The translations under genes and the position numbers were made by a program. A stretch of DNA of 60,873 nucleotides, filler included. It is 12 parts of 12 records of this genome, joined end to end, with 100 filler letters (N's around TTAATTAATTAA, not from the genome) between each part and the next. Parts side by side here need not be neighbours in the genome. Positions count along the whole stretch, not along the records: positions 8,935 to 12,448 come from SRR15195285_3916; 11 more parts are not named here. One strand, written 5' to 3'. A model generated the notes under the pieces. The model was given only the letters and a program-made list of their open reading frames with translations, was not told the origin of the DNA and made no database searches. This document shows positions 1-60,873 of the stretch, in pieces (the stretch's first letter is position 1; each line of letters begins with the position of its first letter).

Positions 1-3000
1 GCTGCTGCTGCTGTTGTTGCTGCTGCTGCTCCTGCCGCTCCTGCTCCTCCTGCCCCTTCTGCTCGAAATATCGAGATGTCGTGCTTCTCGCCTCACCGGC
101 CTTAGCACCTCCTGACTGTCGGGGCACGTAGCCGCCCGTACGGTCATCCCACACCATCGAGCGTTCGTGTACGATTTGTGGCTCCTCGCTTCCCTTCCGC
201 TTTTTTGAAGGCACACCGTACGGCACGGACAGGCCACTTGCTGCGGACGCACGTAATCGTGCCATCTGATCTACCGAGCCATCGCCGATCGAAACTGCGG
301 CCACACGACGACGGCGATCCAATATTGTGCTGCGCTGTTGCACTGGCTTGAACCCGGCATCTGCGCCTCGTCGAGCAGCGCCTTCGTTCTCATCTCGTTT
401 CTTCTGGGCTCGCGTCCTGATGATGCTCTGAAATTCGTGCTCTTCTTGATCCGCAATCAGCTTCTCTTCATCGGTGATTCGCTCTTCTGGTTTGTCCTTA
501 AGGAGTGAGCTATGTTCGTGGTGCCGAACGATCCAGCGCATTCCGACATCACAGCTTCTGACGTCATTCAACACCTCGTCTGCAGCCTCGTCGTTGTCTT
601 CCCATTCTGGCTCAGGATCGAACTCATAGAACTTCTCGGTCTCCTCCTTTCGGCAGTGCCGACTTATTGCCTGAGCGTCGACAATTCGATGCGACAGAAC
701 CTGCTTGGTTAAGACGGTGCGATAAATCGCCTCTTCCATAGTGCCAGCTGAGAGCAGCCGATACACAACAACAGGTCGCTCCTGGCCGTAACGGTAGGAT
801 CGAAACAATGCCTGGACGTTGACAGACGGATTAAAGTGGTCGTCAAGCATTACGCAGCGACTCGCCGCCACCAGGTTGATACCCATTCCACCAGCTGTTG
901 TTGATAGCAGGAACACAGAGCAACCACCTGGTTCATACTCACAGCTGTTGAACTGGTTGCAAAGTTCCTGTCGGCGTTTGGGCTTCGTATCGCCGTCCAG
1001 CCTGCAAAAATGCTTATCTATTTGCCACAATGGCCGCACGAGCTCTGCATCATCATTCGTGGGGCCATCTTGGCTGCCGAGCGTACTTGCCTTGTCGACG
1101 GCAGCGTCGAAATCGTCTGCACTCGGGTCAGGATGAGGAGTTTTGCAAAGAACACGCTGCACGACGTCCAGCATGGCCGTACTGTTGCTGAATATCAGCA
1201 TCTTTTCCTTCTGCTTCAAGCATAGCTTTATCACCTCGATTAGCACAGCTAGCTTCGGACTGCAAGACAAGATGTCGTCGCAATCGTCGCTGTCGGCAGG
1301 CAATGCATCCTCCCACCATCTGTCATCGTTGTTCAATTCTGGGGAAGTTGAACAGCGCGCGGGCGCAGCCCGTCTTTGTGCGAACTCACCAGCTGCCGCA
1401 GACTGCGTCGGGCTGGCGTCGTCAGCGAAGTTGAACTCCCGTCCATGTGCTGTTCTCTGTACACCGTTACAGCATTTCGAGACCGCCGCTACGTCACTAA
1501 TACCAAAGGCGCGCGCGGCCGCAGACTGCGATGGGAACCAAACCCACTCTTCGGCTCCGACTTCGCGCGCTAGAACGGGCTTGCCGTTTGCTGCTGCTGT
1601 GGAGGCGGCGGCACTGTTGCTACCAGCGTATGAGAGCAAGCGTTCACCGGAGCTGTCCTTGTGCAGCAAGAGGCTGGCTCCGGTGACGGTCCCACCCCCC
1701 TGCACGCTGCCATCATCGGGGCTGACTTCCTCCTCGACTTGTTCCTCACCAGATTCATCAAATTCTTCAGCAGGTGAAGTTGCATTATCTATTGGTGACG
1801 TACGATCTGTGCTCGTGCTGTGAGGCCGCTTCTTCTTTGCGTTGCGCTCCAGCCGCAACATCTGTGGATGTGATATGATTTTAAAAAGGGATGCCTTATC
1901 TGACATGATGCCCTTGCCTGTCACCCCGTCACCTAGCGCGCCCATTCTGTTCTGCAGAAACGTTTTGTAAAGCTTTTGCTGCAGCTCGCTTAGACGTACG
2001 TACAGCACGTACTCACGCTTTGTTGGGAGATCGCGCTCTAGCACAGTGTGATCTCGCCGATGAATCACCTGTTTTAGCTTTTTGTGAAGGGCATGGGCAC
2101 GTCGTTTCATTCGTGCGACATCCTTTTGGGAAGAGTCTGTGTGCTGCCCTGCTTCAATCGGTTCGACATACTGATTCTTGTAGTCCTTGACCGTCCCAAG
2201 GATCCCTGGTTTGACCCAGTCTAGCATTGCGTAGTACTCGAGTAAATTGTTCTGAAAGGGGGTACCTGTTAACGCGATGCGCCGTTGGCTTGCAATGCAG
2301 CTCAGTTGTGAACACAGCTGGCGTTGCCTATCTTTCAGTTTGTGAGCCTCATCCACTATGACAACGTCTGGCCCCGGATTTTGCAACCAATTCACCTCGT
2401 CTAGAAGCATCTTTGACAATTTCTCTTGGGGGTTATCATCACTCCAAGCATCTTCTATGTCACGAGCGCTCCAACCACGGTCCTTCGCGAGCTGCTCCAA
2501 CTCCGGCAGAGTCTTGCTCTGCAGGTTTTTTACTAACTCGTCTCGCTTTAAGGTGCACACATTCACGAATGTCTCATAACCCAGCAGCAGCACACCGCCA
2601 GTCCGATACCACTTCTTCAGGAGGCCCAGTCGCTGCACCTTGCCTGCATTGCTGTCAATGACGGTGACCGTGACCTTCGCAGCCCATCTTTGAAATTCTT
2701 CTCCCCAGTTGTAGATCGTACTCTTGGGTGCAACGATGAGCACACATGCAGGTCGCTCCTTTGGGATTGGGCTGTCACGCACCGTGTCGTGAAACTTTAT
2801 CCCGTACTGAAATATGCACCGAATCACTGCAATGGCCTCCAACGTTTTCCCGAGGCCCATGCAGTGCGCGACGACACACCCACTCGGTGCCTCTATGCTA
2901 CTCTTCCAAATGAACTTGACGCCATCCTTCTGATGTGCCTTCAGGCTCATTTCGCCGCTAACCAAAGATGGCCATCCATCTGTGTCCTGCTCGGCACCGA

Positions 3001-4684
3001 GAACAACTTTGACTGGCGTGCTGCCTTCAGTCCCAGGGTAGACTCCAACATCGAAACTGTCTGGACTGGCAGATGACTCGGCAGCAGAGCCTTGCCACGC
3101 TGGTCGAGTGTCTTCTGGCGCACGAGCAGCAGACCGATGGATTGAGTTGGATGGGCGCCGATGTGAATTGCGTTCGGCTCGCGCTGCCCCCTGTTTTTCT
3201 TCTTCTTCCTCACTGGACTCGTCAGATGACTTAGAACCGTCTTCGTCCAATCCGGACTTGCTGCCGCAAGTGCCGTTAACAAGCGACGATCTTTTCGCAT
3301 GCTGTTTGCGGATGATTGGCCGAGATGCTGGGTTCAATTCCCGAAGTTTCCGCTGCTCTGCCACGTCAGCCTGGCGAAGTTGTTCGTACGAAACTTTTCT
3401 TTGCTGGGCCCGATGCCAGTTCAGGTCGTCGTCATAGGCACGATCTTTGATATCAGCAATCTCGACCACCTTTCCGCTAAGACCTTTCTCTAGCGCTTCG
3501 CTGGGTGTTTCTGAGTACAATGCGCCTTCCGGCATTGGTCCAAGTAGTTTTTTCATCTCGTCCCGCTTGTCCAGCACTCTATCTGCTTTTCGGGCCCACT
3601 TTGGCTTCTTACTCGGCCCTATTTTTTTGATTTCATGTACGGCAGGCTCGATGTCGTCACCGACCACGTCACTCTCGCTCTCGCTATCAGATAAGCTGTC
3701 TTCGTCCGACTCTCGCTCGCAGCAGTACACCACAGATTCCCCCCAAGGATCGTCTATGCTCGCCGGCCGCTGCTGCCGCTGCTGCTTGATCACCTTCTCG
3801 CGTGCTTTCAGCACCGTCAGCAAGCTAGTCTTCTGCGAACGCAGCAGCGGTTCTAGGGCGTCCATTACGGCGAGCTTGCGAGCTTGCAGGCAACGCTCTG
3901 TGTATCTGCATCGAGCATCATACTCAGCCAGTTCATCAGTCACCCGTGCCTCGAGTGCGCTCGTGTCTACCTCGCTTGCCTGGAGCTCTGAGCTGATTTG
4001 GTCTCGCAGTCGGTCTAGATTAGCTTGCTCAAGGCAGCGATTGGCATCGTCGATGTCCTCTTCGATAGCCATCAACTGATCTGTGAGTATCTGATCCCGC
4101 GAAGGGTCCATGGCTTCGTTGAACTCGGCACGTAGCGAAGATAACCGCCGTCCGTCAGAAGGTTCACAATGATAGCAGCTCCACGGATCAGCATCTTGCA
4201 CGCTCTGGACCTCGTCCCGGCCAAGGTTTTCGCGGATGCACCGCTCGCAGTAGGCCCGGGGACACTCATCGCAGCACATCACCTCAACGCCGGTCTCGAG
4301 GCACCAGGCGCAGTTCTCAGTGTCCACTTCTGACTCTAGATCTGCCCGCTGATCCTCTTGCTCCACCAAGTCGTCACATAGCTCTTTGAAGCAGTTTTCG
4401 CACACAGCCACATGATGCAAGGACGGGTGCGGCCAGATCGTGGGTCCAGACACGCGCTTGTCACACGCTGTGCACGAAATGCCGGCGCTGGGGGTAGCCG
4501 GGGTCGCGGCAGCGGCGTGTGCCGCACCGATCTGTGGTCTACTTCGGACCGCAGCAGCCGCAGCCGCCGGGCTGCCAGGGTGCGTACTCAGACTTTCGAG
4601 CCTCTGCGAGATAGCCTGCCTTGCGGCCTGCATCTTAGCCTGCATCGTGCTCCGCTGGCGTTTCGCAGGCGGCTGCTCTGCCAT
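1..4684 (-). CDS. ATRX: ATRX-like SNF2 chromatin remodeller with N-terminal ADD zinc finger; 3'-truncated at the window edge
   Basis: Hand translation from ATG 4684 (MAEQPPAKRQR). ADD-like CTAC...HPSLHHVAVCENC...CAWCLETGVEVMCCDECPRAYCERCI...WSCYHC (~4170-4480). Motif I GCVVAHCMGLGKTL (~2840-2880), motif II NPGPDVVIVDEAH (~2342-2380), RRIALTGTPFQNNLLEYY, HelicC FLLSTTAGGMGINLVAASR...FRSYRYGQ. The start, ADD, motif II and HelicC segments share one frame. Poly-Q at the contig end. Confidence 0.92.
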   Translation of the reverse strand, partial: MAEQPPAKRQRSTMQAKMQAARQAISQRLESLSTHPGSPAAAAAAVRSRPQIGAAHAAAATPATPSAGISCTACDKRVSGPTIWPHPSLHHVAVCENCFKELCDDLVEQEDQRADLESEVDTENCAWCLETGVEVMCCDECPRAYCERCIRENLGRDEVQSVQDADPWSCYHCEPSDGRRLSSLRAEFNEAMDPSRDQILTDQLMAIEEDIDDANRCLEQANLDRLRDQISSELQASEVDTSALEARVTDELAEYDARCRYTERCLQARKLAVMDALEPLLRSQKTSLLTVLKAREKVIKQQRQQRPASIDDPWGESVVYCCERESDEDSLSDSESESDVVGDDIEPAVHEIKKIGPSKKPKWARKADRVLDKRDEMKKLLGPMPEGALYSETPSEALEKGLSGKVVEIADIKDRAYDDDLNWHRAQQRKVSYEQLRQADVAEQRKLRELNPASRPIIRKQHAKRSSLVNGTCGSKSGLDEDGSKSSDESSEEEEEKQGAARAERNSHRRPSNSIHRSAARAPEDTRPAWQGSAAESSASPDSFDVGVYPGTEGSTPVKVVLGAEQDTDGWPSLVSGEMSLKAHQKDGVKFIWKSSIEAPSGCVVAHCMGLGKTLEAIAVIRCIFQYGIKFHDTVRDSPIPKERPACVLIVAPKSTIYNWGEEFQRWAAKVTVTVIDSNAGKVQRLGLLKKWYRTGGVLLLGYETFVNVCTLKRDELVKNLQSKTLPELEQLAKDRGWSARDIEDAWSDDNPQEKLSKMLLDEVNWLQNPGPDVVIVDEAHKLKDRQRQLCSQLSCIASQRRIALTGTPFQNNLLEYYAMLDWVKPGILGTVKDYKNQYVEPIEAGQHTDSSQKDVARMKRRAHALHKKLKQVIHRRDHTVLERDLPTKREYVLYVRLSELQQKLYKTFLQNRMGALGDGVTGKGIMSDKASLFKIISHPQMLRLERNAKKKRPHSTSTDRTSPIDNATSPAEEFDESGEEQVEEEVSPDDGSVQGGGTVTGASLLLHKDSSGERLLSYAGSNSAAASTAAANGKPVLAREVGAEEWVWFPSQSAAARAFGISDVAAVSKCCNGVQRTAHGREFNFADDASPTQSAAAGEFAQRRAAPARCSTSPELNNDDRWWEDALPADSDDCDDILSCSPKLAVLIEVIKLCLKQKEKMLIFSNSTAMLDVVQRVLCKTPHPDPSADDFDAAVDKASTLGSQDGPTNDDAELVRPLWQIDKHFCRLDGDTKPKRRQELCNQFNSCEYEPGGCSVFLLSTTAGGMGINLVAASRCVMLDDHFNPSVNVQALFRSYRYGQERPVVVYRLLSAGTMEEAIYRTVLTKQVLSHRIVDAQAISRHCRKEETEKFYEFDPEPEWEDNDEAADEVLNDVRSCDVGMRWIVRHHEHSSLLKDKPEERITDEEKLIADQEEHEFQSIIRTRAQKKRDENEGAARRGADAGFKPVQQRSTILDRRRRVAAVSIGDGSVDQMARLRASAASGLSVPYGVPSKKRKGSEEPQIVHERSMVWDDRTGGYVPRQSGGAKAGEARSTTSRYFEQKGQEEQERQEQQQQQQQQQ

Positions 4685-5844
4685 GGCGTGCCACAGGCTG
4701 ACGGCGCGTGGCTGTCAGGACCAGCGCGCGTCGCTGCTGTCAGCTCGAACGTCGCCAGGCAGCCTGGAGGCCCTCACTCTTCTCCCTGCAGAGCCACGGC
4801 CTCTTCCTCAAGTCCTTCCCTAGCAGCGCCTCCTTGCTGTCGCGCGGGGCAACGCGCAACACGCCGCTACACGTGCACACAGCTGTTGTCGCTCGAGGTT
4901 GCCATCAGCATACATGTAGCATGGGCATCGCCATCATCGCTGTGGCAATTTGAACCCCTTTCGATGGCCACCGTAATGCCTGCAGCCGGCCACGCATCTT
5001 CGATCTTCATTCGATTCATGTTTCATCTTGGATCGGTTCATCTGGTTCGATCTTGCCTGCAAGACCTCGGCTGAGTCGGCTGCGGTGAGCTCACCGATAC
5101 CATGCAGGACGCAGGACCAGGAGCCACCGTACCGTCGCACATTTCTCATTCGAATTTCGATTCAAACACTTCTCGAGGAACTCGTGGATATATGATAGAT
5201 CTTCATCATAGAATAATTATAAGAACGGATCAGATCGGAGCGACAGAAGGGGGATGTCGGTTTCTCCTGTTTCTTCTGTGTTCTTCCCTGTGTTTGCACA
5301 AGGGTGCACAGACAACCCTTCCCTGGCAGCTCCCGTGAGGGTGATGGGCGTTTTCCGTCTCGCCGTCAAGAGAGGGAGTTGCGGGTCGGCAAGTCTGTTT
5401 TTCAGCATGGCAGCCGGTCCTACCCACTGCGTCCCCACTAGCCAGAGCGCGATAGTACGAGCACGTACTAGACACCACTCTCAGTGACTGTGTACACTAG
5501 GAGTCGCGTCGGCGTCAGGCCAAATCTAGCACCAGGCCGCTAGTGCGCAGTTTGGCGGTGGTATATGGAGAATCTAGCCCTGGCCGACGCTAAGGGCCTC
5601 CGACAGCACGGCCGGCCTCGACACCCATCACCTTAGTCTTAGTAAAATTGAAAGTGTGTCAGCCAGTTGTAGAGTGGCGACGGCGCACGGCGGTTGAGTG
5701 CAACGACTCTACTGTGTCGTGTTACAGGGCACATGTGAGGCCTAAGCACGTGTGAGGAACTGCGTCTTGCGTATGATCCAACACCCCGCGCAAACCATCA
5801 AAAGTTGTTGCCGCTGTATGAATTGCTCGCCAAGAGCAGTGCAT

Positions 5845-7515
5845 TCAACCAGTGTCACCTTGCGCAAGTGGAGCGATCTCTGTGGGCTCCCCCGGGCATG
5901 CTATAGCTGGTGCCACTTGCGTTCGTTTCGGCTGCTTTTGCGTGCGGCTTTTTGCTCGCCCATACGCTTGCAACACTTGCTTGTTTGATATCGGCACCAC
6001 TGGAACGCCCAGACCTGTACCACAGGCACACACACAACATCAAACTGCGCTGTCTGCCTCGCGCAAAACCAAGCACCCACCGCAACCTCTCTACTGGAGC
6101 GTGAGCGCACCATTGGCCATAAGAACCTGCATGTTGTCGGCGAACACACGAGCATCTATTTGCTCTTTAGGCGTTGGATAGTGCACTGCAAGCTCCTTTA
6201 CGTCCATAACATTATACCAGCTCGTCATGAGCTCTAACACACTTGACATCATTGAGCCGGTGAAGTGAGGACTCCGTGATTTCCACCGGTATGTTATGAG
6301 GACAGGCTGAACCGGCAACCCGGCCACGAAGGCTCCAGTCCTACGAGATGCAATTATGCACTGAACACTTTAGCTAGACGAGCGCGCAGTCGCCATAGAC
6401 AAGATCGGGATAGGCTGGTCGCACCGAAACTGCAGGAGCTGTCGGCCGTTGGTTGTTGTTCCTTCTGGGAAGACCAGCAACCGCCGCAAATGATGCCCCT
6501 GCTCCAATGCAGCTGCCTGTTGATATTGCACAACGAGTTCCGTCGCGCCCGTACCAGTGCGTGCGCCGACCTTTCTGTGTCTATGAAGGAACAACACTCC
6601 GAACGCGTTCGCGATGACCCAAAAGCATGGGATCAGCTTGAAAAAGTCGGAAGCGACAGCTGTAGCTGGATACCGCCAGGCTATATAAAGGACGTCGGCG
6701 ACAGAGGAGTGATTTGCGATGATGGTGGAGCCATGCGCGGCGGCAACCGCATCTATACGCTGTCGATTCGCCGAAGAGTGCGTTTCTTCACCTCGAAAAT
6801 GACGCTGCGGCGTTGAGGTCGACGCGCCTGGACGAAACTTGCTTCCTGAGCGGCTTGCCACTGCCGTAGCTATGGCGGCTGCTCCAGCAGCAGCGGATTG
6901 CGCCTTGCGCGATGGACGACACTGCCAGCAACGCCTTCGCAGCCGGGATGTGTGGAAATCGTTCTCGACGCGGCGTTCGCGAATGTAGATGAACCCCAGC
7001 GAAAACAATGCCAGCCGTGCCAGTGGTGCCTGCAGCCTTATCACCGTGCGCTGCAGGCAGTTTTTCGGCTTTGCCGATAGCGACGAAGATGACGTACACC
7101 GGCACGACAAACAACCGATCAGCAGCACCACCACTGCTACGAGCGTCATCAGCCCAAATGCCACAACTATGATTGCCAGCCGGATCGGGAAGATGGTCAG
7201 CACTGCCAGAGTAAGCTTTGTGAGCGCCCAGCCTCGCCTCCATCCCGTGAACGTCGGCTTGTGTGGATTCAGGGTCTCCATCGCCTTTGCTTCCTCTTGC
7301 TCAGCTCGTTGCTCTCGCGCAGCTTCCAGCGCCATGTCAAGCTCCGGTCGCGCGGGAACGAGCTCGCTATTATCGCGTAGAGGAGCGTGCTCAGGCCGGC
7401 CGGTGCTGGGCGCCACCTGCTGGTTTGCATTCGCTGCTGCAGCGAATGCCTCCGCCCGGATCCTCGCCTCCTCCGACAGCTGCTGGTCGACGAACATCGC
7501 TGCGCCGCCGGCCAC
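5845..7515 (-). CDS. Lysophospholipid acyltransferase (LPCAT/LPEAT, PlsC family), 3 exons
   Basis: NHSSVAD (HxxxxD), FPEGTTTNG and an N-terminal TM segment. Introns 6341-6424 and 6015-6110 (GT-AG) give QFRTGAFVAGLPVQPV and LMANGLGVPV, typical of the LPCAT C-terminus. Confidence 0.88.
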
Positions 7516-8096
7516 TGCCGCACACCTGCTACCTGGGACGGAGCCAGCTGTCCATTGTCGGAGTCAGTCTTAACGGCTACGATCCTGCTCCTGGCATCTT
7601 CAACGCCGGCGGCACGGGCCACGGCGGCGGTTGCTCGCGAGCACCCCAGACACAATGTGATTTAAGGTGACATGTGTGATCTGCGGTGTGCGGAGCTACC
7701 GGTACATACCGGTACGGGTGTAAGGCGGTTGGTCGGGAGGAAGGCGCAACATGGAATCGCGGGATGATGAGGAGGAGATGATGGGTGGTGCGGTTTGCCT
7801 TCACGCCGTCGCTCCTTTCGTGCTCGTCCGCCGTGAATATTTGCACCAACACTACATCGGACTGGCGTCTTGCAGGCCAAAATGGCTGTCTGCGGCAAGT
7901 CGTGTTTTGGTTATGTCGTGCTCATGAATTGCGGCGCCTTGCAAACCGCACTCATCTCACGTTACGACTGTTATCACGGACGCATTCGGCTCTTACACTG
8001 AGCTCGCAGACGGTAGTTCCAATACTGCGCAGACAAGCAATTGAGGCAAGAAGAAATTAAACGATCGCTTATTATAACAGAACACAGGGCGGAGCA

Positions 8097-8834
8097 CTAC
8101 CGCCCGGACTCCTCCTCTGCTTCCTCCTCCTCAACTCCGCCCCCATTCTGGGCCATCAGCTCGTCCGTGGTCATTGGTCTACATTTGCCCGCCTCCTCGA
8201 TGTGTCCGTCGATGCACTGCTGGCAATACGGGCCCGCGTGATTGTCATCGCACATGCGATCGCCAGGAACACCTGCGTCACCGTTCTGATACTCTGCAGG
8301 GTATCCTGGTAGGCCACCTGCGTCACCACTCTTGCAGTTATAGTCGACCAGCCACTCATTTTGGTACTGCGGTGAATCTGGGTTGAAGCCGTCGACAGGG
8401 AACCGGAAGAGGCTGGTCTGTTTGCACGGCCAAACCTCATCCTCTATCGCGAGCACGTCGTTGTCCACGACATCTACCTCCACCACAAGCGGCGGGAACG
8501 CCATACCGCCAGTTTCAGTTGCGTATCTGGGAACGCAAACCTCAAAATCCTCGCAAGGGTACGAGTCGCACGGTTCTGCCAGCGGCGGGCAATGTGTGCC
8601 GTCCAGATCGTACGGCACCCACCGCCGGTCCGGTGTCAGGCAGGCGGTTTTTACGTCTGGGTTTATGTACCCATGGTCGTTCAAACCGGGCTGCGGGTAG
8701 CCAGCGTACATCCACGAGTGGTCAACGATACTCGCTCCCATGTGAGGAGAACCGCAAGCCGGGCCTGCGAGATGAAGGCCTGTCCGGGTATAATCCTGCA
8801 GCACGTAACCGTACAGCCACTTGTAGTCGCTGAA
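8097..8834 (-). CDS. C-terminal fragment of a Cys-rich hypothetical protein (5'-truncated)
   Basis: 235-aa ORF, apparently open toward the spacer, with protein-like composition, scattered Cys pairs and an acidic tail; no family recognised. Confidence 0.55.
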   Translation of the reverse strand, partial: FSDYKWLYGYVLQDYTRTGLHLAGPACGSPHMGASIVDHSWMYAGYPQPGLNDHGYINPDVKTACLTPDRRWVPYDLDGTHCPPLAEPCDSYPCEDFEVCVPRYATETGGMAFPPLVVEVDVVDNDVLAIEDEVWPCKQTSLFRFPVDGFNPDSPQYQNEWLVDYNCKSGDAGGLPGYPAEYQNGDAGVPGDRMCDDNHAGPYCQQCIDGHIEEAGKCRPMTTDELMAQNGGGVEEEEAEEESGR

Positions 8835-8934
8835 NNNNNNNNNNNNNNNNNNNNNNNNNNNNNNNNNNNNNNNNNNNNTTAATTAATTAANNNNNNNNNN
8901 NNNNNNNNNNNNNNNNNNNNNNNNNNNNNNNNNN
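8835..8934. other. Artificial contig spacer (44 N + TTAATTAATTAA + 44 N). Identical spacers at 12449, 18592, 22720, 28239, 31953, 36461, 40409, 50602, 54305 and 57742
   Basis: The same 100-bp structure occurs 11 times; the 12-mer places stop codons in all six frames. Confidence 0.98.
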
Positions 8935-9293
8935 TGAACCCTCAACAGTCACAGTCACAGTCACGCAACTTCCAACTCACCAGCATGATCGGGGGCGTGA
9001 TGTTGAATCAATGGCATGCGCGGCGCGCGTGCGTATCCGGTACCTGCGAGCGCGCGCGCGATACGTCTACTATGAATAGAGTCGCGCGCGGGCATGGCCA
9101 TGCACGCGCAGACGCCGGCGCTAGCGGATCGGAGCAGCTCGTACCGGTACCTCATCGCACGCGCCCGCCCGCCCAGGCGCGTAATCGCGCGGCGGTGCCA
9201 TACCCGGCGCCGGAGCGCCGGCACACGTACAGCTGTAGCTAGACGTACACAGCACCGTGGTCCACGAGCGCCGGCGGTATAGGCGGCAGCAAG

Positions 9294-11372
9294 ATGCCGA
9301 GCGAAGAGAGCATCGAGTCTTCTCAGGCTGGCGCTCCTGAGGCAGCAGGGCATGTAGAGCCACAGTTGCCATGCCAGGTAGCTGGCTGGCCTGTCCACGC
9401 CGTCGCCTCGGCGGCTGAGCTCAAAGCAGTGTGCCATCTCCGCTTCGAGGTCTACGTTGGGGAGCTCAAACGGGACAACTACTCCTACGTGAGTTAAGCT
9501 CAGGCCTGCACTCAACACCGATAGGCAGAATAGCCATGAGCGTGGGTAACAAAACATGGATGGAGCTCGTCGAAGTTGATGAGAATGCACTGGGAAACCG
9601 AAGCTCCCTGGTGCCACATTGTCATTCGGTCGAACGGTCGGCCGCACGAACAAGTGCCTGCAGAGCGCCGCTCACGTGAGGGTTTGTGCACGCAGGTTGA
9701 CCCAGTGGAACAGCTGCTGGAAGATCCTCTGGACCACAGCGACTCGTGCATCAACCTTTTCCACTCGACGGCTGACGACGGCCTCACGGAGGTTGAGCAA
9801 GAGATCGGTTACGTGAAGCCATTGCCTGGCCAACGCGTCGTTTCCGGCGCCCGTGTGCACGTCCCTTGTGAGTTGCGATGGGGCGACTCCGACCTGACCA
9901 CTCGTTGTCAATCGCTAACGAAGCTGCGTGCACGCCTATTGCTATAGGTCCCGATAAATATGCAGAGATGTTTGGCACGAAAGACCCCTCGGTGTTTGGT
10001 GAGGAGCTTGTGTCCGACCAGAGCAACTTTGCGTTTTTCTCACGCTTCATGGTCGCGAGTCCGTTCCGACGAGTCCGCACCGACGGTTTCGGGCTGGCGG
10101 ATGCGCTCTACGCAAGTGCCTTTGCTGCAGTGCGCGCGCGGGGGGCAAAGATTCTGCTGCTGAACTGCACTCCGGCCTTATCACCATACTACGAGCGTTT
10201 CGGTTTTGTGCGCTACAAACCAGCGTATTGCGACGATGGGATGGGCTTGCAGATCCCTCTCGCGATGGCACTCGAAGACGTGAATTTCCTGCAACGAGTG
10301 GCACCGAAAAGCCCGCTAACGCTGACGGCGCTATCCTTGGGCCACATGAGCGGTGCAACCGAAGGGACACCTGAGACGCAGCCGGAACCAGAGGGTATTG
10401 AGGCGGCTGAGGTTGCAGACGCACCGGCTTTGTCTTGCCGTTGGCTGGCGCAGGTCCAGTCTCGTCGTGCACCTCCACTTGTCAACTTTCAAACAATCGA
10501 CGGGGTCGAAGGGATGCGTAGGTTTCTGAACGATGAAGGTCAAGTTCCTGACATGGGGGAGTTTTCCATCTTCGCAGGTATTGCGCCTGATGAACGTGCC
10601 ACGTACTTCGGGAAGGTACCAAGTGCTCTGTGTGTCATTGATATCCCAGCTGGGGCGCAGCTCACGCGCGAAGGAGACGTGCGTGATGAAGCATACCTGC
10701 TTCTAAGTGGTACAATGGAGAATACCGAGCACCCAGAGGAAGTTCTTGAGCCTGGAGTCGTGGTGGGAGAAGTCTCGTTTCTTTCGGTACGTATACATGG
10801 CTTCTCTGCTGTATGGCGGCTGTTTGAGGTAGTGTCTAAGAGACAATTTGACCAGAGTTTCCTCTGTGTCCGGCAGGGCACACAGCGCATATCGACTACG
10901 ATCTGTAAAACTCATTGCTTGGTGATGGTCGTCTCGCGCATTGGCTTCATGAAGTCCATGAAGGTCGTCCCGGAGATCTCTGTGAAGCTGCTGTGGAATC
11001 TAGGTGTGCCATGAACCCTTCGTCGTTGCTGTCTCGTTCAGAGTTCTAAGGTGCTCTTGTGCGCATATCATAGGAACAGGTCTGTCGAGACGCTTTATGC
11101 AGCAGACGGCACAGCTGAAAAAGACTGCGCATTTGCTACAGACCACACTTGCAGCTGAAGCAGACGATACTGATGGTGGTGCAACCAAGCGGGCGCTTAG
11201 CGAAGCGGCAACGCAGCTGGAGACGACAGCGCAGCTCGACACCAAAGGTGCACCACCAACGACGCCGAACGATCCCACGGCAAAATGGCGGAAGGTGCAG
11301 GCTGCAGGATTTGCAGCGATCCGGCGTGTGAACTCTGCCCCAACGGCTGGGACAGGAGTCACTGAGTCATGA
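9294..11372 (+). CDS. N-acyl amino acid synthase-like (FeeM/NasP-type) GNAT + cyclic-nucleotide-binding domain protein, 5 exons, ~543 aa
   Basis: Exons 9294-9488, 9696-9867, 9948-10786, 10877-11003 and 11074-11372 splice in frame (1632 nt). GNAT motifs ELKAVCHLRFEVYVGEL, LEDPLD, FSRFMVASPFR, LLNCTPALSPYYERFGFVRY, GLQIPLAMALEDVNFL. cNMP motifs LTREGDVRDEAYLLLSG, PGVVVGEVSFLSGTQRISTTIC, KLLWNLGTGLSRRF. Confidence 0.8.
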
Positions 11373-11428
11373 CAATACATATTGGATCATAATGTGTGCC
11401 AGCAAGTAAATCCGCGGCTACCACACAA

Positions 11429-12448
11429 TTACCCTGTCTTACCAAGTGCCCCCATCAACCTACGCTCTTGTTCTGATATTTCCAGCATGGCCGCGTCCGC
11501 TTCTGACATCGACAATGACGATGACGATGTCGATGACGGCGATGGCGACAGCAACGATGGCATTGGTTGCGAAGTTCTGCCCGCAACCAATCGCCGTGGT
11601 CTTCGAAGCACCCAGCTGACAGATCTACGACCACGCAGACCTTGCATGCGCTGGACCGCTGCGGCTTCTAGTCCTTTCGCTCTTTTCGAGTTGCTGCCAA
11701 TCGGTGCACCATCTACTGCAATCACCTCGTCTCCAGGCCTAATCCCCACAGCGCTGGCATTATGATTGAGTGGAGCTGTCACCACCGCAATCAGACCACC
11801 GCGCACACCATACGCAAGCCGCGGCGTATCACAGCCGCGAAGAGTGACAGCGTAACGCCCTGCAAATGGTTCGTCGGCATTGGTTACGTTCTCGTCGTCT
11901 CTTTCCAGTAGTTTCTCCTGCTGTCTCTGCTCGCGTCGTGCTTGTTTCTCCTCTTCCTTCTCGCGAGCTTTGCACGCTTTGAGGTCCTGTTCACAGCCAT
12001 GATGAAAAACGAAAGAAGGTTGATGCATACTTTTTCAGACCAACTGTATCAGACAAAGTAAGAAGTCTACCGGTTCACGACAGCTAACAGCAAGTCGCCC
12101 ACCAATCTCAGTCTGTGGTTCAAATCACACCTGATGGAATGCTTCGCGCTGCTTGTTCCGCACTCTGTCCTCTGCTCGGAGCCGGTGTGCTGACAATTCT
12201 GAAAGAGTTACGGTTCCACTGCAATCGACATCCACCTCGTCAAACATCTGGCGCAGCAGCTCGCGATCCAGTTCGTCCTCACAGTCTTCGCCCCCTTCCT
12301 CGACAGCTGCCAGCTGAGCCACCTCCACGTACTCCTCTGTCAGTATCGCGTACACCGTTTTGCATATCAGTTTCTGACCTTCCTCAGATTTACTGGCTGG
12401 AAACACGTATACTGTTCGATACGCACCGAAGGTTAGCTCCTCTTCGTC
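11429..12448 (-). CDS. EF-hand + PDZ-like protein, partial, spliced
   Basis: EF-hand LLRQMFDEVDVDCSGTVTLSEL (~12200-12260) and PDZ-like ASAVGIRPGDEVIAVDG in the last exon; exon joins not resolved. Confidence 0.55.
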
Positions 12449-12548
12449 NNNNNNNNNNNNNNNNNNNNNNNNNNNNNNNNNNNNNNNNNNNNTTAATTAA
12501 TTAANNNNNNNNNNNNNNNNNNNNNNNNNNNNNNNNNNNNNNNNNNNN

Positions 12549-14328
12549 AGCCAGTGCAGCCAGTGCAGCCAGTGCAGCGACAAGAGCCAGAGGTGCGATT
12601 ACCGCAACCGTCGCCGCTGCACCAGCCGCAGCCACCGCAACCCCAAGGGCCGATCTATCATCCACACGAGCACGAAAATGGTATGCTGGAATTTACTTTT
12701 ATGGAGCCTGGACCTCTGGGCATCACATTTGGAGATGTGGCAGTCCGGTGCGTACCGCGATTGATCCTGCAAGTGGCTATTAGTAGTGGGCTGATTCTCA
12801 CGAACGTACTTGGATTTCTACATGGTTTGGGATATGGCCAGGCCCGATCTGGTGGGCAACGATGAGCATGGCACTCGGTCACCAGATGTGGTGGTAATAA
12901 GCAGCATTCGGCCAGGTTCGCCAGCGTCTAGACAAGTTGGGCTTATGCCAGGGCTGCTGCTTGAGAGTGTGCAGGTGCGTGCGCGCGGGAAATAAGCTTA
13001 ACCCAGTTTTATCAGAGCCTGTCGTGGACTTCATCGCGTGTGGTAATGCGCGCTAGGGCGAGCCAGTGGATCGTATGGAATTCTCGGAAATTTTGGGAGT
13101 GATCAAAGTATCATCGAGACCTCTGAGACTGCGCTTGCGCCCAGTCGACGGAGCGGGGCTGTGCTTCTCGCCAGTGAGCGACAGAGGGCAACGGGCGCTT
13201 GTTGATACAGGCTTTGCGGTGTGTTCTAGTTGTCACCTCATTTAGCTGCCATTGAACAACCTTTGAGTGCGTTGGAATGCGCTGCGTGGCGAAGGGTGAA
13301 ACGCCGAGAGTTACGCGAGTGTACGAGGCTGAGCAAACAAGAACTAGCGCAGCTATTGAACGAGTGTGGCGAAAGCACCAAGAGGAGTTGCCGGTCCCAG
13401 CGAGCCAGCACTTGCATCTGTCCATTCCCCGTGAAGAAAAAAGGCTCACCGTGAAGCGTGGTACTAGTGCTACGTCACAAGCTGCACAGCCGAAGAGTTG
13501 CAGCAACTGCCGAACAAGCACAAAGATGAAGCTGAATACACCATGGGAATGGTCATCGCTGTCCCGGCTGTCATTAATCGTCGGGCTGAGGTACGTCGAC
13601 GTGTCCTCTATCCTCCACTTTGCAAAAAGTTTGCCGACTATTTACGAGTCAGCGTGGTCTGAGGAACCAGATTGTCGAATGCTGTGACTACGTTGTGCGG
13701 TGGCTGGCACTGTAGCATCTGGTGGATCTGGCTCACAGAGCTCTACTCGCGACTTGTCAATCCAGCACCTTCGCGGACCGAAATTCCGGAACGGCACACA
13801 AACGGTGCGACAGAGGCACACACAGAACGAACTGAGGGTGATGCGTCTAGTGGAGTCAAGTTTGTATCGTTTGTATTCAAACGCCAAGCTCCGTTGGGAT
13901 TGGTTTTCGGAGAAATAGATGCTGCACTGTGCTGGGAGGTGGAAGGTAATTTCCCAACTAGTCAGCACGCCGACCACAGCTCTAGGGGAAGGGCGACTGT
14001 CGTCTCATTGGTGAGACACGGCAGCGAAGCTGACGAGCTCGGAGTCCGCCCTGGTACTACCTGCATCGAATGATTCGATAGACCATGATGTGGCATTTTT
14101 GCACTGGGAGTTGCGAATTGTAATGCTAACCAACACTTATTCATCGGAGCAGGTATGCTGCTGCACAGCGTTGGTGACCATCTTGTTGAGACCGGCGCTG
14201 AAAGTTGTGTGGACGACGGAGACTACGACGACGAAGGAGCTGCTCTTGCCGTTGGGTTTGATGATGCCTTGCAATTGATTCGGGCAGCGGACCGGCCGGT
14301 CACTTTGCGGTTCATTGCTGATAGCTGA
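12549..14328 (+). CDS. Tandem PDZ-like domain protein, 5'-truncated, multi-exon
   Basis: FTFMEPGPLGITF...VISSIRPGSPASRQVGLMPGLLLESVQ|GEPV...RPLRLRL and FVFKRQAPLGLVF...VRHGSEADELGVRPG|MLLHSVG...ADRPVTLRFIADS*; GT-AG junctions at the breaks. Confidence 0.65.
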
Positions 14329-14448
14329 TCAAGTTCGTACCGTCCAACATTCCCGACGCGCTTTGTGGGTCTTCAGAAATGTGGTATGAAGTATGCCTCC
14401 TTTCAGCCTGAAAGTGTCATGGGTACACCACGAAGCACACATGCGACC

Positions 14449-17400
14449 TTATGGTTGTAGTTGTAGATCGCTACTCAGCTCGACACCCATCGTCTGAGCG
14501 ACATTGTCCAATGCATCCTACGCGCTCGCCGACAAGTGTGCAACCAACGACGCAGGCCAATGCCTAAATTTTAAGCAACGATCATGTGGACCGAATGACT
14601 GTGGCTATGGAGTCGGATACCTGCAGCTTGTTTGGGAGGTGATCCGTCAACATGTGGCTGGACACTGCGATTCGCTGGAACTCGTCTGCAACCACAATGA
14701 TGATAGTAAGGCCAGGGCCAAAGTAAATACTGGCTTGTGGATGGAGAGCAGATGCACTCGGACCGTTTGCTGCCCATTCAGGTTCAAGTCGGTGATGGCC
14801 GTGAGGCCCAAGGCGTCGCAAGAATAGAACCTTTCCTGGTGGAAGCATCTTGCGGTCTTCCAGCCACAGAGCTCCGTTCTGCATTCGGGATGCACGATGT
14901 TTCTCCAAATAGAGTCTGTGATCGTCGTCGGCGTGAATTCCTGTGTCCGTACCAACATGAGCGAGGTCTGGCTCGTTCACGATGGCTGAGGTGGGTCGCA
15001 GTCCGCATGAGGCCAGAGCAGCACCTGCAATGATCTGAACACAAGCATGTTGCAAGTCAAGGAACATTTACGTCGTAGGCAGATGCTAGTCACGCACGCT
15101 GTGCTTCGGCGCCTTGGAATGAGACAAGCATTCAATCATTTCATCTTTCAAGAGCTCCATCGATCGCATACTCAGTCGTCCAATGAAGTCCTCTCCAAGT
15201 ATCACAGATGTGATGTATTCCCGCTGTAGTATGCGAGGTGCATGTTGTCAACGCAAATCTAACGCGTGAGGTAGCGGTTGGGGGGTGGGTGTAATGTGGG
15301 TGCACAGAATCAGATGGAATCGACTGCACACCGTTGATATTGCGGCGTTCTCGCTCAGGAGCCCCCCGGGCGGCGAGAACGCGTAACAATGAATGCTCGG
15401 AAATTCCGGTCGGAGCATCATCGTGAGGAGGGCTGCCGTCCCAGCTCCTAGCGAATGTCCACATACCTGCGTGCAGTATACATCTTCTTACAGATGAGCC
15501 AATCCTACTGCCATGCAGGTCAAACCAAAGGTGGTGCGCTCTCACCACCAGGTCGAACCCTCTGCAGTCTTGCGATGCCGGATCAACGCATGCGGCATGG
15601 TCTGGGCATATGAAAGTTTTTGCACCATTCGCCCAGGTTAGCACGAGCACCACAATCAGATGTGCCGAATCATTCTCACCTGTGGGGACCTTGCCATCGT
15701 TTAAAAGCAGGGAGAGCAGGTTGTGTCCGTCCAAGTCTCCCTTAATGTTCCGTGCTGATTTGTACATGCCGTCATGAGCAAATTCTCCTGCGAGCCCTAG
15801 CGCGTCAAGACTTTCGTCATCAGCAATGCAGTCCGTCATGCAGTCCTGAATCGACAGCGTTCCGCGAATGGCTACCACGACCTTGCGGCGTACTGCGAGC
15901 CCGCGACCCACCCTGATGGTCAGCATGCAAGGTCGCGTGGTGCAAGCAAGTGGGTGCATATGTACCTATGTCGACGCAGATGTTGTACGCTGGCAACTCG
16001 ACCAAGTCATTCAGTGACATATAAACCAGCTCCTGTCCAGGGCAGACGAAACGCCTCAGTTGGTACTGTTGTGATCCCGGGACGTAGTGCCATACATGTG
16101 CTCACTGGCTGGTGTGCTGGACTCCAGAACTCGCCGAACGTCTTCAAAACTGCTGTTTGGTTGCAGCGGCAGCAGTTGTCCCCCTGCACGCCCAGGTTGC
16201 GCTTTGTGCATAAACATGAGCATCCCGCCTGCACACAAGGCGCAAGCTTTGACAGTGCACATGGGGCACAGATCAAGCCCTTGTGAGCGTGCCGAAATGC
16301 GTGCAGTAGCCAACCGTAAACCCCGAGCGCGAAGCGCATAAAGTACTGCAAGTCGCGCACAGCGCCGATGTCTGCTTGGACCTGCAAACCATTCAGCGAA
16401 CAACAGGCCGAAGATTGGAAAGTTGCACACCTGAACCAGCAGTAGATTGTCATGTTTTAGTGAGGCCATGGTGCTGTGAGACTCACGTGCTTACTGAGCA
16501 CATGGTTTGTGATGTGCCTACACGTACAGCAACACATCGGAGGAACGCAGCCACAACTGTGAGGACCGAGCGCTTCTGGCGCAACAAGAAAAGCAGTCCA
16601 ATTGCCGCGGTCCTCACCTCTGCAGTCCTTCTTCCAAGGTGCTCATTTGGGCATCCGCATCCTGCGCCCATTCCGGGGTCACGTATATCTCTACGTCGTC
16701 TTCGTCATCGTCGTCAAGAGCGGCTGCGACTGAGTCTGCCTCAGCAATTTTCTGTCTCTCGGCTTCCACTCCATCCGGAAGTGCTTCATGCTGCATTGTG
16801 TGCTCAGAGTCCGCACGTCCGTCGTGCTTGATCACTGTGCCTGTAGACATTTGCTTTTTGCTCGAGTGCACTTGAACTTGTGTACAAGATTCTGCCTGCA
16901 GCTGAGCCACGAGAACCAGCCCTGCGATAATGTCCGTCACGACCACATCCCATCCTGCAAAGTACTGGTGCAGCTCCTTTGCCACGACTTTGAAAACATC
17001 GTCGTCCACATCCTTACAAATATTGCAGCAACAACATTGCCGGAAGCTTGTCAGCCGTTGCATCAGATGTGCTTGCTCGGCCACATCTTTTTGAGTAGAC
17101 CCAGTGATACTACGCAAGCTTGTCATTGCGCTTGCCAGAGTGTCCCCGATTTCATTCTGGACCCGAACGGGACAGCCGCATCAACATGGACAACTTTCTA
17201 GTAGGTTGTGGCGAAAAAGGACGCAAAGCAATCTTCGCAAGCATTTCAGGACGGGCCTTGCCCGCAGGTGGCAACTGCTGCGGGGTGGCAGAAGACTCGC
17301 AACGGACCTGGGTTTTGTGCCCTCTTGAACCGCGGTAAAAAGTACATGAGCAGCACATTCCAACAAACAGGAATACCCTGCAGCAGCACCCGACTCGCTG

Positions 17401-18031
17401 CTTAGCTGGATTGAGCCGCTGCATACAGGTGGGAAGATGCGAGTACCTCACCATTGCATCACATTCACACAACGCAGCATCGTTTCGGCGTCTTGGTCGC
17501 ACGCTGCAGTCGGAGCCACCGCTAAGGACTTGCCCTCGGAGCCGCTCCCGGGGTCACCATCTGTGTCCTGTCAACACCAGTTTCCATGGTTCTCGGCTAT
17601 GGAACGCAAACCCAGGGCAGGCAAAGCGAAGCGTAGGGCGGGGAGGAACGTACGACGTCTCGAAGCTGCAAAGCTCCGTAGATAACGCAGCCAAGCTCCG
17701 CAACCCGAAGCGGCACTCCAGCTGCGAGCACATGTGCTACTCGAGAACGCGCTCTCGGCTGCAGCACGCCGCCCACGCCGGCCGCCTTGCACATTGTGAC
17801 AGAATGGACGAGCAATGCCCCGAAGACGATCAACGATGCCAGCGTATATCTGCCTAAGTCAGCGCAAGCCACAGAGGCTGTTGAGCCAAACAATAAATCG
17901 CCGTGAACGACTGTTGCAGTGACCAGGACCGCCGCGCCGCCAAGCCGCGCGACGAGGCTCAGGCACGAGGTCAGCACAAAATCGTCGCTGGCCACCAGCA
18001 GCCTGCGGCCCGCCAGGTGCATGTGCGGCAT
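14449..18031 (-). CDS. sn1-diacylglycerol lipase (DAGL alpha/beta-like; N-terminal TM region + Lipase_3), multi-exon
   Basis: N-terminus [20 protein letters not shown] resembles the DAGL start. Also [49 protein letters not shown], catalytic VCGHSLGAG (~15445-15470) and SHMLTDHLP. Confidence 0.88.
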
Positions 18032-19114
18032 CGTGAGCGCTGGCAAGAAGTCAGCGCGCCAGCGGTCGTGCGGCTCACATGACCTGCGCAGGTATGTGAG
18101 CCCTGGGCCACGAGCCTGAGTCACAGGCTAGGCGGCACTCATGACCTGCGCCACAGTGTGACTCGTCGTCCACCATTGGGCATGACGGTCGGGGTCAGAT
18201 ACACCGTGTATGATGCAGCAGTACACTGTACAGCTCCTTGACAAGGCCTCTGGCCTCGTCTCCGTAAACTCGATCAATGCGAGAACGTTGACGGTACCTC
18301 GGGTACTAGTAGGACTCCTACCAAGTTGCAAGTACCGTACCTCCCGGGTACTAGCTAGATCTAATCTACAGGCTGTAGTACCCAGGTACTGTACCGTGTA
18401 CCCTCTACGGAAGAACCAGTACGCAAAAGGCCAATTCTACATTCTTATCGCAACTTGATACTTGGAATACCAGACATTAGTCCATCATCGAAGAGCTGTA
18501 CAGCTGTTGCATCAAGGGCAGTGTTAAGCTATGTAGATTAGAGTTGTAATGTGAGTAGAGTACATACGCCGGATTGTATAGAATAGTAGTANNNNNNNNN
18601 NNNNNNNNNNNNNNNNNNNNNNNNNNNNNNNNNNNTTAATTAATTAANNNNNNNNNNNNNNNNNNNNNNNNNNNNNNNNNNNNNNNNNNNNATGCTGTTT
18701 AGAGATTGACTGATAGGGGATTCGGGCATTAGACGCATATAGCAACAACAACCACAAACCGCAGCCTCCCCATGGAGGCTCGACGACTCGGTTCTGAACC
18801 TTGAGTGCTATATGTGTGTTGCTTGCTCTTTTGCTTTTAATACACTCCGGCGCTTTATTGTACTATTCGAATAGTACTAGATCTAGTACTAGTACGTATG
18901 TAGCGCAGCGCACCCCCACCGTGGAACGGCGTGGATCCACCGTGGATCCAGCCAGATTATCAAAGATGAGCTCACCCTCGCGGCTCCCTCGAGGTCGCCC
19001 GCCCGCGGCGCGGGCATCGCAGTGCGGAGTGCCGGCGGCTCGTCCATCGCGGGTACTGGGGTATATATATCCGCTCTACAATATACCTGTACCGGTACAG
19101 TACATGTACATAGC

Positions 19115-20992
19115 ATGAGCCAGCGCGCGCCGTGCGGGGCGTCTCGAGTAGCGCTATACACTGCACCTGGGTGGCCAGAGCGCTGTAAGCTTCGAGTATG
19201 GCTGATGTGGACGCAGTCGCAGTGGTCGACGAGGCGGTTGAGGTGGCACAGGAGCCGGCCGCCCCACTCCTGGTGCGGCTTTGCAATTACATTGTCCAGC
19301 AGCCGTTTGCGCGCTGCGGAATCACGCACTGGCTGTGTCTCCACGCACGCAGGGAGCGCTGCACACGCGTGCCCTCGGAACGAAGTTCACTACTGAAATC
19401 GAGGCGGAAATTGCAGAGCTCGCAGCTGGCTGGCCTGAGCTGATTTCACTAGGCTCCGGCGACCCCGACCTCGACACGCCAGCTCACATCCGCGCTGCGG
19501 CTGCGGCGGCTATCGAAGACGGTGCAACGCACTACACGCCGCATAATGGGCTGCCAGAGTTGCGTGCCGCGATATCCAACTATCTTAATACGTCACTTGG
19601 GCTGGTGTACGCGCCGGACGAGATCTGTACGACCAGTGGCGTTCAGGAGGCGCTTATGGTCGCGATGCTCGCGCTGGTCGGTCCAGGAGATGAGATCCTG
19701 TGCCCAGTGCCCACCTACAGCGTTTATTTGCAACAGGCAGCGCTCCTTGGGGCGACGATTGTTGAAGTTCCTTGCGAGCCAGAAGATGACTTCATCATGA
19801 CGCCTGAAAACGTGGAAAAGCTCATCACGCCGAGAACGAAAGTTCTCATCCACATGTCGCCAAATAATCCAACCGGAGCGGGTGAGCACATCAGTGTGCA
19901 CGTGTTGCTTTGCTGCCGGCGTACAATGTTTGCAGCAGCAGAGCTTTGGATCCTGCTTGCTCTTTATGGCCTACCCGCTGAATCTGGATGTCGCCCTGTA
20001 CTTAGTTACCCCACCGGAGACTGTGAAGGCGCTGGCTGACTTGGCGATAAAGTACAATCTTGTGGTGATGTCAGATGAGATCTACGCGGACCAGATGTAG
20101 GCGAAGCCAAGCGTGAGAGTAGTGTAAGTGGCAATTTACTGACCGTAGATCTCGGCCTTCGGCAGGTACGATGGACACAAACACGTCAGTATTGGCACCA
20201 TGCCAGGAATGCGCGACCGGACGATCATCCTGCACGGTACGTCTAAGGCGTATGCGATGACTGGGTGGCGCGTCGGGTATCTTGCTGCCCCAAGAGAGTT
20301 TATCTCAAAGGTGCGTCACGTCAAAGCATTGCGCGGTGGCTCTCAACCACTTTGTATAACCGAGGTTCGCGCGCGCAACCGTGACAGGCCGGTCTAATTG
20401 CTGGCCAGCTATCGCTGTCGGTCTCGGCACCATCACAGCACGCCGCGCTGGCCGCGTACACCGGCCCTCAAGAGGTGATCCAGGAAATGGTCGACATATA
20501 TGCAGAGCGGCGTACGTACATGTTTGATCGGCTGAAGAGGCTTGGGTTCAAGATTTATGGCGGTGAGTACCCAGGATCGCGACTTATGGCTTCTGCTGCC
20601 GCCGTGCCTGCGTTGCCTCGTCCAGAAGTGTGTAATCGATGGCGTGTCTGGTATGCATCCAGGGAATGGCGGGTACATGTGCTGGGTAGATATCACAGCT
20701 GGGTCTGGGCAGACAGCCTTGGAATTCCAACGTGGGCTGCTGAAGGTCGCAGGCGTACAGCTTGGTGCGAGATACTCTACAGAAGACTGCATTTGCCGTA
20801 GGAATGTCGACATAATACTGAGTTCGGCTGCGTTTGATGGTCACAGGCGGAAGCGGTTGGAATGACAAGACAGGTCGGTTTATGCGCCTGTCTTTTCTGA
20901 CACCGATGGACAAAATAGTTGAGGCGTTCGATGCCATCGAGACGTACACAAAGTCACTGAACTACACGCAAGAACCGAATGCCAAGCTCTGA
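19115..20992 (+). CDS. PLP-dependent class I/II aminotransferase (AspC/AlaT-like), multi-exon; start uncertain
   Basis: [55 protein letters not shown] (PLP lysine), FMRLSF; ends ...EPNAKL*. At least five GT-AG introns. Confidence 0.9.
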
Positions 20993-21330
20993 GTCTTTGG
21001 CGAAAGGAATCGTTGGCCTGTGCAGCATAACCAGTGAGGCCGGCGAATTCAATGTGCGGGTAAATATGAGGAGGCGAGCACGTTCGAATGAATGTCGTAG
21101 AATTTAAACACAGTACTGCATTGCTCGGAGTGACTGCCCGTGGTTAAGCAGCCGTGTTATAGATGCAACACAGTCAAGCTTTACCAAGAGCGCGCAACCG
21201 CCCTGCTCTCTCTGTTTGGCCTACTTGTTCTGCGGCCGTAGCGAGAACTTCACAGGCTGTAGCGGACGGGGCGTTCCCTGCAACACGACAACAAAATGGA
21301 TTGAGGATGCAAAGCGCAGATGCTCGCATA

Positions 21331-22340
21331 TCAAGCTACGAGCTGTGAGACCACAGCATATTGCACATGGCGAGAGCCCTGCGCACCATTGTCAGCAGCT
21401 GCAACGAGCACCTTCTCAAGCTTTCTCAACGGAATTCCGTACTGCTCCTCCTCCGGTTCTGCCTCCGCGTCCGTCTCGGCATCACCGTTTGCGCCCTCGT
21501 CCGACGCTTCCTCGTCCCCACCTGCAGCTGCGGAGGCAAGCCTCTCAGCAGCCTCGCGCTTGCCCGCTGATACCGCAGCAGCCTGCACCACCGCATCTAC
21601 TGAAGCTTGTGGTACCACTATCTGAGCGTGCGCCGCGCCCTCGAGCAGTGACAGTGCCTCCACAACCCGTGGGCCCTCTGCGCTGTCCTCCAGCAGCGAG
21701 GCGATCACTACGGCGTACTCATCGGCCGAAGGCCAGACGCGCAGGTGCCGATGAAAATTGAGCACGTGCGCGCCAATATCTGCGCGCCCGGACCGTAGGC
21801 ACGCGCCGACCGTCGCTGCTGCAGTCTCCTGTGTCAGCGGGATAGCGTTGGCACGGTAAGTCTTCATCGTGGCGAAGGCAGCGTCGAGATCAGCCTCGTC
21901 CTCGATGCGTCCAAGGGCAGTCTCCAAGTCTGAGACACGAACGGACAAATCAGCTGGCGGTGCAGCGAGCACGAGTGCTGAACTAGCGACAGAACCTTAC
22001 CAGCGCGTGAGGGTACGTGGAACGCCGCGAAGCGTTGCTGCAACCAGTCGAACGAGGAGGCGGCATCAGCGCCATCGGGCAGCCTGAAAACGTACACACG
22101 CACAGTCAAGCGGAGGGCGTCCAAACGCGACTGCGGCGAGACCTCGCAAACCCATACTTGCCGAACGCTTGGGTACCCGCCTCACCTGCCAGCCAGAGGT
22201 TCCGGCACCGCAGCACCATCCGTCCCCGACAGCTGCCGCCGCTGCGGCGCCAGCGGCGCCACCCGACACAGCACGGCAGCCCGCCGGCACACAGCCGCCC
22301 CCACGCAGCGCCGACGCGCTGCCACCGCGGGCCGAAGCAT
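21331..22340 (-). CDS. Putative mitochondrion-targeted helical-repeat (PPR/mS27-like) protein, ~3 exons
   Basis: ATG 22340 gives an Arg/Ala-rich presequence-like MLRPAVAARRRCVGAAVCRRAA...RRQLS. Later exon TAAATVGACLRSGRADIGAHVLNFHRHLRVWPS looks PPR-like. Confidence 0.45.
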
Positions 22341-23032
22341 GCTCCTCCCCCCGTGCTACGGCCAACAGCAGCAGCAGGGCCAGCCCTGCAGCCTGCAGCC
22401 TGCAGCAGCGCCGGTGGCTCCGGCTCAAGCGCCGGTGGCTCACAGGCTGGGTTGGATTCGCGTGGAACGCTCGGAAAACTCACTGAGATGCGAGAAATAC
22501 ATGTATTAACTGTACAGTTGTGGCACTGCACATGATGCGCTACTCGGCAAACGCTAGAGATGTGCACATGTTGCGAGCACTGGGGCGGCGGGTTATTGGC
22601 GAGGCGGTGAAGGCACACGATCGCGGAATCAAGGTAGCGCTGGCGGCAGTCCTGGGGCAGTATGAGGTGAAGCCAGCCAGTCAGGGAGGTATGAGTCGGC
22701 TGGGGTTAGCCGAGGGGGGNNNNNNNNNNNNNNNNNNNNNNNNNNNNNNNNNNNNNNNNNNNNTTAATTAATTAANNNNNNNNNNNNNNNNNNNNNNNNN
22801 NNNNNNNNNNNNNNNNNNNGGGGGGGGTCGGCCCCCCTGCTGCCTGTCTAGCTTGGTGGTCTGGCTGGGCTTCTGCTTGTTCTGTGCTGGGGGTCTTCTT
22901 CCGGTCTGTCTGGGCATTAGACGGCTATGAGGTTGTGGCTCTCGCTGGACGAGCGTCGGATGTGAAGGGCCTCCGCGGGGGCAGGGCGAGGCGGGGCCGA
23001 TCGCTCTCCCACGGGGTTGGCTTGGCTAGGGG

Positions 23033-26000
23033 ATGGCAGCCGCGTCGCCGCATAAAGGCGCGGCGAGCGTCGGCACGCAGCTCACGGCCATCGTGGTCGA
23101 AGACAGGCACCTCTACGCAGCCGGCGTCGATAGCTCGCTGTGGAGGCGCTCGATCGACAGCCGCGCCGCGGAGTGGGAGAAGATTGGGCAGGCCGTTGAC
23201 GTGATTGCGCTGGCTGCATTCTCTCAGCAAATCTTTGCGCTGGACGGCTCGAGCCTCATTTGGCGCTGGGATCTGTAAGTACTCTCACGAGCACCTGGCC
23301 ATGGCGCGTTCTCTGCCAGTGCCCCGTTCCGACGTCATTGACGCAGCTCATATCTGGATGTCGCGGCGACACAGGCGTGGCGATGGGCAGTGGGAGGCGT
23401 GGAGCGAACCGCCGGCTGAAGTGTACGGCCGCGGGCTCAAGGGGACGCAGTGGGATCGAACCGCGATCGGCGTGACAACGGACGGCCACATGTGGTACGC
23501 CGCCGCTCGTTCCGTGGTACTATTGTTGCAGACAAACGGACCGGTTCTCACACGTCGAGCTGCCACAGGGCGGTGACCGGCACACGCCAGCTTCTTCGCA
23601 CGAACGTGAACGAGCCCGGCGGGGCGTGGACGCCCCTCGGCTCTCGACTGCCGTCGGTCACTGCGATGTCTACTTCCGATACCCGACTGGTCATCACTTG
23701 CGTAGACCTTTCCGTGCAAATCCTAGAGACAGCAATGATTAGCGGCAGCGCGGAGCAGGATCTTCACTGGCAGCCTTTTGGAACCACGCCCTTGCGTGCA
23801 GAACGAGGCATCGCGGCGCACGCACAGTCTATCTACGTCGCAGGGGCAGGTGGGATTCACATAGGTGAGTTCACCATCATGGGCTCGCTTGAGTGGAAAT
23901 CTGAGGTCCCTCTGCCGCCCAATGCGCCCAAAGCTCCACCGCCGCCGGCAGATGTTCTACGTGAAATAGACGGTTGCGTTGGGTGCGGCGTGGACTCGGA
24001 GCCGGAGAAGATGCTGCTCTGCACATCATGCGAGGCAGAATGGCACACCTTCTGCCTCAGGCCACAGCTCACAGAGCCTCCCAAAGGGGTCTGGCGGTGC
24101 GCCGCGTGCAGCGTGAAGCTGGATAGCTCACGGTTGACCCCGGTCAGGAGGCACATGCACGCCGCGTGGGAAGCTGTGCGCGAGTCCAAGAACAAGAAAC
24201 AAAAGCACTCCCGTGCACAGCCTTTCCTTCAGCTGCCCTCGTACACAGAATATCCAGATTACTACGCGACGATTTCAAAACCGATTTCTCTCGCGATGGT
24301 GAAGCGGCGTATAGCTGAGGGCAAGTATAAAGACTGGAGCTCGTTCGCTGAAGCGATGGACCTTGTGTTTGCCAACGCGCGCCAGTATAACCACCCAGAG
24401 TCTGCGGTGGTCGCCGACGCAAATAAGCTGCAGCAGGTTTTCGACAAGTTCAAGCGGAAGGTGCCAGGAGGAACGCAGAGCGCGAGTAGCAAAGCCGCTA
24501 AGCGACCGAGGGACGACGAACTGTCGCACAACACGCTGGATCACACCGCCGGCGAGAAAAAGGCGAAAAAGGAGCGATCGAACAAGAACAACTGGCCTTC
24601 CTCAGACACGGAGGGTGGGTCTCCTCCTCGCCAACCGCAGTTCAGGTCGTTCACCATCGACGAAAAAGGGCCCTTGGGGATCAAGTTCAAGGACGGTGGT
24701 AGCCTTGTCGTCGACAGCGCGAAAGAAGATCGTGTCGCCCATAAGGCCGGTATTCGGGTCGGCATGGAACTGGTTGCTTTCCAAGGCGCTATGGTCTCGG
24801 ACTTCGAAAGCACGATGGTAAAGATCAAGCAGACAACTAGGCCGTGGGAGCTCACCTTCAAAGTGCCGGAGCCTGAGCCCAGAGCGGACAAGAGCCCACC
24901 AGCAGAAGCGTCACCGCAGGCTTCCAAGCCCCGGCTAATATTGTCGGCGCCAGGGACTTCCTCACAAGCTAAGGACCATAAAAGGCGGAAGGAAAAGAAG
25001 GTGAAAAAGGAAAAGAAAGAAAAGAAGGACCGGAAAGAGAAAAAAGCGCGGCTAGAAGAAGTTCCTGGCGCAGAAGGTGCAGCAGAACGCCCTCCACGCC
25101 CGCTTGTGCTGACGAGACCAGCCGAAAGCGAACACATACAATTGTCTCCTCCTCCTCGTGCTACTGAGTGGGTGACTGTTTCGTTGCCTCCGGAGGTCGA
25201 AGCAGGAGAGCCATTCGCGGTAGCAACTGGTGGTGGTCAGCGACAAGTGCTCTTTCCCGTAGGTGGTCAGTCAGGTGACACATGGAAGTTCGAACTCGAC
25301 AAGTTGAACGGCAACGTCGTGACCCAGGTGCAAGTGGAGCTAAGCGAACCGGAAAAGCAACGGCGGGAAGCAGAGCGGGAGGATATCGATCGTGAGGGAG
25401 AGCGCTTTGAAGAGGAGTTGCGCCAGCTAGATGTCGAGGAGAAGATGCACAAACCGAAAGCGCGAATGAGTGCATTCTTCTGGTTCTGTGACGCGCATAG
25501 ACCCAAGGTGGCGGAACAGCTGCCCGGTCGGGTGACTGAACAAAGCAAGATGCTCAGCAAGATGTGGAAAGAGCTTCCAAGAGAAGAGCAGCAAAGGTAT
25601 TATGAAGACTCGGAACGAGACTACGCTCGGCACAAGGCCGAGTCCGCTGCTTGGAAAACCCGGTGGGACAATGAGCGGGAAAACCTTGCCAGTGAGCACC
25701 ACGCGAATATCGAGCAGCTGCGAGATCGACACAAGCGCCAGCGTCGAGGAGAAATTGTGGATGAAGACCCACGAAGCAGCTGGTCCCTACAAACACAGTT
25801 CGACCTCACGTCTACAGCAGATATTGATGAGCATTTAGATCGCAGCAGCCTTACCCGCTGCAGTGTTGGGGATGCTTTGTCAATATACACACATCTTCGC
25901 TCGATGGAGACGGTTTACGGACTGTCCGCCTTTCGGCTACAGGACTTCCTGTGCGGGCTCGCCTCGGGGAGTGAGAATCATCTGCTCTCTGAGATCCATA

Positions 26001-28238
26001 TTTGCCTGCTGAAGGTTCTTAACATCGAAGAGGTCAACGCCGCGTTAGCTGATGATTCTGGAGACAGTGACCATCTCTTGCTCAATTGGTTCTCGGTAAA
26101 CTACCACACGTGGCCTGAGCTTCTTCGGCAGGCATGTGAGTATTATGTCGCCATGCCGCTGGATGAACTTAGCCAGTACCTCTCTCCCGTTTCAGGGCAC
26201 GTTCCGATGGATTTTAAGGATGACTTCGACCAGCGAGAAGCAGACCATTGTATACGCCTACGTGCAGCACAAGAGTTGAAGGAGGAAGCAAAGGCGGTGG
26301 TCAAGAGTCTCTGTGGCGATGAGTACTGGTTGTTGTCACCCACAGCAAAAGTTGAGATACTACGCTTCATCACTGATGTTCTCGTTCAACGAAAGGATGC
26401 CAAGGAGCTCACAAAGAAGCGCTTGGCCGAAATTTATGGGAGGCATCACGTGGACGACTGGACAGGCAAGCTATCGGAGTGCGCGATCTGTGGAGATGGC
26501 GGCGAGATCCTCTGCTGTGACTTCTGCTCAGGTTCTTATCACCTTGCGTGTATTAGACCGGAAATGACGGAAGAACCTCCTGAAGACCAGAAGTGGTTTT
26601 GTCAGTTCTGTTCCATCGAGGATGCGTCGGCCACCAGCTTCACACCACTAGGACAAGCTCACGAAGGTGAACGGTTCTGGTTTGTTGGCGGACACATATT
26701 TGTCGAGGCTTGCGCCACTGGGCAGTTTACACCACGTACAAAACGTGAGATATCGGACCTATTGAGCCGCCTGAAGAATATTAGGTCAGCAAAACGTTTG
26801 CACAAAGCCCTCAAGGACAGGTTTCAGCACTTGTCAGAAGTGCCTATTCCGAACGAGATGTGCAAGGCGCTGAATGGGTTGTCGAAGGAACTGGTACCAG
26901 TATGCAGTGCTCCTTCACCAGAGCTGCAGAACGTGTCGTGTCGATACCTTCGGCCGGAAGCACCTCCTAAACATACCATCCACTGGGACTTCTCGCCAGA
27001 AACTGGTGGCGCGTGGTATTGGGCCGAAACCGAGGAAGGCAAGTCACAATGGACGAATCCAAGGCGCACCAAAGTGGACCACATGCCTCTTGCAGTGCAC
27101 GGTGTAGAATTCGCGCCAAATATGTACACCAAGGACTACAGGAATAACGCAAACAAGTTCTCCAAGATCCATTACGAATTTCCCGCAGGATCTCGTCCAG
27201 CCGGCAAAGCCGACAATACTAGCGTTTCTGAGAATACGGTCGAACAGCTGGGGAAAAACATCACGTTCGTCAACTCAAGCACGTGGTCGCAGTGGGAAGA
27301 TCTGCATCTACTGCTTCTGATAAGGAGAGATGGAGTCGGAGACTGGGGATTAAAGGCAGCACAGCTGGGTGGCAAACGGAGCGCTGGCGCAGTCCACCGT
27401 CATTATGCCAGGATGGAGTCAGGCAACGGTGCGAAGATAGCCTTACCACAGAAAGAGAAATTGCTTCTGATCAAAGATCGCTCGCCGCAATTGTCTTTTG
27501 GTGAGACCAAAAGGCATCGCCAGGACACAGCCCCAGCGTCGTTGCTACATACGACGCGTCAGTTGCTGGCAGTCGAGTCGGCAATTCCGCAGGCCTTCCT
27601 AGCGAATGGCTCGTGGGGCGAAGCACGTGGAGGGTGGGTTGCGGCTGTGCACGCCGCTCGAAATGGCAAAGCTGTGGCGATGCTCTTGGAACAGCTAGAG
27701 GCTGCCATTCCTCCGGCACTGTTCGTGGATGGATGGAAAGATGCACCTGGATTGGTGCATAACCGGCACGTCCAGCAGGTCAAGACCCTGGTCGACATGC
27801 CCCAACGACGAAAGACAACGCGGAAGACTCCCAAGGAGCTGAAGGAGTTGCGGCGGTTGAAAATGGAAAAGCTGGAGGCAGCACAGAAGGCTGCGGATGA
27901 ACGCAGGAGAGCGCAATTGGGCGTGCGGAGGCAGATGGCACAGGGAAAAGGTTCGTACCGACAGGATTCGCGAGAGTCCGGGCAAGCTAGGGGCAAGAAC
28001 TCGGCCTGGACCGTAGAAGAGATGGAGCTTCTGTTGGCGCTGGTAGAGAAGCATGGCATGGGAAACTGGGAGATCGTAGCAGCTGGACTCACCGGCGATC
28101 GGTCTGTCGGTTCGATCACACAGAAATACTATAAGATTACTCGCGGCGACGGTGCGAGGGGCAGAAGGACGAAGCGTACTGAGCGCACGTCAAGCAACTC
28201 CACTTCGACGGCGCAGCAGCAGCAGCAGCAGCAGCAGC
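23033..28238 (+). CDS. BAZ/ACF1/BPTF-like chromatin reader: propeller-like N-terminus, PHD, bromo, PDZ, HMG box, DDT, WHIM1, PHD, WW-like, two Myb/SANT; 3'-truncated
   Basis: PHD CVGC...LLCTSCEAEWHTFCLRP...WRCAAC; bromo PFLQLP...PDYYATISKPISL...NARQYN; HMG PKARMSAFFWFCDAHRP; DDT DALSIYTHLRSM...LSAFRLQDF...LLSEIHICLL; WHIM1 EYWLLSPTAKVEILRFI; PHD CAICGDGGEILCCDFCSGSYHLAC; Myb WTVEEMELLLALVEKHGMGNWEIVA. Two short 5' introns link the 23033 exon to the long ORF. Confidence 0.85.
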
Positions 28239-28430
28239 NNNNNNNNNNNNNNNNNNNNNNNNNNNNNNNNNNNNNNNNNNNNTTAATTAATTAANNNNNN
28301 NNNNNNNNNNNNNNNNNNNNNNNNNNNNNNNNNNNNNNAGTCATCGGTGTTTTAACAGGGACGTGTAGCTGTTCGTTCGCGCTCGCCGGCCCGGCGCGGC
28401 GCCCTGTGACGGAGGGGCTACGTGACATAG

Positions 28431-30931
28431 ATGCTCAAGCTCTTGTGTGGGACAACACTGTGGGCCGCCAGCGACGTGGCAACGGCGCCGCCGGGTGTGC
28501 CGCTGAAGGCCTTCTACGACGCCAAACTCGAGGACAATCTTGTGGGGGGCACCTCCGCCACGTTCGCGCAGGCCGCGGCGCAGGGGTACCAAGACATCAA
28601 CTCCCCACCTCACGCGCCGAACGATGGGATAATCATGAGCAACGCCAGTGGCGCGGCGCCAACGGGTGCCGTGCAGCTGCAGCACTGGTACAGCGCGGAG
28701 CGCCACGACTCTTTGACGTTCTCCTCCGCTGCCGCACTGGCGGCCGCCAAGCAGGCCGGCTACAAATTCGTCCGGAATGAAGGCTTCGTCTTCAAGAAGC
28801 CAACCGGCACGGCCCAGACGGAGCTTCGACTGTACTGGTCTGCCCAGCGCAACGATCACTTCCTCGTCCCTGCAGACACCGTGCACGAGAAGGACGCGCT
28901 GGCGGGTGGCTACGCGAGGCAGAGCATTGAGGGGTATTGCGTGGGCCCTCCCCCGCCCCCGCCACCTCCCCCACCTGCGTGGACGGTCTGGCCATCTAAG
29001 GTCCCCAAAGGTGGCGACGGTGGTGGGGTGTCTCCATTCGAAGCCTCAGCCGATCTCACTGGGTTTGAGTATTGGTCAGGAGGTGCGAACATCGTCACTG
29101 GCACAGGAGCAGACACGTGGTATCCGAGCTGGAGCGCGTCAGGCTCCCTGTACACGACTTTCACGGACGGTACCGTCACTGATTCTGCCACCCACAAGCC
29201 AGTCTCGTCGTCGTCTTGTGGTCCGTGCCACAAGAACAACGGCTCCTTCATTACACAAGGACAGGCTCGCGTGGTGCCGAGCAAGCCGAGTAGTCCTCTC
29301 AATTCGTCGGTCACGGGGGTAGTCGACGTGACTCTCTTCAACTGCTCGGCGCTACCATATCAGGGGCGATATCCTTCCGGCTCGCTCTACTACAAAGGTG
29401 TGCGGACAATCAAGCCAACAGGAACCTTTCGCCTCTGGTCCGCACATTCTCGCCATGTGAGCAGCGTGCACCGTGTGCTTTTTCTGCCCTGTCCTTGTCG
29501 CCTGCACAGATGTCTGGTATTACGGCTCGTACTCGTTGGCGGAGCTTAACGGCAATGAGCAGTACCCATGTGGAAACTGGTGCGTGCAAGGACCGTTCGT
29601 CGGCTTCCGGCACTCAATAGACAACGGCGTGAGCTGGGTCGAGCCACGTATCGAAATGGCGAAGGATTTCGATACATACAAGGCTGCGGACAACATCTTC
29701 GCCGAAAAGGGGCCTGTCTGCGAGGATGGTCAGATTTCTGGTGCCCCGCAGTACTCATGCAACGGGACGTGGAAAGGCAAAGTGAAGTTTGGCGCCCCGC
29801 ATGTGGTGCGTAGCTGTGGTTTATCGATTCTACGCTCACAAAGGGTGTGCAAATGTTCATCGGCAAGCTCGTTGTGCGTGCACATTTCTCAATGGTAGGT
29901 TGACCTCGGTGAGGAGCTCGAGCATCAGCCAGAAAAGGATGGGATCAAGCGCGCCTACATGGTGGGACATGGTGCAGACAAGGAATATCAGCCACAGTCC
30001 TGGATGCATGGCAGTCAGGTTTACATGTCACGGACAAAGGCGGAGGTGTCTCCGGAGGTGATGGCAAGTGGCACAAACTGGGAATTCTTTGGCGGATATG
30101 AGGAAGATGAAGCCGATTCGACTGGGAGCACTAGTGACATTGGCACTTCTACCGCAAAGTGGGTAGACAATGTCGCTGACGCTGCTCCGATCTTCACGTG
30201 GGAGAACCGCACTGGCGTTGTTACGATGACCTATATGCCTGCAGTGAAGAAGTATATCATGGTCGTAAGCACATGTACCTGGGCGAACGGCACAAAGAGC
30301 ACTGTCGGACCTTTCGACACGTATTTTCTGGTGAAAGCGAAAAACACCGCCAGTTTAATGGTTGCAGCTTCCGATTTTCGAATACATATATCCCGGAGCG
30401 TAACCACGATTTTGAAATTCTCGATGCCGTGTGGCGGAGCAGGAGTCAGATTTTATAACAGGCCCGTTCAAGATCATCTCGTGCGTCGAAAGCGGAACCA
30501 TTTGCTGTACTCTAGTGCTCGACTTCTCGACTACTCTACTAGCCTCTATAGAGCTACCATTGAAGCTACATTCAGCTTTACAGAACGCTTACCATCTGGA
30601 ACATTTCTGCGGCTGCTGCAGATACCTGGCAGAGTTTGGGCCAGAGTCATACTTCGTCAACATTCCAAGCTCGATGCTCGATGAAAAGGGAGGCGGCTTC
30701 CTTTCCTACTCGGCTAATTTCGCGTAAGTATGGCGCCTAGTCTCAACACACACGATCTACATTATCTGAAGCCTCGTGCATTGGCGCCTCATAGCATGCT
30801 GTTTGCGTTTGTTCCAACGCAGTTTCCACCAAGGGCACAACCCACTCAACAGTCAGTACACGTGGGACCTCCTACCTTTCCGCTTCAAGACTGGCAGCAT
30901 CACCGGTGCTGAAACAACAAACCTAGTCTGA
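28431..30931 (+). CDS. Secreted protein: DUF5648-like repeats, poly-Pro linker and DUF4185-like beta-propeller (putative glycoside hydrolase), multi-exon
   Basis: Signal-like N-terminus; repeats LQHWYSAERHDS...GYKFVRNEGFVF and LRLYWSAQRNDHF...GYARQSIEGY; then GADTWYPSW...LYTTFTDG, YQGRYPSGSLYYK, QGPFVGFRHSID, KVKFGAPHV, YLAEFGPESYFVNIPS. Confidence 0.7.
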
Positions 30932-31369
30932 GACAATGTCATGTCCTAGCATGAAATTGCATGCATTCGGTTGTTTTTCGCACGATGCGCACTAACCCTG
31001 GGCACTAATACTTCGGCTACTGACGGTATAGCTGTCCATTATCGTTTGCCACCTCCCAAGAGTCAGAATGCCTCGAATGCCTCAGTACGTTCCTGCGCAC
31101 GGTCGCGACAACTCGGCGATCTCCAACTCGAGAGCGTCGCGCGAGAGCTCTAGATCTATCTGCTACCGACGAACAGAAAACGGACGTTGTTTGATTCGTT
31201 CCCGGCGCGGGTACAAAACCGAGTGTACTACTAACTAGGTACCCTAGGTAGCCCGGCGGAGGACCGACTGGGTACTGGTAATCGACGTAGTGGACCGCTC
31301 TGACCACGTCGAGTCGTCGGCACTGTTTTTCCATTCATAATTCCATAGGTAAATACTAGGAACTTCCTA

Positions 31370-31952
31370 CTAGTACCACCGGTAGTAGGTAAATTTGTTC
31401 TGAAATTCCACTGTTGTTTCGCACTCCCCTGTTTTCCATTCAGATCCTAGAATGTGTGGGACAAAAAGAAGGGCAAATGTGAACAGAAGTGGACCGCCGA
31501 TGGCAACCAGAGCAAGTACAAAGTAGGCGATATCGCGCGGAAGATCTCGGCACAGCTCAGTAGACAGCCCGCCCGCCACGCTTGCCTGTACGCCCCGCGC
31601 GCCTAGACCCTCCTTCCGGTGTAGCCTGTCTCACTGGAGACGCAGGGCGGGATGCTCCCTGCGGTTCATGTTCGAGCTCCACGTCGGGCTCAGCCGGCAC
31701 AGCAGGAGTTGGCTCATCGCATCGCTCGGGTGATGAACGACGCGAGTGATCGAGCTTGCGCTGTCTGCGTTCCGCCAGCTTCTGCTCCAGGTCTACCGTG
31801 GTAGTCAAGTCAACGACTGTAAGTGGCTCTTCGCTGGAATGCTTGACCTGCTCAAGTGCTCGGCGTTGCTCCGCTTCAGTCAACGATGCGAACTCGCGCT
31901 CAGCCGTGTTTTGACGCTTCAACTGCTGCTCCGGCTCCGGCTCCGGCTCCGG
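31370..31952 (-). CDS. Possible hypothetical membrane protein fragment (EP repeat, coiled region, TM helix)
   Basis: Starts in (EP)n at the contig end; TM-like IAYFVLALVAIGGPLLFTFALLFVP lies in a different frame and the join is unresolved. Confidence 0.35.
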
Positions 31953-32228
31953 NNNNNNNNNNNNNNNNNNNNNNNNNNNNNNNNNNNNNNNNNNNNTTAA
32001 TTAATTAANNNNNNNNNNNNNNNNNNNNNNNNNNNNNNNNNNNNNNNNNNNNGGAATCACAGTCAATTGTATTGTAGCCTCAGCAGTCAGCACCTGCCTG
32101 CATGGGGCGCCGGACTACTGAGCAACTGGGTCCAGTTGAGAGTTGCATGTCGCGCGTACGCGGGGATTTGCCAGTACCATACTGTACAGTAGCAGCGCGC
32201 CCGGGCCGGCTTGGGGAGCCTGGGATCG

Positions 32229-33046
32229 ATGCCGACCACCACCATCACGACGAACCGAGCTGGAGGTACGCAAACCACAACAGTCGTCGTCGGCAACAGA
32301 AAAGCTACGACCGTCATTGTGCGGTCGCCGGTGGGGGACGAGGAGGGTGCACCACCACCACCAGTGGTGTGTTCTGCGGCGGCGATACAAGACGAGCGTC
32401 ACGGATTCTGCGTCCCATACGAGGTCAGGCAGTCGAGCATTGCTGGCCTAGGTATCTTCGCTACTGAACCCATATCTCGTGGAACGCTAATATGGAAGTA
32501 CAGCGCCAAGATCGTAAAGGAGCATCCTGACGAGGCGTCGTTGCTCGCATCGCTTGATTCGCTGCCATCTGACGCGGAGCGACTGGAGCTGCTCGAGCAT
32601 GTGTATGGCTGGAACGGGTGCATCCACGAAATCTTGGACGATGGTAAATACTGGAATCATGGCACGCTCGAAAAAGGCCAAAACACAGGAGACCATCCCG
32701 ATGGCAGCCCACCGGGCGATGGCGTGAGCAGCTACGCGCTATGTGAGTACTCTCAGCGATTACTAGCTTTAGACTCTGATGATCTGCTCAGACCTGATGG
32801 AAAATTTTCAGTTCATATTCATCAGCAGCATCTCCAGCGCGTGTGGTTGTCCTTGGCACGAACTAGCGCCTACTGCAAAGGAGCATCTCTAACATGCAGT
32901 CGTCTGACTGGGTCGCAGGTGATATCCCGGCGGGAGCAGAGCTGCTGGACGACTATTCGAGCTATGATGAGTTGCCGTGGTTTGAATCTCTGTGTGCACA
33001 GTACGGAGCTGCATCGTGCAACACTGTAGGCAACACTCACCGGTAG
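32229..33046 (+). CDS. Small stand-alone SET-domain protein, 2 exons
   Basis: YEVRQSSIAGLGIFATEPISRGTLIW, DDGKYWNHG; after a GTGAGT...CAG intron, SYALCDIPAGAELLDDY (ELxxDY SET motif). Confidence 0.82.
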
Positions 33047-33127
33047 TAGGAAGCAAGCTGGGAGGTGGTTCAAAATCAACACAGAATGGCGATGTTCTGT
33101 ATATTGACAGGCTGTTCATTGAAACTC

Positions 33128-36100
33128 TTAGTTAAGTGTAATCTCTGCGCCTGCGTACCGTTTGCTCTGCTGTTCCAGCGCGGATAGATTGTCTTCCCAC
33201 TCCCACGCTGATTTGCGTGTGCTAACTCGGCCCCTTGCAAACGATCGTGCACGCGTCAGCTGCGTCAGACCCACACCTCTGCCCCGCAGCTCTCCCCAGC
33301 TGCCCGTGGCGGCACGCAGTGAGCCAGCGGAGGCTGGGCGGCGTGAACCCTGACGCCGGTTCTGTCGGCGCCGGGAGCGCTCAGCTGCTGCGCTGGTCAT
33401 AGTCATGTTCGTACCAGCAGTTCCTATAGATGACGACCAAGACAACTGATCATCACTATTCAAGGAGAAAGCGCTCCGACTCATGAGAGATTTGTCCACC
33501 TCGACCGGGCCTCTGCTCGTCCTGCTAGTACTTGCTACAGCCCGTGAGGTGATCCCAGCTGACAACGAGCTAGCTGCTGCTGATGGTGGCCTCTGATATG
33601 TGCCGCGATGTCCCATGTTGTCGGTAGCATAGTTGGAATTGCCACAAGCGCTGGTTGATGGGGAAGACGTAGCTGTGGCTTCCTGCACAAAAGAGTCGAG
33701 CAGTGAGTGGGTGTCTGCCGTAGCGTTCCCTCCCTTGCTAAGAGCTAGCAAAGCACCGCTTGACCTTGATGGGCGACCTGCACGACCTCCACTCTGCTGC
33801 TCCATTGCCAGCTCCCAGCTGCGGTTCAACAAGCCACCCATTTCTGCTTTCTTTGCGCCGCTGGAACCTCCTGCACCTGATCGAGCCGATGCAGGCCTAC
33901 CGTACACGCTGGTATCTGATGCACTTGCGCTGACTTGTCGCGGCGCTGCCGATTTCGGTCGTTTTGAAAGCCCATTGCCGCCGCTAGCATTTTCGATTCC
34001 AGTAGTCGTCGTCCTGGATGCAGCAGCTGCCGAGGCGGGCCGTCGTACTGAGTAGGTCAGCATCGCGCGACCTTTCTCATCTACCAGCCTTTCAGTGGCG
34101 GTGTTTGGGTTACCGCTCAATCCTCCCTCTTCCCACTCGTACCTGCAAGCAGTTTCAGTTCACAGTGCATTATCATGAAAAAGCACCAGATGGTTCTGTT
34201 CGATCAATGAAACGCTTTCCAAATGTTCGTTCAAATGAGGCGCTACAAGAATTATTGTGTCTGCACGTACTCCATTTCACCGTTCATCACTCTCCCCTGG
34301 TCGTTGTGGACGTACGGCGCAACGTCTGAGAAATTATAATATTGTTGAGTGCCAGAAGTCAGCTTCACCTTGATCCCCGGTGCGCTCCCATCTGAACCAG
34401 GTCGTACTCGGATGTTGACCACCGTCCCGCTCTGCTCAGAGCAAGGCACCAAGCCAGACTGATGAGCATTAAATACTGTATTTCAACTTGTCAATAAACC
34501 TCCCTAGTCATCTCTTGGAACATCGAGTCAACGTACCTGCGTGAAGCTTGCATCCCCTGCGCCGTCTCCAATCGCCACGAGCGCCTCTGCATTGCACCAA
34601 CCTCGTGAACACCGAATTCGATTGACCCCCTCCTCGTAAGCATCTTCGAGCTCAGTGATTTCTTCGTTAGGCGCGAGCTTCCCCAGAACTGTAGCGTCGC
34701 TGGCTGGACCCTGGCGCAGCGTTGCAGCCACAGTCGCGCGGAATCGACGCTTTCCGGCCGGTCGCACGCGAACCCGCATACCGATAAAAAAGTCGTTTGC
34801 AGCCTTCTTTGCCGCCGCCATCAGTGCATCCATTTTCATCTGGGCATCTCGCTCTGCTTTCTGCTGCTGCGCGAGCTTCACTGCAGCCTCACGCTTCTGC
34901 GTCTTCTCTTCCTCAATCTCCGCCCACCGTGCTTGCTTTGCAGCCTCCTTCGCGTCTATCTCTGCTTGCCTTCTGGCCTCCACCTGCATGACCCACGCAA
35001 CGAGATCATACAACAAATGATGAACATGACGCAGCTTGAGTTGCAGCGGGTCAAATGGAATGGTGTGATGGTGTTTGGCGGCGCCGATCGATGGCTGAGT
35101 GTCGTTGGTCTGCGCGGCATACACGCACCTCGGCAACACGCGCAGCCATTGCGTCGGTCTGTGCCTTAACTCTGCACATTTTTGCAGCAAGCTGATGCAT
35201 CTCAACCTCTGTTTCGGACAACAGCGGTTTCTTCACCTGCAGTTCTGCTGCCGCATCGATACCGCTCGTCTTTGCGGCCTTTAGTTGCTCTTCGTAGCTT
35301 TGGCGAGTCTCTGTAGCGTCAGCAAGCTTAGCTGCAAGCCCCTTTGCCTCGAGCTCGCACTGGATGAGCGCGGCCTCTGACTCCAGCCGTTTGATTGATG
35401 CTGTCATGGCAGTGTGCTCTTCCTCAGCGATCGTGAGCGCCCATTCCATCTCTCCCATCTCGCGGCGAAGAGTCAGCAGTTGCAGCTTGACTACCTCGGG
35501 ACCTGAGCGCGCGCGGTTCGCATCTGCTTTCAGATTTTGCTGCTGCTGAGCGTAGTCGCTGCCGCTACTCTGCACACTAGCGCTGGCGCTACCGTCAACG
35601 CCTGTTCCGTTATCCTCAGAATTGATATCAGCCTTGCTTTCAGTGCCTTCATTGCCTGCAGCCTCTGCCTCTGTTGCTACCAGCGGACCGTCTAGCTCGT
35701 ATAGATTCAAGTGTGCCGACAGGGTGAGATCGTCCGAGTACTGCAGTCGCACAGCAATATCATCGTTGAGAAGCACGCCCGATTTGACCTGCCCAACGCG
35801 GCCCTGGACCGCAGCCCATTGCCCCTGCATCGCACGCGCCTGCTTGGCCAGCGAGAGCTGCGTGCGAAAGTTCTCGCTCTCAACCCGCTGCGCATCGGAT
35901 ATGCTGCGCGGTAGCCCGCACGTGTCACAGCAGGTGTCCGGCCCATCGTCCGCAGTTACGACATGTGCCGAGAGGCAGGACTCACACATCCACTGCTTGC
36001 GCGCCCGCTCAAGTTGTGCTCGTTCGAACTCAAGTTGTTCAAGCCTGACTGCTGTCAGCTCCATCCGATGTGCTATGTCATGCATGGTCTGCGACGAGGT

Positions 36101-36460
36101 GTCAACCCTATCGCGCGCCTCGCAAAGCTGCGCGCGATTTTGCTCAGCGGCTACCTCGCTGTCACCCATGATGTAGATGATGTATGATGTCTCAGCGCCT
36201 GCCAACTGCCGTTTGATCTCAGCCCGCGCGCTCTGCAGCTGCTGCTTGAGGTACTCCTCATTCTCCTTCGCCCAAGTGAGTGTTGCTTTGAGCCACGTCA
36301 CGTCGGCCTCGCTCTTCTCAATCTGAGCCCCCAAGTCAAGAACGCGCTGCCCGAGCGCACGATACGAAGCTGCGGCCGCCCTCGGCAAATAACTGAATAT
36401 CGGGTCGACCTCAACCTCATCGAACCTCGCCTCCGGCTCGGGCTCGGGCTCCGGCTCCGG
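33128..36460 (-). CDS. Coiled-coil protein with RanBP2-like zinc finger, SH3-like domain and S/R-rich tail; 5'-truncated, multi-exon
   Basis: Consecutive minus-strand ORFs (445, 225, 66, 330 aa); WMCESC...CDTCGLPR; ATLRQGPASDATVLGKL...RIRCSRGWCN; repeated RPxSA motifs in the tail. Confidence 0.6.
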
Positions 36461-36560
36461 NNNNNNNNNNNNNNNNNNNNNNNNNNNNNNNNNNNNNNNN
36501 NNNNTTAATTAATTAANNNNNNNNNNNNNNNNNNNNNNNNNNNNNNNNNNNNNNNNNNNN

Positions 36561-39500
36561 GTGAGGGTGAGGGTGAGGGTGAGGGTGAGGCCCCCTGGCC
36601 TGTTCGTGAGCGCTTTCTCGTCGAGGAGGCCTCAGAGGGGCGCCATGTGAGCCGGGCGCAAAGCCTGGCTTTGCTGCTTTCTGGTGCGAGAGGCAGGCGC
36701 CTGCTGCTACGAGAGGCGAGAGGAGAGGAGGGTAGCATCGATAGTAGGGTCCCTTGGGGGACTGAAGAGGCAGGGCGGGGCGTCCGACGGCTGCTGAAGG
36801 CTGCGGCGGCGGATACGCATCGCTGTGCTGCACTAGAGCGACTGCTCCGGCGTGCACGCGCTGGTAGGAGTGCTGCTATGGTGGAGGGAGGGCTGAGCCG
36901 AGCGATGCGAGCGAAGGTTGCACAGGGTGAGACGCAAGAACAGCTTTTCCCGCAGCGCAGCAGCAGCTCAGCCTCTTGACCTGTGCGCGCGCGCTGCATG
37001 TGCTCCGGTCCCTCTACATAGGTAGCTCAGCCTCCGCTGGATCTCCAGTGGTATCTCTGGCCCCTCTGGCATCAGCCGTTGCGCAGTCGTCTGAGCACGG
37101 AGAATTGTTCTTGTCAGCACAGTGCCTCATACAGCGTGCGGTTGGGCTCGGGCAGGTCTGAGGGAGCTGAAGGCGCTGGGCTGCGCGTGGCCTTTCCTGG
37201 ACCCCGTTCCGGTGGATCAGGTACCAGGCTACGCGGAGGCGATCGCGGTGCCGATGGACCTGCCCGAGGTGACTGCTCTGCTCAAGCCCAGTGGGCCTCG
37301 CCAGTCGCCTAACAGCCGTCGCTGCTGTGCACTGAGGAGCTAGCTGTAGGCGATCGGCTGCGCTGATTCGCCGGGGTTCTCATGATCGTGTCACTCATCT
37401 TGTTGTAATCTGAGCGAGAGCCTTGTGCTGGCTCGGCGCAGGTACAGCGCAAGCTGGACAGCGACGCCTACGCGACAGTCGACGCCTTCGCCGCAGACCT
37501 CGAGCTCATCTCTGCCAACTGCCTGCGCTTCAACAGCGGCGTGGAAGATGCGGAGGACTTCGTAGAGTGCGCGCACGCTTTCCGAAAGCACGTGTCTATA
37601 CAGCTTGCCATCATTAGGGGCGAGAAGCCGGAGCTGGAGCTTGCGGTGACAGCAGTCCCGCCGAAGGCCACGGCTATGATAAAGAAAGTTGCGCTAGTTG
37701 TCGCTCACGAGGCCGCTCGCGACAGGCTTTCACTCCAGCAGCCGGGCCCGAAGAGGCGCGGCAGACCGCCGAAGGCCGAGACTGTCCTGTTGAAAGCGCG
37801 GATGAACGCAGCTGTTGCTGCTGTTTTGGACTGCCGCGACGGCAGGCGGAAGCGGGCTAGCATGTTTCTGGAGCTTCCGGAGCGGGAGATCAACCCCGAG
37901 TACTACGCGATGATCACGACCCCAATCGATCTCAACACTATCCGAGCGAAGGTTGCAGACGGGAGGTACAAGCGCTGGGCTGCATTTGAGGCCGATATGA
38001 TGACGCTCTTCGCCAACGCAAAGCTGTTCAATGACCCCCGATCAGTGATTTTTAGCGACGCGGAAGTCATGCAACATCTGTTTGAACAGCTGCCAGAGGT
38101 GCCGCTGCAGCTTCCCAAGGCGTACGAAACTGCCAGACACAGCGGGGCAGGCAGCGAGTCAGATTCGGATTCAGACTCAGAACAAGTTTCCGAGGCGAGC
38201 TCCGACGACCCTTTCGAACACCTCGTAAGATCGCAGACGAAGCGAAAACGCAGTAAGCAGAAACGAGGGCACAAGCCAAAACAGCGACAGAAGAAAAAGC
38301 GGAAGGTATCTAGAGGAGCTCATAAGGTCAAGGGTAAGTCTGCGTGCGGACGCAAAGTTCTGGACGACGCCGTTGACTCTGGACTCTCCGAGGCATCTGA
38401 AGACGAATCAGATGAAGAAACTGTGGCCGCATTGAAGCAGAAGCTGAGTGGTACAGCCGAAGTGATCGCCCAACTGAGGGTTGGGCAACAAGTCAACGTG
38501 TCCGATACAGGCGTGCATGCAGCCCAGGTTCTCGCTCTAGATGAAGAGGGAATGCGTGTGAAGGTGCATTTCAGCGGCTGGAACTCACGGTTTGACAATT
38601 GGTATCCGGCCAACAGGGCGATCATCAAGGTGCCAAAGACAGGGGAGGAGTACTCTGCCGCTTACACCGGTAGGGGCGGCAGAGGAAGAGGAAGAGGAAG
38701 AGGAAGAGGCAGAGGAAGAAGCAGAGGCAGCCCAGCGCTGACCTCGCCAGCAGCAGTTGGAGGCAGCGCCGATGGAGAGCCAGAGAACTTGCAAGGTGAC
38801 CAACGGGCCAAGCGGGCCCGCGTACAGCCGGACAGACTGGTACCATCAATGGCAAAAGCTTCGCTGTCAGAAACAAAAGAGCGTCCAGCTGAACAAGAAG
38901 AAGAGACTGCTGCCGGATTTAGTGAGGTCACTGTCCATCGACTGTCAGTTGGGCTTGACGCATTGCGTCCGCGCGTTCTCAAAATGCCCGGGATGTGGCT
39001 CTCTTTGCACGTTGCTGGGGGTACCGATACCGACAAACCTGCTCTCATGGCCTTCAAAGACGTTGTCAACGACCAGTTGCCTCATCTCAGAGCTGGCAGC
39101 CATCTCCACTACCTGATCTTCTCCAAGCATACGTCGACATTGTTGCTTACGGAGGGCGAAGGGAAAGACGCGGTTGTGGCGGGCGGTGGCACTTTTCGCA
39201 TGCTGCGATCCAAGGAAGGTACGATGGCAATTGAGGTGCTCGTCCTCGCTGTAAGCGCGAGCGCACAGGGGCAAGGCCATGGTACCCGCATTGTCAATGG
39301 CATGAAAGCGCTGGCATTAGCCGAGGCTGACCGTTCCACGCCCGCCAAAAGTCTGTCAACTCGTGGCCGAGGCGCTTGCGGCTGTCTGATGGTAACGCAG
39401 GCAGATGCTGGAGCATCAACTGTACGCTTTTGGCGTCGGCAGCGCTTGGAGACTGGTGCTAAGGCTGACCAAGTAGTGATACAGTCGCAGCACTGTGGGA

Positions 39501-40408
39501 AGCACGGCGGGACCTTCGTGGTGTACGAGAACACAGTTAATATGGTGGTGGTGCTCGACTTAGAGAGTGTGTACGTGCGGCCAAAGTGGAAAAAATGGAC
39601 CAGTGGTGCTACCGCAGCTGATGATGCCGCAACTGTGATGCCTTCGACTAAAGGGGAAGCGTCGAGCCAGAGTTTGGTCACAAAAGCTGAGGCACATGCA
39701 GACCTCAGCGCTACAAGGCCACTGTCTGCTGCGACTGAGGTTTCGAGGGTCGCATCAGGCGGTGAACCTCGTACTTGTGATACGGACTCACAAGCAGACG
39801 TCGAGAGAGAGCACTCGCTAGGACCCATAGCCTCATGCAGGAAGGAACCACCACGATCACTGTTACCAACGGCAAGTGCTGCAATATTGCAAGAGCCAAC
39901 ATACGCCGAAGTGGTAGCAGCTGAGAGTGGATCGCCATCACTGTCCCTGGGATCGGCCACGATGTGCTCGTCTGAAGGTCACACCGTACCTGCTGCACTG
40001 GCACCTGCACCTGCTGCGTCTGCATCTGCACCTGCTTTGCTGGTGCCAGCATCTGCTGCACCAGCTGCCCCGACACCTGCTGAGCTAGCGCTGGAACCTG
40101 CTGTATCGGCACCAGCACTTGATGTATCGGGACTGGCACCTGCTGCACCGGCGCTGGCGTCTGCTGCCACGACCTCACAGGCAGTTGCGCCGACACAAAC
40201 AGAGGCAGTGGCAGAAGCAGAGGCAGCAGAAGCAGAAGCACCAGCAGAAGCAGCAGCAGAAGGTCGAACAGGTAAGGAAGAGAGCACCGGTGAAAACAAA
40301 ACACAAACTGCAGCCAAAGCAGACGCCGATGATAATGTCGTTACCCTACCCACTGATGACACGAAGGCGGTGCATCCAGGACTGCACGTCGTGCACCAAC
40401 CAGCGGAA
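36561..40408 (+). CDS. Two bromodomains + AT-hook + Tudor-knot/chromo-barrel + GCN5-type acetyltransferase; truncated
   Basis: Bromo1 AWPFLDPVPVDQVPGYAEAIAVPMDLPE|VQRKL...ANCLRFN; AT-hook KRRGRPPK; bromo2 MFLELP...PEYYAMITTPIDL...NAKLFN; AQVL...VKVHFSGWNSRFDNW; GNAT QLPHL...GGGTFR...IEVLVLAVSASAQGQGHGTRIV...TQAD...FWRRQ. 5' exon(s) before 37156 uncertain. Confidence 0.82.
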
Positions 40409-40699
40409 NNNNNNNNNNNNNNNNNNNNNNNNNNNNNNNNNNNNNNNNNNNNTTAATTAATTAANNNNNNNNNNNNNNNNNNNNNNNNNNNNNNNNNNNN
40501 NNNNNNNNCTCACGCGCACCATTTTTTTGGCACTGGTACACACGGGCGGGGAGGGATCCCATTGTGAGAACGCGCCTGCGAAGTGCTACTAGTAGCAGGC
40601 GATCTTGCTAGCAACAGGAGCAGTGCCGCGTGCAGAACTCAACGCGGTCGCAAGGAAAGCCACAAACTTGAAACGATCGGCTCCTGTGTGGACTCAGCG

Positions 40700-43600
40700 A
40701 TGACGAAAGCCTGGGCTTGGCTCCTCTGCACCTGCACCGCGTCCTGCATCGTGCCGAGCGCGACAGCGCAGCAAGATCTGTCACTAGTCGGTGCTGTGGC
40801 AGATGACGACGCGGGATGCTCGCTCGGCTACTACGACCATGACGAGGACGCCTCCACCGCCTGCCTTGCCTGTCCAGTTGGCAAGTATTCTCGGAGCCCA
40901 GCCGCGATTAGCCGCCCTGAGCTGGACGCTGGGGCAGGAGAGTTGACCCTGTCCGTGGACAACGGAGACTCGCAAAGGCTCTTCGCAATGGGCGATCCGA
41001 GCAGCAATCCACATCCCGACGGCGGCTGGAATTACGCCACCACCAACTGCAGCTTTGACGCATGTATAGCCGAATGCACATGCGCGGCAGACTGCGAGCA
41101 ACTGGATGGTCTGTGTAACTGGCCACCAATGATCTACGCGCAGCCCGATTTTGCCGGTATGAATGGAATACGGCGTTGTGGGGCCACTAGTCAGTCGACT
41201 GTGACGATGGTGAGCGCCTGCAACCCCTCTTCGTTTAGTTTCGCAGTCAACGCACTCACTATCCGTTGTTATGCCAGGGAGGGGAGCCCGGTAGGGGAAT
41301 TGATGGGCAGTCGCAGAGTTGGAATCCTGCGTTTGGGCCCGAAGGATTTTACATGTCCTCGTCATGCGTGATGACACCAGTCGCGCCCGGAAAGGCATCT
41401 TGGTGGCAGGTCGATCTGGGCGCTAGAGCTTGGATAGAGCGGATCGTACTCGTGCACCAGATCGCCAGATACGATATCAGACAAAATATTCCGCTGTATG
41501 TTTCCGACGTTGATATCGCTAGCCATATTGGAGATGCGAAGGAAGACATCTTTGCTAAGGGCACTCAAGTGGCTGTCTTTTCCGGCGATGACGGTCCGTT
41601 CTAAGGTTCCATTTTGCATCATCTCGACTCGTTAGCTCCCAAAAAAATTTGTTGTACTCACACCATCTGTGGATTGCACAGATATCGAAGTCGTAGATAC
41701 GAACGGAATTCTAGGACGCCATGTATCACTTCGAAGGATGGGTGGTGGCGAGGAATTTAGTATTTCGTTTTGTGAGATCGAGATATATGGTTCGATTGGG
41801 TGCATAGAGTGCCCAAAGGGGAAGTTCGCATCCTCTACAGGTTCCCAGCAATGTGAAACATGTCCAGAGAACACGTTTGCTGGTGTTGGTGCTGCCGAGT
41901 GCTTGCCATGTGTGGCGGGAGAATTTCAAGGCGACCTCGAGTGTTTGGCTTGCGTTCCAGGCCAGTATGACCACGACTCGCAGGCGTCGACTCCGTGCGA
42001 GCTTTGCCCAATCGGACAGTTCTTGACGTCTTCTGGAGTAGCAGGAGACGAAAGTGTGTGCGCTGTGTGCCCACCTGGCAAATCTTCCACTGCCGGTGCG
42101 ATAGAGTGTGCGACATGCAGCCCGGGAGACTACGACCACGACAACGATGGGTCGACACCATGCCTGCCTTGCCCCGCTGGAGCCGTCCGTGTCCCATGTA
42201 CGGATGATTGGTCAGGCGAGTTGCAGGTGGAGCGCATGACTTGTCTGGGCAATTTGCCTGACGGAGAAACCTCACGTGAGGAGGTCATACGCGACCTCGG
42301 GGGATGTTCGGGCACCAATCTCGGTTCACAGTTTTGGAAGCTAGGAAGGATGACCAGCTCTGACATGTGTCCGGTCTCGTGTGGTGCGTGCACAAGCGGG
42401 ACGCCAAGCAACCCAGATGGGTTCGCAAATGCTGACGGCACGGGATCTTGTACCACTTGTCGCGCTGGCACGTACGCGCCAGGTGGCTCAACCGTTTGTG
42501 AACAGTGCCAGCCGGGTACCCACGATCATGACCTAGACGCCTCAACGCCATGTGAACCGTGCCCAGCAAACACATTCTCGAGAGATAGGGAGGCGACTGC
42601 ATGTACACCTTGTCCATCTCACGCTAGCTCGGAGCCTGGAGCGGCATCGTGCTCGTGCTCTACTGGCAGTCCTGTTGTGAATGCTTACGATATCGGAGGG
42701 AGGAGCACAGAACTTGAGTGCGCTACTTGCCCAGCAGGGACTGTGCAATGGTCCGGGCTACGGCTGCAGGAACAATTGGAGTACCTAGCAGGTCTCGATC
42801 CGGCTCCAGCGACCGGGCGCTCCCGCAAAACATGCCAACAACTGTGTGATGAGGATGACCCATGGTGCTTGGGCAAGGAGGAGTCCTTTAATGGTGGACC
42901 AGTTGATGACATCACAGTCTGTGCTTCACGGGAGCCAGGAAACAAGTGCTTCGGTGGATGGGAGAGCTTGGCCGGCAGCGAACCGTATCATGGATTCGAT
43001 CAAGCTGAAACTATATGCTCCGCGATTGGGGCCCGGCTGTGCACAGTGGACGAGATCCGCACAAACGAGGGCAACGCGGCGGGCCACGATGCATGCTTCA
43101 ACAAGCGGCAGACTGGATGGTCCTCAGAGGAATGTCAAGTCGATATCTGCGGCGAGGGAGCTGTAACTACTGGAGGTACCGCGCCCGAGGGAACTCCATG
43201 CGCGTTCCCGTTCATTTTTGACGGTGTTGTTTACAACGAGTGTATGTGGACTGAACGAGAAACAGAGGCTGCAAGCATTTACGACATTCCGTCGATGGAA
43301 GGTCCCGTCTGCCTGACTGGAAATGGTGTGGACGGACAACCTCCTACAGCTAATCTGGATACTGTAGGAGGGTGGTTCACCTGGACCACAGTGAACACAG
43401 AAAACAAAGAGTTGCGGCACGGTGGTGATGCAAGTTGGGACCGATGGAGCCCAGTGGGCGTCAGTTTGCAGGAAAGCAAGTGGCCTCAATGGGGCCACTG
43501 CAATTGCCAAGGGGTCCCTGGCACAACCACGCACACCGGGCACTTCGTCGCCGGCGTAACAGACGAGTCCAGTCGTTGGCATCGCATATGTCCACTGCAC

Positions 43601-46600
43601 TGCGATCCACAGGAAGGAGGCGAAGGCGGAAAGATTTGCAACAGCGTTGATCCTAGCGACAGCGAACTTGGCATGTCTTGGGTGTGTCCAGCAAAGTGCA
43701 TTGATGGCAGCAGCAGCAAGCCGTATGTCCAGTGCTGCGCTGACTCTGAGACTGAAAATACGGCTGCACGATGTGCTGCATTTGCTGCCTGCGCTAATGA
43801 AGACGCGTCCACAGATGGTATGACTGGAGCGTGCTATCAGGCAGCCGTCATCGCCGGCACACCAGCTCTGTCCCACGGGTGCAGAGCGTGCTGGACAGCT
43901 AGAATGACGAACCGTCCCGCAGAACTGTGTGCTGCATGCGTCGCTGACTATGTGGCTGTACATGACGCATGTGTTTCGTCACCACCTGGTTCTGACGCCA
44001 CGCAGCCAGTCTTCGACATCAGCTGTGTGCAGTGCCGGCCTGGGACTTACGATCACGATTTAGACGCATCGACACCTTGTGAGCACTGTCCGGCGGCAAA
44101 ATACTCCGTCAGCTCTGGTGCGACGGAGTGCATTCAGTGTGAACAGGGGCGCTTAGCTCCAGTTGGCTCGACGTCTGCAGACAGTTGTGTCGCCACGCCG
44201 CAGTACATGGGATGCTGGCAAGACCGCGAGTCACTGACCCAGAAACGCGATCTTCCAACTGTACGTAAACGAATGGGAGTGAGGAACATGGGCTGTCGCG
44301 ATCTGGTAAACATGATGGGCTGCGACGCAGATATCAGCGAGGTATCGCCAGGGCTACAGTCCACTGGCAACATTTCTGCAATTTGTCCCGTTACATGCGG
44401 ATCGTGCCCCGAGATTAACTGTACTGACACCGACAACGGTGGATCCTACAGCTGTGAGACACTGATAGACTATTATGACGGTTGCCATGGCGAAATGCCT
44501 AACGCTACCCGTCAGTCTTGTCAGCTGTCCTGCGGACTTTGTCCGACCTGTGAAGATGATCCTGGCGGTATACTGGCTGTGGCAGTCGCGCCATCGACTG
44601 CACTGTGTCGGATGATGTGTACAGGCCATCGCTACATGGGCGTCCAAGGTGCTGACATGTGCTTCTGCTCAGATTCATACGGTCATTACGGCCCCGCGAA
44701 GGCATCGCACTGTGGGGATATGGGCAGCGAGTGTGCGCATGGTGGGGCACGTGAGATGGAATGCGCCCAATCAGTGAAAGTCAGGATAAGCTTTACGAGC
44801 GACCCTTGGCAGGGAGAGGTGCACGCAGTGGCCGAATATGGGTACCATACGGCTCTGCGATCGTGGAATATTGACAATCCACCAGAGAATACAGGTGGAG
44901 TGCCAGTGTCCCAGTCAGGTTGCGGACATCAACTTGCGAGCAGCGGAGATGCCATCGACATGAATTGCCCGATTGCAGTGGCCGGCGAAGAGGTGTGGTC
45001 TCCACTTGTGAATAAGCATCGACATGAAACCGTGTATGATGTTCCTGTGTCCACAGCAGCAGAACACACTCTCTATTTCTGGGGAGCTAAGACTGAAAGC
45101 TTTCTCTCCGGTGGCTGGAACGGTGGTTTTTGGGAAATTCTTGATTCTTGCGGGGGAACGATAGGTGGTGGTCCGACTGATGGCCTGGTCACTGGACCCG
45201 AGTTGGGATCTTTCACATGGTCTACACAGGAGCAATGCTGTGGCGGTTGTGAACTTGCCAATGCCGTTTTTGAGCTTCCTGACTGGAATTCGTCTCAGCA
45301 TGCAGACAATGTACCGAATGACGCCGCAGCCACAAGCGGACAGCACCCAACAATGAGCGATGACGGGAGTTTCGCCACCAAGTCAGTCGTCAGCATTGAG
45401 GCTGCATGTCCTGCCGAGCGAGCAGCTTGCATTGCAGAAGATGGCTGCATAGCCGCGTTCAAATCCGCCATTGCTTCTCCTGACCGGCCTCCACCTGTAG
45501 GTCAAGGTGATGACGATGCAATGGCACTTATTGTCTGCCTGCAACAAGTCGCAAGTCCATCACTAGCACTGATGCGGGGCTGCACCGATCCATTGGCAAC
45601 AAACTACAATCCTGAAGCCATCGATCCAGATCCGAGTGATCCCTGTGTGTATGATTGTGTTGGCCTGTCGAGCAGTAGCAACTTCACAGCAGGTGCAGAT
45701 TGCTTCATACTAGCAGCTGATAGTTCCCCGGCCTTCCCTGCTTCACCATGGTCCACAGCCATTATCGTCCAGGGTCATGGACCCATACAAACCCCCTTGG
45801 GTACGGCCTCTGCAGACTGTCGATACGAATTCATAGCTGGTGAGCACCTGTCATTTGCAGACGCCGAAAAACACTGCGCGCATGGTGGTGGGCATCTGGC
45901 AAGCATCCACACTGAAGCACAAAGCCAAGCAATCTTACGCACGGTGGTTGACGATGCCACGCATGCGTGGATTGGGCTACACGACCGTGTCACTGAGGCT
46001 GGCTGCGACGGAGACGGATTCGTTTGGAGTGATGCCAGTGGACGGGGCCCCGCATCGATGTGGGGTGAAGAAGCGCCCGACGCAATCGGCTGTGTGCCAG
46101 CCTATAGCTGCCAGAAGGACTGCAGCCATGCTTATCCATCTAGCGGTGTGGACCCAACATCTGGCAGGACTGATGCCGACTGCGTGGTGTTCGATATAGG
46201 CGAAGGCACGTGGAAGGATACAAACTGTTACAAAAATGAGGGACTGATCTGTGGATTCCAGTGTCACAACACGAGCGACCCTGCTGCGCGTTGCGATTAC
46301 CAAGCTTACCGAGCAGAGATACCTTGGCGTCAAGCCGAGGACTACTGCATTTCGCTTGGTGGACATCTAGCTACCATTACAAGCACTGAGGATCTCGTCC
46401 AATTGGAAGCGTCAGGAGTGGCAGATAGGAAATACTGGATTGGGCTGAACGACTTGGATTTTGAAATGGGCTGCGATGGAATGGACGGTCGAGGTGGAAT
46501 ACGCCCGGGTTGTGATCCACCCACTGCTGACTGTAAGCGAGATCGCGACACACCTGGTTGGATATGGTCTGATGGTACATTTCTCGGAAATTTCACGGTG

Positions 46601-49600
46601 TGGCGTGGCGATCAGCCGGACTCAGAACACTGTGGAGTTCCAGCACCGAAGTGCTCGACAGACTGCTCTGGCGCTTGTCTCGCTGGCTTGAGCAAAGAAG
46701 ACTGTGTCGAGTTGCATCAGCAGCAATGGGACGACGTCGAGTGCAATGATGAGAAGCCTTTCGTCTGTGGGTACCCGTGTGTCAACGATGTGTCGATGGC
46801 TCAGATGATTCCGATTGAAATTGCGGGGGGCAAACTGGCTACTCGCTACGTACAGTTTCGGACATCTCTCGCAGGACATTCTGCTGCAATCAACGTCTTG
46901 GATACAACACTGCGAGTAGCGTACTGCCAGTTTACCGAACTTTCACAAGTGGCAGTTGGAGCGGGTGCAATTCTCGCGTCCAATTCTCACGTTGCACTAG
47001 AGCACTCAGTTATTGAAGGAAATGCCAACACAGGTCGCGGAGCAGGCGGTGTGTACATCACTAGCAACAGCAGACTGCTGATGACCAATGCTCGAGTCGA
47101 GGCAAACGTCGCAATAGACGAAATGGGGTTGGACGCGACCAACGCGAAATTGGGACTTCCTACTGTTGCACGGGCGGCCGGTCTCGTTGTTGACGACAGT
47201 TCAAGTGCAGAAGTATTCAAGTGTCGGTTTCTGCGAAACCGCGGTGGTTCTGTTGTTGTCGCGAAGTCATCCAATGCTATGCTGCTGAATTCTGTCTTTC
47301 GCGGCAACTTCGGCGGCAGTCGCAGTGGTTCGCACGTTTCCAGTGCCGGTGTCTCTGTATGGCTTGGATCTTCTGTCGCGCTTCACGCGTGCCTTTTCGA
47401 GCGAAATCACGGGGAGACTGCGGCAGATTTGATCGCAGAAGGCGTAGGAACAACAGCTTTGGTGGATCAAACGGCGTTCAAGCTCAGTGCCGCACATGTG
47501 ACCACATCATCTTATGCTGGCGGCGTGCTGCTCGTCGAGGATGGCGCTGCTGCAACGATAGCCAACTCTACGTTCATGTTTGCCCAAGCAAGTGGTCCAA
47601 AGGCTGCCGGTGCACTGTTTGTGTCCGATGCTACCTTGACGGTCACAGACTCAGAGCTCAGGAGCAACAGGCAAGTAGCAGGGACAACTCAAACTTCTGC
47701 TGGTGCAGGAGGCATCTACTCCGAGAACGCAAACGTCGACCTACAGCGAACATCTCTGATTGAAAACATTGCGGCTGAAACCGACTCAACTGCGTTCGCA
47801 GACCAAGTATTTTCGCATCATCCTGTTGCCATCAAGGCTCTGGACGTGCTATATGAGCCTTACATTGAGTCGCAGTCCGCTATGATCCAACCTGGTGCTG
47901 TGCTAGGATCACTACGGGGGTCGTGCAAGGAGGTGGACCCATGTCCAGCCGGCTACTCCTGCACGTATGACCGATATGCACTAACGTGCGAGCCATGCCC
48001 AGGGGCGACCATTAGCGTTGATGGACTATCATGCAGCCCATGCCCTATGGGTACAGGACCGATGACGAACAAGTCGGGATGCCTGACATGTCAAGGCTCA
48101 AATTATAGCGCGTTTGGGGTGTGCCTGCCATGTTCGGAGACCTTGGTCGTCGACCAGGATCACAAAGGGTGCCATGAATGCGGTGTACACCGGACCGCCG
48201 TGGTGGTAGATGGCTCTACCGCCTCAGGCGCGCAACGGTTCTGCGCTTGCGAAGACCGATACATCAACAGTTCGGAGATTCTCCACATATGCTATGCGGA
48301 TGGCTTTGACCTCGATCAGCGGGACAGAGCGATAGCACAGCGCGATATATCCGCTAGCTCCACTGGACAGGAGTGTGAAGCATGTCCTACCGATATCACT
48401 GGCAGTCACTGCCTCATCTGCGAAGGAGGCAAGGCTGTACTTGCAGCAGGCTTCACAATCCCCACACTGGATCAAAGTGGCACACGGCGGCGGCTGAGCG
48501 CAGGGGATGGAACTGTTTCTGTGTTCCGTTGCCACATTGAATTGGAGCTAGCACAGACACGGTGTCCTGCTAATCCGGAAGTACCTGGTACTTGTGCAGC
48601 GGGTTACACCGGTTATCTATGCGATTCGTGCTCAGATGGCTACGGTATGTCGCCGGATCGGGCATGTGAACCATGTTCCGGCGCAGGTTACACCTCCCAG
48701 TCATTGTTAGTCCTCTTGGCAACCCTGGGAGGTGTTGCCTTTGGGACGTGCGTGCTAGGCAAGGTGTGGAAGTCCTTCCCGCTTAAGCATTTAGCACGTT
48801 GCGCGTTTCAGCCAGGGAGGATATTGATCACGTATAGCCAGGTCACTTCACAGCTGGGTGACGTGCTGGACTTCCGATATCCTGGAATCTTTGGGCAGGT
48901 GGTCGAATTTATTAGACCAATCATGGTGAGGCAAATCCTCATCTGTTTTCTCAATGGTTGCAACTACTTGCTGAGGCCTGCGTTCTAACTATGCTTGATG
49001 TCAATTATTGCTGTCCGCAGGATTTATGGGGTGCGACAATTGCTGTCTTCCGACTAGCTGCTGCCAAACAGCTGTGATCTGAGGCTCTGGCGCTTTGGAT
49101 GCTGTGTGCAGGCCTACTGTTCCGTGCTCTTGGACCAAGCGAGTGTTTCGGCGTCAAAGGCTTCCGCGCAAAGTGGCTGCTTCGGGTGGTTGGTCTTCCT
49201 GTCGTTCTAAGCACGGTCGTAGCTCTGATCTACATTCAACAACGGTACTCGAAATCGGTTGGTCCGTCAAAGGCTGCCAAGGGTGCAAAGGCGCAGATGT
49301 TTATGGTAATTTTTTTTGTAAGTAAATTGGAGATCTTAGCCACTGTCCGCAATTGCTCTTCGACGTTTCGCGCTATCTCAGTTGACGTTGTGGGTCTGCT
49401 TATGTGCAGTGCTACCCAACCATTTGCATTGTGTCATTCGCTGCCTTTATCTGCCGACAGCTGACCGAGGATTCCAGTGTTCTTGAGGCCGACGATGCGA
49501 TCGTGTGCGAGGATCCAAGCCACCGAGCTTTGCAGGGTTTCTCAGTGGGGGTCATCGTGATCATTGCCTTCGGTATGCCTGCATTGTTCGGCGCAATCTT

Positions 49601-50601
49601 GACAAGGAAGGCAAAAGACTACGAGCGCAACACAGCGGGGTCTAACGCTGAGATCGCCAAGCGTATGGCCGAAGAACTCGATGTGCCATTATGCACCGCA
49701 GAATATGTCATCCGAGACGTGACGATTGGGCAAAACTACTCATTCCTAATGGACGCATACGTACCGCGTTACTTGTATTTGCTCCGACGAAAAGGCCTCG
49801 ATACTGTCTGATGTAATATCGTTTGGACTTCACTGTCGTTAATCTTGTTTCTGATGTTGTTGACCAAGTCGATTCTTTGGAGTAGGTACTGGGAAGCCCT
49901 GGATATGCTCCGCAAGCTAGTCCTCGTCGGGCTGGTACTGCTTGTGGGCCGTGGCACAGTGGCTCAGCTCGCGGCGGCTATCATCTTATCTTTCGGCTTT
50001 TTTTCACTCCAAATGATCACATGGCCCTACAAAATCCAGCAGGACAATCTATTGTGAGTATACACATTGTGTACGCGCGTGTGGCGTGAATAGTCTTGAA
50101 AGTGTGTGACCGTTGTGCTAAGTGTTATTGAACTGTTGTCGATTGTGATTTCACTAGGCGCGCATCAACCGAGCTGCACGTCTTCGTTGTAATAACAACT
50201 GCACTGATCCTCAAACAGGACCTCAGCTGGGAAGCAGTAGGAATAGATGTATACGACATGATTCTGTTCCTCAGCTTTGTGCTGCTTGTGCCGATTGCAT
50301 TTCTCTGGTGCATTCTCTCGAAACTGCGCTACGTGCAGCGAATCCTCGGGAAGGAGCGTGACAGCAATGATGCTCTGGAGCGACGTCAGCTATCGTTCGA
50401 TTTGCAGGTGAGCGACCGCGCATCTTGCTGGACTGCAGCTAAGGTCCCTCGGCTTGTGTGCGGTCAGTCAAAATGTGCATGCACTGATCGGCGTCATTTC
50501 TGTTTTCCGTCCAGGCGCTTGGCCTCGCAGCGGACTCCGACCGCGAGGCCCTCAAACGATTTGTCGACGGCTGGTTTGTGCGTGGCAAGTACGCTGTTTT
50601 C
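40700..50601 (+). CDS. Giant cell-surface receptor-like protein (ephrin-receptor-like Cys repeats, discoidin/fucolectin-like, FN2, WSC, two C-type lectins, beta-helix, multi-TM region); 3'-truncated
   Basis: Signal peptide MTKAWAWLLC...; SWWQVDLG...FCEIEIYG; CAFPFIFDGVVYNEC; YMGCWQD...CFCSDSYGHYG; two CLECT (AEKHCAHGGGHLASIH...WIGLHD; AEDYCISLGGHLATI...WIGLND); GG-rich beta-helix repeats; TM region RILITYSQV...YPTIC...YWEALDMLRKLVLVG...WPYK..DNLL. Confidence 0.85.
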
Positions 50602-50701
50602 NNNNNNNNNNNNNNNNNNNNNNNNNNNNNNNNNNNNNNNNNNNNTTAATTAATTAANNNNNNNNNNNNNNNNNNNNNNNNNNNNNNNNNNNNNNNNNNN
50701 N

Positions 50702-51813
50702 TCTGGCTCTGGCTCTGGCTCTGGCTCTAGCGCTGTTGTCATATTCATATCCACATCTGTCTGCGATGATCGAAACAGGTCTGCCAGGCTCACAGACAAT
50801 TGGCTTTCTGGTGGTTCACTCATGATTGAAGTGAATGGCAGCTGATCCGGCGGCCTTTGCACCGCGACCACCGCCGACCCTCTTGCAGCACGATACCGCA
50901 CGAGGCTACCAGCCATTGCTTGCACCACAGCAGGACACAGCACACTTGGTGGCATGCCTAGATGTTGCATGCAGAACGCATGAGCGGCAACGACCTCGGC
51001 GCTTGCTAGTACAAAAAGGCTGCGCTGCTCCGCGTGCAACGGGAAATTGAAGATGGCTTCGTGCTCAAAGGCGCCGCTTTCCGTCCCGCTCGGTCGTGCA
51101 CCGCCTCGCTGCCTGCTGAGCCTCAAGGCCATATCAGTTATCCCAAGTCCCAGAGGGCCGTAGCGATGCTCCTGAGCCACCCACGCGGGGACTCCACCGA
51201 GCGATAGTAGCTCAAAGCGGCGGATTTGGGCCTGTGACAACATTTTGCGCAACCCGCTCGGGCGCCAGTACAGTGCGTGTGTTGTCAAGATCAGGCAGCC
51301 AGCGGTGCGAGGCGTTGTAATCATATCGTGGATTGCGTAGGCCGGTGCGCCACCAGCCAGCAGAACAGTCTCGCCCTCGGCAAGCTCGGTTTCCGCCAAG
51401 ACTGAGTCGGCTGAGCCTTGCTCGATCCATCCGCCGACAGCTGTAGCACCTGGGTAGGATTTCTCTGCAATGCGGCGGACGTACCTGTCGAACGTATCGA
51501 ATGTGACGCGTGATCGCTGTGTCGAACTGCCGCCATCGTTGGTTGCAAGCTGCTTGAATGTGTCGTCAGCAGTCAGCAGATCCGAGAGGCAAATCGCAGG
51601 TGATAGCCGGACCCAATCCTCCAGTCCAATGCCACCCTCCTCGCCCTGACAAAGCTGCTCGAAAGCCTGCTGCGGACTGCGACAGGCGGCCATCTCCCGG
51701 TGGGTTGCCGCGAAACCGGGCAGCTCTCGCGGTGTGCTCCCACCTGCTGCATCGCCAGCCGGCTGAGATGCATGCAAAGAGGAAGTAGCAGTAGGGGGTG
51801 AGCCGCTTCTCAT
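50702..51813 (-). CDS. DUF639-like protein (family known mainly from plants), 3'-truncated
   Basis: Motif order resembles plant DUF639 as recalled: IGLEDWVRLSPAI..DLLTADDTFKQL, VTFDTFDRYV, LAEGETVL, AGCLILTTHALYW, YGPLG, FPLHAEQRSLFVLASAEVVAAHAF. Confidence 0.65.
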
Positions 51814-52673
51814 CTGCCCACCGCGAGGCCCTGCAGTCGCGACGACGGATTCGCGCGCCGCCAACACGCAATAATGTTGGTAGGTATACTACCTTCAGGT
51901 ACCTTGTAGTATACAGTTGAACAGTTTGAGGGTCGATTGCACATAAATTACAATATGACCAGGCCGCCGCGGGGTTCCACGAGTAGTGGTTCCTCGGTCC
52001 TCAGACCTTGAAGTGCCCGGCGGCGCGCGGGCGGTGGGAACCAACCCGGAACACTGGCACTGACTGGTTGGATCTCGTGGAGCACATTGGGCGAACTGTT
52101 GTTCTATTGTCCATCATGAATGTTCATGAGTTGACTGTGTTTGCATCTACGGTATGACGGTGCGTTCCCTTGTCCGGAAAGATGACTGATAAATGCAGAA
52201 CACTCCGCGGACTGATTCACGCCCCCCAGGCGGTCCGAGACTGACAGTGACACCAATCAGACTGATTCTCATTCTGGCCCCCCCCCGCCCGGTGTGGATC
52301 GTAAATCCTGCTGAGCCAGCCAGCCTGTGAGTGTGACCTGCTCTCCTGCTGACCAAGTCCAACGCCAAACTGTCACAACGCACACCGGTCGAGATCCCTC
52401 ACTCAGACTGTACAGTATCAGTAGTACGTACTCGTACTCGAGTACTGGTATCCGGCACGCCTAGCGGGGCCGTCGGCTTAGGGCTGCCCCCTGCCCGCGG
52501 TGTTGACTGTGGCGGTCGTCACTGCGGTCGGCAACGGATCTGTATCGTGTATGTAGGGGGCGGAGGGGCGGAATCTGGATGTAGGGAGCCGTGAGGCGGT
52601 GTGGCAGGGAGGGGCTGCTGGCGCAGGAGGCAGGGTTGGCGAGGAGGTGCTGCGTGCGGAGGAGCGTCGAGGT

Positions 52674-54304
52674 ATGAAGAAAGCGGGCGGGCCTGCGGGG
52701 AAGGGGAAGCGCGAGCGGCAGGGCAGCGTGGTGGCGCGCTATGCGCAGAAGAAGGCTGCGGAGGCGGTCGAGCAGGAGAAGCAGGAGATGGCAGCGCGCA
52801 TGAGGGCGCTCGGCGTCGAAATTGACGAAAGCGATGCGCCCCCTCAGATTGCACCTCCGCCTGCAAAGCCGTCGGAGGACGTCATTATCGCGCTGGCAAA
52901 AGAAATCGGCGGTGCAGCTGGGACGCCTACCTTTGCAGAATTCACACAGTCTGGCTCGTTGGGTCTACGAATGGAGGCGCGGAAGGGCGCCGCGGGCGGC
53001 GCGGTCGTTACCTCGATCATTCCCGGCCAACAGGCCGAGGACCACCCGCAGGTGCGCGCGGGCATGGTGCTACTATCCATCACGGACAAACACGGTTCTA
53101 CGATCAAGCTGGCGAGTATGACATACAAAAAAGTGGTCGAGAAGCTCAAAGGTGGCGGACGCCCGATTACGCTTGCCTTCGTGATGCCCCCGTCAACAGA
53201 AGCTGCTGCTCGCGAAGCGGACCTGCAGGCGAAGCAAGACCCGAACGCTGCTGCTATTGTTCGCGGCCACTGCTCCGGTCTGGTAGAAGTGCAATACAAA
53301 GGGAAGGGCAAGTTCGAGCAAGTGTGGCTGGCGCTCGCCCCTGGAAAGCCAAGCTTGTCGTTCCGGGAGGGCAGACGAGACGGAAAGGTGGTGCGGTCAG
53401 GGGACGCAGACGGCTGTACTGTGGGCTTGCCGAAGCAAGCGCGCAAAGGCCACGAAATTGCATTCCGCCTGGATCTAGCAGGTAAGGATTCCAAAGGCTG
53501 CGCCAAATACATCGTCGCGGTTGACACACAAGAAGAGCTGGACCACTGGATCGACAGCCTGAAGTCATATTCTATCGAGGAGCAACCTGCGTCCCTCGAC
53601 GACGCTGGCAAGTTCCGAGAGTCTGTCGCTCCAATAACCCCGTCAGCTGACGAGGAAGAAGCGGTACAGCCCCCGCTCATCGAGCACACCTTCAAGGACC
53701 AAGGCCCGATTGGATTATCCTGGGCAATGCGCGCGAGTGACGATGAGTCGATAGAAACCGCTGTTCTCAAGAGCACCAAGGATGGCTCACCTGCTGCCAA
53801 GGTAGCCGGAACCCTGGGTCTCGTGCAAGGCGTCACTCTTGTTGCGGTCAACGGCACGCGCTGCGCTGGTCTGAGATACGTGGATCAGATCCAGCTTATC
53901 CGCGATGCTAGCCGCCCACTTACAATGGTTTTCGGCCCGAAAGGCAAAACAGTTGCTAGGGCCGAAATCGAGGACATGTACGGGCGGCATGCGCCTGAGA
54001 AACTTGCTGAGGTAGACCAGTTGGCGCAGAAGTATGGAGAGCGCAGGCTCCTAGCTATGATCCGCAAGAAGTACACGAACGCAGAGGCCAGTGAAGAACA
54101 GCCGCCCAGTAGCCAGGAGACTGTACAGGCCATAGAGGAGGGCGAGGAGGAGGGCGAGGAGGAGGAAGAGGAGGAGGAGGAGAGTGAGCCGGCTGCGTCT
54201 GGGGCACGGGTGATGTCACCTGCGGAGGAGATGGCTGCTGCGGCAGCTCTCTTTGCTGAGAGCGAAGATGAAGAATCCGAGCCGGAGCCGGAGCCGGAGC
54301 CGGA
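52674..54304 (+). CDS. PDZ-PH-PDZ scaffold protein, 3'-truncated
   Basis: FTQSGSLGLRM...RPITLAF; PH-like HCSGLVEVQYKG...VWLAL...AFRLDL...DTQEELDHWIDSL; FKDQGPIGLSW...ASRPLTMVF; acidic/EP tail. Confidence 0.75.
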
Positions 54305-54446
54305 NNNNNNNNNNNNNNNNNNNNNNNNNNNNNNNNNNNNNNNNNNNNTTAATTAATTAANNNNNNNNNNNNNNNNNNNNNNNNNNNNNNNNNNNNNNNN
54401 NNNNCCGCGGACCGCCCCGAGCCGCTGGTTTTTTCTCACACCAGTA

Positions 54447-54686
54447 CTGATATTAGGGTGGTTCTGGGGTGCCCCGCCTGTGGATAGAATCCTGAGCCGA
54501 CGATGGTGGTGATGATGGTGGTGGTGATGGGCGCGATGATGGTGGTGACGATGGGCGGCTTCGAGGGTTAGCTCTTCTTGTTCCTGATATTAGGAGGGTT
54601 CTGGGGCCCCCGCCTGTGGATTGAATCCTGAGCCGACGATGGTGGCGATGATGATGGGGAGCTTTTAGGGTTAGCTCTTCTTGTTC
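54447..54686. repeat. Two imperfect tandem copies (~137 and ~103 bp) with a variable GGT/GAT triplet core
   Basis: CTGATATTAGG...CCCCGCCTGTGGAT.GAATCCTGAGCCGACGATGGTGG...AGGGTTAGCTCTTCTTGTTC starts at both 54447 and 54584. Confidence 0.85.
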
Positions 54687-54769
54687 TTCCTGGTTCCCTT
54701 GGGCGAGGAGGGGCTTCCTCCAAAGAGGCTGAGGGATGGGCTGAGGGGCTGAGGGGCCCCGGGGAGGGG

Positions 54770-57055
54770 ATGGAGCAGAAGGAGCTGGTGACGGCGGTCT
54801 TGTTGGCCGGGGGCGCGCTGCTCTGCAGGGAATGCGCTTTCTTTCGCCAAGGAGGCGGAGACGCTAGCGGCTATACAGCGGCAGGGCAGCAGCCGCAGCC
54901 GCCGCCGCCGCAGGGGCAGCAGCGGCAAGGGGTCACTGCAGTGCCGGGTCGGAACGCGAAGAAGAACCGGGCGAAGAAGGAGCGGAAGAAGCTGAAGAGG
55001 GGGTCGTCGTCCAAGTCTTTTGTGTTGCCGGAGGGCGGTCCGGTGCGATGCTCGGGCCGAACACACGCTCGGCATTTCACAGTCGCTGACGGTCACCGTG
55101 TGGATTTGGCTCGTGTGTTGCAGGGAGGAGAGGGGTCGCCGCGCAAAGGGGTGGTGCGCCAGTCGAGCGGGGACTTCGAGCGGGCGCTGGAGGACAAGCT
55201 GGTCAGCATCCGGCGGAGGCGAAGAGACGCCCAGATCAGCGTGCTGCAGGCCGAGCTGGAGACGCTGAAGATGAGTGCGCTGAAGCGGCGCGCTCGCGAG
55301 GTCGGGGTCGAGGCCCAGGCGCTGGAGGACGCGGAGGATAGCGACACTCCGAAGCCGGACATCATTGCGCTCGTCATCGCGGCGTCGCCGGTCAGCTCCG
55401 GCAGTGACTCGTCAGGGCGCGCCGCTCTGTCCAGCGAGCGTGGGCGGCAGCCTGGCGAAGACGCGCGGACACCGTCGTCCTCACGCAAGGGGACACCAGG
55501 ACCAGACGCGCCGCCCAGACCGGGCTCAAGCAGCTCGTCCAGCGAGCTGGGCGTGCGCCATGGCTCGGGACCGCTTACCCCCGCGTTCTCGCGCCAGGTG
55601 TCATCGGGATCAGACAGGCCAGACGGCAAACTGGCAGTTGGTAGCCTGGTACGCGTCCTGAAGGCAGGGCCTATGCTCGGTAAGTGTGCAACAGTCATCG
55701 CACACGAGGGCTACGACGAGCAGTTCGATGCGGACGCGGACCCGGCGGAACACGCCAATCTTGACCTCTTGGTGGAGAAAGGGAAGCGCGTGAGGGTCGA
55801 AATCGAGCTGACGGGTGAAATTGAGACCTTCCCGCTGTCGCAAATCGAGCCGCTCGATAATGCCCCAAATATCCAGGCAGAGGTGGAGGTGGAGGTTGCG
55901 CTGAAGCTCGCCGGTGCAGAGAAGCTGCACCGTGTGCTTGGGCTCACGCCACTGCAGCGCACAGCGACTCAGCAGACGGCGGAGGACAAGTACAGGCAGG
56001 CTTTCCGAGGATTTAGGCGTGCGTCAGACATCGAGAGCGTTGACGAAATCGAGGTCACGGCGGTTCTTAGCCGAGGTACGAGTGGTACCGTCTCTGCGGC
56101 AAGGTGGCGTGGAATGGACGTGGCTGTAAAACAGTTTCACTACTTTGAGAATAAGGAGGAGGAATCTGAGGCCATCAGGCAGAATTTCGAGAACGAAGTC
56201 TTCTTGATGCGGGAATTGCATCATGCTAATTTGGTTCGGTTCTTCGCAGCGCAGTCCAAGCCGCCGAATCTTTGCATCGTAATGGAGCGAATGGCTGGGT
56301 CACTGACAGACCTACTCTATGGGCGATTGCGGCAGGGAGCGGATAAGACGCTGATCGCCCCGCGGCTCGTAGCGATTGCGTGCGGCATTGTTAGCGGGAT
56401 GGCTTTCCTGCATGCACACAACGTGTGCCACCGCGACCTCAAATCCGCCAATGTGCTGTTCGACAAGCAGCTCCGAATCAAGCTCTGCGACTTCGCTTTC
56501 TCGAAGTTCAAGCCGAGTGACGACAACGCCTCGATGCAGCTGCAAACCCAAATTGGCACGGCCGCCTGGATGGCCCCAGAAGTATTGCGAGGCGACGACT
56601 ACTCCCTGAAGTGTGATAGCTACTCATTTGGAGTGATCATCTGGGAGTTGATTGTGCGCAAGCAGCCATTCCGCGAGCTCAACCACTTTCAGCTGCTCAA
56701 CCACGTCGGGCTGCAAGGCAAAACGCTGCAGATGCCAGACGATGCTGCGCCGCTTTGGCGCGCTGTGGCGAGCGCTTGCTGGGAGTCACAACCTCAGCTC
56801 CGCCCAAGCTTCGCGCAGCTCGATACGGTATTTCGTTCCGCCGCAGCGGACCTGCGGGACGGCCGGGCCAAGATGCACGCAGGAGATAGATCTACTGGAG
56901 CGCCCATCGAAGGGTCTGGGGCATTGCTGGATGATGGCGCGGGAATGGCAGCGTGGCGCGATGTCTTGAGCGCACTGCATGAACGGGTACACGAGCAAGA
57001 TGCAGAAGAAACCGAGCGCTCTGTCGATGTTGCTCCCGCTGCTGCGCTTCCTTGA
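54770..57055 (+). CDS. Tyrosine-kinase-like (TKL, MLK/Raf-like) protein kinase, intronless, 761 aa
   Basis: SRGTSGTV, WRGMDVAVK, FENEV, HRDLKSANVL, CDFAFSK, GTAAWMAPE, DSYSFGVIIWE, RPSF. Confidence 0.92.
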   Translation: MEQKELVTAVLLAGGALLCRECAFFRQGGGDASGYTAAGQQPQPPPPQGQQRQGVTAVPGRNAKKNRAKKERKKLKRGSSSKSFVLPEGGPVRCSGRTHARHFTVADGHRVDLARVLQGGEGSPRKGVVRQSSGDFERALEDKLVSIRRRRRDAQISVLQAELETLKMSALKRRAREVGVEAQALEDAEDSDTPKPDIIALVIAASPVSSGSDSSGRAALSSERGRQPGEDARTPSSSRKGTPGPDAPPRPGSSSSSSELGVRHGSGPLTPAFSRQVSSGSDRPDGKLAVGSLVRVLKAGPMLGKCATVIAHEGYDEQFDADADPAEHANLDLLVEKGKRVRVEIELTGEIETFPLSQIEPLDNAPNIQAEVEVEVALKLAGAEKLHRVLGLTPLQRTATQQTAEDKYRQAFRGFRRASDIESVDEIEVTAVLSRGTSGTVSAARWRGMDVAVKQFHYFENKEEESEAIRQNFENEVFLMRELHHANLVRFFAAQSKPPNLCIVMERMAGSLTDLLYGRLRQGADKTLIAPRLVAIACGIVSGMAFLHAHNVCHRDLKSANVLFDKQLRIKLCDFAFSKFKPSDDNASMQLQTQIGTAAWMAPEVLRGDDYSLKCDSYSFGVIIWELIVRKQPFRELNHFQLLNHVGLQGKTLQMPDDAAPLWRAVASACWESQPQLRPSFAQLDTVFRSAAADLRDGRAKMHAGDRSTGAPIEGSGALLDDGAGMAAWRDVLSALHERVHEQDAEETERSVDVAPAAALP

Positions 57056-57841
57056 GCAGATTCGATCTGAAGCGCCATGAAGCTCAGTTGCCTGCACAGA
57101 ATCAGTCCGCGGCCTCGGCAGCAAAAAGACACAGGCTCAGTGTGGAGGTTGAGCCTGTGTACAGCCTCTGGGTACCGAATCTGCAAGATACGAGTGCTTC
57201 AACGGACGCGTGCCACGTCCTTTACCTGCTGAAGTGTCATCAATCTATATCGGCAAGAATGGCCATACAACAGCCGTCAGTTTGCATTGTCGCAAAAATC
57301 TGATGGGTGAATAACCATCGTCAGCTGTTTGACCGCAGAATGTCCAGCTTGACCCTGACTTCTTAGCTGCTTGACCGCGGCGGGCGGGCTTCAAAATCTA
57401 TCGGGCGCTACCCAGCGAGTTCTTCGCTGGTCGGCGCTCTTCTGCACCCACTTGCCGGCATCGTCTCTTCTCACAGTGGACAATGAATTTCGATTGCTAC
57501 TCAAAGATAGCGTGTACTTTGATCCCATCGCCGGGAGGAACGGGTCCGACTCACGTTCTCACGTAGATTCTCCGTGAGTCGGATCCGGGAGGGACGTCGG
57601 GATCGAGAGGGACATCCTTACTAGCATTCTCCTAGACTCTTTGATTTCGAGGACATTCTCAGCAAATTAACACGCAAATTATTCCTCAATTCACTCAGAA
57701 ACATACAAAGTCTCGGAGCAGGAGGAAGAAAGGGAGGATTCNNNNNNNNNNNNNNNNNNNNNNNNNNNNNNNNNNNNNNNNNNNNTTAATTAATTAANNN
57801 NNNNNNNNNNNNNNNNNNNNNNNNNNNNNNNNNNNNNNNNN

Positions 57842-60013
57842 GGGGGGGGGAGCCGGATCCGTATGTGAAACTCACTTTGGGTGAATCGTCGGCGCGAACG
57901 ACGGCAACTGCCGAAGATCGTGACGCTCCGGTTTGGGACCAGGTGATCGACCTGACGGTGGACCTTGAAAAGCCGGTGCCGCTTTGCCTTGAGCTGGTAG
58001 ACTACGATGAAAAGGTTCCAGAAGATTGGAACCCCGAGCAGCAGCTGGCGGCCGGAACATTTGACATTTGCGAATTCGTTCCGGGATGGACAGAGCTGGC
58101 GTCAGCTGATGGGGTGGCGTCGCTTGAGACTGCAGAGGACGGCACCCGAATGGCAACAATTTTAGGCAGTGGTGACGAAGCTGTGCAGGTGGTCCTCACG
58201 TTCGAGTATCAAGCAGTAGCACCCACGCCTACTGAAGCCACCGGGAAATCTTCAGCCGCGCCTACAGTCGCTGGCGGCCCTAAGGCGCCCGTGGGCCCGA
58301 TCTGTGCCGAGGGTCTGCGCCGGCTCTGGGCGGTGCGAAGATGCGACTACTTGAGAGAGATTGCGCGCATGGGGCTGTGGCCGTCGGTCAAGCACATTGG
58401 GGCTATCAGTCGCTCGTATGGTGCGAAGCTGGGCTACGAGGACGTGCATGGCGAGCCGAAGCCGAAGAAAAAGAAGCATGGCGGGGCGCTGGAAGCACTG
58501 GCGGCACAGGAGGAAGAGGAGGACCTAGGTGAGGGCAAATGGGTAGACGGGTACTACCAGAAGCCGACACAGAGCTGGAAGAAGTGGCGCAAGCTCACAG
58601 AGCGGACCACTCAGTTGGACGTGGGAGACGCGCAGAACGACTACTACCAGCAGATGCTCAGCGTTCGACCACAGGTTCCCGTGCCGAACTTCAACACGAG
58701 CTACAAGGAGACGATCAGCAATTTGTCGGCAACAAGCAAATCGCTGAAGCCGGTGACCGAGTATTCTAGCGACCAGATCCCGAAGGATACCATTGTGACG
58801 GTGACGGTCCCACCAGGCGCTGAGCCAGGGCAGTCCTTCCAGATTCATGCAAATGCCCAGTTGGTGAACGTTAAAGTGCCAGAGGGCCTAAAACCAGGCG
58901 ATGAGTTCGAGGCGACTGTCCCAGCAGCGCTGTACATTTACTCATCGCAGACGCTGAACGTCGCGGAGTTGCAGAAGGAAGTTATACGACGCAAGCTTGA
59001 CAAGCCAGAGAACAACGATAAGTTTTACACGTACAGCAGTGAGTACATGAGTCTAGCGATGTGCAGGGTCAACGAGGAGGAGATAGCAAGGGAAGAAGAG
59101 CAGGAAAAGCAATCCCGCTGGGTCGACCCGAAAGGCTGGGTGTATCCTGCGCCCAAGCATCCGCGAGAGTATCCAGTCCACAAGAAGCAGCTGCATCCAG
59201 CGCAGCGAGAGGAGCTCATGGAGCCGTGGGTGGAAAATGTGCTGCGCCCTAAGCCGGTCTCTAGGGACGTCGAACTGGCAGATGGCAAACCGGAGTGGCG
59301 GGTGATGGCCGCACTAGGCGGGACCTTCGAGAAGGACCCGCAGTTCTTCACATCTGTGTTCGCTCCTGCCGCGCTTGGACTCACACCGGAAGAGGCTGAG
59401 GAGCTTTTGCAACAGGAGAGGAAAGCGGCCGAAGTGGAGTGGAAGGGCAAGCTGGTCGTTGACGACCCTACCTTCCGTGGATACTTCCGCGGTACAATGC
59501 GTACCAAGGTCCATCCCCTGGAGCGCAACGAGACTATGCTCAAGGCAAACCCGAATCGGCCACAGTTTTCAGACCATGGCAAGTATGGCAAGAAAGGCAA
59601 CTGTGCGATCCGGCAAGCGCCTATCAGCATGCTGGCTGGCGAGCCGTACGACGACCCTCGGGACTTCACTCTGGACCTCAAGAAGAATGAACCAGAGCAC
59701 AACGTCGTGCAAGATAGAAATTTCGATCGCCTTTCGGTGCGTCGAGCGTCCCCACTGGTTGTTCGCTCGCATTTTTATTGAGCTTTATGCACTGACGTAT
59801 GTTTGTGCAATGCAGGGTCTAAGTGCTCAGACAAGTCTGATGGGCTGCCCGATCACAACGAAGCCTTTGCGTGGCGAGGGCGGTGCGGAGTCGCGGAGAC
59901 GCATTCTAGGAATGGGTGGGAAGATAGAGGCGGTTAGACCAGAGGAAAGAACTATGTTCCAGTTCGGAGGAAAGATGACCCAGCTGCCGCCTGTTAAAGG
60001 AGCTGAGCTCTGA
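57842..60013 (+). CDS. C2-domain protein with CFAP92-like C-terminal region; 5'-truncated, one 3' intron
   Basis: C2 DPYVKLTLG...APVWDQ...LELVDYD; FYTYSSEYMS...VNEEE...SRWVDPKGW...EELMEPWVENVL resembles the CFAP92 family as recalled. Final exon after GTGCGT...TGCAG ends at 60013. Confidence 0.65.
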
Positions 60014-60399
60014 CGGCATGTAAACCCGAATTTTTCTCACATTAGTGCATACTCACGGGGTCACGGGCACGAACTGGTTCGTCTAACAGTACTGAGCTCG
60101 GCAATCATCTGCCGCACCTCCTTCGCACCCACGCTGAGATCGGACGAGTGCTGCTTTGCAAGAGTAACCAGCTCCTTGACGCCAAAGCTTGGGTTGGCTC
60201 GTATCACAGTCTCTACCACAGTTTTGCGCCGACTCGGCCTCGACCTTGGAGACATTTACCTTTCTAGCTCGCGCCCTCTCCGTCTCTATTGTTAGCGGTT
60301 CAGGGGCTCGAGGGTGCTAGGTGCAAGATAGGTGGCACCGAGTAGTAGGGAAAAGGGGGGTTCTGGACCGACACAATAAAATCGCCACCAAAAGTTGAG

Positions 60400-60510
60400 A
60401 TTGCCCCTGCCACTTGAAAATCTGCCCCTCCCACCTGATAATCTGCCCCTGGGGCTTGTGGATCTGCCCTGTGACTCGCGGGTCTGCCCCTGGGTCGTGG
60501 GTTTACCCCT
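60400..60510. repeat. Degenerate ~20-21-bp tandem repeat with TCTGCCCCT core (~6 units)
   Basis: Cores near 60400, 60421, 60442, 60463, 60483 and 60502. Confidence 0.7.
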
Positions 60511-60873
60511 GTGGGCCGTTACGGTTTGGGCACAGCAAAATCTAAATAGATCCACCAAAATCGATCAATTGCCCCTGGTGCTGGACACGCCAAAAAGCTG
60601 GGCGCAAGTGCAGTGTCGACGCACTTCGCAACACATGACATCAACAACACTGGCAGCCACCTCAGCTTTGCTACTACTAGCCTGCCCTTCGCAGCCTGTA
60701 GTGCACTGGCAGGTGGGCAGCACGTCGACGCCACCACCACCGCCGCCACCACACCACCTGCGGGCAGACAAGGCACAAGGGCGCGTGGCAGGTGCGCGGC
60801 AGCCGGATCGAACGGCGTGCTGCGACGGGACAGGGCTGGGAGGCAGTGGTGATGGCCGAGCGATACGAGGAAC

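Follow-up and report, generated by a model that had tools for sequence, protein, structure and literature searches.

Acyl donors differ among the described FeeM- and LuxI-type enzymes, FeeM using acyl-ACP and BjaI, RpaI and MesI using acyl-CoA. Control of a GNAT by a cyclic-nucleotide-binding (cNMP) domain within one polypeptide is found in mycobacterial Pat, a cAMP-regulated protein lysine acetyltransferase in which the cNMP domain acts allosterically. A synthase of N-acyl amino acids (NAS) from environmental DNA with an associated cyclic-nucleotide-binding domain, NasP, is reported to have been described by Clardy and Brady in 2007 (J Bacteriol 189:6487). To our knowledge, neither FeeM-type NAS enzymes nor their direct control by cAMP, represented by NasP, have been described outside bacteria and environmental DNA. 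NAS enzymes ligate amino acids with acyl-ACP, according to a passage of PMC12479983, and passages of two other sources describe NasP as a metagenome-derived NAS activated by cAMP (PMC4897644) and as acylating phenylalanine (PMC5643525).

We have analysed a locus that appears to place the same two domains in a eukaryotic gene. The window, that is the whole stretch of 60,873 nt, is made of 12 short contigs joined by N44-TTAATTAATTAA-N44 spacers, and the gene lies on the contig at 8935-12448. The reading that we favour, with a probability of roughly 0.6, is that of an intact and spliced marine-protist gene for an enzyme with a FeeM-branch GNAT and a cNMP domain, acquired once from bacteria and provided with introns later, that would synthesize N-acyl amides when activated by a cyclic nucleotide. 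The initial annotation knew of no described eukaryotic example of such an enzyme, and none was found in our literature searches either.

Gene model and eukaryotic relatives

The five predicted exons, all on the plus strand, add up to 1632 nt and encode 543 aa followed by a TGA stop, with each of the four introns bounded by GT..AG (Table 1). This model rests on comparison with homologues, which are continuous, residue for residue in the alignment, over the four junctions (NYSY|VDP, VHVP|xP.KY, GE..FLS|G..R and LLWNL|xTGLS), and the donors are precisely where the sequences of close relatives begin to differ or run into a stop. The five-exon, four-intron structure first proposed from the sequence alone is therefore borne out by the homologues that span every junction, and the motifs quoted at that time (LRFEVYVGEL, LEDPLD, FSRFMV, NCTPALSPYYERFGFVRY, GLQIPLAMALEDVNFLQRVAPKSPL and GEVSFLS|GTQR) are all present in the translations. 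An in-frame stop at 9240-9242 lies 5' of the ATG, and exon 1 matches the homologues in the alignment up to ...NYSY. If retained, introns 1, 2 and 4 would introduce 4, 1 and 1 stops, respectively, and/or a frame shift.

Table 1 Predicted features of the gene, in positions of the window
Feature	Position	Strand	Description
Exon 1	9294..9488	+	aa 1-65; ATG at 9294; N-terminal extension and first GNAT motif LRFEVYVGELKRDNYSY
Intron 1	9489..9695	+	207 nt, GTGAGT...CAG, phase 0; read-through gives 4 stops
Exon 2	9696..9867	+	aa 66-122 and base 1 of codon 123; VDPVEQLLEDPLDH...GARVHVP
Intron 2	9868..9947	+	80 nt, GTGAGT...TAG, phase 1
Exon 3	9948..10786	+	aa 123-402; GNAT core, helical linker, first two thirds of cNMP domain to GEVSFLS
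Phosphate-binding cassette	10766..10897	+	GEVSFLS|GTQRIST; Gly396, Glu397, Arg406 (10886-10888); interrupted by intron 3
Intron 3	10787..10876	+	90 nt, GTACGT...CAG, phase 0, in frame, no stop; splits phosphate-binding cassette
Exon 4	10877..11003	+	aa 403-444 and base 1 of codon 445; GTQR, last strands, C-helix start, ...VKLLWNL
Intron 4	11004..11073	+	70 nt, GTGTGC...TAG, phase 1
Exon 5	11074..11372	+	aa 445-543 and TGA; end of cNMP C-helix (TGLSRRF) and low-complexity, helix-prone tail of ~90 aa

Intron 2 contains the GCTAAC site that had been pointed out near 9914, located at 9914-9919 with CTAAC 29 nt 5' of the 3' splice site, and its position is also interrupted in the relatives P0004/P0005 (read-through) and L005 (acceptor). 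For intron 4 the acceptor was set at 11073 and not at 11079, which by eye preserves the NL-xxx-LS spacing of the homologues. Intron 3 keeps the frame and contains no stop in the window. The 30 residues that it encodes are absent from the homologues in the alignment, and the three relatives P0002, P0003 and P0004/P0005, which are ORF read-throughs of 75-90% identity, diverge right after GEVSFLS and then run into stops. The claim that the cassette is restored only by removing this intron thus held, and a coding role for it was ruled out by the stops that the relatives carry there. An additional GTGAGT..CAG intron, missing from the window gene, is present in the relative L005 (82% aa identity). 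Over 112 codons of exon 3, the comparison with L005 gave a pN of 0.118 and a pS of 0.740; judged by these values the gene is under purifying selection. No paralogue was found elsewhere within the window, whose other contigs encode bromodomain, PHD, HMG, DDT, Myb, C-type lectin, kinase, C2 and PDZ proteins, in keeping with a eukaryotic setting.

This gene is not an isolated case. Its orthologues were found in a diatom transcriptome, that of Corethron pennatum (P0023, EP00588, from MMETSP0169), and in several lineages of marine metagenomes, and an ORF in a EukProt record reads by eye the same as the window ORF 9872-11014. In the phylogeny that the initial annotation had proposed as a check, the 12 eukaryote-type rows came out as monophyletic among the bacterial sequences, with an SH-aLRT of 100. 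Bacterial contamination of the assembly was ruled out by this clade together with the introns. The stem of the eukaryotic clade is very long, 1.44-1.56 changes per site, and substrate or regulation may have changed along it. The window protein retains 42 of the 56 positions that are at least 70% conserved in bacteria, among them R50, E57, D75, D78, R118, R155, C196, P198, Y204, E205, G208, D233, G396, E397 and R406.

The nearest Atlas clusters are FeeM+cNMP proteins, 93-100% of them from Bacteria, and relatives were found in 35 loci of named bacterial genomes of many phyla. These loci were searched with the single protein P0111, a procedure that reaches only those bacteria with which it has peptide words in common, and the tree of named bacteria is therefore a biased sample. 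We infer that the gene was transferred from bacteria to eukaryotes; no donor lineage was resolved in the trees. A cyanobacterial (plastid) origin was considered and rejected, as the Synechococcus sequences do not branch as sisters of the eukaryotes in the tree, where support for the sister node is 30. No conserved neighbour was shared among the bacterial loci in the 30 of 61 flanking ORFs, from 10 loci, that were scanned. These bacterial flanks contained a single class III cyclase (L007) and a single methyltransferase (L010).

The acyltransferase half

The core motifs of the GNAT in exon 3, FAFFSRFMV, LLLNCTPALSPYYERFGFVRY and GLQIPLAMALED, were located by Pfam, alignment and conserved positions. 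Exon 3 alone scores under the Pfam cut-offs, with Acetyltransf_10 (22.9 bits) above FeeM (15 bits, a score obtained without exons 1 and 2), and the family link therefore rests on profiles and folds. The cut-off of 27 bits for Pfam FeeM (PF21926, the domain of N-acyl amino acid synthases) was reached by no scanned protein of the eukaryotic clade, the best being P0012 with 22.4 bits, and generic GNAT models of Pfam score at least as high as FeeM on these proteins. At the profile level, the eukaryotic clade aligned to the bacterial family of ~380 aa with an hhalign probability of 100 and an E of 6.5e-63 over 366 columns that include both domains and the linker. Of 87 sampled members of this bacterial family, 60 match FeeM PF21926 and 84 cNMP_binding at E<=1e-5, and Acetyltransf_5 matches 39; their FeeM scores reach, for example, 48 bits (P0033) and 46.5 bits (P0050), so the profile-level homology is to proteins that pass the FeeM threshold.

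Sequence searches of the PDB missed FeeM, and a structure search was needed to reach it. With the profile of the eukaryotic clade, the best 60 of 100 matches at E<=1 were all cNMP proteins, and the first 200 residues of the bacterial P0033 gave six matches, all with E>=0.4 and FeeM not among them. An AlphaFold model of the GNAT part was available for the clade member P0230, a homologue of the window protein (pLDDT 86.6). Among the 13 Foldseek rows listed up to rank 14 for this model, 11 were AHL synthases or FeeM, and TofI, LasI, BjaI, FeeM 2g0b, MesI and RpaI all appear within these 14 ranks. FeeM 2g0b was found at ranks 8-10 with a TM of 0.70-0.71 and, for chains C and D, an rmsd of 4.0-4.2. 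The first eukaryotic N-terminal acetyltransferase, Naa60, did not appear until rank 37, the margin in E being small (2e-7 vs 4e-5). The N-terminal half, as modelled for P0230, is therefore closest in fold to AHL synthases and FeeM and not to a generic acetyltransferase; together with the profile alignment, this upholds the assignment to a FeeM/NAS-type GNAT made at the start. The likeness to LuxI-type AHL synthases is one of fold only. No match to an autoinducer-synthase family of Pfam was listed at E<=0.1 to 1 for the window gene or, at E<=0.1, for 17 proteins of the eukaryotic clade, and BjaI was met only at an E of about 1 in a phmmer search with the GNAT half of a bacterial relative.

The same fold and the same regulation might serve another chemistry, the protein being an OlsB-like aminolipid (ornithine- or lysine-lipid) N-acyltransferase, an AHL-type synthase or an acyltransferase of amines other than amino acids, in which case the product would be a membrane lipid or another signal. 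We regard this as unlikely. It would fit the weak NCBIfam matches to the OlsB L-ornithine N-alpha-acyltransferase (E 6e-5, P0012) and to the exosortase-associated acyltransferase TIGR03694 (E 9.4e-6, P0013), but both are far under their cut-offs (22.9 vs 350 bits and 25.2 vs 111.95 bits). The AHL synthases TofI, LasI and BjaI do rank slightly above FeeM in Foldseek, against which stands the lack of Pfam autoinducer-synthase matches described above. Furthermore, the substrate could have changed along the eukaryotic clade's long stem, and in many members a hydrophobic N-terminal anchor followed by an Arg-rich stretch, seen by eye, suggests an action at the membrane. On the other side, among proteins reported with this pair of domains NasP alone has been studied biochemically, and it yields N-acyl phenylalanine, according to a passage of PMC5643525.

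The cyclic-nucleotide-binding half and the integrity of the locus

We found in the C-terminal half both the cNMP_binding fold (PF00027) and the G-E-x5-8-R cassette. The single-sequence Pfam score of the window protein, 19-24 bits, is under the cut-off of 27.5 because the introns split the domain; other members of the clade are above it, namely P0013 (37 bits), P0023 (49) and P0021 (59.6). The profile of the clade matched the cNMP domains of PKG, PKA and MloK1 in the PDB at E 1.4e-11 to 1e-7. A two-domain AlphaFold model (pLDDT 87.3, pTM 0.88) retrieved with Foldseek many cNMP domains at probability 1.00, together with the AHL synthases BjaI, RpaI and TofI. By model and profile, the C-terminal half is a cyclic-nucleotide-binding fold. 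An NAS-type GNAT and a cNMP domain are thus found in one polypeptide of the window gene, for which all four splices are required.

The domain could have kept this fold without being a sensor of cAMP or cGMP, serving as a structural or dimerisation module or binding a different ligand, as does the PKA regulatory subunit of trypanosomes, which is independent of cAMP. Activity would in that case be constitutive or under some other control. The rank-2 structural match of the two-domain model is precisely that subunit, from Trypanosoma brucei, and many clade members share with the window protein a single-sequence score under the Pfam cut-off. In addition, the residue after the cassette Arg, usually Ser, Thr or Ala, is Ile in the window protein and I, V, A or T across the clade. 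Against this, Gly396, Glu397 and Arg406 are each found in 11 of 11 rows of the eukaryotic clade (the corresponding fractions in 84 bacterial rows being 0.98, 0.94 and 0.87), the three members named above clear the cut-off, and the profile reaches the cNMP domains of PKG and PKA with E values of 1e-11 to 1e-8. A domain of this kind that does not sense cyclic nucleotides seems improbable to us.

Of 23 sequencing runs listed, 19 contained part of the stretch and six of those were RNA. Four runs were compared with the window, all as Logan contigs: X9, X15 and X18 (RNA) and X1 (DNA). The initial annotation had looked to RNA for confirmation of the four introns, a support that these contigs did not provide, as no splice joint was found in any of the four runs and no contig bridged a spliced junction. 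The RNA-labelled run X9 has contigs that read through introns 1, 2 and 4 in unspliced form, at a depth of 3-6, and these could be carried-over DNA or pre-mRNA. The contigs of X15 and X18 lie within exons 3 and 5 only, too little to count as support. A contig of 182 nt from a polyA RNA run is identical to the window at 11136-11317, in exon 5. In a DNA-run contig there is a 6-nt deletion at 9498, in intron 1, and all the remaining indels of that contig are 5' of the ATG.

A locus that does not work, whether as a recent transfer, a decaying copy or a gene with retained introns that gives only fragments such as the 380-codon ORF 9872-11014, would agree with the unspliced contigs of X9, the missing joints and the public protein calls P0001 and P0162, which are unspliced ORF read-throughs, but it is very improbable, since the five exons are all open and colinear with full-length homologues, every exon keeps family-invariant residues, pN is far below pS against L005, introns diverge among relatives while exons are kept, an orthologue is present in the polyA-based transcriptome of C. 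pennatum, and the read-through ORF would miss 122 residues at the start of the GNAT fold and have 30 additional ones within the cassette.

Proposed mechanism and comparison with known systems

What we infer for activity, substrate, ligand and activation of the intact, spliced enzyme is the following. An N-terminal GNAT of the FeeM/AHL-synthase branch, a branch of long-chain N-acyl transferases, would be followed by a helical linker, a C-terminal cNMP domain and a low-complexity tail. Binding of cAMP or cGMP to the Gly-Glu...Arg cassette would move the C-helix and the linker and relieve the inhibition of the acyltransferase, which would then take the fatty acyl group of a thioester, either acyl-CoA or acyl-ACP, and attach it to the amino group of an amino acid or a related amine, the product being an N-acyl amide lipid. 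No signal for targeting to a compartment with acyl-ACP was evident by eye in the window protein. The eukaryotic clade, with the diatom and several marine lineages, would go back to one bacterial FeeM+cNMP gene, of the architecture that NasP is reported to have, which was acquired once and gained introns afterwards.

More tentatively, diatoms and other marine protists might possess in this protein a synthase, gated by cyclic nucleotides and in many cases anchored in the membrane, that makes infochemicals of the N-acyl amino acid (lipoamino acid) type. Taken over from bacteria a single time, it would be a eukaryotic counterpart of bacterial NAS/AHL-type signalling and couple the sensing of light, CO2, nutrients or grazers through cAMP or cGMP directly to the release of lipid amides acting on bacteria, prey or conspecifics in the plankton. 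Our results show a monophyletic set of eukaryotic genes, including the intron-bearing marine-protist gene and the C. pennatum transcript, that keep the two-domain architecture and its invariant residues under apparent purifying selection. If the proposed function is correct, lipid-amide signals or antibiotics would be added to the chemical ecology of protists, and the enzyme would be one of the rare eukaryotic metabolic enzymes gated directly by a cyclic nucleotide. It would also be a clear example of a gene that was acquired from bacteria and then gained introns, which differ between close relatives.

Among the known systems, Pat has its cNMP domain at the N-terminus, the opposite order to that of the window protein. 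The NCBIfam model of Pat (NF058543) matches the bacterial relatives in their cNMP part alone (profile positions 2-116 of 317), with 26-36 bits vs a cut-off of 460, and the GNAT belongs, by its modelled fold, to the FeeM/AHL-synthase branch and not to that of protein acetyltransferases.

The GNAT fold of the clade is common to FeeM (2g0b, a single-domain N-acyl tyrosine synthase), LasI (1ro5), TofI (3p2h) and BjaI (5w8a). Foldseek comparisons with FeeM and the AHL synthases gave E 2e-7 to 1.7e-6 and target-normalised TM of 0.58-0.71 over 214-228 columns, at a sequence identity of only 7-16% to FeeM and LuxI-type synthases and with no significant match at the sequence level. The motifs LRFEVYV, DPLD and FSRF are, by eye, what we take to be the equivalents of the LuxI/FeeM-type motifs R..VF near the N-terminus, D..D and SRF. 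FeeM and the AHL synthases differ from the window protein in lacking a regulatory domain.

A further known system is the bacterial FeeM+cNMP_binding family of ~370-400 aa (its members include P0033, P0037, P0111 from a Polyangiaceae MAG, L010 from a marine Synechococcus and L024 from Dongia deserti), which is homologous from end to end, linker included, and has the same order of domains. Its members are 20-25% identical to the window protein and their genes are intron-free, and some are fused to, or adjoin, a methyltransferase. Compared with the forms of ~380 aa, the window protein is ~160 aa longer through its N-terminal extension and C-terminal tail, and the eukaryotic clade has motifs of its own (YVGELKRxNYSY, FAFFSRFMV and LLLNCTPAL), additional insertions within its GNAT, tails and, in many of its proteins, the N-terminal membrane anchor.

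None of the matches in our homologue searches was named NasP, which is compared here by its description in passages of the literature. On that description, NasP and the window protein each carry an NAS-type GNAT and a cNMP-binding domain on a single polypeptide; the window protein differs in being eukaryotic, in the four introns of its gene and in its long branch. The logic expected to be shared by both is that the second messenger acts directly on the enzyme and not through a transcription factor.

Gene model and evidence on splicing

The exons proposed in the initial annotation were joined by script after reading of the region and gave a 1632-nt coding sequence of 543 codons plus a TGA, reproducing the predicted five-exon, four-intron gene. 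The introns (207, 80, 90 and 70 nt, in order) all run from GT to AG, with donors GTGAGT, GTGAGT, GTACGT and GTGTGC, and a GCTAAC (9914-9919) lies 29 nt upstream of the intron 2 acceptor; the GTGAGT donors and the GCTAAC had been annotated and are present in the sequence, as are all the quoted peptide motifs in the exon translations. Read-through meets four stops in intron 1 and one each in introns 2 and 4, and introns 2 and 4 would also shift the frame. Intron 3 is open and in frame. The proposal that its excision restores the phosphate-binding cassette holds, since G396 and E397 close exon 3 and R406 is in exon 4, so that the cassette exists only with this intron removed.

A search with the long ORF of the window retrieved 17 proteins. 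Full-length homologues P0006/P0163 and P0008-P0013 (497-612 aa) are continuous across all four junctions, and in the alignment with them the translations of the five exons meet exactly, to the residue. The close relatives P0002, P0003, P0004 and P0005 (75-90% identical) are ORFs called unspliced that match the window through GEVSFLS and then immediately diverge and run into stops, and therefore the open 90-nt segment is non-coding; in P0004 and P0005 the called ORF also continues through intron 2, which has diverged. On the metagenome contig L005, which is 82% identical across 112 codons, an acceptor occurs at the intron 2 position and there is an additional GTGAGT..CAG intron absent from the window. 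L004 is likewise interrupted and three metagenome loci (L001-L003) are uninterrupted. Extra introns were seen within the LED.V.FL motif region of L005 (517-710) and after FRRVR in P0005 (residues ~60-82), where the window has none, which shows that introns were recently gained or lost within the eukaryotic clade.

Of 23 runs listed, four were checked, all as contigs: three labelled as RNA and one as DNA. No spliced joint was found across them. Contigs of run X9 (depth 3-6) pass unspliced through introns 1, 2 and 4 (9238-9532, 9541-9782, 9792-10206 and 10931-11361), and the joins were thus not borne out by RNA. X15 and X18 (polyA) gave window-identical contigs inside exons 3 and 5 only. The X9 contigs may represent DNA carry-over or pre-mRNA, which look alike in contig data, and the RNA contigs count weakly against splicing. 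On comparative evidence rather than RNA, the introns appear to be real.

The window of 60,873 bases consists of 12 contigs of 3-10 kb concatenated by N44-TTAATTAATTAA-N44 spacers, and therefore gene neighbourhood across spacers is meaningless; the contig of this gene is 3.5 kb long (8935-12448). Other contigs encode eukaryote-typical proteins, C2 and PDZ among them. From their long uninterrupted ORFs the source genome appears intron-poor, and the four introns stand out. The convergent neighbour ORF had a PDZ-like stretch by eye and no Pfam matches at E<=1e-3. A GAT/GAC-rich stretch had very high depth in all runs compared (up to 1362), probably by repeat cross-mapping.

Features of the window, with positions along the whole stretch
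Feature	Position	Strand	Remark
Exon 1	9294-9488	+	scripted join
Exon 2	9696-9867	+	scripted join
Exon 3	9948-10786	+	scripted join
Exon 4	10877-11003	+	scripted join
Exon 5	11074-11372	+	scripted join
Convergent ORF, 201 aa	11429-12448	-	towards contig end region
GAT/GAC-rich stretch	11500-11560
Spacers	8835-8934, 12449-12548		and nine further places
PlsC-type acyltransferase	6370-7563	-	long uninterrupted ORF
Chromatin protein, bromodomain/PHD/HMG/DDT/Myb, 1600 aa	23420-28294	+	long uninterrupted ORF
Double-bromodomain protein	37409-40456	+	long uninterrupted ORF
C-type lectin and beta-helix protein, 2450 aa	41636-48988	+	long uninterrupted ORF
Tyrosine-kinase-like kinase	54632-57055	+	long uninterrupted ORF

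Family assignment and predicted structure

Exon 3 alone stayed below every Pfam cut-off (Acetyltransf_10, 22.9 bits against 23.6; cNMP_binding, 19-24 against 27.5; FeeM, 15 against 27), and none of the eukaryote-clade proteins scanned with Pfam passed the FeeM cut-off. An exhaustive HMMER search (E<=1e-3) gave 256 proteins, of which roughly two dozen are of eukaryote type, followed by many of 370-400 aa matched in two stretches, with FeeM (PF21926) N-terminal and cNMP_binding C-terminal. In the aligned family of these shorter proteins, Pfam matches at E<=1e-5 were found for cNMP_binding in 84 of 87, FeeM in 60 and Acetyltransf_5 in 39. Profile-profile comparison joined the eukaryotic clade to this family with probability 100 (E 6.5e-63) over 366 columns, spanning both domains and the linker. 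PDB sequence searches matched only the cNMP half (PKG, E 1.4e-11) and did not reach FeeM.

This family is bacterial. A scan seeded with its member P0111, from a Polyangiaceae MAG, gave 35 loci in named genomes, including Cyanobacteriota (marine Synechococcus), Pseudomonadota (among them the isolate Dongia deserti), Actinomycetota, Rhodothermota, Bacillota, Acidobacteriota, Spirochaetota and others; the nearest Atlas clusters, a lead only, are FeeM+cNMP and 93-100% Bacteria. Some of the bacterial FeeM+cNMP proteins (P0038 and P0135) carry a fused C-terminal SAM methyltransferase, and the gene immediately downstream in marine Synechococcus encodes a methyltransferase (L010:6131-6985 (+)). At one of ten loci examined, L007 from a Leptospiraceae MAG, the FeeM+cNMP gene has next to it a gene for a class III adenylate/guanylate cyclase (L007:1000-2538 (-)).

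An AlphaFold model was built from a 105-row alignment for P0163, the nearest full-length homologue whose N-terminus is complete. It is confident as a two-domain unit (pLDDT 87.3, pTM 0.88) and matched in the PDB cNMP domains of ion channels, PKA/PKG and CRP and also the AHL synthases BjaI, RpaI and TofI. For P0230, a GNAT-only clade member (pLDDT 86.6), the first 14 PDB ranks were TofI, LasI, BjaI, FeeM (2g0b, ranks 8-10, TM 0.70-0.71), MesI and RpaI, with one small bacterial GNAT as the only other protein; eukaryotic Naa60 first appeared at rank 37, by a modest E-value margin (2e-7 against 4e-5). The annotated closeness of the GNAT half to NAS/FeeM over ordinary eukaryotic acetyltransferases thus stands at the profile and fold level and is equivocal in single-sequence Pfam scans.

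Conservation within the bacterial family reaches at least 70% at 56 positions, and the window protein shares the residue at 42 of them, including R50, E57, D75, D78, R118, R155, R163, C196, P198, Y204, E205, G208, G222, P226 and D233 in the GNAT half and G365, G377, G392, G396, E397 and R406 in the cNMP half. Against L005, pS was 0.740 (near saturation) while pN was low, at 0.118 (112 codons).

Carriers and origin

A EukProt protein is identical by eye to the window ORF 9872-11014, and the clade member P0023 comes from the diatom transcriptome of Corethron pennatum (EP00588, MMETSP0169). The contigs bearing members of other clusters reach 358 kb. The G+C content of related metagenome loci spans 46% to 68%, and the gene is therefore present in several marine lineages. 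The contig of the intronless orthologue P0011 (68% G+C) begins, some 0.5 kb upstream of that gene, within an ORF (L003:2-583 (+)) that is arylamine N-acetyltransferase-like by eye.

One tree combined 95 bacterial-type rows with 12 of eukaryote type, the window among them, and left out fragments <340 aa, proteins >450 aa and most of the redundant eukaryote fragments. The eukaryote-type rows formed one clade (SH-aLRT 100) whose stem measures 1.44 changes per site, nested by midpoint rooting among bacterial-type rows (supports 87-89). With 23 named bacterial sequences, after dropping four loci with internal stops, the clade was again a single branch (support 100, stem 1.56), with a poorly supported sister (support 30) that is not cyanobacterial. 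Both trees are unrooted, and we infer transfer from bacteria to a eukaryote because the gene is spread over many bacterial phyla but confined to a single tight clade among the eukaryotic sequences; the lineage-specific introns point the same way. The horizontal acquisition put forward in the annotation agrees with this. Contig L026 bears the label of an Akkermansia muciniphila MAG; its FeeM+cNMP gene groups with Dongiaceae/Rhodospirillaceae sequences (SH-aLRT 100), which may reflect a binning error or transfer.

Putative function

NAS enzymes are described as ligating amino acids with acyl-ACP (PMC12479983), and NasP as acylating phenylalanine (PMC5643525) and being activated by cAMP (PMC4897644). 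By homology, cAMP or cGMP would bind the C-terminal domain of the window protein and relieve inhibition of the FeeM-type acyltransferase, which would then form an N-acyl amide. Such an allosteric unit would fit the confident inter-domain packing of the P0163 model (pTM 0.88). Acyl-CoA, instead of acyl-ACP, may serve as the acyl donor: no targeting signal is obvious in the window protein, and some members of this fold are CoA-dependent (BjaI, RpaI and MesI, from structure descriptions). In many clade members, but not in the window protein, an Arg-rich stretch comes by eye after an N-terminal hydrophobic helix, and the C-terminal tails are long and helix-prone, which suggests membrane tethering of these members.

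In the parts of the literature covered by our search we found no description of a eukaryotic FeeM-type NAS or of the FeeM+cNMP pair in eukaryotes, as the annotation had it. Its observation is confirmed, and its interpretation has support as regards architecture, homology and a single origin of bacterial type. The window gene is thus a eukaryotic form of an architecture already known in bacteria.
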